From assembly GCA_013115145.1 (NCBI GenBank), contig JAAPAO010000095.1, positions 16,005 through 80,004 of the forward strand: 64,000 bases of DNA. Direction: 5' to 3'. This document shows, piece after piece, positions 1 through 64,000 of the stretch; positions within the stretch are counted from its first letter, which is position 1, and each line of letters opens with the position of its first letter. This DNA is from Perkinsus chesapeaki ATCC PRA-425 (taxonomy: Eukaryota; Protista; Perkinsozoa). The position numbers and the translations under genes were made by a program. The notes beneath the pieces are model-generated. The model worked only from the letters and a program-made list of their open reading frames with translations, was not told the DNA's origin and did no database searches.

Positions 1-639
1 GTACCCCTCGCCTTCCACTGGGCGACATGCATTAAACTAAATACCTTACTTAACAGACTCGAACACAACAAAGACTAGCCATTATAGCGACGACGACTGC
101 TGCTGAAGCCTTTCATAAGGAGATTAATGGCAACGACCTCGATGCTGCCTTTCGCCGCCGACCATCATCAATAGGACACCTTCGATCCCCCCGTGCAGTC
201 CCATGCGGGGCTAGTAGGAATTCTTAACGACGTAAAAGGGTCATTGCCATTGGATATGAGCATATGAATTAGAGCTGGTCTTTAACCACACGTCGACTAT
301 CAACTACGTAGTTAGCAATGACAAAGTTCTATACAGCTTCCTACGTATCAGACGGAAGTGCACTTGAAGTTATTCCACAGAGGCTTCCCAGCATTAATTA
401 TACAGGCCACTACATTTATATAGCATCTCCTCCTGGAATGGATCCGGTCTACGAAAGTCGGAGCTTGCGGAATTAATCATTTCCAGTTTTGTAAGCACCG
501 GGTGTGACCACCATCCAACAGAACGGTAGTTCTACCTCTTTTCTGCGACATTGATCTCTACTGTGAACTTCCAAAAAGCTTTACATCCGTCGAGAATTCT
601 TATGAATTCTTGTTGAATAAATATGCCTTAAAATTGACA

Positions 640-1000
640 TCACACAAATAAACTGCCTTCACTCCATAGTAAAAGTCTACAAGTCAACAGCAGGAGGAGG
701 AGCAGGAGGAGGAGGACGAGGTCGATTCTGCATCGAGCCAGGACGTATATTAGGGAGGGCTGCCTGACTTTGACCCACTGCATGCACTTCGTCGATCGTA
801 TTACACAGTGGTATGAACAATACCAGGAATAGTACCTTAGCATTCTCAGTAAGCGACGCTTCAAGTTGCGCCGATCTCGAGAGGGACAACTTGCACAAAG
901 GCGGCGACATGAACAGGAAAACAACTGACACTCAGGACCTGATATAGAGCTAATCAAAGTATAAAGCCTTACCATTGGAAGTAGCAACTCCGCTACTCAT
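640..1000 (-). CDS. Small hypothetical spliced gene (frame after the first intron uncertain)
   Basis: ATG at 1000 (MSSGVATSN) followed by a GTAAGG donor. Two alternative acceptors lead into ORF 640..987 or ORF 677..931 (Pro-rich tail). No recognisable family. Confidence 0.3.
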
Positions 1001-1177
1001 ATACAGTAACAGGTAAATAATTCTAAGTAAAGAGGGGACTGCCATTTACACTGTTAAATTCTGGTGCGGACCGTGCTCCACGGCTAGCGCTAGCGGCGAT
1101 AAGTTCTCAGTGCAGTCGGTAGTTTAACCTTCAAAGTATCTTAGCCTTACCTAGTTTATTTAATAAGATTCTTCCTC

Positions 1178-2087
1178 ATGGCTAATAAAGGGTTTGTTCC
1201 AACATTTAAAGACCTTTACCATGCAGCAGATGGTGAGAGCTACAACTGGAGTAATGGTATGTTCACCGATTGGTGTAAAGATCCTTGGATTGCTTTGGTG
1301 AGTCATTACACCATCATGGATTTCATTTTTGCACTGATAATCGGCAGGCTATTAAGTGACCGTGAAATACACCAAAGCCTCTAGATCATGAACCGAAAAT
1401 ATCGAAATGGTACTTCAACGATATATCGAGCACTTCGAGAACCGGCTGGCTTTCACTCATAAAATTTGACGACCAGAGGGCTTTGCTTCCGGACTTTACG
1501 TATAAGAGGGCTTTGGTGTTACACAGTCAGATTTGAAGTTGAATAACTCTCAATCTTTCCCATCGAACCTATTCAGGGATCCTTTTTCTGCATACCATGC
1601 GCTCGTGGTATGTTAACCCAGAAGACAAGTACCGGAGACTTCCTGCCTTCTTGCCTCATGAATTGCGTATGTCCATGCTTTGCCGATTGCAGTCATAATA
1701 TAGCAGCAAGGCAGCAAATACGTGATGAATACGGTGTGCAAGGTGAGGGGTACTTGGTGATATCTCATACCGTATTCTTATTATCAGGGACAATATTGGA
1801 GGATTACTGTCTGTTGGGTTGCAGGCCTTGCTCAGCCGCACAGGAACTCAACCAATTGGGAGTCAACTCTGACGTCATCGAGAGTGACGTAAGCCCCCTT
1901 AATAGTTTCAGCTGCCTAGAGCGGATGATAGGTACGACAAGCTGTTGACAACATGAGAAGCAGCAAGAACACCCCAGACACCAGCACACACCAACAGGCT
2001 TTCGGCCAGGCCGCTGCCGGAAGCTCGCCAAGCACTGCTCCAGCAACAGCTGCTGCTCCTGTACAGGATACAATGAATGCCGCATAA
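1178..2087 (+). CDS. PLAC8/cornifelin (Cys-rich, DUF614) family protein, paralog 1; 3 introns
   Basis: Spliced translation MANKGFVPTFKDLY..WSNGMFTDWC..|GSFFCIPCARG..CSHNIAARQQIRDEYGVQG|TILEDYCLLGCRPCSAAQELNQL matches the PLAC8 pattern (W..GL, CCxPC, R..IR..Y.I.G, D....C..C...QE). Stop at 2085-2087. Confidence 0.85.
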
Positions 2088-2372
2088 GCTCGGCAATAGC
2101 CATTATTGAATCACCACCAACTTCGATGGGTTGTTCACTTCCTTAGTGCCACTAAGGAGTATATTTTACATCCAAATGACCACCCCAAGTGTTTCCAGCT
2201 CAATCTTGATTTGTGTTCAAAAGTTTGCAAGTGTTATTTCGTTAGTCGAGTAAGTCTGAGGACAATGAAGGGCCCATAAGACGCGGGTCATCATCTGTGG
2301 GTGGTTCAGGGAGTTTGTAATGCAACCAGCAGAGGCTCACCTTAACTTAGCCATACCAGTCACATTACCGCT

Positions 2373-3001
2373 ATGTCTAATAACCCCGGATTCCAGCATA
2401 CATTTGATGAACTCTATGAACCTGCCGATGGCAAGGACTATAATTGGACCAATGGTCTCTTCAGTGGATGGCTTAGCAACGTCCCGGTTTGCATGGTATG
2501 CGTTAAGGTGAGCCAGCAGCAGCAGGTGGTCACTGCTACTGTTAGGCCTCTTTATGCTGCTTTTCCTGCTCTCGTGGATATCTAACCGCCAAGGCCGGTG
2601 GTAACTTCTGGCCGTCATGCCTAATGAACACCCTTGGATGTGGACTGGGTGATTGCAGCCATAATATTGTGGCGCGCCGATCTGTTCGTCATCAGCATGG
2701 TATCCAAGGTAGGCTGTACGATAGTAATGATTAATCCATTGCCGATTATCATCAGGCACAATTGTCGAGGATTACTGCCAGCTAGCTTGCTGCCCCGCGT
2801 GCTCTGCTGCCCAAGAACTTAACCAACTAGGTGTCACTACTGATATGGTTAAGAGTGATGTAAGTGCCAGGTGTTGTGGTATCTCTGTATTGTTATTATT
2901 AGTATCGTAACCGTAAAACAATGGCATCAACCACTCCCCTCGAGACCTCGGCTGCGCCTACTCCTGTGCAGACAGCACCGGTTCAGGACAATATGAATTG
3001 A
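2373..3001 (+). CDS. PLAC8 family protein, paralog 2; 3 introns
   Basis: MSNNPGFQHTFDELY..WTNGLFSGWL..|ASLCCFSCSRG..CSHNIVARRSVRHQHGIQG|TIVEDYCQLACCPACSAAQELNQL. Intron positions match paralog 1. Confidence 0.85.
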
Positions 3002-3438
3002 TATATCTTGATCATTATTTTCATCTTAGTCGATCCGTGGCACATGCCCGACTTTTGATAATCCTTTCTTATTGCCAATTCCCCTTGAGTTTGTAAAGAG
3101 AATTTCACACATGTCCACTCGTTCTCAGAGCTAATCTCAGAGCAACAGGCCAATACCGATACTTACAGTCTTGCAAACACCCCGGGCCTGAACGATCACA
3201 GCAGTGACTGCTAAATGTGTGGCCGCGTACGCTTGGGCGAGCGCTAAAGTTTTAATGCAATGTGCAGGAACATTGTTATTGTCGCTTGGCGCTTCCGTGT
3301 CTCAGATAGGGCGATAGCTCTGCCCTGGTTCCTGAGTCTTCGCCAGTCAGCCCACTCTTTGCTGTCTGGACGTCTCAACGATTCCTCTTTCGGTGTCTCA
3401 TGCTGCTCGAATTGAATGAGTTCAGTTGATCTTTAATA

Positions 3439-4027
3439 ATGTGCTCCAAGTTCATCCCAACCTTGAAGGAGCTCATCTCAGCAGCTGATGGTAAGGATGA
3501 TGGATGGAAGAATGGTCTCCTCACTGGTTGGATCAAGAACCCTCCTATGTGTTTGGTAATCCTATCCCCCTTCTATCATATAAGCCTGTCATTCAGTTCG
3601 GTTGCTGCTGTCACCCCTGCGCTCGTGGTGTTGTCGCCGCCAAGACCGATGACTCCTTTTTCCTGGCCTGCTGCATGAACTGTTGCTGCCCAGTGTGTGC
3701 TCACTGTAGCCACAACCTGCCCATGAGGAAGGCTGTTAGGGAGAAGGACAGCATCAAAGGTAATCAGCCCTCAGACGTCTTTACCGTTAGTGTATCTCTT
3801 TAGGGGACATCAGAGTCGATTGCTGTGCCATGGAAATGTGTACCTGCTGCGCCGTGACCCAGGAACTCAACCAACTCGGCGTCAAAGCCAACAAGGAGAA
3901 CTTCGAAGCTGTAGGTTTGCTCTAGCATTATGCTTGTTCACAGCCACTTGTTCAGGCCAAGGCTGGCTTAGGTGAGGAGGCCGATAAAGCGAAGGCCGAG
4001 GTAGCCCCGAAGCAAGAGAGTATGTAA
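3439..4027 (+). CDS. PLAC8 family protein, paralog 3; 3 introns
   Basis: MCSKFIPTLKEL..WKNGLLTGWI..|FGCCCHPCARG..CSHNLPMRKAVREKDSIKG|DIRVDCCAMEMCTCCAVTQELNQL. Ends APKQESM*. Confidence 0.85.
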
Positions 4028-4174
4028 TTGAAGTGTAGATTGAGAGCATGATAGTGTTGACTGTGACTCGCCACGGACTGCATTGGCAGGTGGTATGTCA
4101 CTCAGTGAGTTAACCGTTCATTGTTGTTGTGTATTGGGAGTTATTGGGGTCACCAGGGTGGAATGTGGTTTGGG

Positions 4175-5252
4175 ATGGAGGACGCTTCATCACTAGACCG
4201 TCGGGCGCAGCTTCTCGCCGCTGGAAGGAGGCTGAGGGCAACGCTAACGGGTTTATCGAGGGGAGCTGCGAGCAGTAGCACTGTAGACAGCAGCTCCATT
4301 GGGGCCTACTCGGATGAGCCGTCGATGGCATTGGGCCAAGACATTGAGCGCTACTTTACGGAAGGTTAGGAAGCAGGCAGAGGCTACCGTGGAGCTTCAG
4401 TGTCCTCAGGGGACTCCTCCACTGGGAGAGATTCAATGCAGCTGGACGACATTACACCAGATGGCTTATCCTCGGCAGCTCAAGGAGGATACACTTGTAC
4501 ACCTGATAGCCCACCTGTATCTCCACCTCACCGTCGAGTATCGGTGCCGAGGATACCCATTGCTGGTCTACCGGTTAATCATCAAGGATCACCGGAGAGA
4601 AGTGTGAGTTCCTCGTCCGTTGCTTGCCAATGCTATCCGACTTTGGAGGAGTCCACAGCAGAGCTGCTCCGGTCTGAGCTTACTACTGTGATGGACCAGC
4701 GCCTGAGGAGACTGGAGCAATCTCTGACTGAACAACTGGCTTCACATGTGGGGAGGATTGAGGAACGATTGTTCGGTCTAGAGAAGGCTATGAGGAAGCT
4801 TCAGCCGGGTACGGATAGAGCTGCTTTGCACATTCTATTATGTCTCGTGTTCCTGTCAGGTGCTGAGATGAAACCACAGGTGTGGCGCATAGTGGATATT
4901 TGGCAAACTTCAAAGCATGCTTCCTGAATCACCAATGCTTGTCGAGCTGGCATCGATGGCTATTGAAAAATGCAAGACCTCTTTTACTGAGGCGAGTATT
5001 TCGGTGACTCGAAAACGCTCGGGACTTCCTCCGCCTCGATAGGCATTGACAATGGGCTGCTCGGACATCGTCTGGATTTACAATGGGAATCGGGAATTGG
5101 ATGGGAGGGCACTCGAACTTCGAACTGCTGTCTGCATCGGGCGTCAGCTGCTTCCAAAACAAGACATCGACGTCGGATATTATCGCTACAATCTATCAGT
5201 AATTCCTCGGGCAGCATCGATTCTCTTCCGCTATGTGCAGCTTATACGATGA
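4175..5252 (+). CDS. Hypothetical Ser-rich protein with a short coiled coil; several introns
   Basis: ORFs 4121..4369 and 4400..4927 are in frame and joined by a 36-nt GT-AG intron (4365..4400). Coiled-coil-like MDQRLRRLEQSLTEQL..LEKAMRKL. The 3' exons are uncertain. Confidence 0.55.
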
Positions 5253-5338
5253 TATAGATCGAAACAACAGTAGCCTCGTCGCCAAAGTTAGTTAACATAG
5301 CGCATTTTTCGACCCTTGCTTCGCAGCCTTTATTTCCT

Positions 5339-8302
5339 ATGCCCCCGGGGAAGCCTCGAGGTTTCCGGACGAAGCCATCGACGGCAATTATGAGTGATGG
5401 GAAGCAGTCGCTGCGTCATGACTTCCCTCGTCCACTGTCGAGGAGGGAGCAAGACTTCCTACATAGGGAAATGGAGCGAGAGCTGATGAAAGCTCCATCT
5501 CTACTATCAACGAGCTTCCCTCCTACTCAGCTCCTTCCAAAGCTAACAGCAATCTCCTATCACTCTAAGCTGGCCTTGTCCCTCGAGCACGCGGTGAAGG
5601 CGAGCGACGATGATCTCGATAGGGTGCTCAAGAACGTGTACGATGTCGTTGAGTCGCTGGATTCTCGAGAGCATCTTTCTTCGCCTGACCCTCGTCTGCA
5701 GGGGCTGCTGGCCCGAGTCAGCAACCGAGTAGACAAGTCATCGGTCGACACACTGTTTTACGCTGCCATGCTGGGCTATAGTATCGGCCGTTTCAACTGC
5801 GATCAGATATTCGAGGAGATATTGTCGGTTCGTCGAGTCTACGAGCTGCGGCCATTGGACTTGGTTAAGCTATTCCGCGCGAGAGCCTCGAGAGGAATGC
5901 CGACCGACAGGGAGTGGCAAATCCTGGCGTCTATGGTGACGAGCGACATTCGGCTGGAGGCGCTGGTGCCCCTATTGGAGCTACTGTCTCACGCGAAGGT
6001 CGAGGAGCCTACTTCGTGGGAGCAGGCTCTTGCATCCCTATCATGGCTCACCTTGGCTGTGCCGGAGTTTCTTGCTACACTCAGTGCACTAAAGGATTGC
6101 CCAGATGTGAACCTTGCCGCCAAGCACTGCGCTCGGGCTGTAAATGCGTTAGATGAAGGCCTAGTCTACGAGCTCCTATCCCTATCCGACCGAGACACTC
6201 TCCTGTTCACACTGGCCATCCTGAAGCACAGGTTCGAATCCCAGGTCCTCTGCCCTCATCCCTTACAGATTGAGGTGGCCGACGGGCCGGCTAGGATGCT
6301 AGCGAGGAGACTGGCTTCCGACATGAACCTCGAGCAGGCAGCGTTCCCCAGAATGTGCCGAGTTTCAATGGCCCTTGTACAGCTCGGTCGGTTGCCAGAT
6401 TGGACGGTGAAGGCCATCGAAAGTCGCCTTGCTTCACCAAGGCTTCTTCTCCTTCCTTCGGCTGGTGTTCAACCCACCGACCTCCTCAGTCTATTGTGGG
6501 CGCTTCATCGGTGGCCTAATGCCTGGCGTCGACGGCCCGAGTGGGGGGCACCTAACGGCCTCGGCGCGCAACTCCATATGGCACTTCGAGCGCACCTTAC
6601 TGCCGGTACGATGACAGCGAGAATGCTACTAACCGCCGTAGAGTGTTTGGCATCTATCACTACTAGACGAACCAAGCCGGTGCTTCTCGATGCCATGCGA
6701 GAGGCTGCTAGGCTAGCACTGGAGGAGGGAGCTGATCTCACTGTTAATGAGGTCTGCATGGCCGCCACTACCTACACTGTTCGGTTGCAGTTGGCCGCTA
6801 TAGAGCCTCAGACGGCTGTTGGGTTCCTCCAACTTGTCCATCAGGCAGGCCTGGACAAGCTCACAACACCACAGCTTGCTGACCTCTGCGAAGTACACTC
6901 GCATTCCCGAATCATAACGGGGCTTCCAGAGACCCTCGACCGGCTTGCGAAACGGCTCGAGAATACGGGCGGTCTGATTGCCCCTGCAGTAGCTGCCAGA
7001 GTGTTGGTCTCCGGTGCCAAGATGCAAATAGCAGCACCTGAGGGGTTGATACTGGCCCTTGCCAAGGCCGTTAGTGCTACCGATACTTTACATCCAAGAG
7101 TGGGGGCTCGTAGCTTATGGGGCATCATAGCTTGGCTCGCCGGACGGAAGGGTGAGCCTGGCCTGCCAGATGAGGTAGAGAAGTTGGCTTTGGCCGTAGC
7201 AACTAGGGAGTCTATGGAGACTGTGCTGGAGCATAGAGGCGTCTCGGGCATGCTGTGGCAAGCTCTAAGCTTACCGCAGACAGATCCAGTCATCCGTGAG
7301 GCGTTGGAGGGGTACAGGCATCACTTGCTAGCATTAGATCAGATCGATGAATACAAACTCATCCAGTCGGGGCGCGTTGATATTGATGGGTTGTTGGAGC
7401 AGGCGGGCCTTGGTCGAAGTGAGGAACTTATAGCTGGGGAGGACAGACGACCTCAGCTGCCTACTGGATCGGGGAAGCCAAACCCAGACCAGGGTTCCAT
7501 TGAACGTCTTCATGAATTCAAATTTGATCTAGCTCTGCCTGATGTCCCCACGGTGGGAGAAGGATCTCTGCCTGGCATTGTAGATGATGACGACGGGGAC
7601 CTTCCCGAGACGCTGAATGACATGCGTCACATTCTGGGGGAAACGTCATGGAGGGAGCTGGTCCAACTAGATGACGAGGGCATGCCACCTTCGAAAGGCA
7701 TTCAAAGTGCTTCTGAGCATCGCTTGCCCGAACTCACTGAGGAGGATCTCGACTCGCCAAAGGACGCATCCTATCTGGCCGGGCTCCGAGCGGCGGCTTT
7801 AAAGCGAACCCCTCGAGCAGCATTCCCTAAACTTCAGGGGCTCATGGCTGACATCCTCAGCGCTCTTAAAGTGTGTCAGAAGCTGCCTCGGTTGGAGAAT
7901 GAATTAGATCACGAGTGGCACAAAGACAGTGGAGGTTTTGAGTATGCGCCGAGACTGCATGAACAATTTGATCTGGATTGGCTGCACAAAGGCGCCAATA
8001 TTGGTATACGGGTTTTGGGCCCGAAAAGTTTCGCACTTGACGACCAGCGGCATCTCCTCTGTGATGCTAAGATGGCTGCATTACAGTTTGAAGGGCAAGG
8101 CATTCACGTTATAATTGTGCATTCGGATGACCTATCGGCAGCATATAAAGCTGGCGAAAGTGAGTTGAAGAAAAGAGTGAGACGCGCCAACCGTCTCCCT
8201 GAGACTTCCGACAGCTGCGCTACTCTGCGGCGAAACATCAATATTGTACTCGGTGTGGAGGAAGGGTTTGCCGAGCATTCAGTGTGCCTTCATGAATCGT
8301 AG
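5339..8302 (+). CDS. Intronless 987-aa helical-repeat protein with a C-terminal RAP-like domain (probable organellar RNA-binding protein)
   Basis: Long uninterrupted ORF of Leu/Ala-rich amphipathic helices (e.g. LLSLLWALHRW, RSLWGIIAW). The C-terminal FDLDWLHKGANIGIRVLGPKSF..LLCDAKMAALQFEGQGIHVIIVH resembles the RAP consensus D....aiEvdGP.HF..lK...L...Gw.vv.v. Confidence 0.65.
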   Translation: MPPGKPRGFRTKPSTAIMSDGKQSLRHDFPRPLSRREQDFLHREMERELMKAPSLLSTSFPPTQLLPKLTAISYHSKLALSLEHAVKASDDDLDRVLKNVYDVVESLDSREHLSSPDPRLQGLLARVSNRVDKSSVDTLFYAAMLGYSIGRFNCDQIFEEILSVRRVYELRPLDLVKLFRARASRGMPTDREWQILASMVTSDIRLEALVPLLELLSHAKVEEPTSWEQALASLSWLTLAVPEFLATLSALKDCPDVNLAAKHCARAVNALDEGLVYELLSLSDRDTLLFTLAILKHRFESQVLCPHPLQIEVADGPARMLARRLASDMNLEQAAFPRMCRVSMALVQLGRLPDWTVKAIESRLASPRLLLLPSAGVQPTDLLSLLWALHRWPNAWRRRPEWGAPNGLGAQLHMALRAHLTAGTMTARMLLTAVECLASITTRRTKPVLLDAMREAARLALEEGADLTVNEVCMAATTYTVRLQLAAIEPQTAVGFLQLVHQAGLDKLTTPQLADLCEVHSHSRIITGLPETLDRLAKRLENTGGLIAPAVAARVLVSGAKMQIAAPEGLILALAKAVSATDTLHPRVGARSLWGIIAWLAGRKGEPGLPDEVEKLALAVATRESMETVLEHRGVSGMLWQALSLPQTDPVIREALEGYRHHLLALDQIDEYKLIQSGRVDIDGLLEQAGLGRSEELIAGEDRRPQLPTGSGKPNPDQGSIERLHEFKFDLALPDVPTVGEGSLPGIVDDDDGDLPETLNDMRHILGETSWRELVQLDDEGMPPSKGIQSASEHRLPELTEEDLDSPKDASYLAGLRAAALKRTPRAAFPKLQGLMADILSALKVCQKLPRLENELDHEWHKDSGGFEYAPRLHEQFDLDWLHKGANIGIRVLGPKSFALDDQRHLLCDAKMAALQFEGQGIHVIIVHSDDLSAAYKAGESELKKRVRRANRLPETSDSCATLRRNINIVLGVEEGFAEHSVCLHES

Positions 8303-8456
8303 TTTCTGGAACTTGATCGACTGTTGTGTTGGAGTAGCTGAATCATCGTTATCGGATTCCGTGGAAGCGCTGGGCTAGCACAGTGCAATCTGGTCAGATG
8401 TACACTGTAGGCCATCGAAGGCGGTCCCGGAAACGCAAAATATGGCTACAAAGCTA

Positions 8457-8528
8457 GGGCTGTGCCGAGAATTGAACTCGGGACCTCTCGCACCCTAAGC
8501 GAGAATCATACCACTAGACCACACAGCC
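8457..8528 (-). tRNA. tRNA-Pro(AGG)
   Basis: Reverse complement GGCTGTG TG GTC TAGTGGTAT GAT T CTCGC TT AGG GT GCGAG AGGTC CCGAG TTCAATT CTCGG CACAGCC C folds into a complete 72-nt cloverleaf. A T4 tract lies about 16 nt downstream. Confidence 0.95.
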
Positions 8529-8643
8529 GATACGCTCAATATAACCGCTCGTGACTGGTGGGGGCGCTGTATTGATCCACTGAGTAACCCAACGATGCAC
8601 GATGCCGACATCAAACGTGGGACAATTCAGAGCATGCGATGGT

Positions 8644-10301
8644 TCAAGCGGGACAGGCTGCCAAACTAGTGATGCACCCAGTCTCCTTTTCTCCCAGAGC
8701 ACGACTCGCTTCCAACGCCGATCCGTCAATCATTACCTGCAATAAGCCATTCAGTAACAGTCAGGTACAGAATATTCCTACGTTTTGGCCAGCCTCCACA
8801 TCTTCCGTAGCTACTTCAGTGCCGGAATGTGGTTTAGATTGGTGGGACTCTATCAGACGGACTGCAGCCGATTCAAGATCACTCCAAGGTTTGAGTGTAT
8901 CCATCACGTCGTTGAGGAAATCTTTCTGCTGCATAATATCCTAAAAGATACCCAATGAAGGATCTGTACTGTTAAAGACTTGGTCGATATCAAAAGGAAA
9001 TTTCTGTCAGAGCTCCACGGACCGCGGTACCTTCACGGGAGCATGCCATCGGCTTCTGTCTGCCCCAAAGTTAGTCCGCGCTGACGCTATTGGTGCCCAC
9101 AGGCGGTCAACCTGTAGAACAGGTCAATGCGACCAGAAAAGATGAGTCGACTATATGCTCACCGGGAATGCAATGACGAAGATGCATGCAACAACAGCCA
9201 TCTCGATGCAGGTGAGGGTTTCCTCGAGGACCACCAGGGACTTGCGGACATTCGGTATGGACTAAAAAGGGAACAGTCTTCCCATCTATGTGTTGTATAG
9301 GCTTACCGAGTTAAACCGTATTAGACCGAGCTCGACCAGCAGCATGAGAGCTGTGTTCTGGGCCCATGGGAAGAATACGATAAACTTGATCAAGAGGAAC
9401 TTCGGAAATGGTCCGAAAGGATCGAGCATCTCTCGAGTGGCGCGATAGAGCATCCCCAACGAGTAACTGCGATGGTGAATGTAAGTATGATGAGCAGCTG
9501 CTCTCACATGGCAAGGGAGACGGACGTGTTAACTATAGCCGTCAAGGTGAGGAATGCCACTCTGTTGTCTAAGGTGTCCTCGGTGTAAATACCAAAACCA
9601 TGGCAGAGGAGCACCGCCACTGATGAGAGTGGCTTCAGTATCTGCACACATAAGAATGATATCGAATATCTTCGGGAGCCGGTAGGCAACAATATGCCTT
9701 CTTCAAAAGCCGGCCGGGCGTCGTCCTTGGCACATCGACTCCTACCACAAACTGAATGCATCCTGTCCGTAATATCCACAGCAGTTTATCATCTAATGGC
9801 ATGGGCTTTGGCATGAACCAGCATAGAGGCCAGAGCCAATGGACACGATGACCATGATCGAAGTGAAGGAGCAAGCGACGTGCTCCACCTGACAGCCAGG
9901 CAAACTACACAAACAAAACCACTGCCGTCGCTGTTACTCACCCAAGTAGTTCACATTGAGGACCATGAACATATATAGTGCATAAGCCTCGTAGGCATCT
10001 CGAATGAGGGCAAAGGCATATCTTTTGCTGGGATGGAGGACACTAGCCCAAGCACATAGGGAATAGATCGGGACAAGGAGTATTATACGCGCAATGTAAA
10101 CCTACATAGCAGTTTAATACACTCGATGTGAGAACCTAGACTAACCTGAAACTCAGGTGCCACCCACTTCCTAGCATGCATAGAGAGATGGGAAAGGGCA
10201 ACAGCTAGACAGACGCCAGTGCTGAGAGATGCTATCGCTACCGCGCTGATGGAGGGCAGACTTGGGATGAGCGTTTCAAGATACCAATAACTCGAATGCA
10301 T
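8644..10301 (-). CDS. TMEM184 / organic solute transporter alpha family membrane protein; multi-exon
   Basis: Spliced translation contains LVPIYSLCAWASVLHP..ALIRDAYEAYALYMFMVLNVNYLG, GCIQFV.LKP, YSLGMLYRATREMLDPFGPFPKFLLIKFIVFFPWAQ and LTCIEM, which are hallmark OSTalpha/TMEM184 motifs. Stop at 8644-8646. Confidence 0.85.
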
Positions 10302-10441
10302 GTTCAGAGTAAGGTACCAACCAAGAGGGGCATTCAAAAAAGAAAGGGGCCTGGCAGAACATAGTCCAACAGTTGCACCTGATGGGAGGGCTAGCGCAAC
10401 ACTCCACCAGATCGGAGACAACGCTTATCCAGGATAGAAGT

Positions 10442-13269
10442 TTACAATCCTTCAAAGGAGAACTCATTCAAGTCATCGTTCTGATCATCCATCAAATCAG
10501 ACAAACCATCCGAGCTGAGGGCCCTGTGGACTGCCTCTCGTCGACGAGCTTCATTAGTGGTGGGGTGGAAGCTGTAGCCTTTCTCCTGCGGTGCGCGTCG
10601 TGACCCTCGGGAAGTGAAATTGAAGGGTTGTGGGACCGTGAGAGTTGGAGCCCATTCTTTGGGTTGCGATTCGGCGCGCATTGTCGATGCTTGCTGTATC
10701 TGCTTCTCCTTGAGCCGGGCTCTGAAACATCACCGGCTTTAGCCACTATCAAAATGGCGTGTTCACTCGGCCGCCCTTTCCCGATATTCCATGTAACGGT
10801 TTAGTCCGCTCACTAAGATTGGCCCTCCTGGTGCAGCCGAGCATGAGCTCATCGTGGACGTACCTGACACTAAGTACCCATCCGCGAGGTTTGTCGATCA
10901 CTTTGCAAAAGTGTTCGTCGAGTAGTGTGGCCTTCTGCTGATGCCCTCGGAGTGAATGTACACTCTCTCAGTTCGTCAGCCTGCCTCTCTTGCCGCTTCG
11001 CCTCAATTTTCTGTTGTCTTCGTTGCTGCTCCTTCTGAATGTCAGCTGAAATGTCATCGCTGTCATCCCCAACTCCATCATCATCTCACTCATCAGTCTC
11101 GTGGGGTCAGAGAAGTTGTAGTGGCTTCTGATGTGCTGGTATGAGCTCTGCCTCCGCTGGCCCAGCGACGCCTCGTGCCTGAGGACACCTCCCCTCGTGC
11201 GATATCAGCATGCGCTCCTCACCCTCCAGAGACGTCACATGCATTCTCCCGATTCTCGTTCAGTCTAGCGGCATCCTGATACAGCCTTTCATAAACCTCA
11301 TTCCTCTGGGGCCTCGAGGCGGTGAGCTCTCGAGATCTTGTGTTCAACTTAGGTCGGAAAGTGCACTCTTGTGGCTCTTGTGATCGAAGGAGCTCCTGCT
11401 TTTCTCTGAGCGTCAGCCATACCGTACACCACCTATACAGCTGCTTACTGTCTCCTCTTAGCATCAACGCATTCAATCCTGTGGGCTCGACTACGTGGAG
11501 ACTCGCCTGTTCGATTCGAATTTGGCGAATTCTCACAAGTCTTCCCTTACCTGCTGTTATGGCCACGGATACCGGATTGATGGCTGGTTTGAATGTACAC
11601 TCGGCATCTGGTAGAGCCGCCTCGATGCTGGCTTTAGCTGAACTAGCATGGGCGAACTGCTCTAGAATGGAAATGTGTAATTGGCGGTATGCCTCTTCAT
11701 GCCGACCTTGTCTCTCCATGAATCGTCTAATCCTCCTTTTTCTCTCGTCGGCTGTCAGCTGGTCCCCTATCTCATCGGCATCCCTCGCCGTCCCTTCTCC
11801 CCGGCCAGCTCCTCGTCCCCGCAGCAGGCGTTCCTCAACTGGTAGGTTAACCGTTGCTTCTACGAGGGCACTGTCATTTGACCCGCCAAACTGTGTACCG
11901 TGTGCTCTGCGTCGTTCGAGCATCCTCAAGCTTCGATTATTAAGCTTTGGTGTAAAAGTGGCTTCCTTTCTTATTTCAGCCTCAGCTTCTCGCCGTCTCA
12001 GCTGTAACCGTTCCTTGTGCAACTGCTGAACTGATTGGTATCTAACGCAGCGTTTTACAATGACAGTGGCTACTCATACAGGACAGCCAATAGCGTACAA
12101 TATCTACAATTATCTTATATGAGGTGGAGTGTCACTTGCCTTTGCTCGATCGGAATCCTATCATTTGGATGAGGGACGACTCTCGACGGCCGCACCGCAG
12201 GTCTGAATAAGCAATTCAAGGCTGGCCCAGTGGTAGATCAGGTATACGGACCTGAAGGTATAGCCCTCGAGCTCTCTAGCAGCCTTGTTCTGAAGCTCTT
12301 TCTCTCGTAAGGCACCACGACGTTGGGCTTCGGAGTGCAGCCGATCAGCCAGCTGCCGGGGTGTTGCTGATGACAATGCCGATCGGATGATAGCCTCTCT
12401 CCCCAGCCCACTTGGTCTCGTTCCCTCGACAAGTTTTCGACTGCGCGTGCTGATCTTAGGAGTGAAGCTGCATTTGTTTGCTGCTCGCTCGCGCTCTTCT
12501 TTCTCAGCCATCCGACGATGTCGCTCCTACAGTGATCTCTTCAGCTACACCAAGTCTACAAACATGTTCACCCTGGCATGAGTGCGAAGCCACAGGTCCA
12601 CTTTGCCGTTGAACTCGTTCGCATTGATAGTCTTCTTTTTAGGAATTTCCCTGAAACCAATTTAGTGAAACACAGATCCTTCACAGACCCGAAGGGCGTG
12701 TTTTTTCTTACCCTTTTCTGCCGTTCCGTGGAGTCCTTGTAACTTCTTCTTCTTCTCTTGCCTCTTGTGCTGTCTCCTCTGGATGGTACTCCCGTCGTTG
12801 CTCCTCGTGTATCTGCCAGAAGGAGAGCCTTTGTCATCGTATGCTTCAGCTTCCATATCCCCGTTATAAAACCCACAGCTCCATTATGCCGCCCGAGTCT
12901 CCGTCTATCCCTCTCGTCTACTAGTTGCTGCATGATGCCTTCACTACCAATTTTTCGATGACTGTAGTTGGCCGATGCTGGCCATCGCGAGTCCCTCTCG
13001 GCAAGAAGCTGCTGTAGGGCCTGCTGGGCAGCGTGCATCACTGATAAGGCAAATATTTACACTGCAGGTGTGTTGATGTTGTCCATCACCAAAGCTCACG
13101 TTTACAGGGGATACGTCAAGGCTGTCTAACCGTAACTGAGAAGTATCATTATCCCCACACGCAGTGGTTTGTGTGATGCTACGTCAGAGGAGATCCTCGA
13201 CTCTCTAGCCTGTAGGTATCTCTCGCTGTCCGCTATCGATGCTTCAATATCGCTGAATGTGGCATGCAT
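10442..13269 (-). CDS. Charged coiled-coil protein with repeated (C/A)TF(K/R/T)PK(I/L)N and ERLY motifs and a C-terminal TVPQPFNF (TPX2-like microtubule-binding repeats)
   Basis: Motifs ATFTPKLN, CTFKPAIN, CTFRPKLN, CSFTPKIS, ERLYQDA and LTVPQPFNF occur in ORFs 10442..10681, 11219..12022 and 12161..12511. The start at 13269 (MHATFSDIE) is tentative. Confidence 0.6.
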
Positions 13270-13779
13270 AAACCGATAATGGCAGCAACACCTGCATTGT
13301 CAAGGTTTACTCAACAGGTGCAGGTAGTTATTATGCTCCAAGCAGAGTGTGATGAGATGCCAGCCTAATGTGTTTTTTCACGTCCATCTCGTGTACAACG
13401 TGTGCTGCCGGCAAAGCTCAGCTGGTCGACTATGGTATTCTACTAGAACTTCATAGCTCTGCTAGTAATTGACAACGCAGCAACTGGGCGAGGAAACGCT
13501 TTACATACTACATCTTCGGCAGCATGACTACACTAGCGGCTCGTTTCGAGGTAAATTAGTGTAGCGACTCAAAGTACCTTCCAAAGCTAACGTCCTTCTA
13601 CAGGATTGCATTTACCTGGCTTAACATTTCCAGTACAAGACAGATCCTCGTGTACTGCATACGAGGAGGGGGTGCGGGAAATGCCTAGTTGGCACTCTTT
13701 TCCGGCACATAATAATAGAGAAGCCTGTGGCGCAAGACAACTGCGGTGACATCTAATATCGTGGACGACATAATCTAAC

Positions 13780-13853
13780 GCTGGAATGGTCTAGTTGGTT
13801 ATGACGAGCGCCTCACACGCGATAGGTCCCGAGTTCGAGTCTCGGTTCCAGTA
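13780..13853 (+). tRNA. tRNA-Val(CAC)
   Basis: GCTGGAA TG GTC TAGTTGGTTAT GAC G AGCGC CT CAC AC GCGAT AGGTC CCGAG TTCGAGT CTCGG TTCCAGT A folds as a cloverleaf with one G.A mismatch in the anticodon stem. Confidence 0.9.
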
Positions 13854-14232
13854 TTGGTAACAATATTCGATCTGACATGTTCTGGCTTGTGTGTGGAGCA
13901 TCTCTGCCGTGGATCTAAACTCCCACGCAATCCCTAGTCGGCGGAGTTCAGCTTATTCACGCAGCTTCATCAGCCAAAAGACGGCCTAGACGAAAATAGG
14001 GTATTCCTGTGGGAACGTATCGCAGAGGCACCATAGGCCCCTCACGTCGCACTGACTACACCAACTTGCGGAGTGCACGCCGCTTGGTCCAAGCGGCTTG
14101 GATCACGCCACTAGTGTATGCCGCCAATAGCCTGTCAGCTTTTTCCAGCCCTCTCCATAAACTAAGACCGTATTCGTCCATGAAACTTCTCATAATGCAA
14201 AGCAGTGGCCGGCATGCCCATTCAAGAACCTC

Positions 14233-15775
14233 TCAGCTTAAATGTATTCCTGCCGGTTTCCCTTTAGCGTTCATCAGTGATGTGAAGAATGCGTTGTATG
14301 TCTGCTTTCCCGTGACAGCCCCAACCGCAGCTGGATTGCTGCGTTCTGTATGAACCTGAATCCATCGCAACTGGAGCGCAAAGTTCGCGTGGAGTACCGA
14401 AGGATGCTGGCAGACGCAGAGTGCTTGTATCGCCCTCTCCCACCTTAAAAGCACATCCTAAGGTTTCGTCCCAAGGACCGTCAAGATCTACAACGACGAT
14501 ATGACGATCGGTCAGAGCGGGATTCGCCACGAGCCGGGCCTTAACCCCAGAAAAGCCGAGCGATGGTGCTGCGATCTGAAAATACGTCTATGCCTGTTGT
14601 GGACGTGTTCACCTCGAGGTCGGGGTGCCAAAGACGTACCACACTGTACACGGTACAAAGTATCACACCATTCCCAAGCGGCTTTGGCGCAGTAGGTAGC
14701 GCGTAGGTCTCATAATCCTAAGGTCGCGAGTTCGATCCTCGCAGGCCGCATTTTTATCATTAAATGAACATGTTATTCAGGCAAGTCTTGACGGGAAACT
14801 ATCAAGAAACCTGAGTGTTTACCGCGGCACATGCCATAGTATTAACGTTATTAGGCGCCAATGGGCACAGTGTGCGAACATCGCCTTCGTAAACTACCAA
14901 ATCCCCATCTTCACCTGAAACATCACCACTACCCTCTTGACAACCTTGCTCCTCCCTCACCTCTATGATTTTCCAGCAGTGTCGTCATTCGCTCCTTCAA
15001 AGGACCGACAAGTTTAAGGCTATCAGGATGCTTCTTCATGGTTACTGTAAGCCCTCTGAGCGCACCTTACCACACAAAGCCTGTTTACGTGTAACGCAGT
15101 ACCCCGCTGAAGCACGTTCCTACCCTTGGCATCCATTCTACGGATATCCTCCGCTCCCCATAATGCCCCCACAGAAACATACACCGAGTGCCCTGCTCCA
15201 GCAGCTACGAACATCCTACTCGATAAAACTTACCTGACTTAACCGTGGCTGTGCGCACCGACTCTGTAAATCCTTCATCGGCGAAAGCCGTGGGTGACCC
15301 AACATACCTAAGTCGCATACCCCTTAGCATGAGAGCAAAGACTAGTACATATCAGCTTCGGCCAGTACGGTAGAGCACCACTGCTTGGCGACGTCTGGAT
15401 GGCAAACCTAATCTACAGAGTTAACCTGGAGACTGCGAGCGAACAGCGGCTACTTCAGCGACCAAGTCGGGCTTCTTTTGGGAAAAATCGGCAAGGTCCT
15501 TCAATACGCAATCTGCCGGCACTCGACCATCTTGCACGGCCTCCTCCACCTATATTGCTAATTGCTATCCCTCCATAGAGAGCAGGGCTACCGTGCTGAG
15601 ACTTCTATTCCACACAAATGCCAGCTCCAACTCTGAACTATTTCGTATCTCCTCGACAAGGAACCTGCGATGTTCCATTATGGAGGGAGCCCTCCGAGGG
15701 AGACTTCTCGACACTACCGTCCTACTGTCCAAGGTGACCATACCCCATTATCCCAACACGTCGAGGCTTGGCCAT
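14233..15775 (-). CDS. ASPDH: Aspartate dehydrogenase domain-containing protein (ASPDH-like); multi-exon
   Basis: N-terminal Rossmann motif RVGIMGYGHLGQ, then [77 protein letters not shown] and VHTERSNPAAVGAVTG. All are collinear with animal ASPDH as I recall it. Confidence 0.85.
14678..14750 (+). tRNA. tRNA-Met(CAT), elongator type, nested antisense in an ASPDH intron
   Basis: GCGGCTT TG GCGC AGTAGGTA GCGC G TAGGT CT CAT AA TCCTA AGGTC GCGAG TTCGATC CTCGC AGGCCGC A, followed immediately by TTTTT. It lacks the initiator hallmarks (A1-U72, three G-C pairs in the anticodon stem). Confidence 0.95.
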
Positions 15776-15911
15776 AGACCGAAACACTTGCAAGCTCTAG
15801 AGACTTACATAGGATTAACCAACACAACCATGGAGAGGAGATGACAATCCTTAATTTGTCATTCGGACACTCAGACATGCTAATCGCAATCAAGCTCGCG
15901 CAAAAGCGCTT

Positions 15912-17720
15912 TCAGTGTACTATGGCCCTCGTCGTACAACCACAATGCCGCCGATGCTGACCCCTCCTTCTGAGGGCATAAATCTGACCATAGCAGCAAT
16001 CTGTCCCTACTTGTCCTGTGTGACCCCTGTTTCCCGGTAACGGAGCTGGGCGGTGGTCTAAATTCGAGTACCTGTTTCCCCTAGTAAAAAGCATCACCCG
16101 GAAGGCATATCCTTACATTCTTTCCCGCTGGTTTTTATTCCACAGAGCAGATCCACTACTCCCATTCTGCCTAACTGGTCTAAACACTGCCCTACGACTG
16201 GCCTCTGCTTCCAACTCCAACGCTCGTTGCTCCGCCGATAACCTCTCCTCATCACGTCTTTGCCTCCTCTCAGCAGAGTCCCCGTACCTATCCGTATGCC
16301 CAATATTACCCCACACCAACACCCATCACTACAGCCTATCAAAGGTCTCATTGAGAGCTTCGGCCGTAACCTGCCGTGATGCATGGACCGAGCATGTTCT
16401 AGTATTGAACTCCTCCCATGTCTCCTCTTGTGCTATCGCCTTGAATTCCCGACTAGGAGGGGCAAACCTAGCCCGGTACCTGGCACAAAGCAGCCTTTTA
16501 CTTCCGAGAGCCAACTGAACCTACAGTCGCTCATGTACAGCAGCCCCACTAGCCGAAGCCAATCTCTTGGTACCAGTAGATGTAGCTCGGATATCTTCAG
16601 CCAACTCCAGCAGCTCCTTCCTGGTAAGGAGTCCCCATAACACAATCCCATATAGTACTAGTACCTTTCCATACGATGCCTTTGCCGTTCCATTCGATCA
16701 GCAGCATCCTTATATAGACTAGCCACTCGAGCTTGAAGATCTGCCTCTAGCGGGGTTCTCTGCCCTAGTCTCTTCTCCTTAACCTCCTCATCTACACTTG
16801 CCATCGAGCAATGTTTCCCCCTCTTAGCCATCCTCTTGGTAACCCTCAAACTCCGCGGTGTCGGCAGGGACCTCCCTCTAGAGAGCTTCCCTATTGTACG
16901 ATGAGTTCGCTGCCTATCTTCCTCCCTAGCTGCCTCCTCTCGGGCTTGCCTCCGCTCACTAAGTCTATGTTGGTCCTGGTACCTAAGCACACTTCTCTCT
17001 ACCACTTTCCCAACGGTCTAATTACAGTTTTTCCCAGACCTCTGCGTTAGGCTTCTTTGGTCTTCCCCCCACTAGCTCCCTGCATTCCAAATACAACCAA
17101 GCAGTCTATCATTGCTTTCACCCATTAGCCATATTATCTATTTCCTTCTGTTGTTGGACTATTGCCTCAGCTATTGCTTTCTGTCTCCCTTTAAAGTCCC
17201 TAGATATCGAATCAGTTACGGTTATTGTAAGCTATCTTTTATTACTCATATAGGCGGTTGATGTGCTCTATATCGAGCTTTCTATCACGAGGGCAGCCCC
17301 CTGGTTTAGCCATTTCGGTAAACTCCTCAACTTGAGCTGCTCTTTGTTCATCGACATGCTTTTGTCTCAAAGCGTATCTTTTATCAGCATGAAAGCCCCT
17401 AATCAACCTCCATCGGCCCTACCCTTTATATAACCTATCGAAGGTATCCCCGCTAGCCTTCCTCCTCCTTCTAGGCAGTTTTATCGTCTCCTCTTCCTTC
17501 CTAGATTGCTCTGCCATCCACTTCTCTCGTTCTTGTCTAAGCCGTTCCCTTTGTTCCTAACACCACAGCTCCCTCCCCCCAGTCCTGTACCCTTATTACC
17601 GCTGCCTGATGGTAAAGCCGCTCAAATACCCTATTGGTCATATAACATTAAAGTAGCCTGAAATCTAACACCCCTATCGAGCCCTCCTTACTGTGCAGCG
17701 GTAATAAACACCCGCGAGCA
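15912..17720 (-). CDS. Hypothetical charged coiled-coil protein with repeated (F)DRLY/ERLY motifs; multi-exon, ends uncertain
   Basis: Exons translate to VFERLYHQAA, DTFDRLYKG, HINRLYE, VASLYKDAADR and TFDRL|YGDSAERRQRR. Confidence 0.5.
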
Positions 17721-18127
17721 TCTTTTTGGTTGCCTAACTACTCTACATGATATACTAGCATTCATTCAGTAGCAATTACGTGTCCCCATATACAAACGAT
17801 TGCTGCTAGACTAATCGGAATACTTTAACGTAATGTTGGTAGACCGAAAATGCTGCGCGCATGCGGGCGCGCGAGATTCTTTCGCACTCACAACTTTTTA
17901 GACAAATTGTTGAGTTTTCGCTTGGCTCACTAGTAGTAAGCGTTCCATTGCTTATCCTCCTCAATCGAGCATACTATAATTCTCCACCACTTTGACTGTC
18001 TAATAAGCTCCCTCTCAGTAGTATCGGTAAAATACCATTCATTTGCGGCTATGTGATGATGTATCCTTGTGTCGCTAGCTTGTGCTATTAGTAACATCTG
18101 GTAACACTTGCAAGTTGTAAAATATTC

Positions 18128-21089
18128 ATGTCTTCATCGTCCTCGTCTGGATCAGCGCCGACCCCTCACATAGATGATGTGGAGGGGTCCCGGCCAGCTT
18201 TAGTTGTCCCTAAAGTGAAGCTTCCGCCGATTCTTCCTATATTCCAGCGCGAGGCGGTCTTGGTAACACCCACTGTGTTTCACTTTTCCCACTCAAGCCC
18301 CTCTTCCTCTTTAGGCGTTCTCCCTGGCTCTTTGTATCTTCGCTGCATGCTCTTTCTTCACTATGAACCTATCATGGGCCTATCAGCCGGATCAGAAGGG
18401 TAACAGTCAACATTAACGATGACTTCCAAAGCCATTGCTACTTTATAGGTTACGAAGTCCCGTTGGCTAATTGCCCGGCCTTCCCAGAATCCTTTACCAT
18501 AAGCCATGCTGAGGCACCATCAGGTCCAACGTGTAAATTGGAGATATTGCAAAATGGATGGAACGAGATGGTCATGTACAACTCCAGTATCTATCCCCTT
18601 CCCAGCGACACACCACTTGATAAATCTCTCAACGATTGCCGACTTCCCCAGAATGGTGAACAGAACTATGAGTGCTTCCCCCAGTACCCGTGCCATCAAG
18701 CCTGCCGTAGAGTAGATGATTCGGAGACGTATTATCTTGGTGAATGCCCCGATCCGGCATCACTACCAGATATTGGCAATGACGTGATGAAGCCCGGTAT
18801 ACCGAAATGTCAGGTCAAGCTATCGCCGAACTCTCCTTGGGAGACTCTCTTCTGTAAAGAGGTAACAACATAATGATCAAGCATGTCAAAGATTCTATCT
18901 TTCAGGTTCTTACCATGCCTTACTGTTCTAGCAAGTATGATATTACACCCTCTAACATCCTTGGTATGAGAGGCATCATCCTGGCTGGCATGCTATTAGT
19001 GGTTATATGGTTCTGTGCTGAATGGGTGTTATGGTATGTCGACCTCAACCTGCGTAAAGAGAAAGCAGAGGGTATGGCCCGAATGGAGCGTGAGCTTCCA
19101 CAGAAGAGGCTTTATCTGCGGCAGCAAGTTGAAGGGCATTGGCGGGATGAGTATAACAACGCCACGGCTAGCCCAGAGGATTCGGGCAGCCTGTCAGTGT
19201 GCATCGCCCCAGCAGTGGACGAGGAAGAGTTTGAGGGTTTACCTGATGATGAGATCAACAACTACGTCTCGAGGGATCCTGCGATGAGGTTCCAATCTGA
19301 GACCTGGAAGCGGCGGTTAACCCAGTGGAAGGCGTGCAAAGCTGCAGCCAAGCGGAGGCACAGGATTCGCCAGATATTCTACGTGGCTGGCCTCAACATC
19401 TTCTTCCTTTGGCTCCTTATCGCCACCCTCTATATCGTACTATATTACTCGCCTCAGAACATCCTTGCCACTACTAGGAATGTAGCTGATGACCTCTATG
19501 GTGAAGTATCTATATGGAACGCTCATTCATGGTTGGATATCCTTATCTTTATCGATGTCCTCCTCGATACCTTCCTATTCCTCATCGCATGCGTATTTGT
19601 CAAGTGGCCTCGTGCTCCGGTATATACTCGTCACGTCCAACAAATAGTAGCTAAGAAGAAGCAGCAAGGCAGTAGTAGCCGTGACCGTACCGGTTCATCG
19701 GAGGTCGGTGATGTCAAGTCTAGGGCTGTGTATGTTGGTGAGGACGGCATCCCGTCCCCACTAAGTGATGACCTCATTTCGGATTGCACCTCAAGCTCAG
19801 CATCTGGCTCCGAGGAGATTGTGATGAAGCAAACTCTTGCGTACGATTGTTGTCTGATGATCGCCTGCCATCTTTCTGCGATGACAGAAGAGCGGTATGA
19901 GACGTTCACTGGTACCTTGCGGGCTGCATTGATGGTGTTCCCTCCTAGCCACATCTTTGTCTGTGATAATGGTGGCGATACTCACCCCGAAGATGAGACT
20001 CAGTGGGCAACACAACAGGTTCATCCTGATATCAATTACGTGTACATACCAGAAGGCAATAAGACATTTGCATTCTACTGGGTTAATAAGTACTGGATAC
20101 CTTATCTGGCCCAAAACGGTAGGATACCTGACTTCAAGTACTCTGTTATGATTGATGATGATGTGCCTTTGCCTGCCGATCTTTATATCCCTCACGAGCA
20201 GCTGAGAGCCAATCCTAACATTAAGGCCGTGCACTTCCCTATCACAGCGACTACTCCTGATGGTAAGCCTACTATGTTGGTGAAGATGCAAGATATCGAG
20301 TATAAGATGGCAGCAGTTCACAAGCAATTCCAGGCTAAAATGGCACGAGCTCTGTCCTGCCATGGTGCCGTGTCGCTATGGGATCGTGAGGCCCTTGATG
20401 AGGTTCTCTATGAGCATGATACTGTCTTTAATGGTGAGGATATGTATATGGGGTTGACTCTTTTGAGGAAGCGTGATGAATCTACGATTATTTCCTGTGC
20501 GCAGACAATCGTACCTACCTACGCCCCAGACACTTGGCCTGTCCTTTTCCGGCAAAGAGTTAAATCGTGGGATGTTACTTCACACAAGAAGACCTTCACT
20601 TATCTCTGGGAAGTTATTAATCCTCGTTCCTTCTGCCATGGTGCATCATTGGTGTTGAAGCCATACTTCCTTCAAGAACTACTTTGTATATGTTTGGACT
20701 GGTTGCGTACCTTCCTACTATGTGGTCTACTATTCCGTGACTGGCTTGGTCTCATTCTAATGACTCTTGTTTTCACTGCTCTCCTATACGTACAAGTCTT
20801 TGTCTTTGAGGTATTCGTTCTACGTGATCGACATGACCTCAGGTCCGGTGTGATTGATTTCATCCTGTTCCCTTGGTACCGACTCCAATCGTTGCTATTT
20901 AGAATATGCGCTCTTTGCCAGAACCTATTGGTTTACAGCCATCAAAGAAAGAATGTTAAGATTGGTGTGCGTGAGCGTAAAATTCATGATATTCCTCCAA
21001 CGCCACCTCATTCCGATGTGGATTGGTTCTCGGTGTGGGAGGATGACGAGCAGGATTCTCGTCAGCAGCAACCACAGGAGAGTTCGTAG
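18128..21089 (+). CDS. Multi-pass membrane glycosyltransferase family 2 (processive beta-glycan synthase-like) with a Cys-rich extracytoplasmic domain; 3 short introns
   Basis: GT2 motifs in order: FVCDNG, EGNKTFA, MIDDDVPLP (DxD), QDIEY, SCHGAVSLW, GEDM and RQRVKSWD (QxxRW-like). Hydrophobic segments flank the catalytic domain. Introns join ORFs 18128, 18463 and 18873. Confidence 0.8.
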
Positions 21090-22542
21090 AGACAAGTATC
21101 CAGCAGCCATTTTAGAATGTCAGTCAGTTACTGATCACACAGGAAGTCCATTATGCAGTAGTTCATCATTGTCAATACATTTTACAATTTATCGTATCTC
21201 ATCATTACCGCCGAGGTTGTACAACAACCAAGACTGTTCCTTATGTTGTGTATCACTTAACAGTTCCTTCTTGTGATGTTACACAAGTATCTAGAGAGAT
21301 TACCATGTCTTGAGTTCTAACAGTTGTAACAAGAATCCGTTGACTCCGAGGCCAATACGCGACAAAGATTGATGAAACGAAGAGTGGTATGATACTACCG
21401 ACTACGAGCTTTCATGACGAGCGCTGCTAATAGTCAGAATACGGAGAATGCCATGGCGGATGAAGCTTAAGAATGGTCGAGTTTTTGATGCAACTACGTT
21501 AGTCCATCTTCCACATGCAACAATCCTCCTGCAGCGACTCCTTGGTAGTGACCGTCTCACACAAAGCGACGCGCCGGGAAGTTGCGGGGAGCGGCGCGTG
21601 ATCTAGAAGCGTCACGTCTTGGTGTCACCGTGAGACGTATTGAAAAAGGCTAATAGAAATTGCTACGGCAACTGTTGGGACCAACCGTGTCAACTACACT
21701 ATTTCAGTCTCCTCTTTTACCGACTAGCCCTTCATGTATCACATCCTAACTCTTCTACTTGCCGCGTATGCAGCTGCTCAAGACCTCTATGATGACAAGA
21801 CTATTCTTTCGGTTACTTCTGATGATTCCCTGGTTGACATCCGTACCATCCCAGATCTTCTTGCTCGTGCTGGCCAACAAGGAAACCCGAAGATCGCCAC
21901 CTTTCTCTCCAACGCTCGCATCGAGACGTTGAAGTTTGCCCAGTGTCAAATTGCTCATACTACTATTAGCTCGGTGACTAATGATGAGCTCTGCGAATAC
22001 TTGCATGAAGCTGGACGGCATCTACCAGGACTCGTGGTGACATGTACTAGAAACATCGGTGGCGAGGAGGCCAATGTTCGTGATGAGCTCCACGTTAATG
22101 ACCCACAAGCAATACGACAGAGCCAGCTGGCCCGTATGAGAATGGGTGAGGTCTGGCAACTTCTCCAGGAGTATCCTCGCAGAGAAGTTAAAGTGGCTGT
22201 TCTTGATCACGGTGTAAACTTTACTGACCCAGACCTGGCACCTTTGAGGGGATCCTCCGTAACAAGCGATGGAAAGGATATCTATGGCGGCTGGAACCTT
22301 ATAAATGACGATTCAGTCCTTACTCCAGGTGATGGTCATGGCCAGCGAGTGAGTCTCGTGCTCGCAGCGAAAGGGAATAATTCTGCCGGCATGGTTGGCG
22401 TTGCTCCTGACCATGTGCAATTGGTATCTTTACAGGTGTGCGGTATAAAAGGCTGTCCTGTTGATCTTCTAGTAAAAGCTATCGATATGGCAATAGATAT
22501 CTATGTCTCTGCGGTATTTCACACGTGATCTCAACTCCACCG
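21089..22542 (+). repeat. Segmental duplication, copy 1 (1454 bp; partner at 25582..27052)
   Basis: Manual comparison gives about 97-98% identity from GAGACAAGTAT to CTCAACTCCACCG. The only length difference is a 17-nt indel. Confidence 0.95.
21734..22542 (+). pseudogene. Truncated subtilisin (S8) copy lacking the oxyanion Asn and catalytic Ser
   Basis: Differs from 26227..27561 at 7 aa up to a 17-nt deletion, which causes a frameshift and TGA at 22526-22528. Homology ends at 22542. Confidence 0.9.
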
Positions 22543-22800
22543 TTATTCAGTCCCTTCCCTGATTGCTGCGTTAGGCTCTCTATTTTTCTTTGGAGTGGCC
22601 TACTACATGGCTGTAATATCTCACCGACGTAAAAGAGGTCTCATCAGCTCAATAGTAATGCGCTCTTCTAACCTAGATAATCCCTCTATTTAACGATGTC
22701 ATCGATCAGTGCCATTTCAGGCAGCGTTTGTGGGCCGTGGATCAGCGGCGTGCTGTACGATGACGATCCCCATTAGCACGCTTACCCTATTCTCTACGCA
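22543..22800 (+). pseudogene. 3' remnant of an MFS transporter paralog
   Basis: GSLFFFGVAYYMAVISHRRKRGL and ISGVLYDDDPH*HAYP align with GCLLFSGIAYFINTIAPAGRRGL and VSGVLYDADPERRAYP of the downstream MFS gene. In-frame TAG at 22774-22776. Confidence 0.65.
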
Positions 22801-23170
22801 ATTCTGGCAATTCCATTGACTGGAGCCGTATCATGTAGGAAAGAGTCCGTATCGATCTTCAGGGTGTGCGAACCTATAGCTTAAGGTCATCCAATCATTT
22901 TTGTCCTCGAGGGCTGCGTGTCTGTGTCATGCGGCTGTTATGTTGGTCCGTTATCCCAACTTATTAATATTCCTGGCTATTTCAGGTATTGTTATCCATC
23001 GAACAGTGCGTTCTTCCGTGAGACACCACTAACGAATGACTCGTCTTTCGCGGCTCTTCGTAGCAGCAGTGTTTTTAGGTTTAGTCTGTTCAAGCTCACT
23101 CTCCCCACATAAAAAGAGTCCACGTCTCATGTATTTCGATGTTATGTTCTTCATAGGCTATTAGCTCATC

Positions 23171-25146
23171 ATGTTCAGCGTTCTCATTATTATCACTATG
23201 CTGGATACCCACAAAGGTCCTTTACCCATTGAGGAATATTATTCCCTTGCTCATTGGCAAAGGTTTCGTTATAGTATTATCCATCATCCGAGAAGAGTAG
23301 CAGAGGTAACACTGCTATATATAGCGGTTTTTGTTGAGTGGATGGGTTTAACCCTAGTAGCTCCATTAACTCCATGGTGAGGTTCTCTCTCTTCCTTCTC
23401 TACTCATCATTATCAAGGTTCATCCAGCGCCTGAGCCCAGACATGGATCCGGGTAAGGCAGCGTCAACGATGCTAGCTGCATACGCTGCTGGAACTACTA
23501 TAGGATCTCTTGTATCTGGTTCAATATCTGACAAGTGAGTAGCAGGATACGTTCTGACCTCTTCGAATCTCATTAGGGTTGGACGTCGCCCTGTCTTCTT
23601 GACTGGCCTGTTTCTGTATGCTGTTTCATATTTCCTTGCCGCTAATGCATGGGATCTTGCCAGCTTTGCTGGCTTTCGCGCTCTTGCCGGCTTCTCTGCA
23701 GGTATGCCTCGGAATCCCTCGTCCGTTGTACAATTGCTATGGTCTCAGGCACCCGACCAGTTTTTATGGCTTTTTTAGGGGATACTTGCCATCCCAAAGA
23801 CTTGACGTTCTATGGTATGCTTTTGTCGGTAGCAGTTAATGGTGGCATGTGCATTGGGCCGATTCTAGGTTGGTTAGTGTTTTGTCTAAAGGTGTATGTA
23901 ACTTCAGGTGGTGCCCTTGCTCTCTTCAACCTCACTTTTCCGCTTTACCTTTTTGGTGCCATAGCTTCCCTTATATTTGTATTGTTGTTATTCGTCCTAC
24001 GAGAATCACGACGGCCAGTTAATAAGAATGATCAAGCAGACTGTTTGAAAGGTAAGGGTCACTGAAAATCCATTAAAACTTCTTCCTTTTCAGGTCCTCC
24101 AGTCCGCGAAGAACGTAATAAATGGATGGTACCTACAATCATCTGTCTGGCGCTTATATCGTTCTCTATTCAGTGAGTCATAATAATATCGTCCAATACC
24201 TCATTAGACTTGCTTCTCTATTCTATAGCTGTGATTGTCTTAACTTTAGGTACCTCTTTACAGGTTGGTCCACGGTGTTTGGCGTCCTCGGAGTTGAAAG
24301 ATATAATCTTAACTCAGCTGAGAATGGGTTGGTATTTGGTATTGCTGGAATTTGTATGATATTAGTTAGTTTGTTATATGTTCCGCTGACAAGTAAGAGT
24401 AGCTTACCAGTTGCCAACTCCTATACTGTTACTATTAGGATACGTACTTAATCCAGCTTTAACGGGTGCAGTTGGAATGGCTATTTCTACTCTTTTGGTC
24501 ATTGAACCTTTCCTCTATAACATATACTGGGCCACGGCTGTTGGCACAGTTGTGGGAATTGGATGTAAGTAGGCGTTGCTCCATATTTTCAGTCGGTATG
24601 TATAGAATATTAATCGAACTTTTCAACTTATCCGACTGCCCAACAGTAGCGGGATGCTTTCGAGCGCACATCACCGCGGAAGCCATACTGTATTTAGTGG
24701 TCTGGCTCATTGTCTCTTCCCACAACAGTGACGACTTTCTCAATATGGGCCGCGATGTTTAACGGGTTATTCAAGATGGCCAATTAGTGGGTTCCGATTA
24801 TCAGGTTGTCTTCTCTTTTCTGGTATCGCTTATTTCATCAATACAATTGCCCCAGCAGGACGAAGAGGGCTTGTGAGTTCTTTTGTTATGACATCATCTA
24901 ACATCGGTAGGACATCGGTGAACGCTCCTTTAGGTCTTGCCTCAGGTGGAATAATCGGTCCGATTGTGAGCGGTGTACTGTATGACGCCGATCCAGAACG
25001 GAGGGCTTACCCTTTCTATGTGTTTCTGGGGTGCTCACTCTTAGCTCTGATACTTTGTAAGTTGTCATATTGACATTCAATCCCATTCTGCATTCCTAGG
25101 TATGGTCGTTGACCGTGGACTCAAATACACTGAATCACATCGTTAG
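23171..25146 (+). CDS. MFS transporter, DHA1/tetracycline-resistance-like; multi-exon
   Basis: MFS motif A GSISDK|VGRRPV, motif B FRALAGFSAG, and FLGDTCHPKDLTFYG..GGMCIGPILGG (motif C). Multiple TM helices. Stop at 25144-25146. Confidence 0.85.
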
Positions 25147-25581
25147 TGAAACCAAGACTGAAAGGATGTGTTTAGCTGTTAGCGACTACGTTTGCTTTCA
25201 TTCCTAATTCCGCTTATGATCCTACCAATATCGTCATTTGTTGTTCGCATCGCCGAGTTGTCGGTCTTGATGCTGTATTCTTAGATCCGCGATACCTTGC
25301 CGTGCTGTCTTACGCGGGTCGTACTACTTATTACCATAAAAGCATTATGTTTGACATAATGTACGAAACTTCTTCTGGGTATCCAAATTCTCACGTACAA
25401 CTCCAGAATTGTGTTGTAATCTCAAGGATATTGAGCTAACGGTCAGCCTGTCAGGAAGATGCCGGAAGTATTGCCCCCATAAATCTCGTATGTCGAGTTC
25501 ATTCACTGATTGGATCAGAGGGGCTTTCAACTTGAAAGTTTCAAGCGACTTACTAGACATTTGAGCTGCTTATTAGCTGCG

Positions 25582-27052
25582 GAGACAAGTATTCAGCAGC
25601 CATTTTCGAATGTCAGTCAGTTACTGATCACACAGGAAGTCCATTATGCAGTAGTTCATCATTGTCAATACATTTTACAATTTATCGTATCTCATCATTA
25701 CCGCCGAGGTTGTACAACAACCAAGACTGTTCCTTATGTTGTGTATCACTTAACAGTTCCTTCTTGTGATGTTACACAAGTATCTAGAGAGATTACCATG
25801 TCTTGAGTTCTAACAGTTGTAACAATAACTCGTTGACTCCGAGGCCAATACGCGAGAAAGATTGATAAAACGAAGAGTGGTATGATACTACCGACTACGA
25901 GCTTTCATGACGAGCGCTGCTAATAGTCAGAATACGGAGAATGCCATGGCGGATGAAGCTTAAGAATGGTCGAGTTTTTGATGCAACTACGTTAGTCCAT
26001 CTTCGACATGCAACAATGCTCCTGCAGCGACTCCTTGGTAGTGACCGTCTCACACAAAGCGACGTGCCGGGAAGTTGCGTGGAGCGGCGCGTGACCTAGA
26101 AGCGTCACGTCTTGGTGTCACCGCGAGACGTATTGAAAAAGGCTAATAGAAATTGCTGCGGCAACTGTTGGGACCAACCGTGTCAACTACACTATTTCAG
26201 TCTCCTCTTTTACCGACTAGCCCTTCATGTATCACATCCTAACTCTTCTACTTGCCGCGTATGCAGCTGCTCAAGACCTCTATGATGACAAGACTATTCT
26301 TTCGGTTACTTCTGATGATTCCCTGGTTGACATCCGTACCATCCCAGATCTTCTTGCTCGTGCTGGCCAACAAGGAAACCCGAAGATCGCCACCTTTCTC
26401 TCCAACGCTCGCATCGAGACGTTGAAGTTTGCCCAGTGTCAAATTGCTCATACTACTATTAGCTCGGTGACTAATGATGAGCTCTGCGAGTACTTGCATG
26501 AAGCTGGACGACATCTACCAGAACTCGTGGTGACATGCACTAGAAACATCGCTGGTGAGGTGGCCAATGTTCGTGATGAGCTCCATGTTAATGACCCACA
26601 AGCAATACGACAGAGCCAGCTGGTCCGTATGAGAATGGGTGAGGTCTGGCAACTTCTCCAGGAGTATCCTCGCAGAGAAGTTAAAGTGGCTGTTCTTGAT
26701 CACGGTGTAAACTTTACTGACCCAGACCTGGCACCTTTGAGGGGATCCTCCGTAACAAGCGATGGAAAGGTTATCTCTGGCGGCTGGAACCTTATAAATG
26801 ACGATTCAGTCCTTACCCCAGGTGATGGTCATGGCCAGCGAGTGAGTCTCGTGCTCGCAGCGAAAGGGAATAATTCTGCCGGCATGGTTGGCGTTGCTCC
26901 AGACCATGTGCAATTGGTATCTTTACAAGTGTGCGGTAAGAAAGGCTGCCCCGTTGATCTTCTAGTGAAAGCTATCGATATGGCAATAGATATCAGAGTT
27001 GGTGTGATATCTATGTCTCTGCGGTATTTCACACGTGATCTCAACTCCACCG
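25582..27052 (+). repeat. Segmental duplication, copy 2 (1471 bp)
   Basis: Partner of 21089..22542. Includes about 645 bp upstream of the gene plus the 5' 60% of the intact subtilisin. Confidence 0.95.
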
Positions 27053-27561
27053 AGTTCTCCCTCCTCCGCGCAGTACTCAGAAGAGCTCAGGAGCACAATG
27101 TTCTACTAGTTTCTGCAGCCGGCAACGAGAATATTGATGCCCATGAGTGTTACCCTTGCGCGTATGGAGGCCCTAACGCCATATGCGTGGCTGGACTAAG
27201 TGACGATGTGACCTATAATCTTTCAGAGCGTTCGAACTTTGGGGACATGGTTGACATCGCTGCTTTTGGCGAGCTCGTCTACGTTGGAGAGGATAGATTC
27301 GGGTATCCTAATTATCAGTCTGGTACATCTTATGCTGCTCCAATGGTAAGCGCTGCGGCTGCCATACTATTATCGTTGGGAGCCGAGCCATCCTCGGTCA
27401 AACGTACACTCTTGGCTGATGCTGACCAATTCGAAACTGCTGGTAAACCCCTAAGACCTGGTGGTGGTGCTTTAAATATCTTATCGTCAGTCGAGAGAGT
27501 CATTAGTATGAATAACCTTCGTCCTATTGCTACACCGGGAAATCTTCGTTATCGTTTATAA
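26227..27561 (+). CDS. Secreted subtilisin-like serine protease (S8), intronless, 444 aa
   Basis: Signal peptide and prodomain, then triad motifs VAVLDHG (D), GHGQRV (H) and GTSYAAP (S), plus the oxyanion motif AAGNE. Confidence 0.92.
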   Translation: MYHILTLLLAAYAAAQDLYDDKTILSVTSDDSLVDIRTIPDLLARAGQQGNPKIATFLSNARIETLKFAQCQIAHTTISSVTNDELCEYLHEAGRHLPELVVTCTRNIAGEVANVRDELHVNDPQAIRQSQLVRMRMGEVWQLLQEYPRREVKVAVLDHGVNFTDPDLAPLRGSSVTSDGKVISGGWNLINDDSVLTPGDGHGQRVSLVLAAKGNNSAGMVGVAPDHVQLVSLQVCGKKGCPVDLLVKAIDMAIDIRVGVISMSLRYFTRDLNSTEFSLLRAVLRRAQEHNVLLVSAAGNENIDAHECYPCAYGGPNAICVAGLSDDVTYNLSERSNFGDMVDIAAFGELVYVGEDRFGYPNYQSGTSYAAPMVSAAAAILLSLGAEPSSVKRTLLADADQFETAGKPLRPGGGALNILSSVERVISMNNLRPIATPGNLRYRL

Positions 27562-28166
27562 TCGTCCCCCGTGGAATCCAGCAAAGTTTTGGCTTCCTTT
27601 GTTCACTTAAAAGCAGAATCTGCTCGCTCGGCTGTCTCACGGCATGCTGTTGCACTTTCGACAAAACCATCGTTGCTCCAATATTCTGCTTCCAATTATT
27701 TTGAGTTTTATTCGTATAACGGATTTCAACACAAGTTCTTAAAGTGGAACTGATCTATCTCGTTTCACGGCATACTGCTTCGCTTCAGCAATTTCCAATG
27801 CTTTGCGTTCATGTTTAACAGACGTTAGTTACCTTTAATCTCGGTTCATAAAGAACGCGTACGAGTGTTTGTGTGCTTTCAAGCTGAATGATACCTCTTC
27901 TATCGCTTACCTTCCGTACTCGAAACATAACTACTTGATAACACAAACTTATGCATATCTCTCAATTGTACTCCAGCGATAGCAAATAGAAACAAATCAA
28001 CTTACCACAATACACTAGTTCATAACGATAATGAAACAGGCAGTGTAAGTGTGGGAACACAAGCTTAAATCTTACATTCAGCTGCAAATGGAGAATAAGG
28101 TAGCTCCGAGACAATAGGCATCCTAAAGAACGCATAACATGTATAAGATGATAAACAAGTATTACC

Positions 28167-31100
28167 TCAACCCACTGACTGCACAGAAACTTTATCTGCT
28201 GCACCATATCCAAGGGTACGATCACACTCTTGATCCATAGCAGGGAGGGAGTTAGTTGATCGAGCCCGCGGTCGCATGGGGACTTCTGCGCTACCAGCCA
28301 GATTTGCTGGCATCAAGCCAGCGTTGGCCTCAGTATTCTGCCTCGCCTCCTCATTGCCATCGTTGGCCTCAGTATTCTGCCTCGCCTCCTCATTGCCAGC
28401 GTTGGCATCAGTATTCGGGTGCTCATTGGATGATTGAGAGCCTGGTGGGGGAGGATGATTATCTAGCGGCCCCAACAAATCGGGATATGGTGGTTGATCA
28501 GTCCTGTGGGCTCCGTAGCCAGTAAGATCAGCCCCACCAACGGCTATAAGAGTCTCGGGAGATCTCAATATCTTAACAAGGCAGTTGTACATAGTAAATT
28601 CTCGGCGCATATCACCATACACCTGAGCAATCGCCACACCTCCAATGAGATCGAGTAGCTCCTGAGGGTTGGGGATCTCCGAATAGATGACCTTCTGGGA
28701 CGAGTCTTGGAACATCACACGAATAAACTGCCCAATAGCGTAGATAATTGTGACGTAGAAGCCCAAAATACCGAGAGACAGGAAACCACCAACTTCATTA
28801 CCACCAAAAACTTTGTCCAACATCAGAGTAAAACTAACACCATCAAAGCCGGAGTTTTCCGACCCAGAGCACACCACGCCTCCTCCTCCTCCAGGGCACG
28901 AGTCATATTGCGTACTGCCCATAGAAGCGAAAGGGTTTCCCTGTGAGCCACTGATGGAAGCCTCTAGGGAATACCACATGGTCGGGTCACTGAGGTAGCT
29001 ATTCCACGTGGCAGTGTTAGTGGTATCGATATGGATCACAGATGGACCGAAGTTAGGGAATAAAACTCGACTTGCCGGGTTTTCTACGACCGTACTTATG
29101 CTCTTTCTGAAATCCTCGAAATCGAGTGGGTAAGATCCCATCGAACAGTCGTCACATAAATTGCCGCTCGTTGGTACAACACTGGCATCACAGCCGCATA
29201 AGCCCATATCAAACTCGCCAGAGGAGGTGTAACCAACGCTATTAGAGCGCGACCAAGATACTGACAACTTCATTTCAACCCTAAGATTCTCAGCCAGACT
29301 ATCAGCACCCAATAAGTCAACGATTGACTTAACCTTATTGGGGCTCGCTTGTATCATTGAGGAGCTACCAAGTGGAAAGGTGATGTTTTGAACAGCAGCT
29401 TCGGTACTAACGCCCGGCTGAGTCTGTAAAAACTTCGTTGCCGCCGAGCCTGTAACAAGCCTAGAGTGCAGTATCGGGGCAGAATAGAGATCCTGGAATA
29501 TATAATAGGGAGACTCGCAGTCCCCTGCGCAGGTCTGGATATTCAACGACACCTTCATGGAAGCTTCGGTCACATAAGCATTCTTCGAGAACGGCGAAAA
29601 AGTGGAGAATATCATAATCGGTAAGACAATGATGATAACGAGGATGATTGTTAGGCCACAACCCGACATGCATTTCTCCCACCAGAACTTCTTGCGCTCT
29701 GCTGGCCAGTTCTCTCGGCGGTCATCCATCTCTTGCGACACATCCCAGAAGTTGTTGTGTGCGTCCTCCAAAAGGAAGTATTGTGAGAGGTCCAAAGACG
29801 TCGGCGTTACAGTCCAGTCGACTGTTGTTCGGACTTCCTGTAGGAAGGGGATGACTTTATAAATAGAGAAGGCGTAACCAGCTACAGTGTTGCGAATCGC
29901 ATTCCAGGACTTTGCCGGCCTCAGCGAATCATACCATATGCGAGGCACACCATCACGCAGCTGCTTTAGGGACACCACCAAATACTGTACGAATACGAGA
30001 TAGTATATCGACATGGCCCAGTTTTGAACAACTGGGGTGAAGGCTGAGGCATCGTTATTCGGTACCAGATTACACAGTATTGTAATATGAAGGGCGAGTA
30101 TTATAGCGATTAAAAGTATAACACGAAAGATGAACCACCCCATAGCAGTTCGAGTGGTCTTTCTCTTCACAGAGTCTCGGCACAGGTCTATAGATGTATC
30201 GTTCAGATTGTCCCCCGCAGTGAAAGGAGTATCTACGTGAGACAAATCAACATCGATAGTGCCCGTATCACTCATGCAGCTTGCACGGTAATAGGCTCGG
30301 TCGAGCACGATCAACACCAAGTGGCTTATCATTAAGACCGCGAGTGATGCCGAGAACTTGTTGGATTTGAGCGCACCGAGAACATCCTCACCGGTATCAC
30401 CCGACATCTGGTGGTAAGTCAAAATACACCATACCCATAGAAATAGAGCCAACAGAAACATCGGAATGTAGTAGTCACAGCCAACCTTGTGCGCAGCAAA
30501 TGGATCTATATAATCGAAGATCTTAGCCAGCCAGTCGGTTCGGCGTGACCCCGCAATCGCGATGGGCAGAGCCTCTTGTTCATAGTGAGTGAGCCTCAGA
30601 GTCTCGTTATTAGCATACACTGCCTGGGCCAGCCAACGCATTCGCCGATAACCATCGATAAGCTTACTAACTCCAACTAGATCACTAGACCAAACGGGAA
30701 CACATCGTCCTTGAACGTCTTCGTCACACATGTAACGGGAAGTCGCGTATCGACTTAACTCAGCATAGCCCACTGAGGTCAAAGGGACACCGTCAAGGTC
30801 GACGAAGGAGCCTATCGAGGTGGATGTTGCACTTATGTAGTCCGAGTCACTAACTGACGATGAGCCCAAAGACTGGAACACTGTAGTGGTACGCCGCATA
30901 GGGACATCGTCCCCGCAGGTTAAAAGGCCGGCCCCCTCGCTAGTGTCCACTGGTGCAGGGTTCATCTCATGCTCGACATCCTCCAAGGAGTCGGGGTCGA
31001 ATACACCCATGTAATCACGTGGGACCAAGATGGCTGAAGATTCCTTATGGGGATCGGCGACCTCAACAAAGTCCCAGAGTCCACACAGCTGCAGGGACCA

Positions 31101-34100
31101 TTTATGAAAATAAAGAGCCAGCAGCAATAGGGCATCAGCCCAGACATAGCCGAATATGCCTGAACTTCGCTGTCTCGGTAAGGCAGACTCACCGGTGACC
31201 TTAGCGAAACCAATCCAAACATCCCAACCGACATCCACATACTTGGGACAAGAGAAGATGGTAGACATTCGAGGGTTGCCATAGCCTCCTTCGAAGGTAA
31301 CAGGGGAAGTAGCACTGCTACCAAACCGCCAAAAGATACCAAAGTTGCTATCTGTCGAGGCTGCTCCACAGAGCAAGGGCGTCTGATAGGCCATGCGGAC
31401 AATGAACCACAACGCTGTAGCAATGATAAGGACTTCCCAAACCCACCGGGGCTGGAGCGGCCATCTTGGAGTGAACCAGAGAATGAACATAACACGCACG
31501 GCATCGAAGATAGAGGTGGCCACGAGGAAATCCAAGGCAATCATCAGGTACACTGGGAAAACCGTCGAGGAAGCAAGATACTTCATAGCGACCTCGAGTA
31601 GGCCACCCGCTCTGGTGTGCAATGTCTGAGGGTCTGCTGCCCTATAGTCTTCTAGAAACCTCATGCTGTTGGTGCCGTTCTCGAGAGTCTGCTCTAACCA
31701 CTGCCACGCACTCGCGAGGATACCAGGGGGCTCATCTTCGTAGGATTCTTTTTGCCGTTCCGAGTAGTTTAGCAGCACCTAGGACTCCTGCATTTTTCCT
31801 AAACCGAAACGACGCACATCAGACAATAGCGCTTCAGCTTCGTGTGGATGTTTATGGCAAACTTCCAGTGCCTGATGCGACTCCATATCGCTGAAGCCGT
31901 CCATACGCAAATGCTCGACTAGCATGGTCTCAACTTCCCGGAAGCCGGTCTTGTCGTCGTCACGATTCACCTCATCAAGATTATCACGGCTAACGGACAT
32001 GCGGTTCTTTGCAGCCAGTCTAGTCGTCACAGTGACATCAAACCCTTTCTGGTTGACGTCCACGAATGTGTCAACCTTCTGCCGAACCCTTTGCAGTTTG
32101 GCCGCTAGGCCGCCGATGGTGCAGGTAGCCTGCCGACTCAACACGTAGAGGTTGGCGTTGAACTCATTGATGAAGCGTCTGGCCTTCGCCTTCCGTGACT
32201 GGACTTCCTCAATAAACTGGTTTTCGATAACATCATAGCCGACACTATTGTATATCCTAAGTTGTATTAATGCGGCACACAAAGTCAACAGCACAGGACC
32301 GTAACCGAAGGGGAACGGCAATGTCACCCCACCGTGGGACTTTCCCAAACCCAGCACTTGAAAGAATATCTGTAACCACGTGAAGACATCATGCTCAACA
32401 AGCGCTCCACAACGGTTTCGGTTATGATGGTAGACATCCTGTAGGTTCACGCACGTAGCACAGCTAATGTACGGAACACGAGCTGTGCCGTCAGTGACAG
32501 TAATGGGGTTGCAAGCATCCTGCCATACCCTACAAGGAATGAAGGGGATTTGGTAGAAGAGCTGAAGCCCGAAAGCCGTCGCCGCCGAGCACATGGTGAT
32601 AACCATCATATGCCGCGGCGGCATTGCCGCCGTGCAGCTTTGTAGTCAAAGTGAAACCGAAGGAGGCCCACAAACATACATAGCATAACATCGGTTATCA
32701 CATTGGTCTCCATAACATATGCGAAAGAGCTGAGGAAGGTTAATAACCAGACCACATAAATCCACAGCCGCATAGCCAAGATCGACCACTTCCCGGGACT
32801 TCTGGCGCCGGACATGGCGGTTTTATCAAGTGAGAGAACAGCGTTCTGACGGATCAGTCTCGAGGTGGCGGCCGACGCTAAGTTACCGCTCAATCCGACG
32901 CGGATATTTCGCATAAGCATGACAATGATCCACAGGCTGGTTAGCTCCCAAATGAGTGCAGCGCCAGGTATGGCCTTCATTGTCATGATGTTGCTCGGTG
33001 TAGAACCGCCATAGAGTTGCAGCTCTGTGTAACCCTCGAGACTACCAGGTGCTACAAGGAATCTTTGCCAGTCATCTTGGCAAGATGCCGTATACGCACC
33101 ATCAGCTTGAATCCACGGCGAACCACAAAACCATCCTCCGTCGAAGCGTGCCGGCTGCTCCGTCCACCAAGGGGGGTACCACAGCCGCAATATCAGTTGC
33201 ACGATGATACAAACAAGTACAAGGCTGACTATCCACAGCCTCCGTATTCTGAGGCTAGCTCCTCCCTTCATCGCTGACATTATGCATGCCGCCATAATGT
33301 AGTATATGTAGCTGTAGATGTTACTGCGAGCACCAGCTGCTAGCATTAGCGTTGAGGCTGCTAGAGGAGGAGTGTAAAACGCCAATGAGCTTGAGGAAAT
33401 CTCCAAGGGTTTTTGTCCCCATGGAGAGAGACCATGCCGAGCGGTGTAGTCGATGTTTCTTTGCACCACACATAGGATGAGGATGCCAATATTCCGACCA
33501 ACGCTCGCACCAGTCCACGAGAAGCCCAACCACTGCTCCGTATCGGAGGCAATGGAATCTTCTGTGAAGGAAAAGCGAAAGACGTATTGCAGGATAAAGA
33601 AGATAGACACCGCCAATGACACTACAACGTTCAGCGTACCCCAGCCTCGACCGAGGAACAATAATATGGCGGCTACGATCATTAGGACAACACTGGCGAG
33701 AGACGTCTCAAAGACGGAAAAGAGAAATATACAGTACATTACAACAGAGGGAAGGATCCTCGCTGTGTATACTATAAGGGATTCAAATACTCTCATGCCC
33801 GTTGACCGCTCATCTTTAGACAAGTCGACATCGCCACCGGTCGTCTGGTCAAAGTCATCCAGAACTAGCAACGAGGATGCGAACCGGACCATTCTCATAC
33901 AGACAACCGCAGAGAAGGCAGTCAACGCTGTCTTCCAAATGCCCTCTGCGGATTTATTAATACCGAGTTCAGAATATAAAGGATATGATAGGTTACGAGT
34001 TAGACTGTCGTATATACTCGGATAAAGAGCGACACATCGCCACCCGACAACAGCAATACAAAAATAAGCAAGGGCATAGTTCACTACAATAATACCACGA

Positions 34101-37100
34101 TACCTTTGTGAGTTCTTGAACAGAAGCTGGTATATTGCGATTTGTACAACAAAGATAGCGAGCATCGCAATAGAAAATACGTCTACGGGCTTCGTCAGCG
34201 CAACCCAGAGCGTCCAAAAGAGAGCAATGTACACTGCTATGCGAGAAATAACAGTCCAGTGCTCCCTCAGGAAAGCACCAATAGGTGTGCTAGCCCGATG
34301 CAGATCATGAGAAGGCGGTAGCCGATCCGGCAAGATGGCAACGAGAAAGACGCAAAGGTGGGCGATCGCAGGAACGAAGACGTTCGGGAATGGATCCAAT
34401 GAGAAGTATGAGTAATCCCAGATAGCATACTCCATAGATACCGCACAGCAAACCACTGATGATACTATTAAACCGAGAGTGACAACACGCTTTATGAAAC
34501 CCTCGGGTTGCACTATCAGAACAAGAGCGAAAAAGAGGTAGATGAGAATATAAACGTTGCTTTCGTTGGTGACACCGAGGACGGTCATCACAATTATCAG
34601 AACGCATACCACAGCAAAGTCGGCATGGGTTAGCACACGGCGAACTGTCTTCCACAAGTACTGGGCAGTTCGGCCGCGCATCCATCTTGGCAGAACAGAC
34701 TCATCGCTTGAATTATCGACCTGCTTCGGAGACGTACCGAACTGCCATCGCCAAATAGCGGCAAGAACGCAAGTAAATAGGAGTTGGAGGCTGAGCGCCA
34801 AGAACCTCCATCCAACTTGAGCGTTATCTCCAAAGTTATAGAAATGGATACCGATGCTCTTTAGGAAGAACGTTTGGCTATCAGTGGTGACTTTCTGGGC
34901 AAAGGTCCACGGAATACTGCATACTATACTTAATAGAGCAAGGAACCCTGCATAGCATACAATACACCCATATACCGTTCTTGTACCGACTAAAGCTGGC
35001 AGCAACAAGAGGGCGCAGCCACCAATCAACAGTGGCGTTGCCAAGGTACTAGGGACGACAACTGCCCAGAGAAGCAGTATGAAAGGAGCTCCAACACTAA
35101 GAGCGATCGTATCGAGGAATGCAGCCCATGCACGAGAAATCCAGGAACGCTTCTTCGCCTTCGGTGCGACATTTCCAGCCAAGCCAGCTTCGGCAGCGGA
35201 CAATGCATCCCCATCCTGAATGGTCGAAGGAGACATCTTCCGCGCTCGGTAGGTGAGCCCTGAGGCTGAATGCTCAAGGGCCGCGGATGTCGCAGGAGTC
35301 GGAAATGAGCTGGAGGCCGGTTCTGCCTGAGATGCCTCGAACGACGCATGCCTCAGCGTTGGTAGGAGATACCACTGCTTGGTGAAAGGCTCGTAGGGTT
35401 GGATAAACCAAGGCAGAAGGAAGGCCTGCATGGCCAAGCCGGCTGCGGAGAAGAGCATAACGGTGAAGTTCATTTGGAAGCCAGCAGGGTTCTCTAACTT
35501 ATACTCCTTGACCATTGGTGAACCAACCATCTGCGGCATCCACAGGGTTCTGTTCATAGCATCGGCAACTCCACCAGGTAAACTTAAAGTATACCTGAGG
35601 AGCTCCTTTTCATAGCAGATCTGAGAATGCATTATTAGCGTACATTATAAAGCCCTGTATCCATGTGTATATAAGGATTAACTTCTTGAGCTTAATTTTG
35701 GAGATGCTGCAGTGAGGGCTATAGCGGAACTGAAAAGGATACAGGATATCGTTAGGCGATCAGTGTGCGGCGGTGACTGGCCAGTGAAGTTTACTGTATT
35801 GGCTCACAGTTTGATAATGTACACGGGTACTGGATGACATTGTATGTGAATAGCTTACGTTGGGTATAGTCCAGGTGAGTAGTCCAAAGAATAAGTATAG
35901 CACATATGGTAACGTAAGTAGACAAGGTGACAGCAGGATCTGCCACAATATAAGGAAGTACACGATCAGAACTTGTGCCCGAGACAATAAAACAGCTGCA
36001 CTGAAAAGATATACCAATTGGAGACTTTCAGCAAGGCTTGACCAGCTACAAATCGTAGCGTGGAAAGTGGCCAATCTATTTCCCAGCAATTTTGCTGTAT
36101 GCAGTTGCGAGCAGACGCCGTGAAACCGTCGTGTGTTCAAGCAATTTCCAAAGATATACTCACCAATGGCGGCACACTAGCAATGGGTAGTGATAGTTTT
36201 TGAAAGGCAACAGGATAAATGTCAAAGCAATCGGGAAGTAGGAGAGCGAGGACAAGACCACCGACAACATACCTGACACAGGAAATAACTACACACGAGG
36301 TAAAGTGCTAACGAAAAAAGGCTGAGGATTAGACGCTATCATCCTACCATCCAACTTGAGATGATCCAAAGTAAACACTAGCATATGTTGTAGAGTAAAG
36401 GCCACCTTGTAATACGAGTAAAATCTGATTAAGTGATAGTGTGGTAAAGTAAACACTTGGCCTCTTACAATAGGAATACAGGCGACATATGAAATAACAG
36501 GTAATGGGCCAATAGACAGACGTGGCCAAGCTCTATATGCTAACAGGCTTAATGATATTAGGAGGTATCTGACAGGGAATGAGATAAGGAGGCCTCGACT
36601 AGTACAAGTTGAGTAACCTACCCAATGCCAGGCACAGTGGAGCCTTCAACACACGAAACAGCGACAACCATCGCAAAGATCACCAATCCCAGGAGCGGTG
36701 GGATTGGGGACCGCAACGGCAGCATCTATCGTTATCAAACAGATCACAAAATCAATCCTATAAGGGCCAGATCCCAAAGCCGCTGCGTCTAAGGGAATTA
36801 TTGTGTACTGTAATTCTTAACCCTATCCCTGATAGAAGCACCTTGATACCAAATGCGGTGAGCATTTTCGACAACGTCCAAGCAAGGTTAAACTTCAACC
36901 GTATGGTTTTAGCAGCCTTAATAGGCTTATTGAACAACAGTAATGTTTACTCACTTACACCAACACCTAATGTTGCCTTAGGAAGCAGTAAAAGTAACAC
37001 AGTATGACAGTATTTAGTGTACGTAGGGGTTAACGTTAAGTTAGATGCCTTCAAGAGCCTTCTCTATGCCCTTTGCAGCTCTCACTACGAGGTTCCTGTC

Positions 37101-37716
37101 ATCAAACGACAAGGCCTCGGATGCCTCTCTGAGGAAGTTCTGGCCTGACATAATAGCAGCGATGATAAAAGCGATGGCTTGCACTACTAGCAGCCTTACA
37201 TTGCTCACGCCAGACACGTAACAGCGACTGTGACTCTCGGTCCGCCAAGTCGGAATCCTCGACAGCCGACAGGTCACGCTCACCTATGGAGCCAGGAATA
37301 AAACAAAGAGGATAGATAAGCCCATCATGGCTGGCTGAAGCTGTCTTACCTGTCAGCGCTTCTATACCATCTGTCTTAGCAATAACGATCATCAAATCAG
37401 TGTCGCACCAGACGTCCACTCTAGAGGAGAGTGGGAAAGGTACGCTGCAGAGGGCAAGCAAAAGGGAACATTCCAGTGCAGTTGGGACACCTGACACAAA
37501 AAAAAGCGGTATCAATATCATCAAGGCTACAACAACCTTACCCCCTTGAACTCTCCTTCTGAGCTCCACCCTGGCAGACTCCCATTTCATCGTATCGGCA
37601 TCAGGCACATCACAGCTTGGACTAGTCAACAGTTTCATAGCCACTGAGGAGGCCTCCAACGACTTGGTGAAATCCCCTACCCGATTGATTACCTGCCATG
37701 TAGGAGAAACAAGCAT
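28167..37716 (-). CDS. PIEZO: Piezo-type mechanosensitive ion channel (frameshifted at about 32611-32624 in this sequence)
   Basis: PFLQEVRTTVDW (PFEW motif), cap domain, inner helix LGILGFYVTIIYAIGQFIR and CTD YSEIPNP..LVKILRSPETLI, preceded by many TM bundles. Small 5' exons extend to the ATG at 37716. Confidence 0.9.
28317..28416 (-). repeat. 39-bp coding tandem repeat (about 2.5 copies) in the Piezo C-terminal tail
   Basis: Unit CGTTGGCCTCAGTATTCTGCCTCGCCTCCTCATTGCCA(T/G), encoding NEEARQNTEAN(D/A)G. Confidence 0.9.
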
Positions 37717-37831
37717 TACGAAGACAGTTCAGATCTCCACTGTAGGTATAGATATACTGTATATTTATAGCGCGAGAGGTAGTGTCTGATAAGCTTTATT
37801 TTACATCCATAAATGCTCTAAACTATATGCT

Positions 37832-38949
37832 CTACATTATGATCTACATTTCCAACGGGCCATGTACAGTCAATGTCCAAGGCTTACGGTAAGGCTTGGA
37901 CATTGACTGTACCTGGCCGCGGTAAGGCCCTTACCGCGATGGCCATGTCGCCCCACTGCAATAGAGGTGCCACTTCCCGGTTGATTTTGCCAATCTGCGC
38001 CACAGTCTCAACAGATGCTTTATTGACAATGCTCAGAGGGGTGCTGGCGTCCCATGGCCCTTCCAGCCCCACAGTGTGCCACATCAGTCTAAGAGCCTCG
38101 ACCAGTGTATCTGCGCATCCATCACATTCACACCTGAGTAACCTACGGCGCCCCACCTTCGTTAGCAAACTTCAGCCCCCTGGCCGCGGCCTTTGCATTC
38201 GGCCTGTACCGACAGATAGTGGCGAAAACCTCAGCGGAGATTTCCTCTGTGGATGACAGAGACTTGACATTCAAAGTGTTGACGGCATTATCTAACACAG
38301 CAAGTCTAATCCAACAGGCAAGAGGCACCCACCATTGAGCGCAAGCATGAAAAGGACTCTTCCGATCCTATCGATACGACCATTATCCAGCAGCCAGTGG
38401 CCCAGCTCTGGTTCTCTAATAAGCACCTTCACCGAAGGGGCGTCTGTGAACGCGGTGAGGAGCAGCTCCAACAGGAAAACCTGAGCTGTATCATTCCAAT
38501 ATAAGGAGAACTTACGAGCCTTACCGTCGCATCTGTAAGAGGGTCTTTATTAGCAACTTTATCTTCAATTTTCTGAACCACAGAGTCGACGCAATCCACG
38601 AGAGACCGATAGAAGGACTCGTGACTGGCAAAGAGTAACGGCGTGGATAAGATCGAAGCTGTTGATGCACTCACCTGTCGGATGTCCATAGAGACTCTAC
38701 AACCTTCAGTGCATGCAGGACCACTGTATCATCGCCGTTACGTAGACACATGTACCGTGAAAATAATGGCAGGTACCTGATGAAGAAGGGTGACATTTCT
38801 GATGGAAAAACGAGAGAAGACTCAAATAGACGCAATAACATTCCCGGCCGTGTTTCCGAAATATAGCGAGCCACATCTGCCTTCTTCGTGTAGTATAGGC
38901 ACCCCCTCGGCCATATTCGCATCTTATTTTTCTTCCTCGGGCGTGGCAC
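37832..38949 (-). CDS. Hypothetical helical (ARM-like) protein; multi-exon
   Basis: ORFs 38671..38949, 38429..38689, 38143..38328 and 37884..38168 are separated by short GT-AG introns. No family recognised. Confidence 0.5.
37858..37938. repeat. 61-bp near-perfect palindrome (37858..37918) abutting a perfect 21-bp palindrome (37918..37938)
   Basis: 28 of 30 base pairs match around centre 37888, and 10 of 10 match around centre 37928. Confidence 0.95.
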
Positions 38950-39169
38950 GTTCTCTAAGGCCCCACAGCCGCCTTAACGAGTAAATAACGGGCAATTGCC
39001 ATATACATCAAATCATCAAACACAGGTGAATATCGAACTCTTTCGAAACGTTGCCAGACGACCTTAAGGGTATGTTGCATTTATACATCAACATTTCTGC
39101 TTACGCTGTTCAACATTACTAAAACTAATAAATGAGGAAAATTGGTACTCTACTTCACAGTGTCAATCC

Positions 39170-42100
39170 GATCCACACTGAACTTCTCTGCACCGCACCA
39201 TCATCAATTAGAGATCCTCATGACTCAAAGGTACCCCCCGCCGAGAAAACAGAAATCCAAGCCATAAATCGAGCACTAGTTATTCACTTACGACCGTAGC
39301 TCTTCAGTGTCCATAGTGGCATCTTTAACACCCTTACACCACCGATCCAAGCCAGCACAACACCAGTCCAAATCCCTCCGCTTTGGGCTCTCCAAGCCTC
39401 CTAGGACTCTCATGGCCCCAATCTACCAAATACATCACTTCGATTCGAGCCCAGAGCTCCTACCTGGGATGCCCTATAATAATCGTCGACATAAGGCAGC
39501 AGATAATTGCATACATCAACCTAGCGAACGTTCGCTGGTCTGAAAAGTCTCCCGTCAACACAGCCTACTCTGTATCGCTCCGCTGCATCATTAACAATAT
39601 CCCCACAGATATCCTGGAGCTTGGGGGCTAGGGGCAGTAGCATGGAGAGGAGATGAGCCACGGATAGGGCTGATGGAGACTCCTCTACTTCCTCAAGGAC
39701 TTGAGGGAACTGAGCGACAGACAGCCTTTCAAAAGCACGAAGGCCAACAATGACTTGCCATTTCCTGTTTTGCGATATTCTCCAGTGAGATAAGGAACTC
39801 CGGTATGTCCGCTAGTTCCTTAGTGAACTGCGGGAATCGTATAAGTAGCTGCACTAAGGAGGCTGAAGCAGCATGCCTAACCTGTACAGGACGACAAGAC
39901 GGATGAAATGACATCCATGCAATACAGACCAGCAGGAAACCTCACAAGAACGAGAGCTAGTGATACTGGCAGCCCCCTTCGACAAGTTCCAGCAAGGAAG
40001 TGGTACCAGAACATATACCGATTGTTCATCCCAAGGCTCCTTTAAAGATTCCGACGGAAGGTCTAGCTTTGCGCCCGGCCAAATGTTCCTTTATCATCCG
40101 GTATAGGGAACCTATAATAGAGCACACTACTTACATTAATATTGTTATGCGATGCTGAGACAGCAAATCTAACATGGACTTGTCTATGCCCTATCCAGAC
40201 ACTACTAACATCTTCCTCCTTCTCTATTATATTACCCAATGTACCTACCACTACGCCTTACTCCTCACCCTCTCAACTACACCACCCTTACGTATAGCCA
40301 ATTGCCTTTGACCACCGTTATTAGAGTCCGACAATACCAGCAATTCCTGTACAGTATAGCCTGGCCTGCCTGGCTCCTCCCCGTGATGGTACAGCACCTA
40401 CCCCACCGTCCCCCATACCACCTCATCAAGACTGCGGCCTACCGGATCGTATCTTCCTCCAGCGTCCCGCTTGAGCTCGTGGCCTTCAAAGTCAAACCTT
40501 CGGCCTTCAAAAGTCTCATCCTCCGGTCGAGGCATATCCTCATCCTCATTAACCGGCTCCATCCACTTTTGCTTATCAATCTCCAACTCGTCCAACTCCA
40601 GACGATTGCCATACCTACCACCTCCGTCCTCCCCCGATACCCCCAGGCTCCTCCCCTACCCTAAATCAACCTCGCCTTCATACATGTCCTCCCCTTCAGT
40701 GACCGTATCTCCTGCTTTGTTGCTGCTATCTGCCCCATCCGAGGGGCCTTCAGCCTCTAACTTCTTTCGGCCACGTTCGCGAAGGAACTCGATATTCGAT
40801 GCGCTAAACATACGCTGGACCTGCGAAGTAGAATGGCTGAGATAGTATTAGTAAAGGCCTAGCCATATCGATACAGCATGCTCCATATGCCCTTGAGTTG
40901 ATTAGACAGTTCCATATGCATTTTTGAGTTAGAACAACTCAAAAGTGTTCGCAATGAACCCTGCAATGAGATTAGCGTCCTATTAACTAATCCTCTAAAA
41001 ATCACTTTATTAGTAAAACTCCGCAAATGCCCGTATATGGAAGAGGGTATATCCAAACTACCGCGCGCCACGAAATCCCTACGTCCTCCTCATGATTACC
41101 TCAGCCATAGTCTCCTCTCTCTCTTCCTTACTCATGTTCAACACAGCCGTAGTGTTGTTGTTGTTGTTGTTGTTGTCTCCATTACCCTCCTTCACCTTCC
41201 CCGCAGCCTTTCTCTGGGCTAAAGGCACATTTGCCTCAGCCAGCTTCTTAGATCTCCATGCCCTCAGTTTAGGCTTAGGAAAGCCCTTGGCAGCTGATGA
41301 CGGATGAGCACGAGGTGGAGCAACCACTGTATTCAGCTAAACGGCAATGATGGCGATATTACTCCATCCCCATCTACCTCGGGATTCCTCTCCACTACAC
41401 GATCGTTCATCACACGAGCAAGCGGCACATCAACCGAGGCTAGCTCAGCCTCTTGCTGGGCCTTAACATTACGACTCTCATCTGAACAACAACGTGGCAT
41501 ACGAGCGGCGTTAAACAAACCAGCAGCCACACCAGAAAGTCTCATGGTGAATCATGATTGGCTTTCGCCCTCCCGATAGATAGCCCACTGAAATCCAGTG
41601 ACTGGATAATACATAAGGAGTTCAACTGGCCTGCAGTCACTGTACTGAGGCTCGTTAGGTTCTTATACGAGACAAGGTTAATGATGATGAGTACTAGAGG
41701 ATGTGATAGGATAAAGAATTGCTCAATGGACGCCTACTACACATCCTAAGCCCTACTTGGTGGAATACATCTATTACATCAACAACACTTCACCTACACC
41801 ACAATAGACACTGACGATAGTCATTTAGGCGCCCCACAGAAATAACAGGTTGCTCGGGAATAAAACAGTGGTCTTAATACAAAGATGCACTGCCATTGGA
41901 CTGCACATACGAAGTCATGCCGCAAGAAAGAAGGCCTTCCCTTCGGGCCCGTCTCATGTCTCGCTATAACTGCCCGATTGACAGGGCTCCTTTCCTCTCG
42001 CCAATGGCCATTCCCCCTTCTAATACCTTCCTTCATTATCCCATCCTCCTCGGCAAATGTAACCCTCTTATCCTCCTTGCCAACTCTAACCACACTAGCA

Positions 42101-42180
42101 GCTGGTTTATCACCATTAAGGAAGTCCGCCTGTTCTTTTAACAGGTCATCCTCTGACAGCCATGCCGGCTTACGTGGCAT
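39170..42180 (-). CDS. RPAP1: RNA polymerase II-associated protein 1 (RPAP1/Rba50/IYO) homolog; multi-exon, 3' end approximate
   Basis: N-terminus MPRKPAWLSEDDLLKEQADFL..PAASVVRV, then GFPKP, MSKEEREETMAEV (RPAP1_N-like), RFDFEGHEL and LYHHGEEPGRPGYTVQELLVLSDSNNGGQRQLAIR (RPAP1_C-like). Confidence 0.85.
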
Positions 42181-42248
42181 CTTCTATACCAATACTACCA
42201 CCATCACCAATACACACTAGTAAACTCAACAACGATTATTCGGTCAGT

Positions 42249-42338
42249 AGGGCAGTCCTCGACCCGCGAAAGAAATGGAAGAAAGAGGTACTAAGGGCAG
42301 TCCTCGACCCGCGGAAGAAATGGAAGAAATCGGTACTA
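42249..42338. repeat. 45-bp tandem duplication (2 copies, 3 mismatches) in the 180-bp spacer between FPPS and RPAP1
   Basis: AGGGCAGTCCTCGACCCGCG(A/G)AAGAAATGGAAGAAA(GA/TC)GGTACTA, twice. Confidence 0.9.
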
Positions 42339-42360
42339 CTATCATGACTACTTAGTATTG

Positions 42361-44417
42361 CTACTTGCCGCGGTGGTAAATTTTCGCCATCAGACCGTTG
42401 ACAACCTTCCTCAAATTCTCGTTGCAAATGCTCTTTGCAATGGCGTCGATCTTAGCCTTCTCCTCTTCCTCGAACCTATCATCACGACCGTGGTGTCACA
42501 ATACTGTCCCCATCCCCCCTCGTACTTATCAAAGGCCTCCTTCACACCAGACTTAACGAAAATACCCTTAACTTCAGCCACTTCCGACTCTGGCATAGGA
42601 ACCGTCATCTCCTTCACCCAGTCACCTTACCGTCTACCTGTCTTATCCCTTTTCCTGTATAGCTCATTGAGCCTAGCTAATAATGCCCGACTCTCACCAC
42701 CTACCGGAGATACTTCCCCAATCTGCAGTCCCAATCAGCAGCAGCCCTATTACCATCATCTGCTGCCTCCAACAATTCTCGTGCTTTAAGATAAACGTAT
42801 GAGCACTTACTCTCGAGTATATCGGTGCCAACCTATAAGATTCACCATCATACTACTTTATATCCCCTACAACACACCCTCGCCTGCACATTAACAACGA
42901 CTACCCTCCCCTTTAGTACCTTTCCTATAACCTCAGGATCACCAAAAACATCCAAGACATCGTCTTGGGCTTGAAAGTAGTTACCAAGTGATATGCATGC
43001 CTAACGAACACATCATCCTCCTTTCCTCCTCAACCATTCAGCCCCTTTTGCGGACCTCTTTAGTCTTGGCATAGTCGGTCTGGTCTTCGGGGAACTCCGC
43101 CATGGCCATTCCCAATGCCACAGGCAGCCAGAACGAATAATAGGCAGTCTTGAAGGCGGTAATAGCCCAGTACCTGATCCACGCAATCTCCGACCTCCGA
43201 GACCACAACGGAAGTCTCTACCTCTCAAACGTGTAGCGAGACAGATCCACATCCTGGTCAGTAGGACGCACCGAGTTGAGGTCAAAATGCTGCCCGACGA
43301 TGGTCCTCAGAGTGATATCGTGACACAGGCGCATGATCTGACAACAACATCAACATCAGTGTCACGGCGTCACATTGTGGCCCACTGAAAACTTGATCCT
43401 CGAGTCGAAGGTGGTGTTGTCAATTAAAAGGGAGTAGACCGCGTTCTCTATAAATACTCCATCATTCAGAGCATTCGACATCGACACATTGGGCAACCGA
43501 TACCAGCATTCCCTAACATCAAAGTAGTAGTAGTAGTAGTAACAGGCTGCTCTTACTTCCCCCGACGCGTCTGTGATTGGTCCATAACATCATCATACAT
43601 GAGGAAGCTGGCCTGTAGGAACTCTACTCCCCAGCCCATAATAATAGCGTCTTTTAAATATGTGCAGCAGGAGCAGCCTCCACAAAGGCTAAGGTATCTA
43701 TGGGAGGGGGGCAGTGGAGGAGGGCAATAACAACAACAACCGAGGCTTTAACTGTTGCTTATTACGTCATCACTACGGTGATGCCTCTTGTCATTTTACC
43801 ACCAACACAGTTATAATCGAGGCATTTGCCGAAATAATCTTGAACCTGCTTCACTCTCTACACCATCTCGAGATCCAACTAGTGAAAGCCAACACCAGAT
43901 GATTAGCGCAGGACGAATATTAATTAGGTCTTCCCTATTAACCAACTCCGCCCAGGTATGGCGCTTATCATGCCTGTGCCATAATACAAATAGGAGATAA
44001 TGAACATTCAATAAATGTTAACAGAATACCGAATACTACTGTTTGTACTACTGTAATGTTAACAGAATACTTCTTCTTCTCTTTCCCTACGGGCACCTAC
44101 TACCTCCTCTTTAACATTGACTCCATAGTCTATCCTCCCCTTTGATAGATAACTACCTATACCGTCTACAACTAAGCCCTTGACCTAATAATACTATTAA
44201 TATCAACCTAGCCTGGATGAGGAGGAGGAGGGGCGGAGGCGGCGGTGTACCTTCGGGTAGGCATCTAGAAATTGCTGTGGTATACTGTCATAGGCCATAA
44301 CGTTAAGTAAAAACAGTGGCTGACAACAAGGTCATAGCCCACCAAGCGGGCATCATCATCATCATCCAACGGCCGCCTGGGCAATGAACGCTCTGTGACG
44401 CGCCTTGGTGACGCCAT
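42361..44417 (-). CDS. FPPS: Trans-prenyltransferase: farnesyl/geranylgeranyl diphosphate synthase; multi-exon, start tentative
   Basis: LDYNCVGGKMTRG, GWGVEFLQASFLMYDDVMDQSQTRRGK (FARM), KTSHYTFWLPV, LGNYFQAQDDVLDVFGDPE (SARM), IGTDILESKCS and the C-terminal KIYHRGK*. Confidence 0.9.
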
Positions 44418-44734
44418 TGAACCGGTGTCACACTTCTAATTATCAACCAAATGCGGTGATGATGAAGTACGATGGGTGAACGACAGCTTGCTTCGCCATC
44501 TTTATTAGTTTCAAGGGAGGCAAGAACTTGGACAACTAGTTTACTTAGCCCTAGCAATAGAACTAGTTGCACTAACCCGGGAGCAACTACCGGACATTGG
44601 ACCATCCCCCCTTATACCCATTATAATTATAAACACCACAAAGGGGTTAGTCCTCATCATCATCGGTAGATGTGGCAATGGATAATAATAATAGTGGAGT
44701 AGTGTTACATTATGTGTATGGCACAGGGTGGCAC

Positions 44735-47692
44735 CTAACGTCTTCGAGACTTCCTATCACCGCCGTCCCTATCAGCACCTAAAACCCACAGCACCTATTA
44801 CCCTCCATACCCTACCTCCAGCCCATCCTACCTTCACGAGACCTCTTGCCTGACTTCTGTTGCTGATCCTCATCATCATCATCCAACAGACCCGAGAGGC
44901 CGAACTGATCCTGATCCCCGGCAGTCTCAAATTGCACCGGAGCTTGCCGTTGATACACCTGCAGCAGACTCCACCCCAACTCCCCCTGGCCTCCAACCTA
45001 CCGCCGCAGCACTATTGCTCTCCCCACCGGCCTTCTCCTCTGCCCTCTCAAACTCATCTCGAGCTTGCTCCAATCGCTTAGAATCATACTGGTAGATCCT
45101 ATTAGCCGATGAACGATCTGAAATCCAAACCATTCCGCTCCTCCCTCACCCGCAATCCGGACCTCCCGCCCCTACCAGCAAAGAGCCTAGTATCATATAC
45201 ATTGTTAGCACCATCATCATAGAATCCAGAGTCCAAGCCACCACTTTGATTGAACAGACGTGCATCATACTGTCCCTCGCCCTTCGATGTGGGCTGGACC
45301 TAAACCAACACCCCTACCCACCAAAGATACCACACCTGCCCCCACCTGTTTGCCTAGTGCAATGAGCTCTGAGATATCTCTCTCCTCATCACGATCACGT
45401 CCCTGCTTATTCCGTCCAGCCTTCTCCATACGATGCTCTCTGAGAGTCTCCCTCATAACCTCAGCACGAGCCTCTTGTTTACGGTAATCTGTCATACCGT
45501 AACTTCCGCCAAGACCCATAAAATGCTGGTCCACCTACCTTCCACCTCATCCCGGTTCTTATTGCCTCCAAAGGCATTAGTACGAGACTTGCGTGCCTTC
45601 GCTGCCAATTCGCGTAGCTTCTGCTCTTCATTCTCCTAAAAACCAACAACCAATCTAGACCACTAAGTCCGATGCTGTGCTCACCTGCTCCCGAGCAGCC
45701 TTCTGCTTAGCCAACTCATTCCTTATCCTGATCTCCTGTCTGGCCTTGGTCTCTGCTATATACAGATCTTCAGCGAACTGGGCGTGTCTCTCAGACACTG
45801 TGACATCCTAAAATACAACACCGTCACCCTCTGTCACTCGCCATTTAAATTCCCTACAGGCAATCTCCGATACCCGGTAATGTTACCACAGTTGCGGGAA
45901 GTCTACCTTAACTATATTCGACAATACGTATGCGTTTGCGTACATACGTTGGCAAGGCGAACGAACAACTAGGAGAATTCCCCGACTCCACGCAGATTTA
46001 GCAACATAGCTACCCGCAATAATAACATATACCTTTGCGAAGAGTTTCAGGCAATTTGACAAAGCTTCGGTAGACTCACGCCTGCCTCCACACTGGCATA
46101 CAGTTCAAGATGAACTTGACGAGCTCCCCCTCCTCCCCCTCTCTCCTCCTCCTTTACACCAGCAGCAGCTCCCCCTCCTCCCCCTCTCTCCTCCTCCTTT
46201 ACACCAGCAGCAGTAGCTCCCCCTCCTCCCCTTCTATCCTCCTCCTTTACACCAGCAGTAGCTCCCCCTCCTCCCCCTCTCTCCTCCTCCGTTACACCAG
46301 CAGCAGTAGCTCCCCCTCTCTCCCTACTACCTGTAACCCTCGTCCATCTGCTGCTATACGTTTATCCAAAGGTATGACATATCCCTTGGCATTCTTCCAG
46401 TTGCTCACACAAGGTGGTATCTTCCACATCTGACCACAGAAAGCTACCAGATACGTCTGTCATCCAACGCTGGTATCCTTACGGCTTGATCTTCCTTAGT
46501 CAACTTCTTAGGTGGAGACCTTAGGACCGGCGGTGGGGGCTCGGTAGGGGCTAAGTAAGGGATAGTACTACTTTTACTACCGAAGGTACCAGCAGCACTA
46601 ACGATCATAATAGGACCGATAATAGTCGACAACACTTCACGGTAACAACGATCAAGGTAATGAATGCTGAACCGCAATGAACTCTCAAACATATAGCAAA
46701 GCGGGTAGAATCTAAGGGATTGGCGTAGGTCAAGAAATCTAAGTTTAGAGTCCTAAAAGTATGAAGCGATTGGGAGCCTAGAGCTCCTCTTCCTGTAGGA
46801 AAAGTATATTCCTCTATAGGAGACTACTTACTGTATAGTACTGTAAAGCCACACGTGTTAAAATTAAACATTATACTATATGTTACCACTTCTATCACTA
46901 CTACAACCCTATTCTGATGAGACACATAAGCACTCCGCAGAAGCCACATAAGACCCTGTTATTACGAGCCGGCACTTTATGATGGCGAAACTTTGGCGGT
47001 TCCATAGGATCCTTCTGCACCTCAACCACCTTAATGACTCTTTGCTTAATATTGGGGTTGCGGCCAGGAGCATCCTTGCTTGGAGTGTACCTGAGTATCA
47101 ACATAACAGCAATCATAGGTATCTGTCCAATACGCAGAGTCCAGGGCTACTGCATGATCGAAGGGGTTAAATAACAGACAAATCACTCAGGTCGAACATT
47201 TTCATAATATTCTGATCCTATTCAGTGTACCAATCTGAGACCGATTGTTAAGCAACGACAAGCATATGATATATATGGAATATAAGATATGATGTTGATA
47301 AGGTAGAAGGGTATTCACAGCAATACTCATTACCGTAGATATTGGGCATTGGCTAGCTTCCTTTGGGCATCGTTTTCTCCAGAGAGATGCTGTCTGGTGG
47401 TATCAGCTTGCCCGATACGTTGTGCCAGAACAGCTGATAAAAAGGAATGGTAAGCCTATCAACCTTTTTGGAATCTTACCTTCAAGAGCACTGCGAGTCT
47501 CATCAGTGTTCTTCTGTAACTCTAGAGCGTCGGGCCTATCCAGACTAGTCTCAGGTGTCCACCTCTCCTTTAGGTCACCTGATGAATATCTTAGGTCGAA
47601 CCGTAAAAGATCCCCCACAGGTTACCTGGCTTATGCTGGTGCCGAGCTAATGCCTGTTTGATAGAGTTGTCAGATGCCCTAACTATTGACAT
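44735..47692 (-). CDS. SNW1: SNW domain-containing splicing factor (SKIP/SNW1/Prp45); multi-exon
   Basis: [93 protein letters not shown] and PVQFE..DQFGL. Confidence 0.95.
46122..46324. repeat. Polypyrimidine/polypurine minisatellite (about 42-48-bp unit, about 4.3 copies) in a 523-nt SNW1 intron
   Basis: Repeated AGCTCCCCCTCCTCCCCCTCTCTCCTCCTCCTTTACACCAGCAG(C/T). Confidence 0.9.
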
Positions 47693-47886
47693 AATACTAT
47701 GTAACAGAAATAGGCTACAACCAATCAGTCACAGCAGTCTACCTGCGGAAAGTTCGTCGATTAGCAAGGCGCGCGCGGTCACCAAAAGCGCATTATGATG
47801 CTGTCCCCACGATACGTGGATTGAATGACTTCCCTCTTAGTTTCCCTCTTAACCCCCTTCCTAGAGCTGTGGAAAGCAGCACTTAT

Positions 47887-50800
47887 ATGAGCGTCGTCCC
47901 TGGTGTCGGCCAAAGTAATGCCCTTAATGAAGGCACTCCGCCTCAGACCGCCCAGAGGTTATCAATAACAGAGTCTGTGTCGAGCTCTCGCAGGGGGTCC
48001 AATGCCATGCAGAAGGTATATTTCAATTTCGAGCTATTTGGGGAAAAGTTGGTATGCGAAAAGACCATAGATCCCTATGGTATATATCATCAAGTACTAG
48101 TGGATGTAGGAGGAAAAAAGAAGCATCTTTGTGAGGACAGCTGCTACGTATTTAATATCAATAATAAGATAAGGCTCTTCACTATATGGCTGGTTGAATG
48201 GAGATGGTTCCAAAGGTAAATAGAGACAGGGCTCCAATGATCAGCACATCGAGCTTAGGTTCATATTGAGTCTTATCGTGTTGAACTCCATATTAATAGC
48301 CATTGAGGATAAACGAGACACCGACAATAAAATAAACCAAGTAACGTCATCTTACTTGTGGTCGTTAAGTTGCCTCAGATTGGCGCTACTGCCGACTCTC
48401 TGTTATTAGCATTGTTCACAGCAGAATGCCTGTTGAAGATAGTGGCTTGGGGGTTGATAAAGGAAAAGGCTACCTACCTCAGAGATGGTTGGAACTGGCT
48501 CGACTTTATAGTGGTCGTTACTGGCCTACTATCACTCGTCAATTTGGGGGGAGATACAGATCTTAGCGTCCTCAGAGTCTTTAGGGTCCTCAGGCCATTG
48601 AGGAGTTTAACAGTGCTCAAGGAGATGAGGGTAATAAAAGGGCGGGAAATTGGGCATGATGCTTGTTGTGAAGGTATTAGTGAACACAGTACTGTTGTCT
48701 ATCCCTAGACTGGCCAATGTAGCAGGAACGGCTATGTTCATATTGGTAGTGTTTGGCATAATGGGGATTAACTTTTGGGGAGGAGTATTGGATCGAATGT
48801 AATAGCCATAGGCCAGCAGCAGCAGCTGGAGGAGTATTTTCGACGCCCCATCGGTTAGGTGTCGGTTGACGCCTCATCCAGTGCTAGTAGATGTCAACGG
48901 CAGCACTGTTCAGAGTGTGCTGCCCGCGATTAGTAGCCCTCAGGAGTATTGTTGGCAGTGGGAAGTTGACCCATCTCAGAGCAGGTAGTATAGGTCATCG
49001 AGAGGCATTGTTCCACAAGGCCTTTCGTAGGCTGTGTGGTGGACGATACTCGTGTCTGCCTGATACCTATTGTGGATCCAATTACGTTGAGGACCAGACA
49101 GAGGCCTTTAGACCAGTGTTCATGGTTAATGGAAGCTCTATCTCGGGGGGTGGCATGGGAGGTTACCAGTGGTAGGAATGCTGCTATAGAGAAGGGTGGT
49201 TATATAGATTCTGACGTAGGTGTGAAAGTACCCTCACCCCGACAGACTCGGCGGACTTCAACTTTCGAATAACACGGTTTGATAGTCTGCCGGGCGCGGC
49301 CTTGACGGTATTCCAGTCGATCACATTGGAGGGTTGGACGGACGTTATGTAGGTGGGAGGAGTATCTTTACGCACTAGGAAGATTCTCGAAGGCTAGATT
49401 CGATGACTATTGCGTTTTAGGTATCTTTTGCAAGACAGCCATTCTGATTGGTTCGCCTCGGTGTACTTTATTATCTTAATAATAGTGGGCTCATTCTTCC
49501 TGCTCAATGTGGCTTTGGCTGTGGTATGGGATGCCTTCTCCTCTATTGAGGAGGAGAATAGGTTGGCTGCTGCTAAGCGGGTTAAGAAGGAAGCCAAGAA
49601 AGCTTTGAGGAAGGTAGTAGTACACCGGAAGGGAATGGTGGTGTTGGCGTATCTGTCGGTGGCGGACTCCTCCAGTTGAACGATAAATTTCGTCCTTATA
49701 TGGCCACAGTACTTGTTGTTGAAAGGTGTAAAAATGATCGTTCAAGTCTTGCCAGATTTAGTCGTAATTCTCCAGTCCTGCTCACAGGCTTCCAAGGATC
49801 GAGGAATGGGCAAGCCGGCTGCAGGAGCCATGTCTAGTGGTGATAGAGCAGAAGAAAAGAAACAAGGCTTCGCGACAAAGGCAACCGCTAAGACAGGCTC
49901 AACATTGATGGTTATGCAGCTGATGGACGATGAGACCGCGCATCCTATCATTACCAAGGTTAGCGGGATTGGGGGGCTGGCGGATATGATGATGTGGTCA
50001 GATACGACACTTAGTGTTCTCGGACTGGTTTGTCAATATTATTATGTTCTTTATCACTGCCAATGTGATAGTAATGATGTTTGATTCCTATCCTCCTCCG
50101 CCGTATAAGATATCAGCGATCCTCACAGTGCTCAATCAGGTAGTAGCCCATCTGCCCGGGGCTAGAGACATTGTATTCTTCTCAGATCTTCACGGTGGTC
50201 TTTGTTATAGAATTCATTCTTCTACATTTAGCATTGGGTACTTCCCCTACTGGTGACCATCAATACTGTTATTAGGTCCCAAGCGATACTGGACTAAGCT
50301 TGTCACTGCCTTTGATGGCTTTATTGTTATAACATCTTTACTGGAGCTATTCCTAGCCAATGGGTCTAGTGTTATGACTGCACTTAGAGGCTTTAGGCTG
50401 CTCAGGATCTTCAAACTGGCCAAGAAGTGGGTGCCACTATTTCAGGAACTTATTTATATCGTTATTGATAAAGTATTGGTTAATAAATTTCATAATTTAG
50501 TCAACGATTTAATGCACAGGCGAAGTAGTATGTAGTATGACATAGATAATAATATTACATATTAATTGTACTGTCGTATTAATTTATCAAATAATCAACA
50601 CCATGCTCGAAGTGATAAATATTAACGATGATATAAATGAAAGAGTTGAGCTCGCGGCGGCGATGAAGTGATGATCTTTGAGATAGAAGCAAACAAACAG
50701 CTTTGCGAGTGCGAAGATACAAAGGAAATTTTATAGGAAATATGCTTATGGTGAAAGGATTCAGATTGCCTCCGGCGCTCGGCATGTATCATTCCTCTAT

Positions 50801-53800
50801 CACAACTCTTCTTCCTCTATCAGGTGGACATCATTTCGAGTGTTGCTGAAGTCAATAGCTCACACTGTGAAGTCGATGGGCAACTTCTGTATACTATTGG
50901 GCTTGATGATGTTCGTATTCACCTTGATGGGGATGAGCCTATTTGCGACGAAGCTTAGAATGGATGCAGATGGGAAAAAGATATCAGATGACCTCTTGGC
51001 ACCGTGGCCTAGGAGCCAATGTCCGGGTGAGCAAAAGGGGGGCATGTTATTATCGGCAGTGTATGTATTAATATTCAATCGCAAGTTCGATTCCCGGCTG
51101 CAGCATTAGTAAGATCGCTTTGACTGGAGTACCCGAAATCGCCAAGGCGGTGCTAACCGTAACCGTTAGAGAGCGTAACAATGAGACTGAAAACCGCCAC
51201 TACTCCAAACAAAGCGACAAACCATCAATCAATCTGATCAGCACAGCGACTGCAGCGAGAGCTTCATACCCCAATCACCCTTCCGACCAGGACCGCACCT
51301 GGCACACACATTCCAAGTAGCTAAACCGATAGAGTAAGGGAACGAATAGGGAATGGCACAGGAGGACACCTTGCGGGGAATACATGCCGGAAACTGAGGA
51401 GCGTGGAACAATACTCCGCCAGTAGAAACACGGGACAACCGTACCAGCATAGTTATCCGCCGCGGGCAGTTTCCTAAGGGTATAGTGAAGACACCAAAGT
51501 CGTAGTGCTTAACGGACAAGGGTGATGGCATCTACAAATAGTACACGATAGGGGTATATGAGTTATATTAAGCAACTAACTTGTTGGTATTAATGATCAA
51601 GTTAGACAGCAGCCTTTATGGTCATTGGAGGCAGTAGAGCTCTCTCTTGCTGAACTATTGGAAGAGTTACTAAGTCAAGCTGTGACTGCACGGCCCGTCG
51701 TGCAAGATGACCAGTACGCGTGCAATAGGAGCCGGGAATAGTCAGGGGTCTAATTTATTTGAGCACAGTCGTATGAGTTGGTGATATAACTATTCCCTCC
51801 TCCTCCTCTTCAGGTGGCGGATATGACTGTGTACCCCGCTCCCATTTTGATACGTTCCTATGGTCCCTTATTACAGTCTTTCAGATCCTTACTGGTAACC
51901 CATGCTTGCTGTTATGTCACGTATAATGTCATTTGGCAGGTGAGAATTGGAATACGGTTATGTACGATGCAGTGCTGGCGGTGGGTTGGGGTGCTGTATG
52001 GTTCTTTATCGCGTTGGTTATCTTCGGTCAAAGTGTCATACTTAATCTCTTCCTCGCAATCCTCATGAGCAAGTTCGAGGAGAGCTCCGCCACTATAAGG
52101 TTTGTCTTTCTAAGTAGCAAGGGGCCGCTCAAGTCTCTTTTTTAGGGAGCAGGAGCTCGCCCGAGCAAAGTCGAGATCGCAGTTGTCAGCGCTACTGAAA
52201 GAAAGGAAGAAGCACGCTGGTGGATTACCGTTGTCAGAGGCTCTCAGCCCCGACTGCCCACAGGATGATCCATCTCCGAGGTGAGTTGGAGTGGAGTGGA
52301 TTGGTGTGAGCTTATCCGTTCAGGACTCTGGCAGTGAGGAGTATGATAGGCATGGAGAATCACGGTGGCTTGGCGAGCCCTAGTTTCGAACAGGCACTGG
52401 AGGCATCGAAGGATCCTATACCAGTTAACGTGGTGCCCTCGGAGATGGACAGCGATGATGATGACAACGATGAGGAGGATGATGAGCGGCTGCCGGGACT
52501 GATACGGAAGGAGCCCACTGTCAACTTTGCGGATAATGCAACTTTCCATAGGACAGATGAATCTAATGAGATCATCAAGCGGGCCTCAAAGGAGTCGGTT
52601 GATCCTAAGTCTCTGCACACTCGAGAGCCCTGGCCGTGGGGCCATTCTATGCTACTATTCAGTCAGAGTAGCCACTTCAGGCGACGCTGTATTAAGGTTG
52701 CTAAGAGCCCTTTATTCGACAACTTCATCATCATTTGTATTGTTATATCATCGGCCTTCATGGCAATAGATAGCCCCCTGCAAGATCCAGGCTCAGCAGT
52801 GGCGATATTCCTGGACATAATGAACAAGCTATTTTCCTTTATATTCCTAATAGAAATGCTTATCAAATGGGTAGCTATGGGCGTCCTATTCAACAAGGGG
52901 GCCTATTGGCGTAACTCCTGGAATGTTTTGGATGGCGTTGTTGTTATTGTGTCGATGGTTGACCTACTCCCATTGGGCGCAGATGTCTCGGTATTAAAGA
53001 CTTTGAGGATGCTGAGGGCACTCAGACCTCTGAGGGTTATATCTCGGAATCCCAACCTGAGACTGGTGGTCAACACCCTGTTCAAGTCAATGCCGGAGCT
53101 ATGCAACCTTCTCATCGTGGGTGGGCTATTCTTCCTCATATTTGGTTTGTTCGGATTGTCGTATTTCAAGGGCAAGTTCTATACCTGCCAGGTAGGCTCT
53201 TAGGTGTATTACCGGTTCCATCATCTCCCTTGAGAAAATCGTCAATTTTTGAGCTCTATGTTACATTTGTGAAATAGAAATATAAATTATAACTGTCTGT
53301 GGAAGGACTTCTTATAACATTATCACATGACCTAGGTCATTGAAGTAAATGCTGATTATAACAAGTAGCTTGCAGAGAGGTAAGCCCCTGTCCTGTTAAG
53401 GCAAGGTAGCTGCTTATCTATAAGGTTGAGCTATATGTTGAATCAATGTCGAATTAGAAGTATTATATTTCCCTCTTCGGGGCACTGAGACCAATGAGCA
53501 GTTTCGTATGCCTTCTAGCAAAGCATTATTGGTCAGTGCATTGTCCCAGCTTCAGGTTGGCGACCCGGAGAGTATGAGTTTGGTCGAATGGCAATATCAG
53601 GATAGGACTGGGATGTTGGTAACTCCTATGTGCCTCAACCGAACCACTGGCGATCTTTTCACCGCTAATGTAAGGGCCTTGACTATAAGTATTCGTATCT
53701 TGGTGCTTTCAGGAAGCACTAGGCGGCCCTGCACAGTGCGGAGGTGGTGTACCGTGGACAAGGGCTACATCGGATACCCCAGTTTGTGTGGCGTCGTGTG

Positions 53801-56800
53801 GGTCACAATACGACAGGTGAGACTGTCGTCCGGGGGATTGGTGGAGTTGGAGTACGTACCTGTTGTCGGGCTGAGCGACAATAGGATCGTTCAACGCCAC
53901 CACGCGACTGACGCACACTATTGGCTGGAAGGAACGTGAGTCTGGAGACGAGCTGTTCAAGCTGAAGGCCTGCGAATAGCTCAGCTTCGTCTGTGGTGAG
54001 CGATTGTGGCATTTCAAATGGAACAATGAAGGAACGGTCAATTGCGCCCTCCGCATCAGAAATCCCAAGTCGAATATCTTGTAATTAAAAAACTCAAGGA
54101 ACTTTCGGACGCATTTCCACGCTTCGCTCTACTACAGCATCTATTAATTTCGCCGAGAATGTGTCGGGGTTCGGGAAGGCCGGCGCATTTGTCATCCCTG
54201 GAGGTGTCTGTCAGGTCCGAGGCATGCCCACCGCTGCTTACTCTCGATGTCTACCCCAACATCTGCACACTACATCCAGAGAGCTCAACGGCAAGGTAGA
54301 CCTGGAGAGCGGCTCTGGTGCTAGTGCAGCGTTTTAGGCGACTTGAAAGTGCTGAGATTGTTGACAGTGTTGAGTGGCGAGGTGCGATGGAAAGGAGTAT
54401 CATGCCGTGTGATAGGTGTAGCTCACGCTACTGTAGCGGGGCTTTTCAGGCAGATGACCACAAGGTAAGACAACCGAGGGCTCAGCTTAGGAGGCATCCT
54501 ATCAGGTAAATTCGTGCCGAGATGAATGTGAGAACCATCCGTATTTTTGCACTGATACCTGCGGCACCTCAGGCGTGTTCGATGGTACGTGCAGTGGTGC
54601 TGGTTGGGTGTGTTGTACAGGCTCTTAGGTGGAGACTGCGGTACATGCATTGAGGCATGTGTGGCAGCATGTGTGTGTCCTGACTATTGTAAACCTGTGA
54701 TTAAGGATGCCGCTAACTGTGTGGAGCAGGGCGGACAGTGGTGAGTCTTCTTGGGGGTTCCCATATATCAGCATTGTATTACTTCGCAGCGCATTGAGAG
54801 ATCTCGAGAGTTCCTGGTTCAAGAATGCTCACGTGTGGCCTGGAATGAGTCCAGTCGAAAGGTCGAATCATGAAGTATGAAATGCCTGCCATATTGCCTA
54901 GTCTCATCTATAGTCAGTCTGGGGCATCTGTCGCCCCCCGTCCTAGGCCGACAATTTCTTTAATGGCCCTGGAATAGAAAATCTTGGCTCTTCGAGAATT
55001 CGAGGAGGCTTTAGTAGAATGTGTTCGGAGCTCCCTTTCGTTATGTAAAATGATTAGATCTTAGTTACTAATTGAATAGTAAGTATCAAGTTAAATTTAT
55101 TTAAGACGATAACATATTTCCAACACTGCCTCTATTGATGTTGATGTCCTCAGGCTCAACATGCATCAACATTTTGATAACATAGCGGTGTCCATGATGA
55201 CTCTATTTGAGATATCCACCACCGAAGGTAAGCTAGAAGCGTTGACAGTTGTTATACCATCGTTTAGGCTGGGTTGATGTAATGTATGCCGGCACCGATG
55301 CCACTGAAGTATACGGTCAGCCACGAAGGGACAACGCTGAGCTCTGGGGGCTATTTTTTGTCTTATTCATGTTGGTAAGCTTATCACAGCTCTACGCGCG
55401 CGGGGACTACTGTATTTACAACACTCTCCACATTCTGAGCCACTACAGGCTAATTTAGGTTACATGATAGGATCCGAAATATATTCTGCATTCGCTCGTA
55501 GAAGATTCATGAGCCATCTCCTTGCGCAACCACCACCTTCTCAGATCGGCTCGCTATTTATCCTCAATCTGTGTGTCGGAGTCATCGTCGATAATTTCAA
55601 CAAGATGAAGGCCCAAGGGAACTCGCTACTGCTTACTGAAGCGCAGCAGAAGTGGATCGAACTACAAAAGCAGTTGTACACCAAGAAGATATTTTTGGAG
55701 CTCGCTCACATTAAGGTGGGGCTTGTCGTTAGTGGTCACTGCTTTGCTCCGAGGTGTGTCGGTGATAATTTGTTACTCTTCCTCGGGAGTCGGGATTCGT
55801 TCATGCTAGGAACCAAATTTTGTCGGCTCTCCCCGGTAGGAATTTTCTAGTCCGAAGGTGCTATAGAGTGCCGTTGGTGGAAAGTATGTTGGAAATGGGA
55901 ATGTTATATCTGTAGGAGGTGTATTGCCTATCTCAGGATTTGCCTATGAGTCGTCGTAAGATGTACTTCTTTTGCTCAAGCTCGAAATTTGAATCGTTCA
56001 TCATGTCATGTATTATCCTGAACACTGTTATTATGGGAATGAAGGTGAGCCACCACGGGAGGCATCCAATCAACCTCCGGCGAATCCTGTCGTAGGTGTT
56101 CCCTTCACCCTCTGAAGGCTATGAGACCACCTTGGCTGTATTCAATTATCTATTTGCATTCGTGTTTACTGTGGAAGCTGTTCTAAAGCTCTACGCTACG
56201 CGATGGTGGTACTTCTACGTAAGTCAGTGCATTCCTCTTCCTTTGCTTCCTGTGATCTTCTTGTCATCATCAGGACTCGTGGAATTGCTTTGACTTCATC
56301 TGCGTTGTGGCTACAGCGGCGGGCATCCTTGTGGATCTCCTATCGACCATTACAATTGGCACTTTAATGAGCGCCATAAGAATCTTCCGAATAGCAAGGT
56401 AGCCGACTCCTACCGCCTCGCCGATCACCGTGAGTCTTCTTCAGGTTATTCCGGCTTGTCCGATTTGCCAAAGGTCTCAATCAGCTCTTCATAGCATTTA
56501 TCCTGTCAATACCGAAGCTCTTCAACGTTGCCATCCTCTTGTTGCTCCTGCTCTTCCTCTTCACCGTAATCACCATCCTCTATCACCAAGCTGTGGGCCA
56601 TGCTCCTCCTGTCTAGGTGCTCGGCGTGCGGCTCTTCGCGGCAACACAGTTCTCGGGCAGTCACGATGACCATGCCAACTTCCGTAATTTCTACCGAGGG
56701 TTCATGACCCTTGTCCGGTGCATGACGGGCGAAGTGAGCATCCTCCATCTTGACCCGAGCGGTATTCCTCCTCCTTCAGAGCTGGAATGAGATAATGCAC

Positions 56801-58064
56801 AGTCTCACCAAAGGTTCCGACTTCTTTGGACATGTCCTCCACAGGCCATGCGTGGACAGCTACGACATCACAGCGGACAACTACGCACAGGTATCTACCT
56901 TGCCCATAATGTGAAGGCCGACGGCTTGGTTCCAGTTACAAGAGAAATGCCTTATTGACAATCCAGTTCAATGCGGCTCGCCTGTCTCCTTTGTGTTCTT
57001 CCTTTCGTACACCTGCATCATCACCTTTGTGGTTCTCAATCTAGTTATCGCCGTCATTCTCGAGGGCTTTGAAGACTCCACCAAATCTGCGGAGAAGGTG
57101 CTGACCTTTACCGCTGCCGCATCTAGCCAGTGTGCTTCTGACAGGACGTAGTGAACAAGTGCATCGACGTGTGGAAGCAGTTCGACCCTCACTTCGACAT
57201 GGAGATTCCAATAGACTCCGCGGTGGGCAGGAAGACTCATTACGTGTATTTATGCAGGCTTTAGATAGTGTTCATGGAGACGGTGAACTCGGAGATGATG
57301 CGAGACAATCCGGATTTGCGGAAGCGTATGATGAAATATCGTCTCGAGCGAGGAGGAGGCACACTGTATCGATCTATACCACTCAAGCAAGCACACTTCC
57401 TTAGAATGCAGATCAAATCGAATAAAAAGGTCGGCGGCGGAGGGATACACATTAGCGACTGGGACAGGACTCAGGTACACTTCTTGAACGCTGTCTCATC
57501 GGCCTTGAGGATGATGATGGTCCGCGATGACTCCTCATTGATGGAGGAAGTCAGAACCATCAGAACGTTAGCAGTCTGGTCATGGCCATCTTTCAGATTC
57601 TTTCCATCGAGTCCGGTAAGCATGCATCCAGGGAGACTCAACAGATAGCCAAGGTCCGGGATATGATCATGTCGCAGGCCAACGTGGTGCGTCTCTCTCG
57701 TGCTCACTCCTTCCCTCGAGTCTTTTCGTTAGTCCGAGCGCCGCGGGTCGTTCGTGGTCCACAAGATGGGGCCGACCAGGACCAGCAAGATCGGTCGCTT
57801 GTTCTCCCCCAAAGGTAGATGTTTGCTGTCTAATATCTTATCGCCCCCTTTAGAGCCCTGCTCTCCCGATGAGCCTGTTGATGATGAGGATGAGGAAGAC
57901 GAGGACGAGCCTCCTGTGGAAAGTGGTAAGTTACAGTTTGCACGCAGCGATTGAGTTCGAGCTCAGGGCAACCAGGAGCAGAGCATCTGCATCAAGCCTA
58001 CTCTGACACTCATTTGGTTCAGCATGTAGCAGCATCGAAGATACAACACTCTTTCCGAGAGTAA
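47887..58064 (+). CDS. Four-domain voltage-gated Ca2+ channel alpha subunit (Cav-like, EEEE filter); many introns
   Basis: S4 segments LRVFRVLRPLRSL, LRGFRLLRIFKL, LRMLRALRPLRVI and IRIFRIARLFRL. P-loops ITLEGW, LT|GENW, STTE|GW and MTGE|SW. EF-hand-like KCIDVWKQFDP. Confidence 0.93.
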
Positions 58065-58504
58065 CAGAGAGTCGGTGACTGTGGTGATAGAAGAGGACTT
58101 TGCAGATACTTGAAGAGTAGGCCAGTACCGAACGACCGTACTCGGCAGTGTCAAGAGTGCGCCGCCCCGATTCAGCAGGATGTGAGAATGCCCGCTGCTG
58201 GATGATAACATTAATATTGTTATATTACCTTGTACCATGACCATAGCTGTCATCTTGCCTGCTGTAAAATTATTCATGCATCTCCATCTGTTGAGCTCAG
58301 TATTCCAGTTTAACTACTGGGTAACCTTCCCTTTCAATCTCACAAGTGCTACCTCCCTCAGTAGCAAAGCCAGCCAGCTTCTCTAATCCTTGCATAGGCT
58401 TGAAGCCGAGATGGTTGAATGATTCCAATAGTGGTGGTTTGGTATCCAGTTCTCCAAAGTATGGTCTAATCTCAGTGTTGTCAACTCCCGTATCTTACCT
58501 GCCA

Positions 58505-61016
58505 ATGCAGCTGCTCACCTCTCCTATCATTATTATCCCCTCGCTATATTTGCTCACCTTCATGGGTTGCAGTTCGTCAGGTGGTGGAAGTACAACCACT
58601 AGTGCTCCAGTTGCGAGCACGACCAGCAGTTCTCCAGCAGTTTCGAGCACGTCCACAACTGGGCCTCCTCTGGGTGGTGTAGCGTAGGTTGACATATTCT
58701 CCCCCATTAGTGTCATCCTATAGCGCTCAGATACGTCACCTCCGAGAATGGTGATAATATGACTCGTCGTGATGTTAAAGTGGAGCCTGGCCGAGCAAGT
58801 AATTATCACGTCAAGCTTAACGCAGGTGAGTCTGAGGAGATAGAAGCTTCTGGTGTATCACACCACCACACTGTCTTTAAGCTGGGATAAGACTCTCCCG
58901 ACCTGCGCGCCCATTCAGGCAGGAATATTAGTTCACTTACTATGTTTCACAACTTCACTGCTATCTAGAGACTATTAGTATTTATATTCTACAGTCGGTC
59001 TAAGAAGTATTTGATTCAGTTACCACGCATAAACTTAGATGTGCTAGTAGGCACCATTCGATCCCAAATTTGTAGATCTACCAAATCTCTCTTAGACTGT
59101 CTTTTAACCGGACTGTATTATGTAAATATGAATTCATATACCGTATTATTATATTCATTTATTAGAATCATATTACTATTTATATTGCACTCACGATTCG
59201 TATTGCGAGAATATTTCAGTCGATTTGCTTATCAGGATTGCTGAACAGCCGAGCAGTCGAAGGATTTGGTGCGGCATTCACTGCAGCATCTGGTGTTAAC
59301 TATAAGAAGTTGAGTGATGAAAATAAAAAGAAGTTAATTGAATTGTAATTTACTAATTCATCATTCGTGGGTTTATTACCATATTCAACAGATACTTCGG
59401 CGAGAGTGGTATAGGTTACACTATGGGCAGGATACCAATAAACTCTTGTGACTTTAGCCCATACTCTTATAATTTCGATAACGTATCCGACGACTTCAAT
59501 TTGGACCACTTCGATGATTCACTTAAAGGAGATGTTGATAATGGTATGACTGATATGATCCATGATGCTTTGGCGACTACCAGTTTGAAGCTTTTCGGTA
59601 ACTTCACACTTTTCTCTGCAATTAGTTGGCTAACTTTTTAATATTTTCAGGTAGTCCATGGTCTCCACCTTATTGGATGAAAGCTGGTAATCATAGTATG
59701 GTCGGAAGTTCTAATCCCTGTCTTAAGAATGACACCCGTTATCATAAGGCATGGGCTCATTACTTCGTTAAATGGGTATATCGACAACTGCATTGTATTT
59801 ATGTGAACTCGAGTTCAGATTCAATCGTATGAGAAGAAGAATATCTCAATTTGGGGAGTTACGCAACAGAATGAGCCCGAGTGAGTGATAGGATTCACCG
59901 TGCGTATCGTGTATTGTTATACGGTGTCCCTCGTAGGTTCTTCTCCAATGAGAAATGGGAGGCTTGCTCCTACGATCCTGGTAATCAGACAGCCTTCATT
60001 AGAGACTACTTGGGACCAGCTCTAAATGCCACATTCAGTGATAGGGTTAAGCTGATGTTCATGGACTATACTAAAGACCATCTCATGAAAACATCTGATG
60101 CCGTTTTGGGGGACCCAGAGGCGGCTAAGTGAGCAGCTGTTACATTAAATTATTTTCCTGCATTCCCGTTGCAGATATATTTATGGTGCTGGAATACACT
60201 GGTATACATTTGACCAGGTTGAGAACCTTGATGGGTTCAAGGCAAAATATGGCGAAAAATACGCACTTCTAGGAACCGAAGCATGTACCGCAAATCCCCT
60301 AGAGGAGATGACATAAACGAGTTGACCCTATGGATGCAGGTACATGCTCATATGACTACGTGTTGTTCAATACACCATGGAAAAGAGCAGCCCGTTACGT
60401 ACATGGTGTTATGGTTGACTTTATCCGTGGCGGGGCGACGGGTTGGGTCGAATGGAACCTCCTCCTCGACGAGATTGCTGCAGAAGATGTAACTTCTCCA
60501 CTTCCACCAGACTCTGCTTCACGCCGTTTCCTTTAGAATCGCGGCGGACCGAATCATGCCGGTAACAATTGCTATGCTCACATTCACATTGATGATTCTA
60601 ATCAGCTTGTCGTAAGAGCGCTCCTGTCGTTACTTCATTAGAACTACATCTCGTCAGATACATCCTTCTTATTACGCATTCGGTCACATCACAAAATTCG
60701 TCCGTCCGGGTGGTCGGATGGTGACTTCCTTGGAAGTATCTGAATCGAAGTCGAGTACGATTCCTTTCATTAATACGTTGGAAGCCATCGCGTTTGTTAA
60801 CGAGGCCAAGACAGAGCTTCAAGTTATTGTAGGCAACTGTCAACATTTTGTGTGATCACCGAATGTACGATATTGTAGGTCCTCTCTAGCCAAGAATCTG
60901 ATGTGTCTGATCTTGTTGTTGAGGCTGAGCTCCCCAGCGGCGATTTCCGCACTATACATGTTGGTCAGGTCCCGGGTTACAGCGCTATTACTATCGTTAT
61001 TAGTGGATCATTTTAA
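58505..61016 (+). CDS. Secreted GH30 glucosylceramidase-like glycoside hydrolase with an N-terminal Ser/Thr linker; multi-exon
   Basis: EGFGAAFT, GYTMGRIPINSCDFS, SPWSPPYWMK, QQNEP (acid/base Glu), GIHWY, LLGTEAC (nucleophile), WVEWNLLLDE and YYAFGHITKFVRPG. Confidence 0.92.
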
Positions 61017-61144
61017 CATCGATCTTAAGCACTTTGAGTCTAAAATCGTTCTGCTCTTCGGTAATCCCTAATGTATACTTTGTGTTGAGTTGAAGACAGT
61101 TACAGCTCATCGCTCACTGCTGCCAAATGAGCACCGAAAGATAA

Positions 61145-61396
61145 TTATCTTCTGTTGGACAGTCTCGTGATAACCTTCTTGTGTCCTGGACATATCCACT
61201 GGCTGTTGTTTCCCCTTCCTTCAATTTCCGGGTGCCCATCCAACACATGGGTCTCCTTCGAATAGCCAAGTAACTCCCTTTCAAAAACCCGAATACCGGT
61301 AGAGGCTGCTAGGAGTAAGCATACAACGGTGATATCTAAGCTACACATTGTGTATAATAACCCAATCTAGTGGAACCTGAGGCCTATCGTGCCCAT
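61145..61396 (-). CDS. Small putative secreted hypothetical protein
   Basis: ATG at 61396 (MGTIGLS), then one short intron joins ORF 61145..61348, which starts with the hydrophobic LDITVVCLLLAAST. Confidence 0.35.
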
Positions 61397-61622
61397 GACA
61401 GCGGTGGTCGCGATAATCCTCCCGGCTCTATCGCGGCGCCGCTGGTCATATGCGAACCCTCGTATTAACTACAAGTTTCGTCATTGGAAGCCCGCCACTA
61501 CTAAAGCCAGTGCAAAGACCAAAGAAAAACTCTAATGGCTGGTGTGAAGTCCAGGCGTTCTAACAGTGATCGTCTGTATGACCTTATTTATCCACGGTAA
61601 TCAATCGCTCATCAGCAATATC

Positions 61623-61694
61623 TGCGCCGCCCGGGAATTGAATCCGAATTCTCCGTTTGGCAGACAGATGCCGTAACCTTTAGACCAGCGGCGC
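61623..61694 (-). tRNA. tRNA-Gly(GCC)-like, degenerate (probable pseudo-tRNA)
   Basis: GCGCCGC TG GTC TAAAGGTTAC GGC A TCTGT CT GCC AA ACGGA GAAT TCGGA TTCAATT CCCGG GCGGCGC A. The acceptor stem is perfect, but A replaces the invariant G53 and no T-tract follows. Confidence 0.7.
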
Positions 61695-62585
61695 TTACAT
61701 GGGTCTATAATTTGGCAAGTTTAGGCCATTTGAAGTCGATAAAGCGGAACTACAGGATACCGAAACCTCTCTACAGCACTAAACGGATATTGGACATTAG
61801 GGCAATCGCTTCTCAATGCGGTGAAGGCGAGCCCGGGAAGCCTGCCCGCTACACGCGCAGGCTTCCCTTCCTTCCAATCGCTTAAATGTCCAAGCTTCAT
61901 GCTGACGCCACTCAAGAAGCCTCTCATACAGTCGCTATTAGCGACTCGCTAATGCACGATCGTGTTCATCCGGGTAAATTGGCGAGATCTAGTTTGGTGT
62001 TTTGGCGGTCGGTGAGACTCGTACTATAGCTGTATGCAGGGAGTGAGTAAAGCAAGAGACTCGTACTAAAGCCTCAAAGCAAGAGAAGCCGGTGGTATCG
62101 TGCACACTTTGAAGGAATGTCATCCGTGCACAGTCCATATCAAGCAAGTTGGGGGATCACCGATGGCTCACTGCACTGTTGCTACGAAACCCACCGTCGA
62201 CCTGGTCGGAGACTTCGACTCGAAGCTGATGAGTCACGATGGTGCAGGACTTGCCTATTAGTAGTGATGGCAAGTTACTCCAGGGTAACACGACAGTCGA
62301 GCACATCCAGGAAAAAGTGCTATGTGGGTACAAGTAAGCCACAATCTAGGCAATAATCAATAGAATGTGAGCATTACTGGTACCACCATGGGGACAAGAC
62401 CTAAGCCCCGCAGACCAGCTGCCTATGGAGAGAAGGGCTGGACGGGTTGTTGCCAGTTTTGTTCTTAACATTCTCCATAAGATAGACTTTCGTGACTGGT
62501 GATAATGATGAGCCTTCTTACAACAACGAAGCAGACTTATAGTGAAAGCATTAAGCGCTGCCGTTAGGGCATTACAGTAATGACA

Positions 62586-63665
62586 TTACTTCAAGTCACC
62601 AAAGCCGATCTTATCTTCATCCCACTTGAAAAAGACGTAGTGACCATTTATTACTGGGTATCCTACGGTGTAAGAACCAGATGTCGAAGAGTCTAGAGTG
62701 AGGAAGCAGGTCAACTTTCCTCCCTTCTCCTCCTCCCTAACATAGTTGTTTGCCTGCATGACTATGGGGATTTCTTCTCCTTCTAGTCCTCGCAAGAAAA
62801 AGGTCATTTGGGGCAAGTACTGACGATCATCGCAATTGAAGACATATTTCTTTCCGTCTCTGCGAATCGGTATTTCTCTCTCTCCGCGAGTTCCTAAAGC
62901 CTCGATAACCTCCTCGAGAACGTCTTCAGGTAGTAAATGTACATTTGCTCCAGTGTCAATGCTCATGAGGAAGGACTCCTCTATGCGAGGTTGAGAGGGA
63001 TCTCCGACACCTATGCTTTTCACCCCTACCAAGTCGTCTACAACAACTGCGATATAAGAGAGCTCCTTGTGAACAGACGGGTCATCACCACCAACAATGA
63101 GCTCACCGGTTGTCTTTTCTCCGTGAAGCAGATAGATTGCGAAAGCACTACTGCTGATGGGTCTCTCTGATAACGGTTTGCTGAGCAGCTGGTCGATGAT
63201 AGGTACATAACGTTAATCCTGCTGAGGGCCTAGACCCAAGGCAGAGAAGGGTGTTGTAGCTTTACCGACCCCGGAGATCAGGCCGAAGCTAACTTCAGTG
63301 GTAACCATTCCAGGTAAGTTCAGGTTGCCAGAATGGACGAAAACGTCCACCTCAGATAAATCAGCAAACCCTATCTTTATGATCGTCCCCTCTTCACAAG
63401 GCGCTTTGCATTGGTAACAAGTATAAATGATGTCACTGCACTTACCGTGAGCCTTTTTCTCATACCAATCTTTCCAAACAAAGAACGTCCACGGCGATGC
63501 GCTATCAACCACGGTATCCAAATCTTGATCATCGATCCTCACTTTGGTCAGCAAGACTTTCTTTTCTGTTATTCTCTCAGTGCCTTCCCATATCGGGAAT
63601 TTTATGAAGTCGGTAACTACTGTATATATCACAGAGGCTACGAGCGTTAGGAGAACGGTTGTCAT
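62586..63665 (-). pseudogene. Intronless pepsin-like (A1) aspartyl protease interrupted by one in-frame TAA
   Basis: Signal peptide, VVDSASPWTF, FAIYL..GELIVGGDDPS, SIDTGAN and YVFFKWDEDKIGF. Both ORF halves are in the same frame, with TAA at 63213-63215. Confidence 0.8.
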
Positions 63666-64000
63666 TTAGGTAAAATCCTGACTGTTCGTCCGCGAACTAG
63701 CTACTCAAGACAATGGGAAGGTGAGCTCGTATCACGGAAAGCGAACAGCTCGGACTGAATGATGCAGGTAATATCAATAAGATGTTATCAACCATGTCAC
63801 GAGCTGGACATCCCCTTCAAGTACGGGTGGGAGTAGGGTGGGTCAAGAAAGATGACAATCAAAGCTCGGATGCATTACCGACACTAACTCTCACCATGAG
63901 GTTCTTGTAAAGAAGCGTGACATCTCTCCGATGCGCATGCGTGCGTGACCGAGAGGCGGACTAGTCTAGATTTCACTTCGAAACACTTCGTGTGCCGAAT

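Follow-up and report, generated by a model that had tools for sequence, protein, structure and literature searches.

The assembled Piezo gene of Perkinsus chesapeaki is, judging by its sequence, a recently inactivated allele that carries two lesions: a 14-bp insertion that shifts the reading frame, and an in-frame nonsense codon further downstream. We consider it probable that a hairpin-forming transposon of the hAT type, which duplicates 8 bp on insertion, entered the long Piezo exon and excised again, that the 14-bp insertion is the scar it left, and that this scar and the nonsense codon have together inactivated the allele in the recent past. The locus lies in what we call the window, the whole 64-kb stretch of DNA that was analysed (C3448:16005–80004), which comes from a 41.7-Mb draft assembly of 3,544 contigs.

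A Piezo gene divided among three open reading frames

Three long Piezo ORFs follow one another on the minus strand of the window (35632–32606, 32624–31779 and 31778–28167, of 1008, 281 and 1203 codons, respectively). The gene, its parts and its lesions are as follows, with positions given in the window.

28167–35632 plus 5′ exons, minus strand: Piezo gene, from the ORFs and the homologue alignment
36523–36701, minus strand: N-terminal Piezo exons, from weak matches to residues 32–73 of orthologue P0001 in two frames
32606–35632, minus strand: upstream part of the giant Piezo exon, the 1008-codon ORF with the blade helices, from homologue matches
32611–32624, minus strand: 14 surplus nt, in the register of the original prediction and from homologue spacing
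31779–32645, minus strand: middle part of the Piezo exon, in the shifted frame (listed ORF 32624–31779, 281 codons; open from 32645)
31779–31781, minus strand: in-frame TAG, the second inactivating lesion, which replaces the invariant Asp of QESDV (4/4 orthologues)
28167–31778, minus strand: downstream part of the Piezo exon, 1203 codons, with THU, THU9/anchor, cap and pore module, from Pfam and homologues

The 1203-codon ORF scores 139.9 bits against PF24874 (cut-off 28), with E values of 1e-40 for the THU9/anchor and 1e-32 for the cap, and 114.4 bits against PF12166 (cut-off 26.9). Its residues 458–1118 are 80% identical and 89% similar to the P. marinus protein Pmar_PMAR027031, with 2 gap positions in 662; the P. 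marinus entry is a partial model that ends before the lesion site. The middle part of the exon contains the YQIP helix, the beam region and a UBA-like stretch. Four environmental Piezo orthologues (P0001–P0004, 2,448–2,686 aa) are collinear with all three ORF pieces at 24–35% identity, the pieces having been searched and aligned separately and, in one alignment, with an X placed at the TAG. The search of representative proteins with the 1008-aa ORF returned two distant environmental orthologues and nothing else, the 281-aa ORF gave no match in the homologous-protein search, and the sole return of the metagenome scan was a more distant Piezo (L006). The assembly contains the locus once, with neither a further copy nor a haplotig.

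The gene seems to be built of a handful of small exons at the 5′ end and, after them, one giant exon of ∼7.4 kb. Between 35633 and 36701 on the minus strand there are several short GT..AG intervals, taken as introns by eye, with the donors GTAGGT, GTGAGT and GTAAGC, and the predicted proteins of P0001–P0004 are single products, matching the window's single 7.4-kb exon. At 28200–28400 (minus strand), in the tail beyond the conserved ..PDLLGPLDN, there is a short tandem peptide repeat (..GNEEARQNTEAN.. twice) that has no counterpart in the aligned part of the P. marinus model.

The assembly also holds a second, very divergent Piezo-family gene (C3153:205–6474, L032/L033), with an uninterrupted frame of 2,089 codons and with THU9/anchor and cap domains above threshold. 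The C-terminal pieces of this gene and of the window gene are 23–37% identical. The genus is supported by a spliced-leader motif of the dinoflagellate/Perkinsus type, which occurs 16 times in the genome, against 0 in the reversed control, and by the 80% identity of the C-terminal Piezo piece to the P. marinus protein.

Exactly 14 nt are surplus at a double palindrome

The 1008- and 281-codon ORFs overlap but are read in different frames, the downstream one at +2 relative to the upstream one, and the switch between them is confined to the interval from 32648, the last stop of the downstream frame, to 32608, the stop of the upstream frame. The upstream ORF has the C-terminus ..RRQCRRGI*, its terminating TGA arising from the frameshift. 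The original prediction placed the change of frame at a double palindrome, and both palindromes are indeed exact: the first has 7-nt arms at 32610–32616 and 32618–32624, and the second has 8-nt arms at 32616–32623 and 32625–32632. Perfect inverted repeats with arms of at least 8 nt and a spacer of at most 3 nt are found at 7 loci in the 64-kb window, against 3.8 expected, and the chance of such an 8-arm palindrome falling within the 40-nt zone of the frame change is ∼0.6%.

The size of the surplus was read from the homologues, to which the end of the upstream frame and the start of the downstream frame were aligned independently. The upstream frame aligns through ..KAARR, with its Arg-Arg at a conserved basic pair, and the downstream frame aligns from HMMVIT.., within a helix-loop-helix segment across which P0001–P0004 and the distant homologue L006 show zero gaps. 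The two frames of the window tile these five homologues only when exactly 14 nt are removed, which leaves an 8-bp site and fuses ..KAARR to HMMVIT... The 14 nt may be taken in any of six equivalent registers inside 32610–32631 (32611–32624 and five others). The surplus of exactly 14 nt that had been predicted is therefore borne out, as is the continuous reading AARRHMM, whose junction is gapless in all five homologues. It had also been proposed that the insert was templated by the neighbouring sequence, as an inverted copy plus a direct re-copy, and this accounts for all 14 nt. The 14-nt surplus is thus confirmed as a real observation, beyond chance.

Two other candidates for these 14 nt were rejected. 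A 14-nt intron would have GT..AG ends in 0/6 registers, and a repeated element or motif was ruled out, since the 17-nt palindrome has a single occurrence in the genome.

The insertion has the form of a recurrent 22-nt unit

Both palindromes are contained in a simple arrangement in which an 8-bp site, T, has become T(1–7) + revcomp(T) + T(2–8), that is, 22 bp with a net gain of 14 bp. At the Piezo site T is ATGCCGCC on the plus strand and GGCGGCAT in the coding sense (codons Arg-Arg-His), and the scar in the coding sense reads GGCGGCA + ATGCCGCC + GCGGCAT. T(1–7) at 32610–32616 and T(2–8) at 32625–32631 bracket the inverted copy, such that the 8-bp duplication is kept on both sides. The palindrome centres are at 32617 (G), the complement of T8 (C), and at 32624 (T), the complement of T1 (A).

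We scanned the 64-kb window and 150 kb of four other contigs for perfect units of this form. The window holds four, none of them assigned to a strand.

32610–32631, unstranded: perfect 22-nt scar in Piezo, T = ATGCCGCC (plus-strand reading), from the sequence geometry
14081–14102, unstranded: perfect 22-nt scar, T = CGCTTGGA, outside long ORFs, from the scar scan
25524–25545, unstranded: perfect 22-nt scar, T = CTTTCAAG, outside long ORFs, from the scar scan
61931–61952, unstranded: perfect 22-nt scar, T = GTCGCTAA, outside long ORFs, from the scar scan

The four other contigs gave 16 more perfect units, 14 of which are not simple repeats. On theoretical grounds 2.4e-4 such units are expected per 64 kb, and the Markov-shuffled controls yielded them in 0/30 cases. 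There are 18 scar sites in the 214 kb, with mutually unrelated 8-mers, giving a density of ∼1 per 12 kb and, by extrapolation, ∼3,500 scars genome-wide. Only one of the 18 lies in a long open frame, against the 14–19% of bases that such frames make up, a depletion that is not significant in this small sample. Near-perfect 22-nt scars were seen in addition at 41586, 62205 and 62569, all of them outside long ORFs.

The scar at 25524 is also found, with one mismatch, in a 96%-identical copy of its surroundings (window 25340–25561 against C3390:735–956). Since the scar is common to both copies, it must be older than the duplication or allelic split that separated them, and the presence of one scar in two diverged copies, one of which has mutated, indicates that the scars are replicated genomic sequence. 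Empty sites were not found for the window's three other scars, two of these being single-copy and the second copy of the third being scarred as well. Close to this scar there is a 99%-identical local repeat of 149 nt (25582–25730 against 21089–21237, 4.5 kb apart). Shortly before the 5′ region of Piezo, at 37851–37955, there are also long, near-perfect palindromes, which the scar-forming process may have left as footprints with longer arms.

Signs of hAT elements in the genome

The target-site consensus of hAT elements is nTnnnnAn. Over the 18 scars, T2 or A7 is present in 19/36 cases, against a background of 26% (p = 5.7e-4). The Piezo site itself agrees at one of the two positions, with T2 present and a C rather than an A at position 7. 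The chemistry of hAT excision also bears on the geometry of the unit. In hAT footprints, palindromic insertions have at their centre the complement of the base to which the transposon end was joined (PMC5873905), and with hAT, Transib and MULE elements the hairpins form on the flanking DNA (PMC5499845).

Sequences related to hAT transposases are present in the assembly. The hAT dimerisation domain, PF05699, was matched 11 times above the cut-off, within open frames of up to 532 codons, compared with 0 matches in 14 control genomes. In one 530-aa ORF (C616:1018–2610, L008) the domain lies at residues 452–493 and is accompanied by a weak match to DUF4371. The hAT transposase-like ORFs of 413–532 codons are found on very short contigs (C616, C18, C767 and C3474), which are perhaps collapsed repeats. 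A search for resident elements with terminal inverted repeats (14 nt, at most 2 mismatches) and an 8-bp duplication gave 0 candidates in 240 kb; this sample is small, and non-autonomous elements may be rare.

A proposed origin of the Piezo scar

On the model that we favour, the element would have inserted at GGCGGCAT, where the codons are Arg-Arg-His, and would have duplicated this 8-mer. On excision, each flank would close into a hairpin, offset by one base, whose tip carries the complement of the base bordering the element, and the hairpins would then be opened away from the tip to give overhangs. The overhangs would be complementary, since both derive from one duplicated 8-mer, and their joining would yield site(1–7) + inverted site + site(2–8), 22 bp replacing 8 bp. 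The final joining step may use microhomology-mediated end joining. Whatever the two opening positions, this single product would result as long as the lengths they add total at least 8, which would explain the stereotypy of the scars. As the net gain would always be 14 bp, a scar of this kind in coding DNA would always shift the frame.

That an hAT element made the scar, and that its flanks were joined by this route, is what we infer from the geometry, the target bias and the transposase-like ORFs. The 8-mer that would have stood at the Piezo site before insertion is deduced from the frame and from the length of the homologues. Here the model can be checked against something other than itself: because the gapless homologues demand the loss of 14 nt at the Arg-Arg/His junction, the empty site that the model would predict is tested independently. 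The protein spacing owes nothing to the scar model, and it therefore lends support to the view that the scars record transposition in the past.

More tentatively, and with slightly less than even confidence, we suggest that Perkinsus repairs hAT-type breaks by one near-invariant route, in which hairpin overhangs are annealed over the full inverted 8-mer. The Piezo scar would then mark a recent hit-and-run event that knocked out one allele in a parasite that is polyploid and was cultured clonally. If this is true, every excision leaves a +14-bp scar and the genome constitutes a countable record of thousands of transpositions, with the Piezo scar as a case in which the inferred empty site is verified independently by protein homology.

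Origins of the insertion without a transposon

A templated insertion might also have arisen as a single event, without any transposon, at a spontaneous break or stalled fork, through end joining by polymerase theta or template switching during replication. The nascent strand would switch to the complementary strand, copy ∼9 nt and return at a 5-nt microhomology. We regard such an origin as unlikely, although an inverted copy of the adjacent 9 nt together with a direct re-copy of 5 nt does explain all 14 nt, and no resident transposon is seen near the Piezo site or in the 240 kb. Template switches vary in arm length, whereas the fixed 7+8+7 geometry recurs at 18 unrelated sequences in 214 kb, the Piezo site among them, each time with an 8-bp site gaining 14 bp, and this fixed geometry argues for an enzyme-defined break. 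Moreover, the palindrome centres complement the outer bases of the site, and the T2/A7 bias is hAT-like. The original prediction had attributed the insert to polymerase theta or template switching, or else to an amplification chimera. Of this, the templated character of the insert holds good, and polymerase theta may fit the last joining step of the model set out above, but a one-off template switch or chimera does not account for the same geometry at so many unrelated sites or for their target bias.

It is less probable still that the 14 nt, and perhaps the TAG too, are an artefact of sequencing, amplification or assembly and are missing from the DNA of the organism. Such an explanation would suit a draft assembly of 3,544 contigs, and would suit two lesions lying close together in an otherwise well-conserved gene. 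The usual indel errors, however, are homopolymer slips and not exact 14-nt inverted-plus-direct units, and the architecture recurs roughly every 12 kb and shows a target bias of a biological kind. The 25524 scar, present in two diverged copies of which one is mutated, points the same way. The lesion is probably carried by the organism itself and not confined to the assembly.

A second lesion and the loss of the pore

The 281- and 1203-codon ORFs share a frame and are divided by the TAG alone, and the tblastn alignment runs through 31779–31781 uninterrupted. This codon, of which the original prediction made no mention, sits 830 nt downstream of the frameshift and ahead of the pore. It had been claimed that the insertion frameshifts Piezo and results in a pore-less product, and this is what the frames imply: the upstream frame ends at residue 1008, a stop that precedes the beam, anchor, cap and pore. 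Apart from the frameshift and the TAG, ∼2,490 codons are open. Taken with the 80% identity of the pore module to that of P. marinus, this suggests that the inactivation was recent.

The earlier claim had left one escape, namely that truncation would be avoided if a 110-nt GT-AG intron (32671–32562) removed the lesion. The truncation stands, but the escape does not, because the TAG would truncate the protein even if the frameshift were bypassed, and the intron itself has an atypical donor and would cost 32 aligned residues. All frame-restoring GT/GC..AG intervals were listed. A functional Piezo, with the lesion bypassed by this intron, by one of 38 nt (32675–32638) or by ribosomal −1 frameshifting in the 40-nt overlap, is very improbable: the 110- and 38-nt intervals are indeed bounded by GT..AG and, being 2 mod 3 in length, restore the frame, and the GC-rich palindrome could fold in RNA, but removing the two intervals costs 32 and 8 residues, respectively, where none of the five homologues has a gap, their donors (GTGGGC and GTTTGT) are unlike those at the likely 5′ introns recognised by eye, the overlap is without an X XXY YYZ slippery site and frameshifting there would add 5 residues, and the downstream TAG is still in frame.

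Implications

Gene predictors are likely to mask the Piezo lesion with an invented intron. The locus should be labelled as a frameshifted and nonsense allele or as a pseudogene, and not as a spliced Piezo. One of the two Piezo-family genes appears to be dispensable in the sequenced culture, or to be carried there as a null allele.

Amongst the scars, that in Piezo is especially informative, for it lies in a conserved coding exon, where homologue spacing confirms that 8 bp gained exactly 14. Cut-and-paste elements appear to have recently struck conserved coding exons in Perkinsus chesapeaki.

Comparison with known systems

The window gene resembles Piezo channels (Pfam PF24874, PF12166 and PF23188) in its anchor and cap domains, its overall length of ∼2,500 residues and its collinearity with the orthologues. 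It differs from them in carrying a +14 frameshift and, further on, a nonsense codon, which interrupt it. A frame continuous through the blades, beam, anchor and pore is not found in it, which makes it a broken member of the family.

The scar shares with the inserts made by template switching or polymerase theta the copying of adjacent sequence, first inverted and then direct, with microhomology at the point of return. Those inserts, unlike the scar, are of variable length and have neither a fixed 8-bp register nor a target preference. There is a chemical likeness to the P nucleotides of V(D)J joining, where hairpin-capped ends opened off-centre give palindromic additions, as in the chemistry of hAT and Transib elements. 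V(D)J coding joints, in contrast, are without a target-site duplication and have short P tracts, and the resemblance does not imply a RAG-like system.

For hAT footprints, the comparison set was drawn from maize, snapdragon Tam3 and Hermes, with studies in yeast, Arabidopsis and Candida. As in the footprints of Ac/Ds, Tam3 and Hermes, the 8-bp duplication is retained at both flanks of the Perkinsus scar (PMC5873905, PMC5499845). As in footprints of the Ac/Ds type, the insert consists of palindromic copies of its flanks, and the host gene can be frameshifted (PMC5873905, PMC5499845). A limited literature search found no precedent for a nearly uniform 22-bp hAT excision product. Known hAT footprints are heterogeneous, with deletions, palindromic additions of a few nt and many variants at a single site, whereas the Perkinsus scars take one fixed form, a full inverted 8-mer with a gain of 14 bp, which recurs genome-wide and nearly unchanged.
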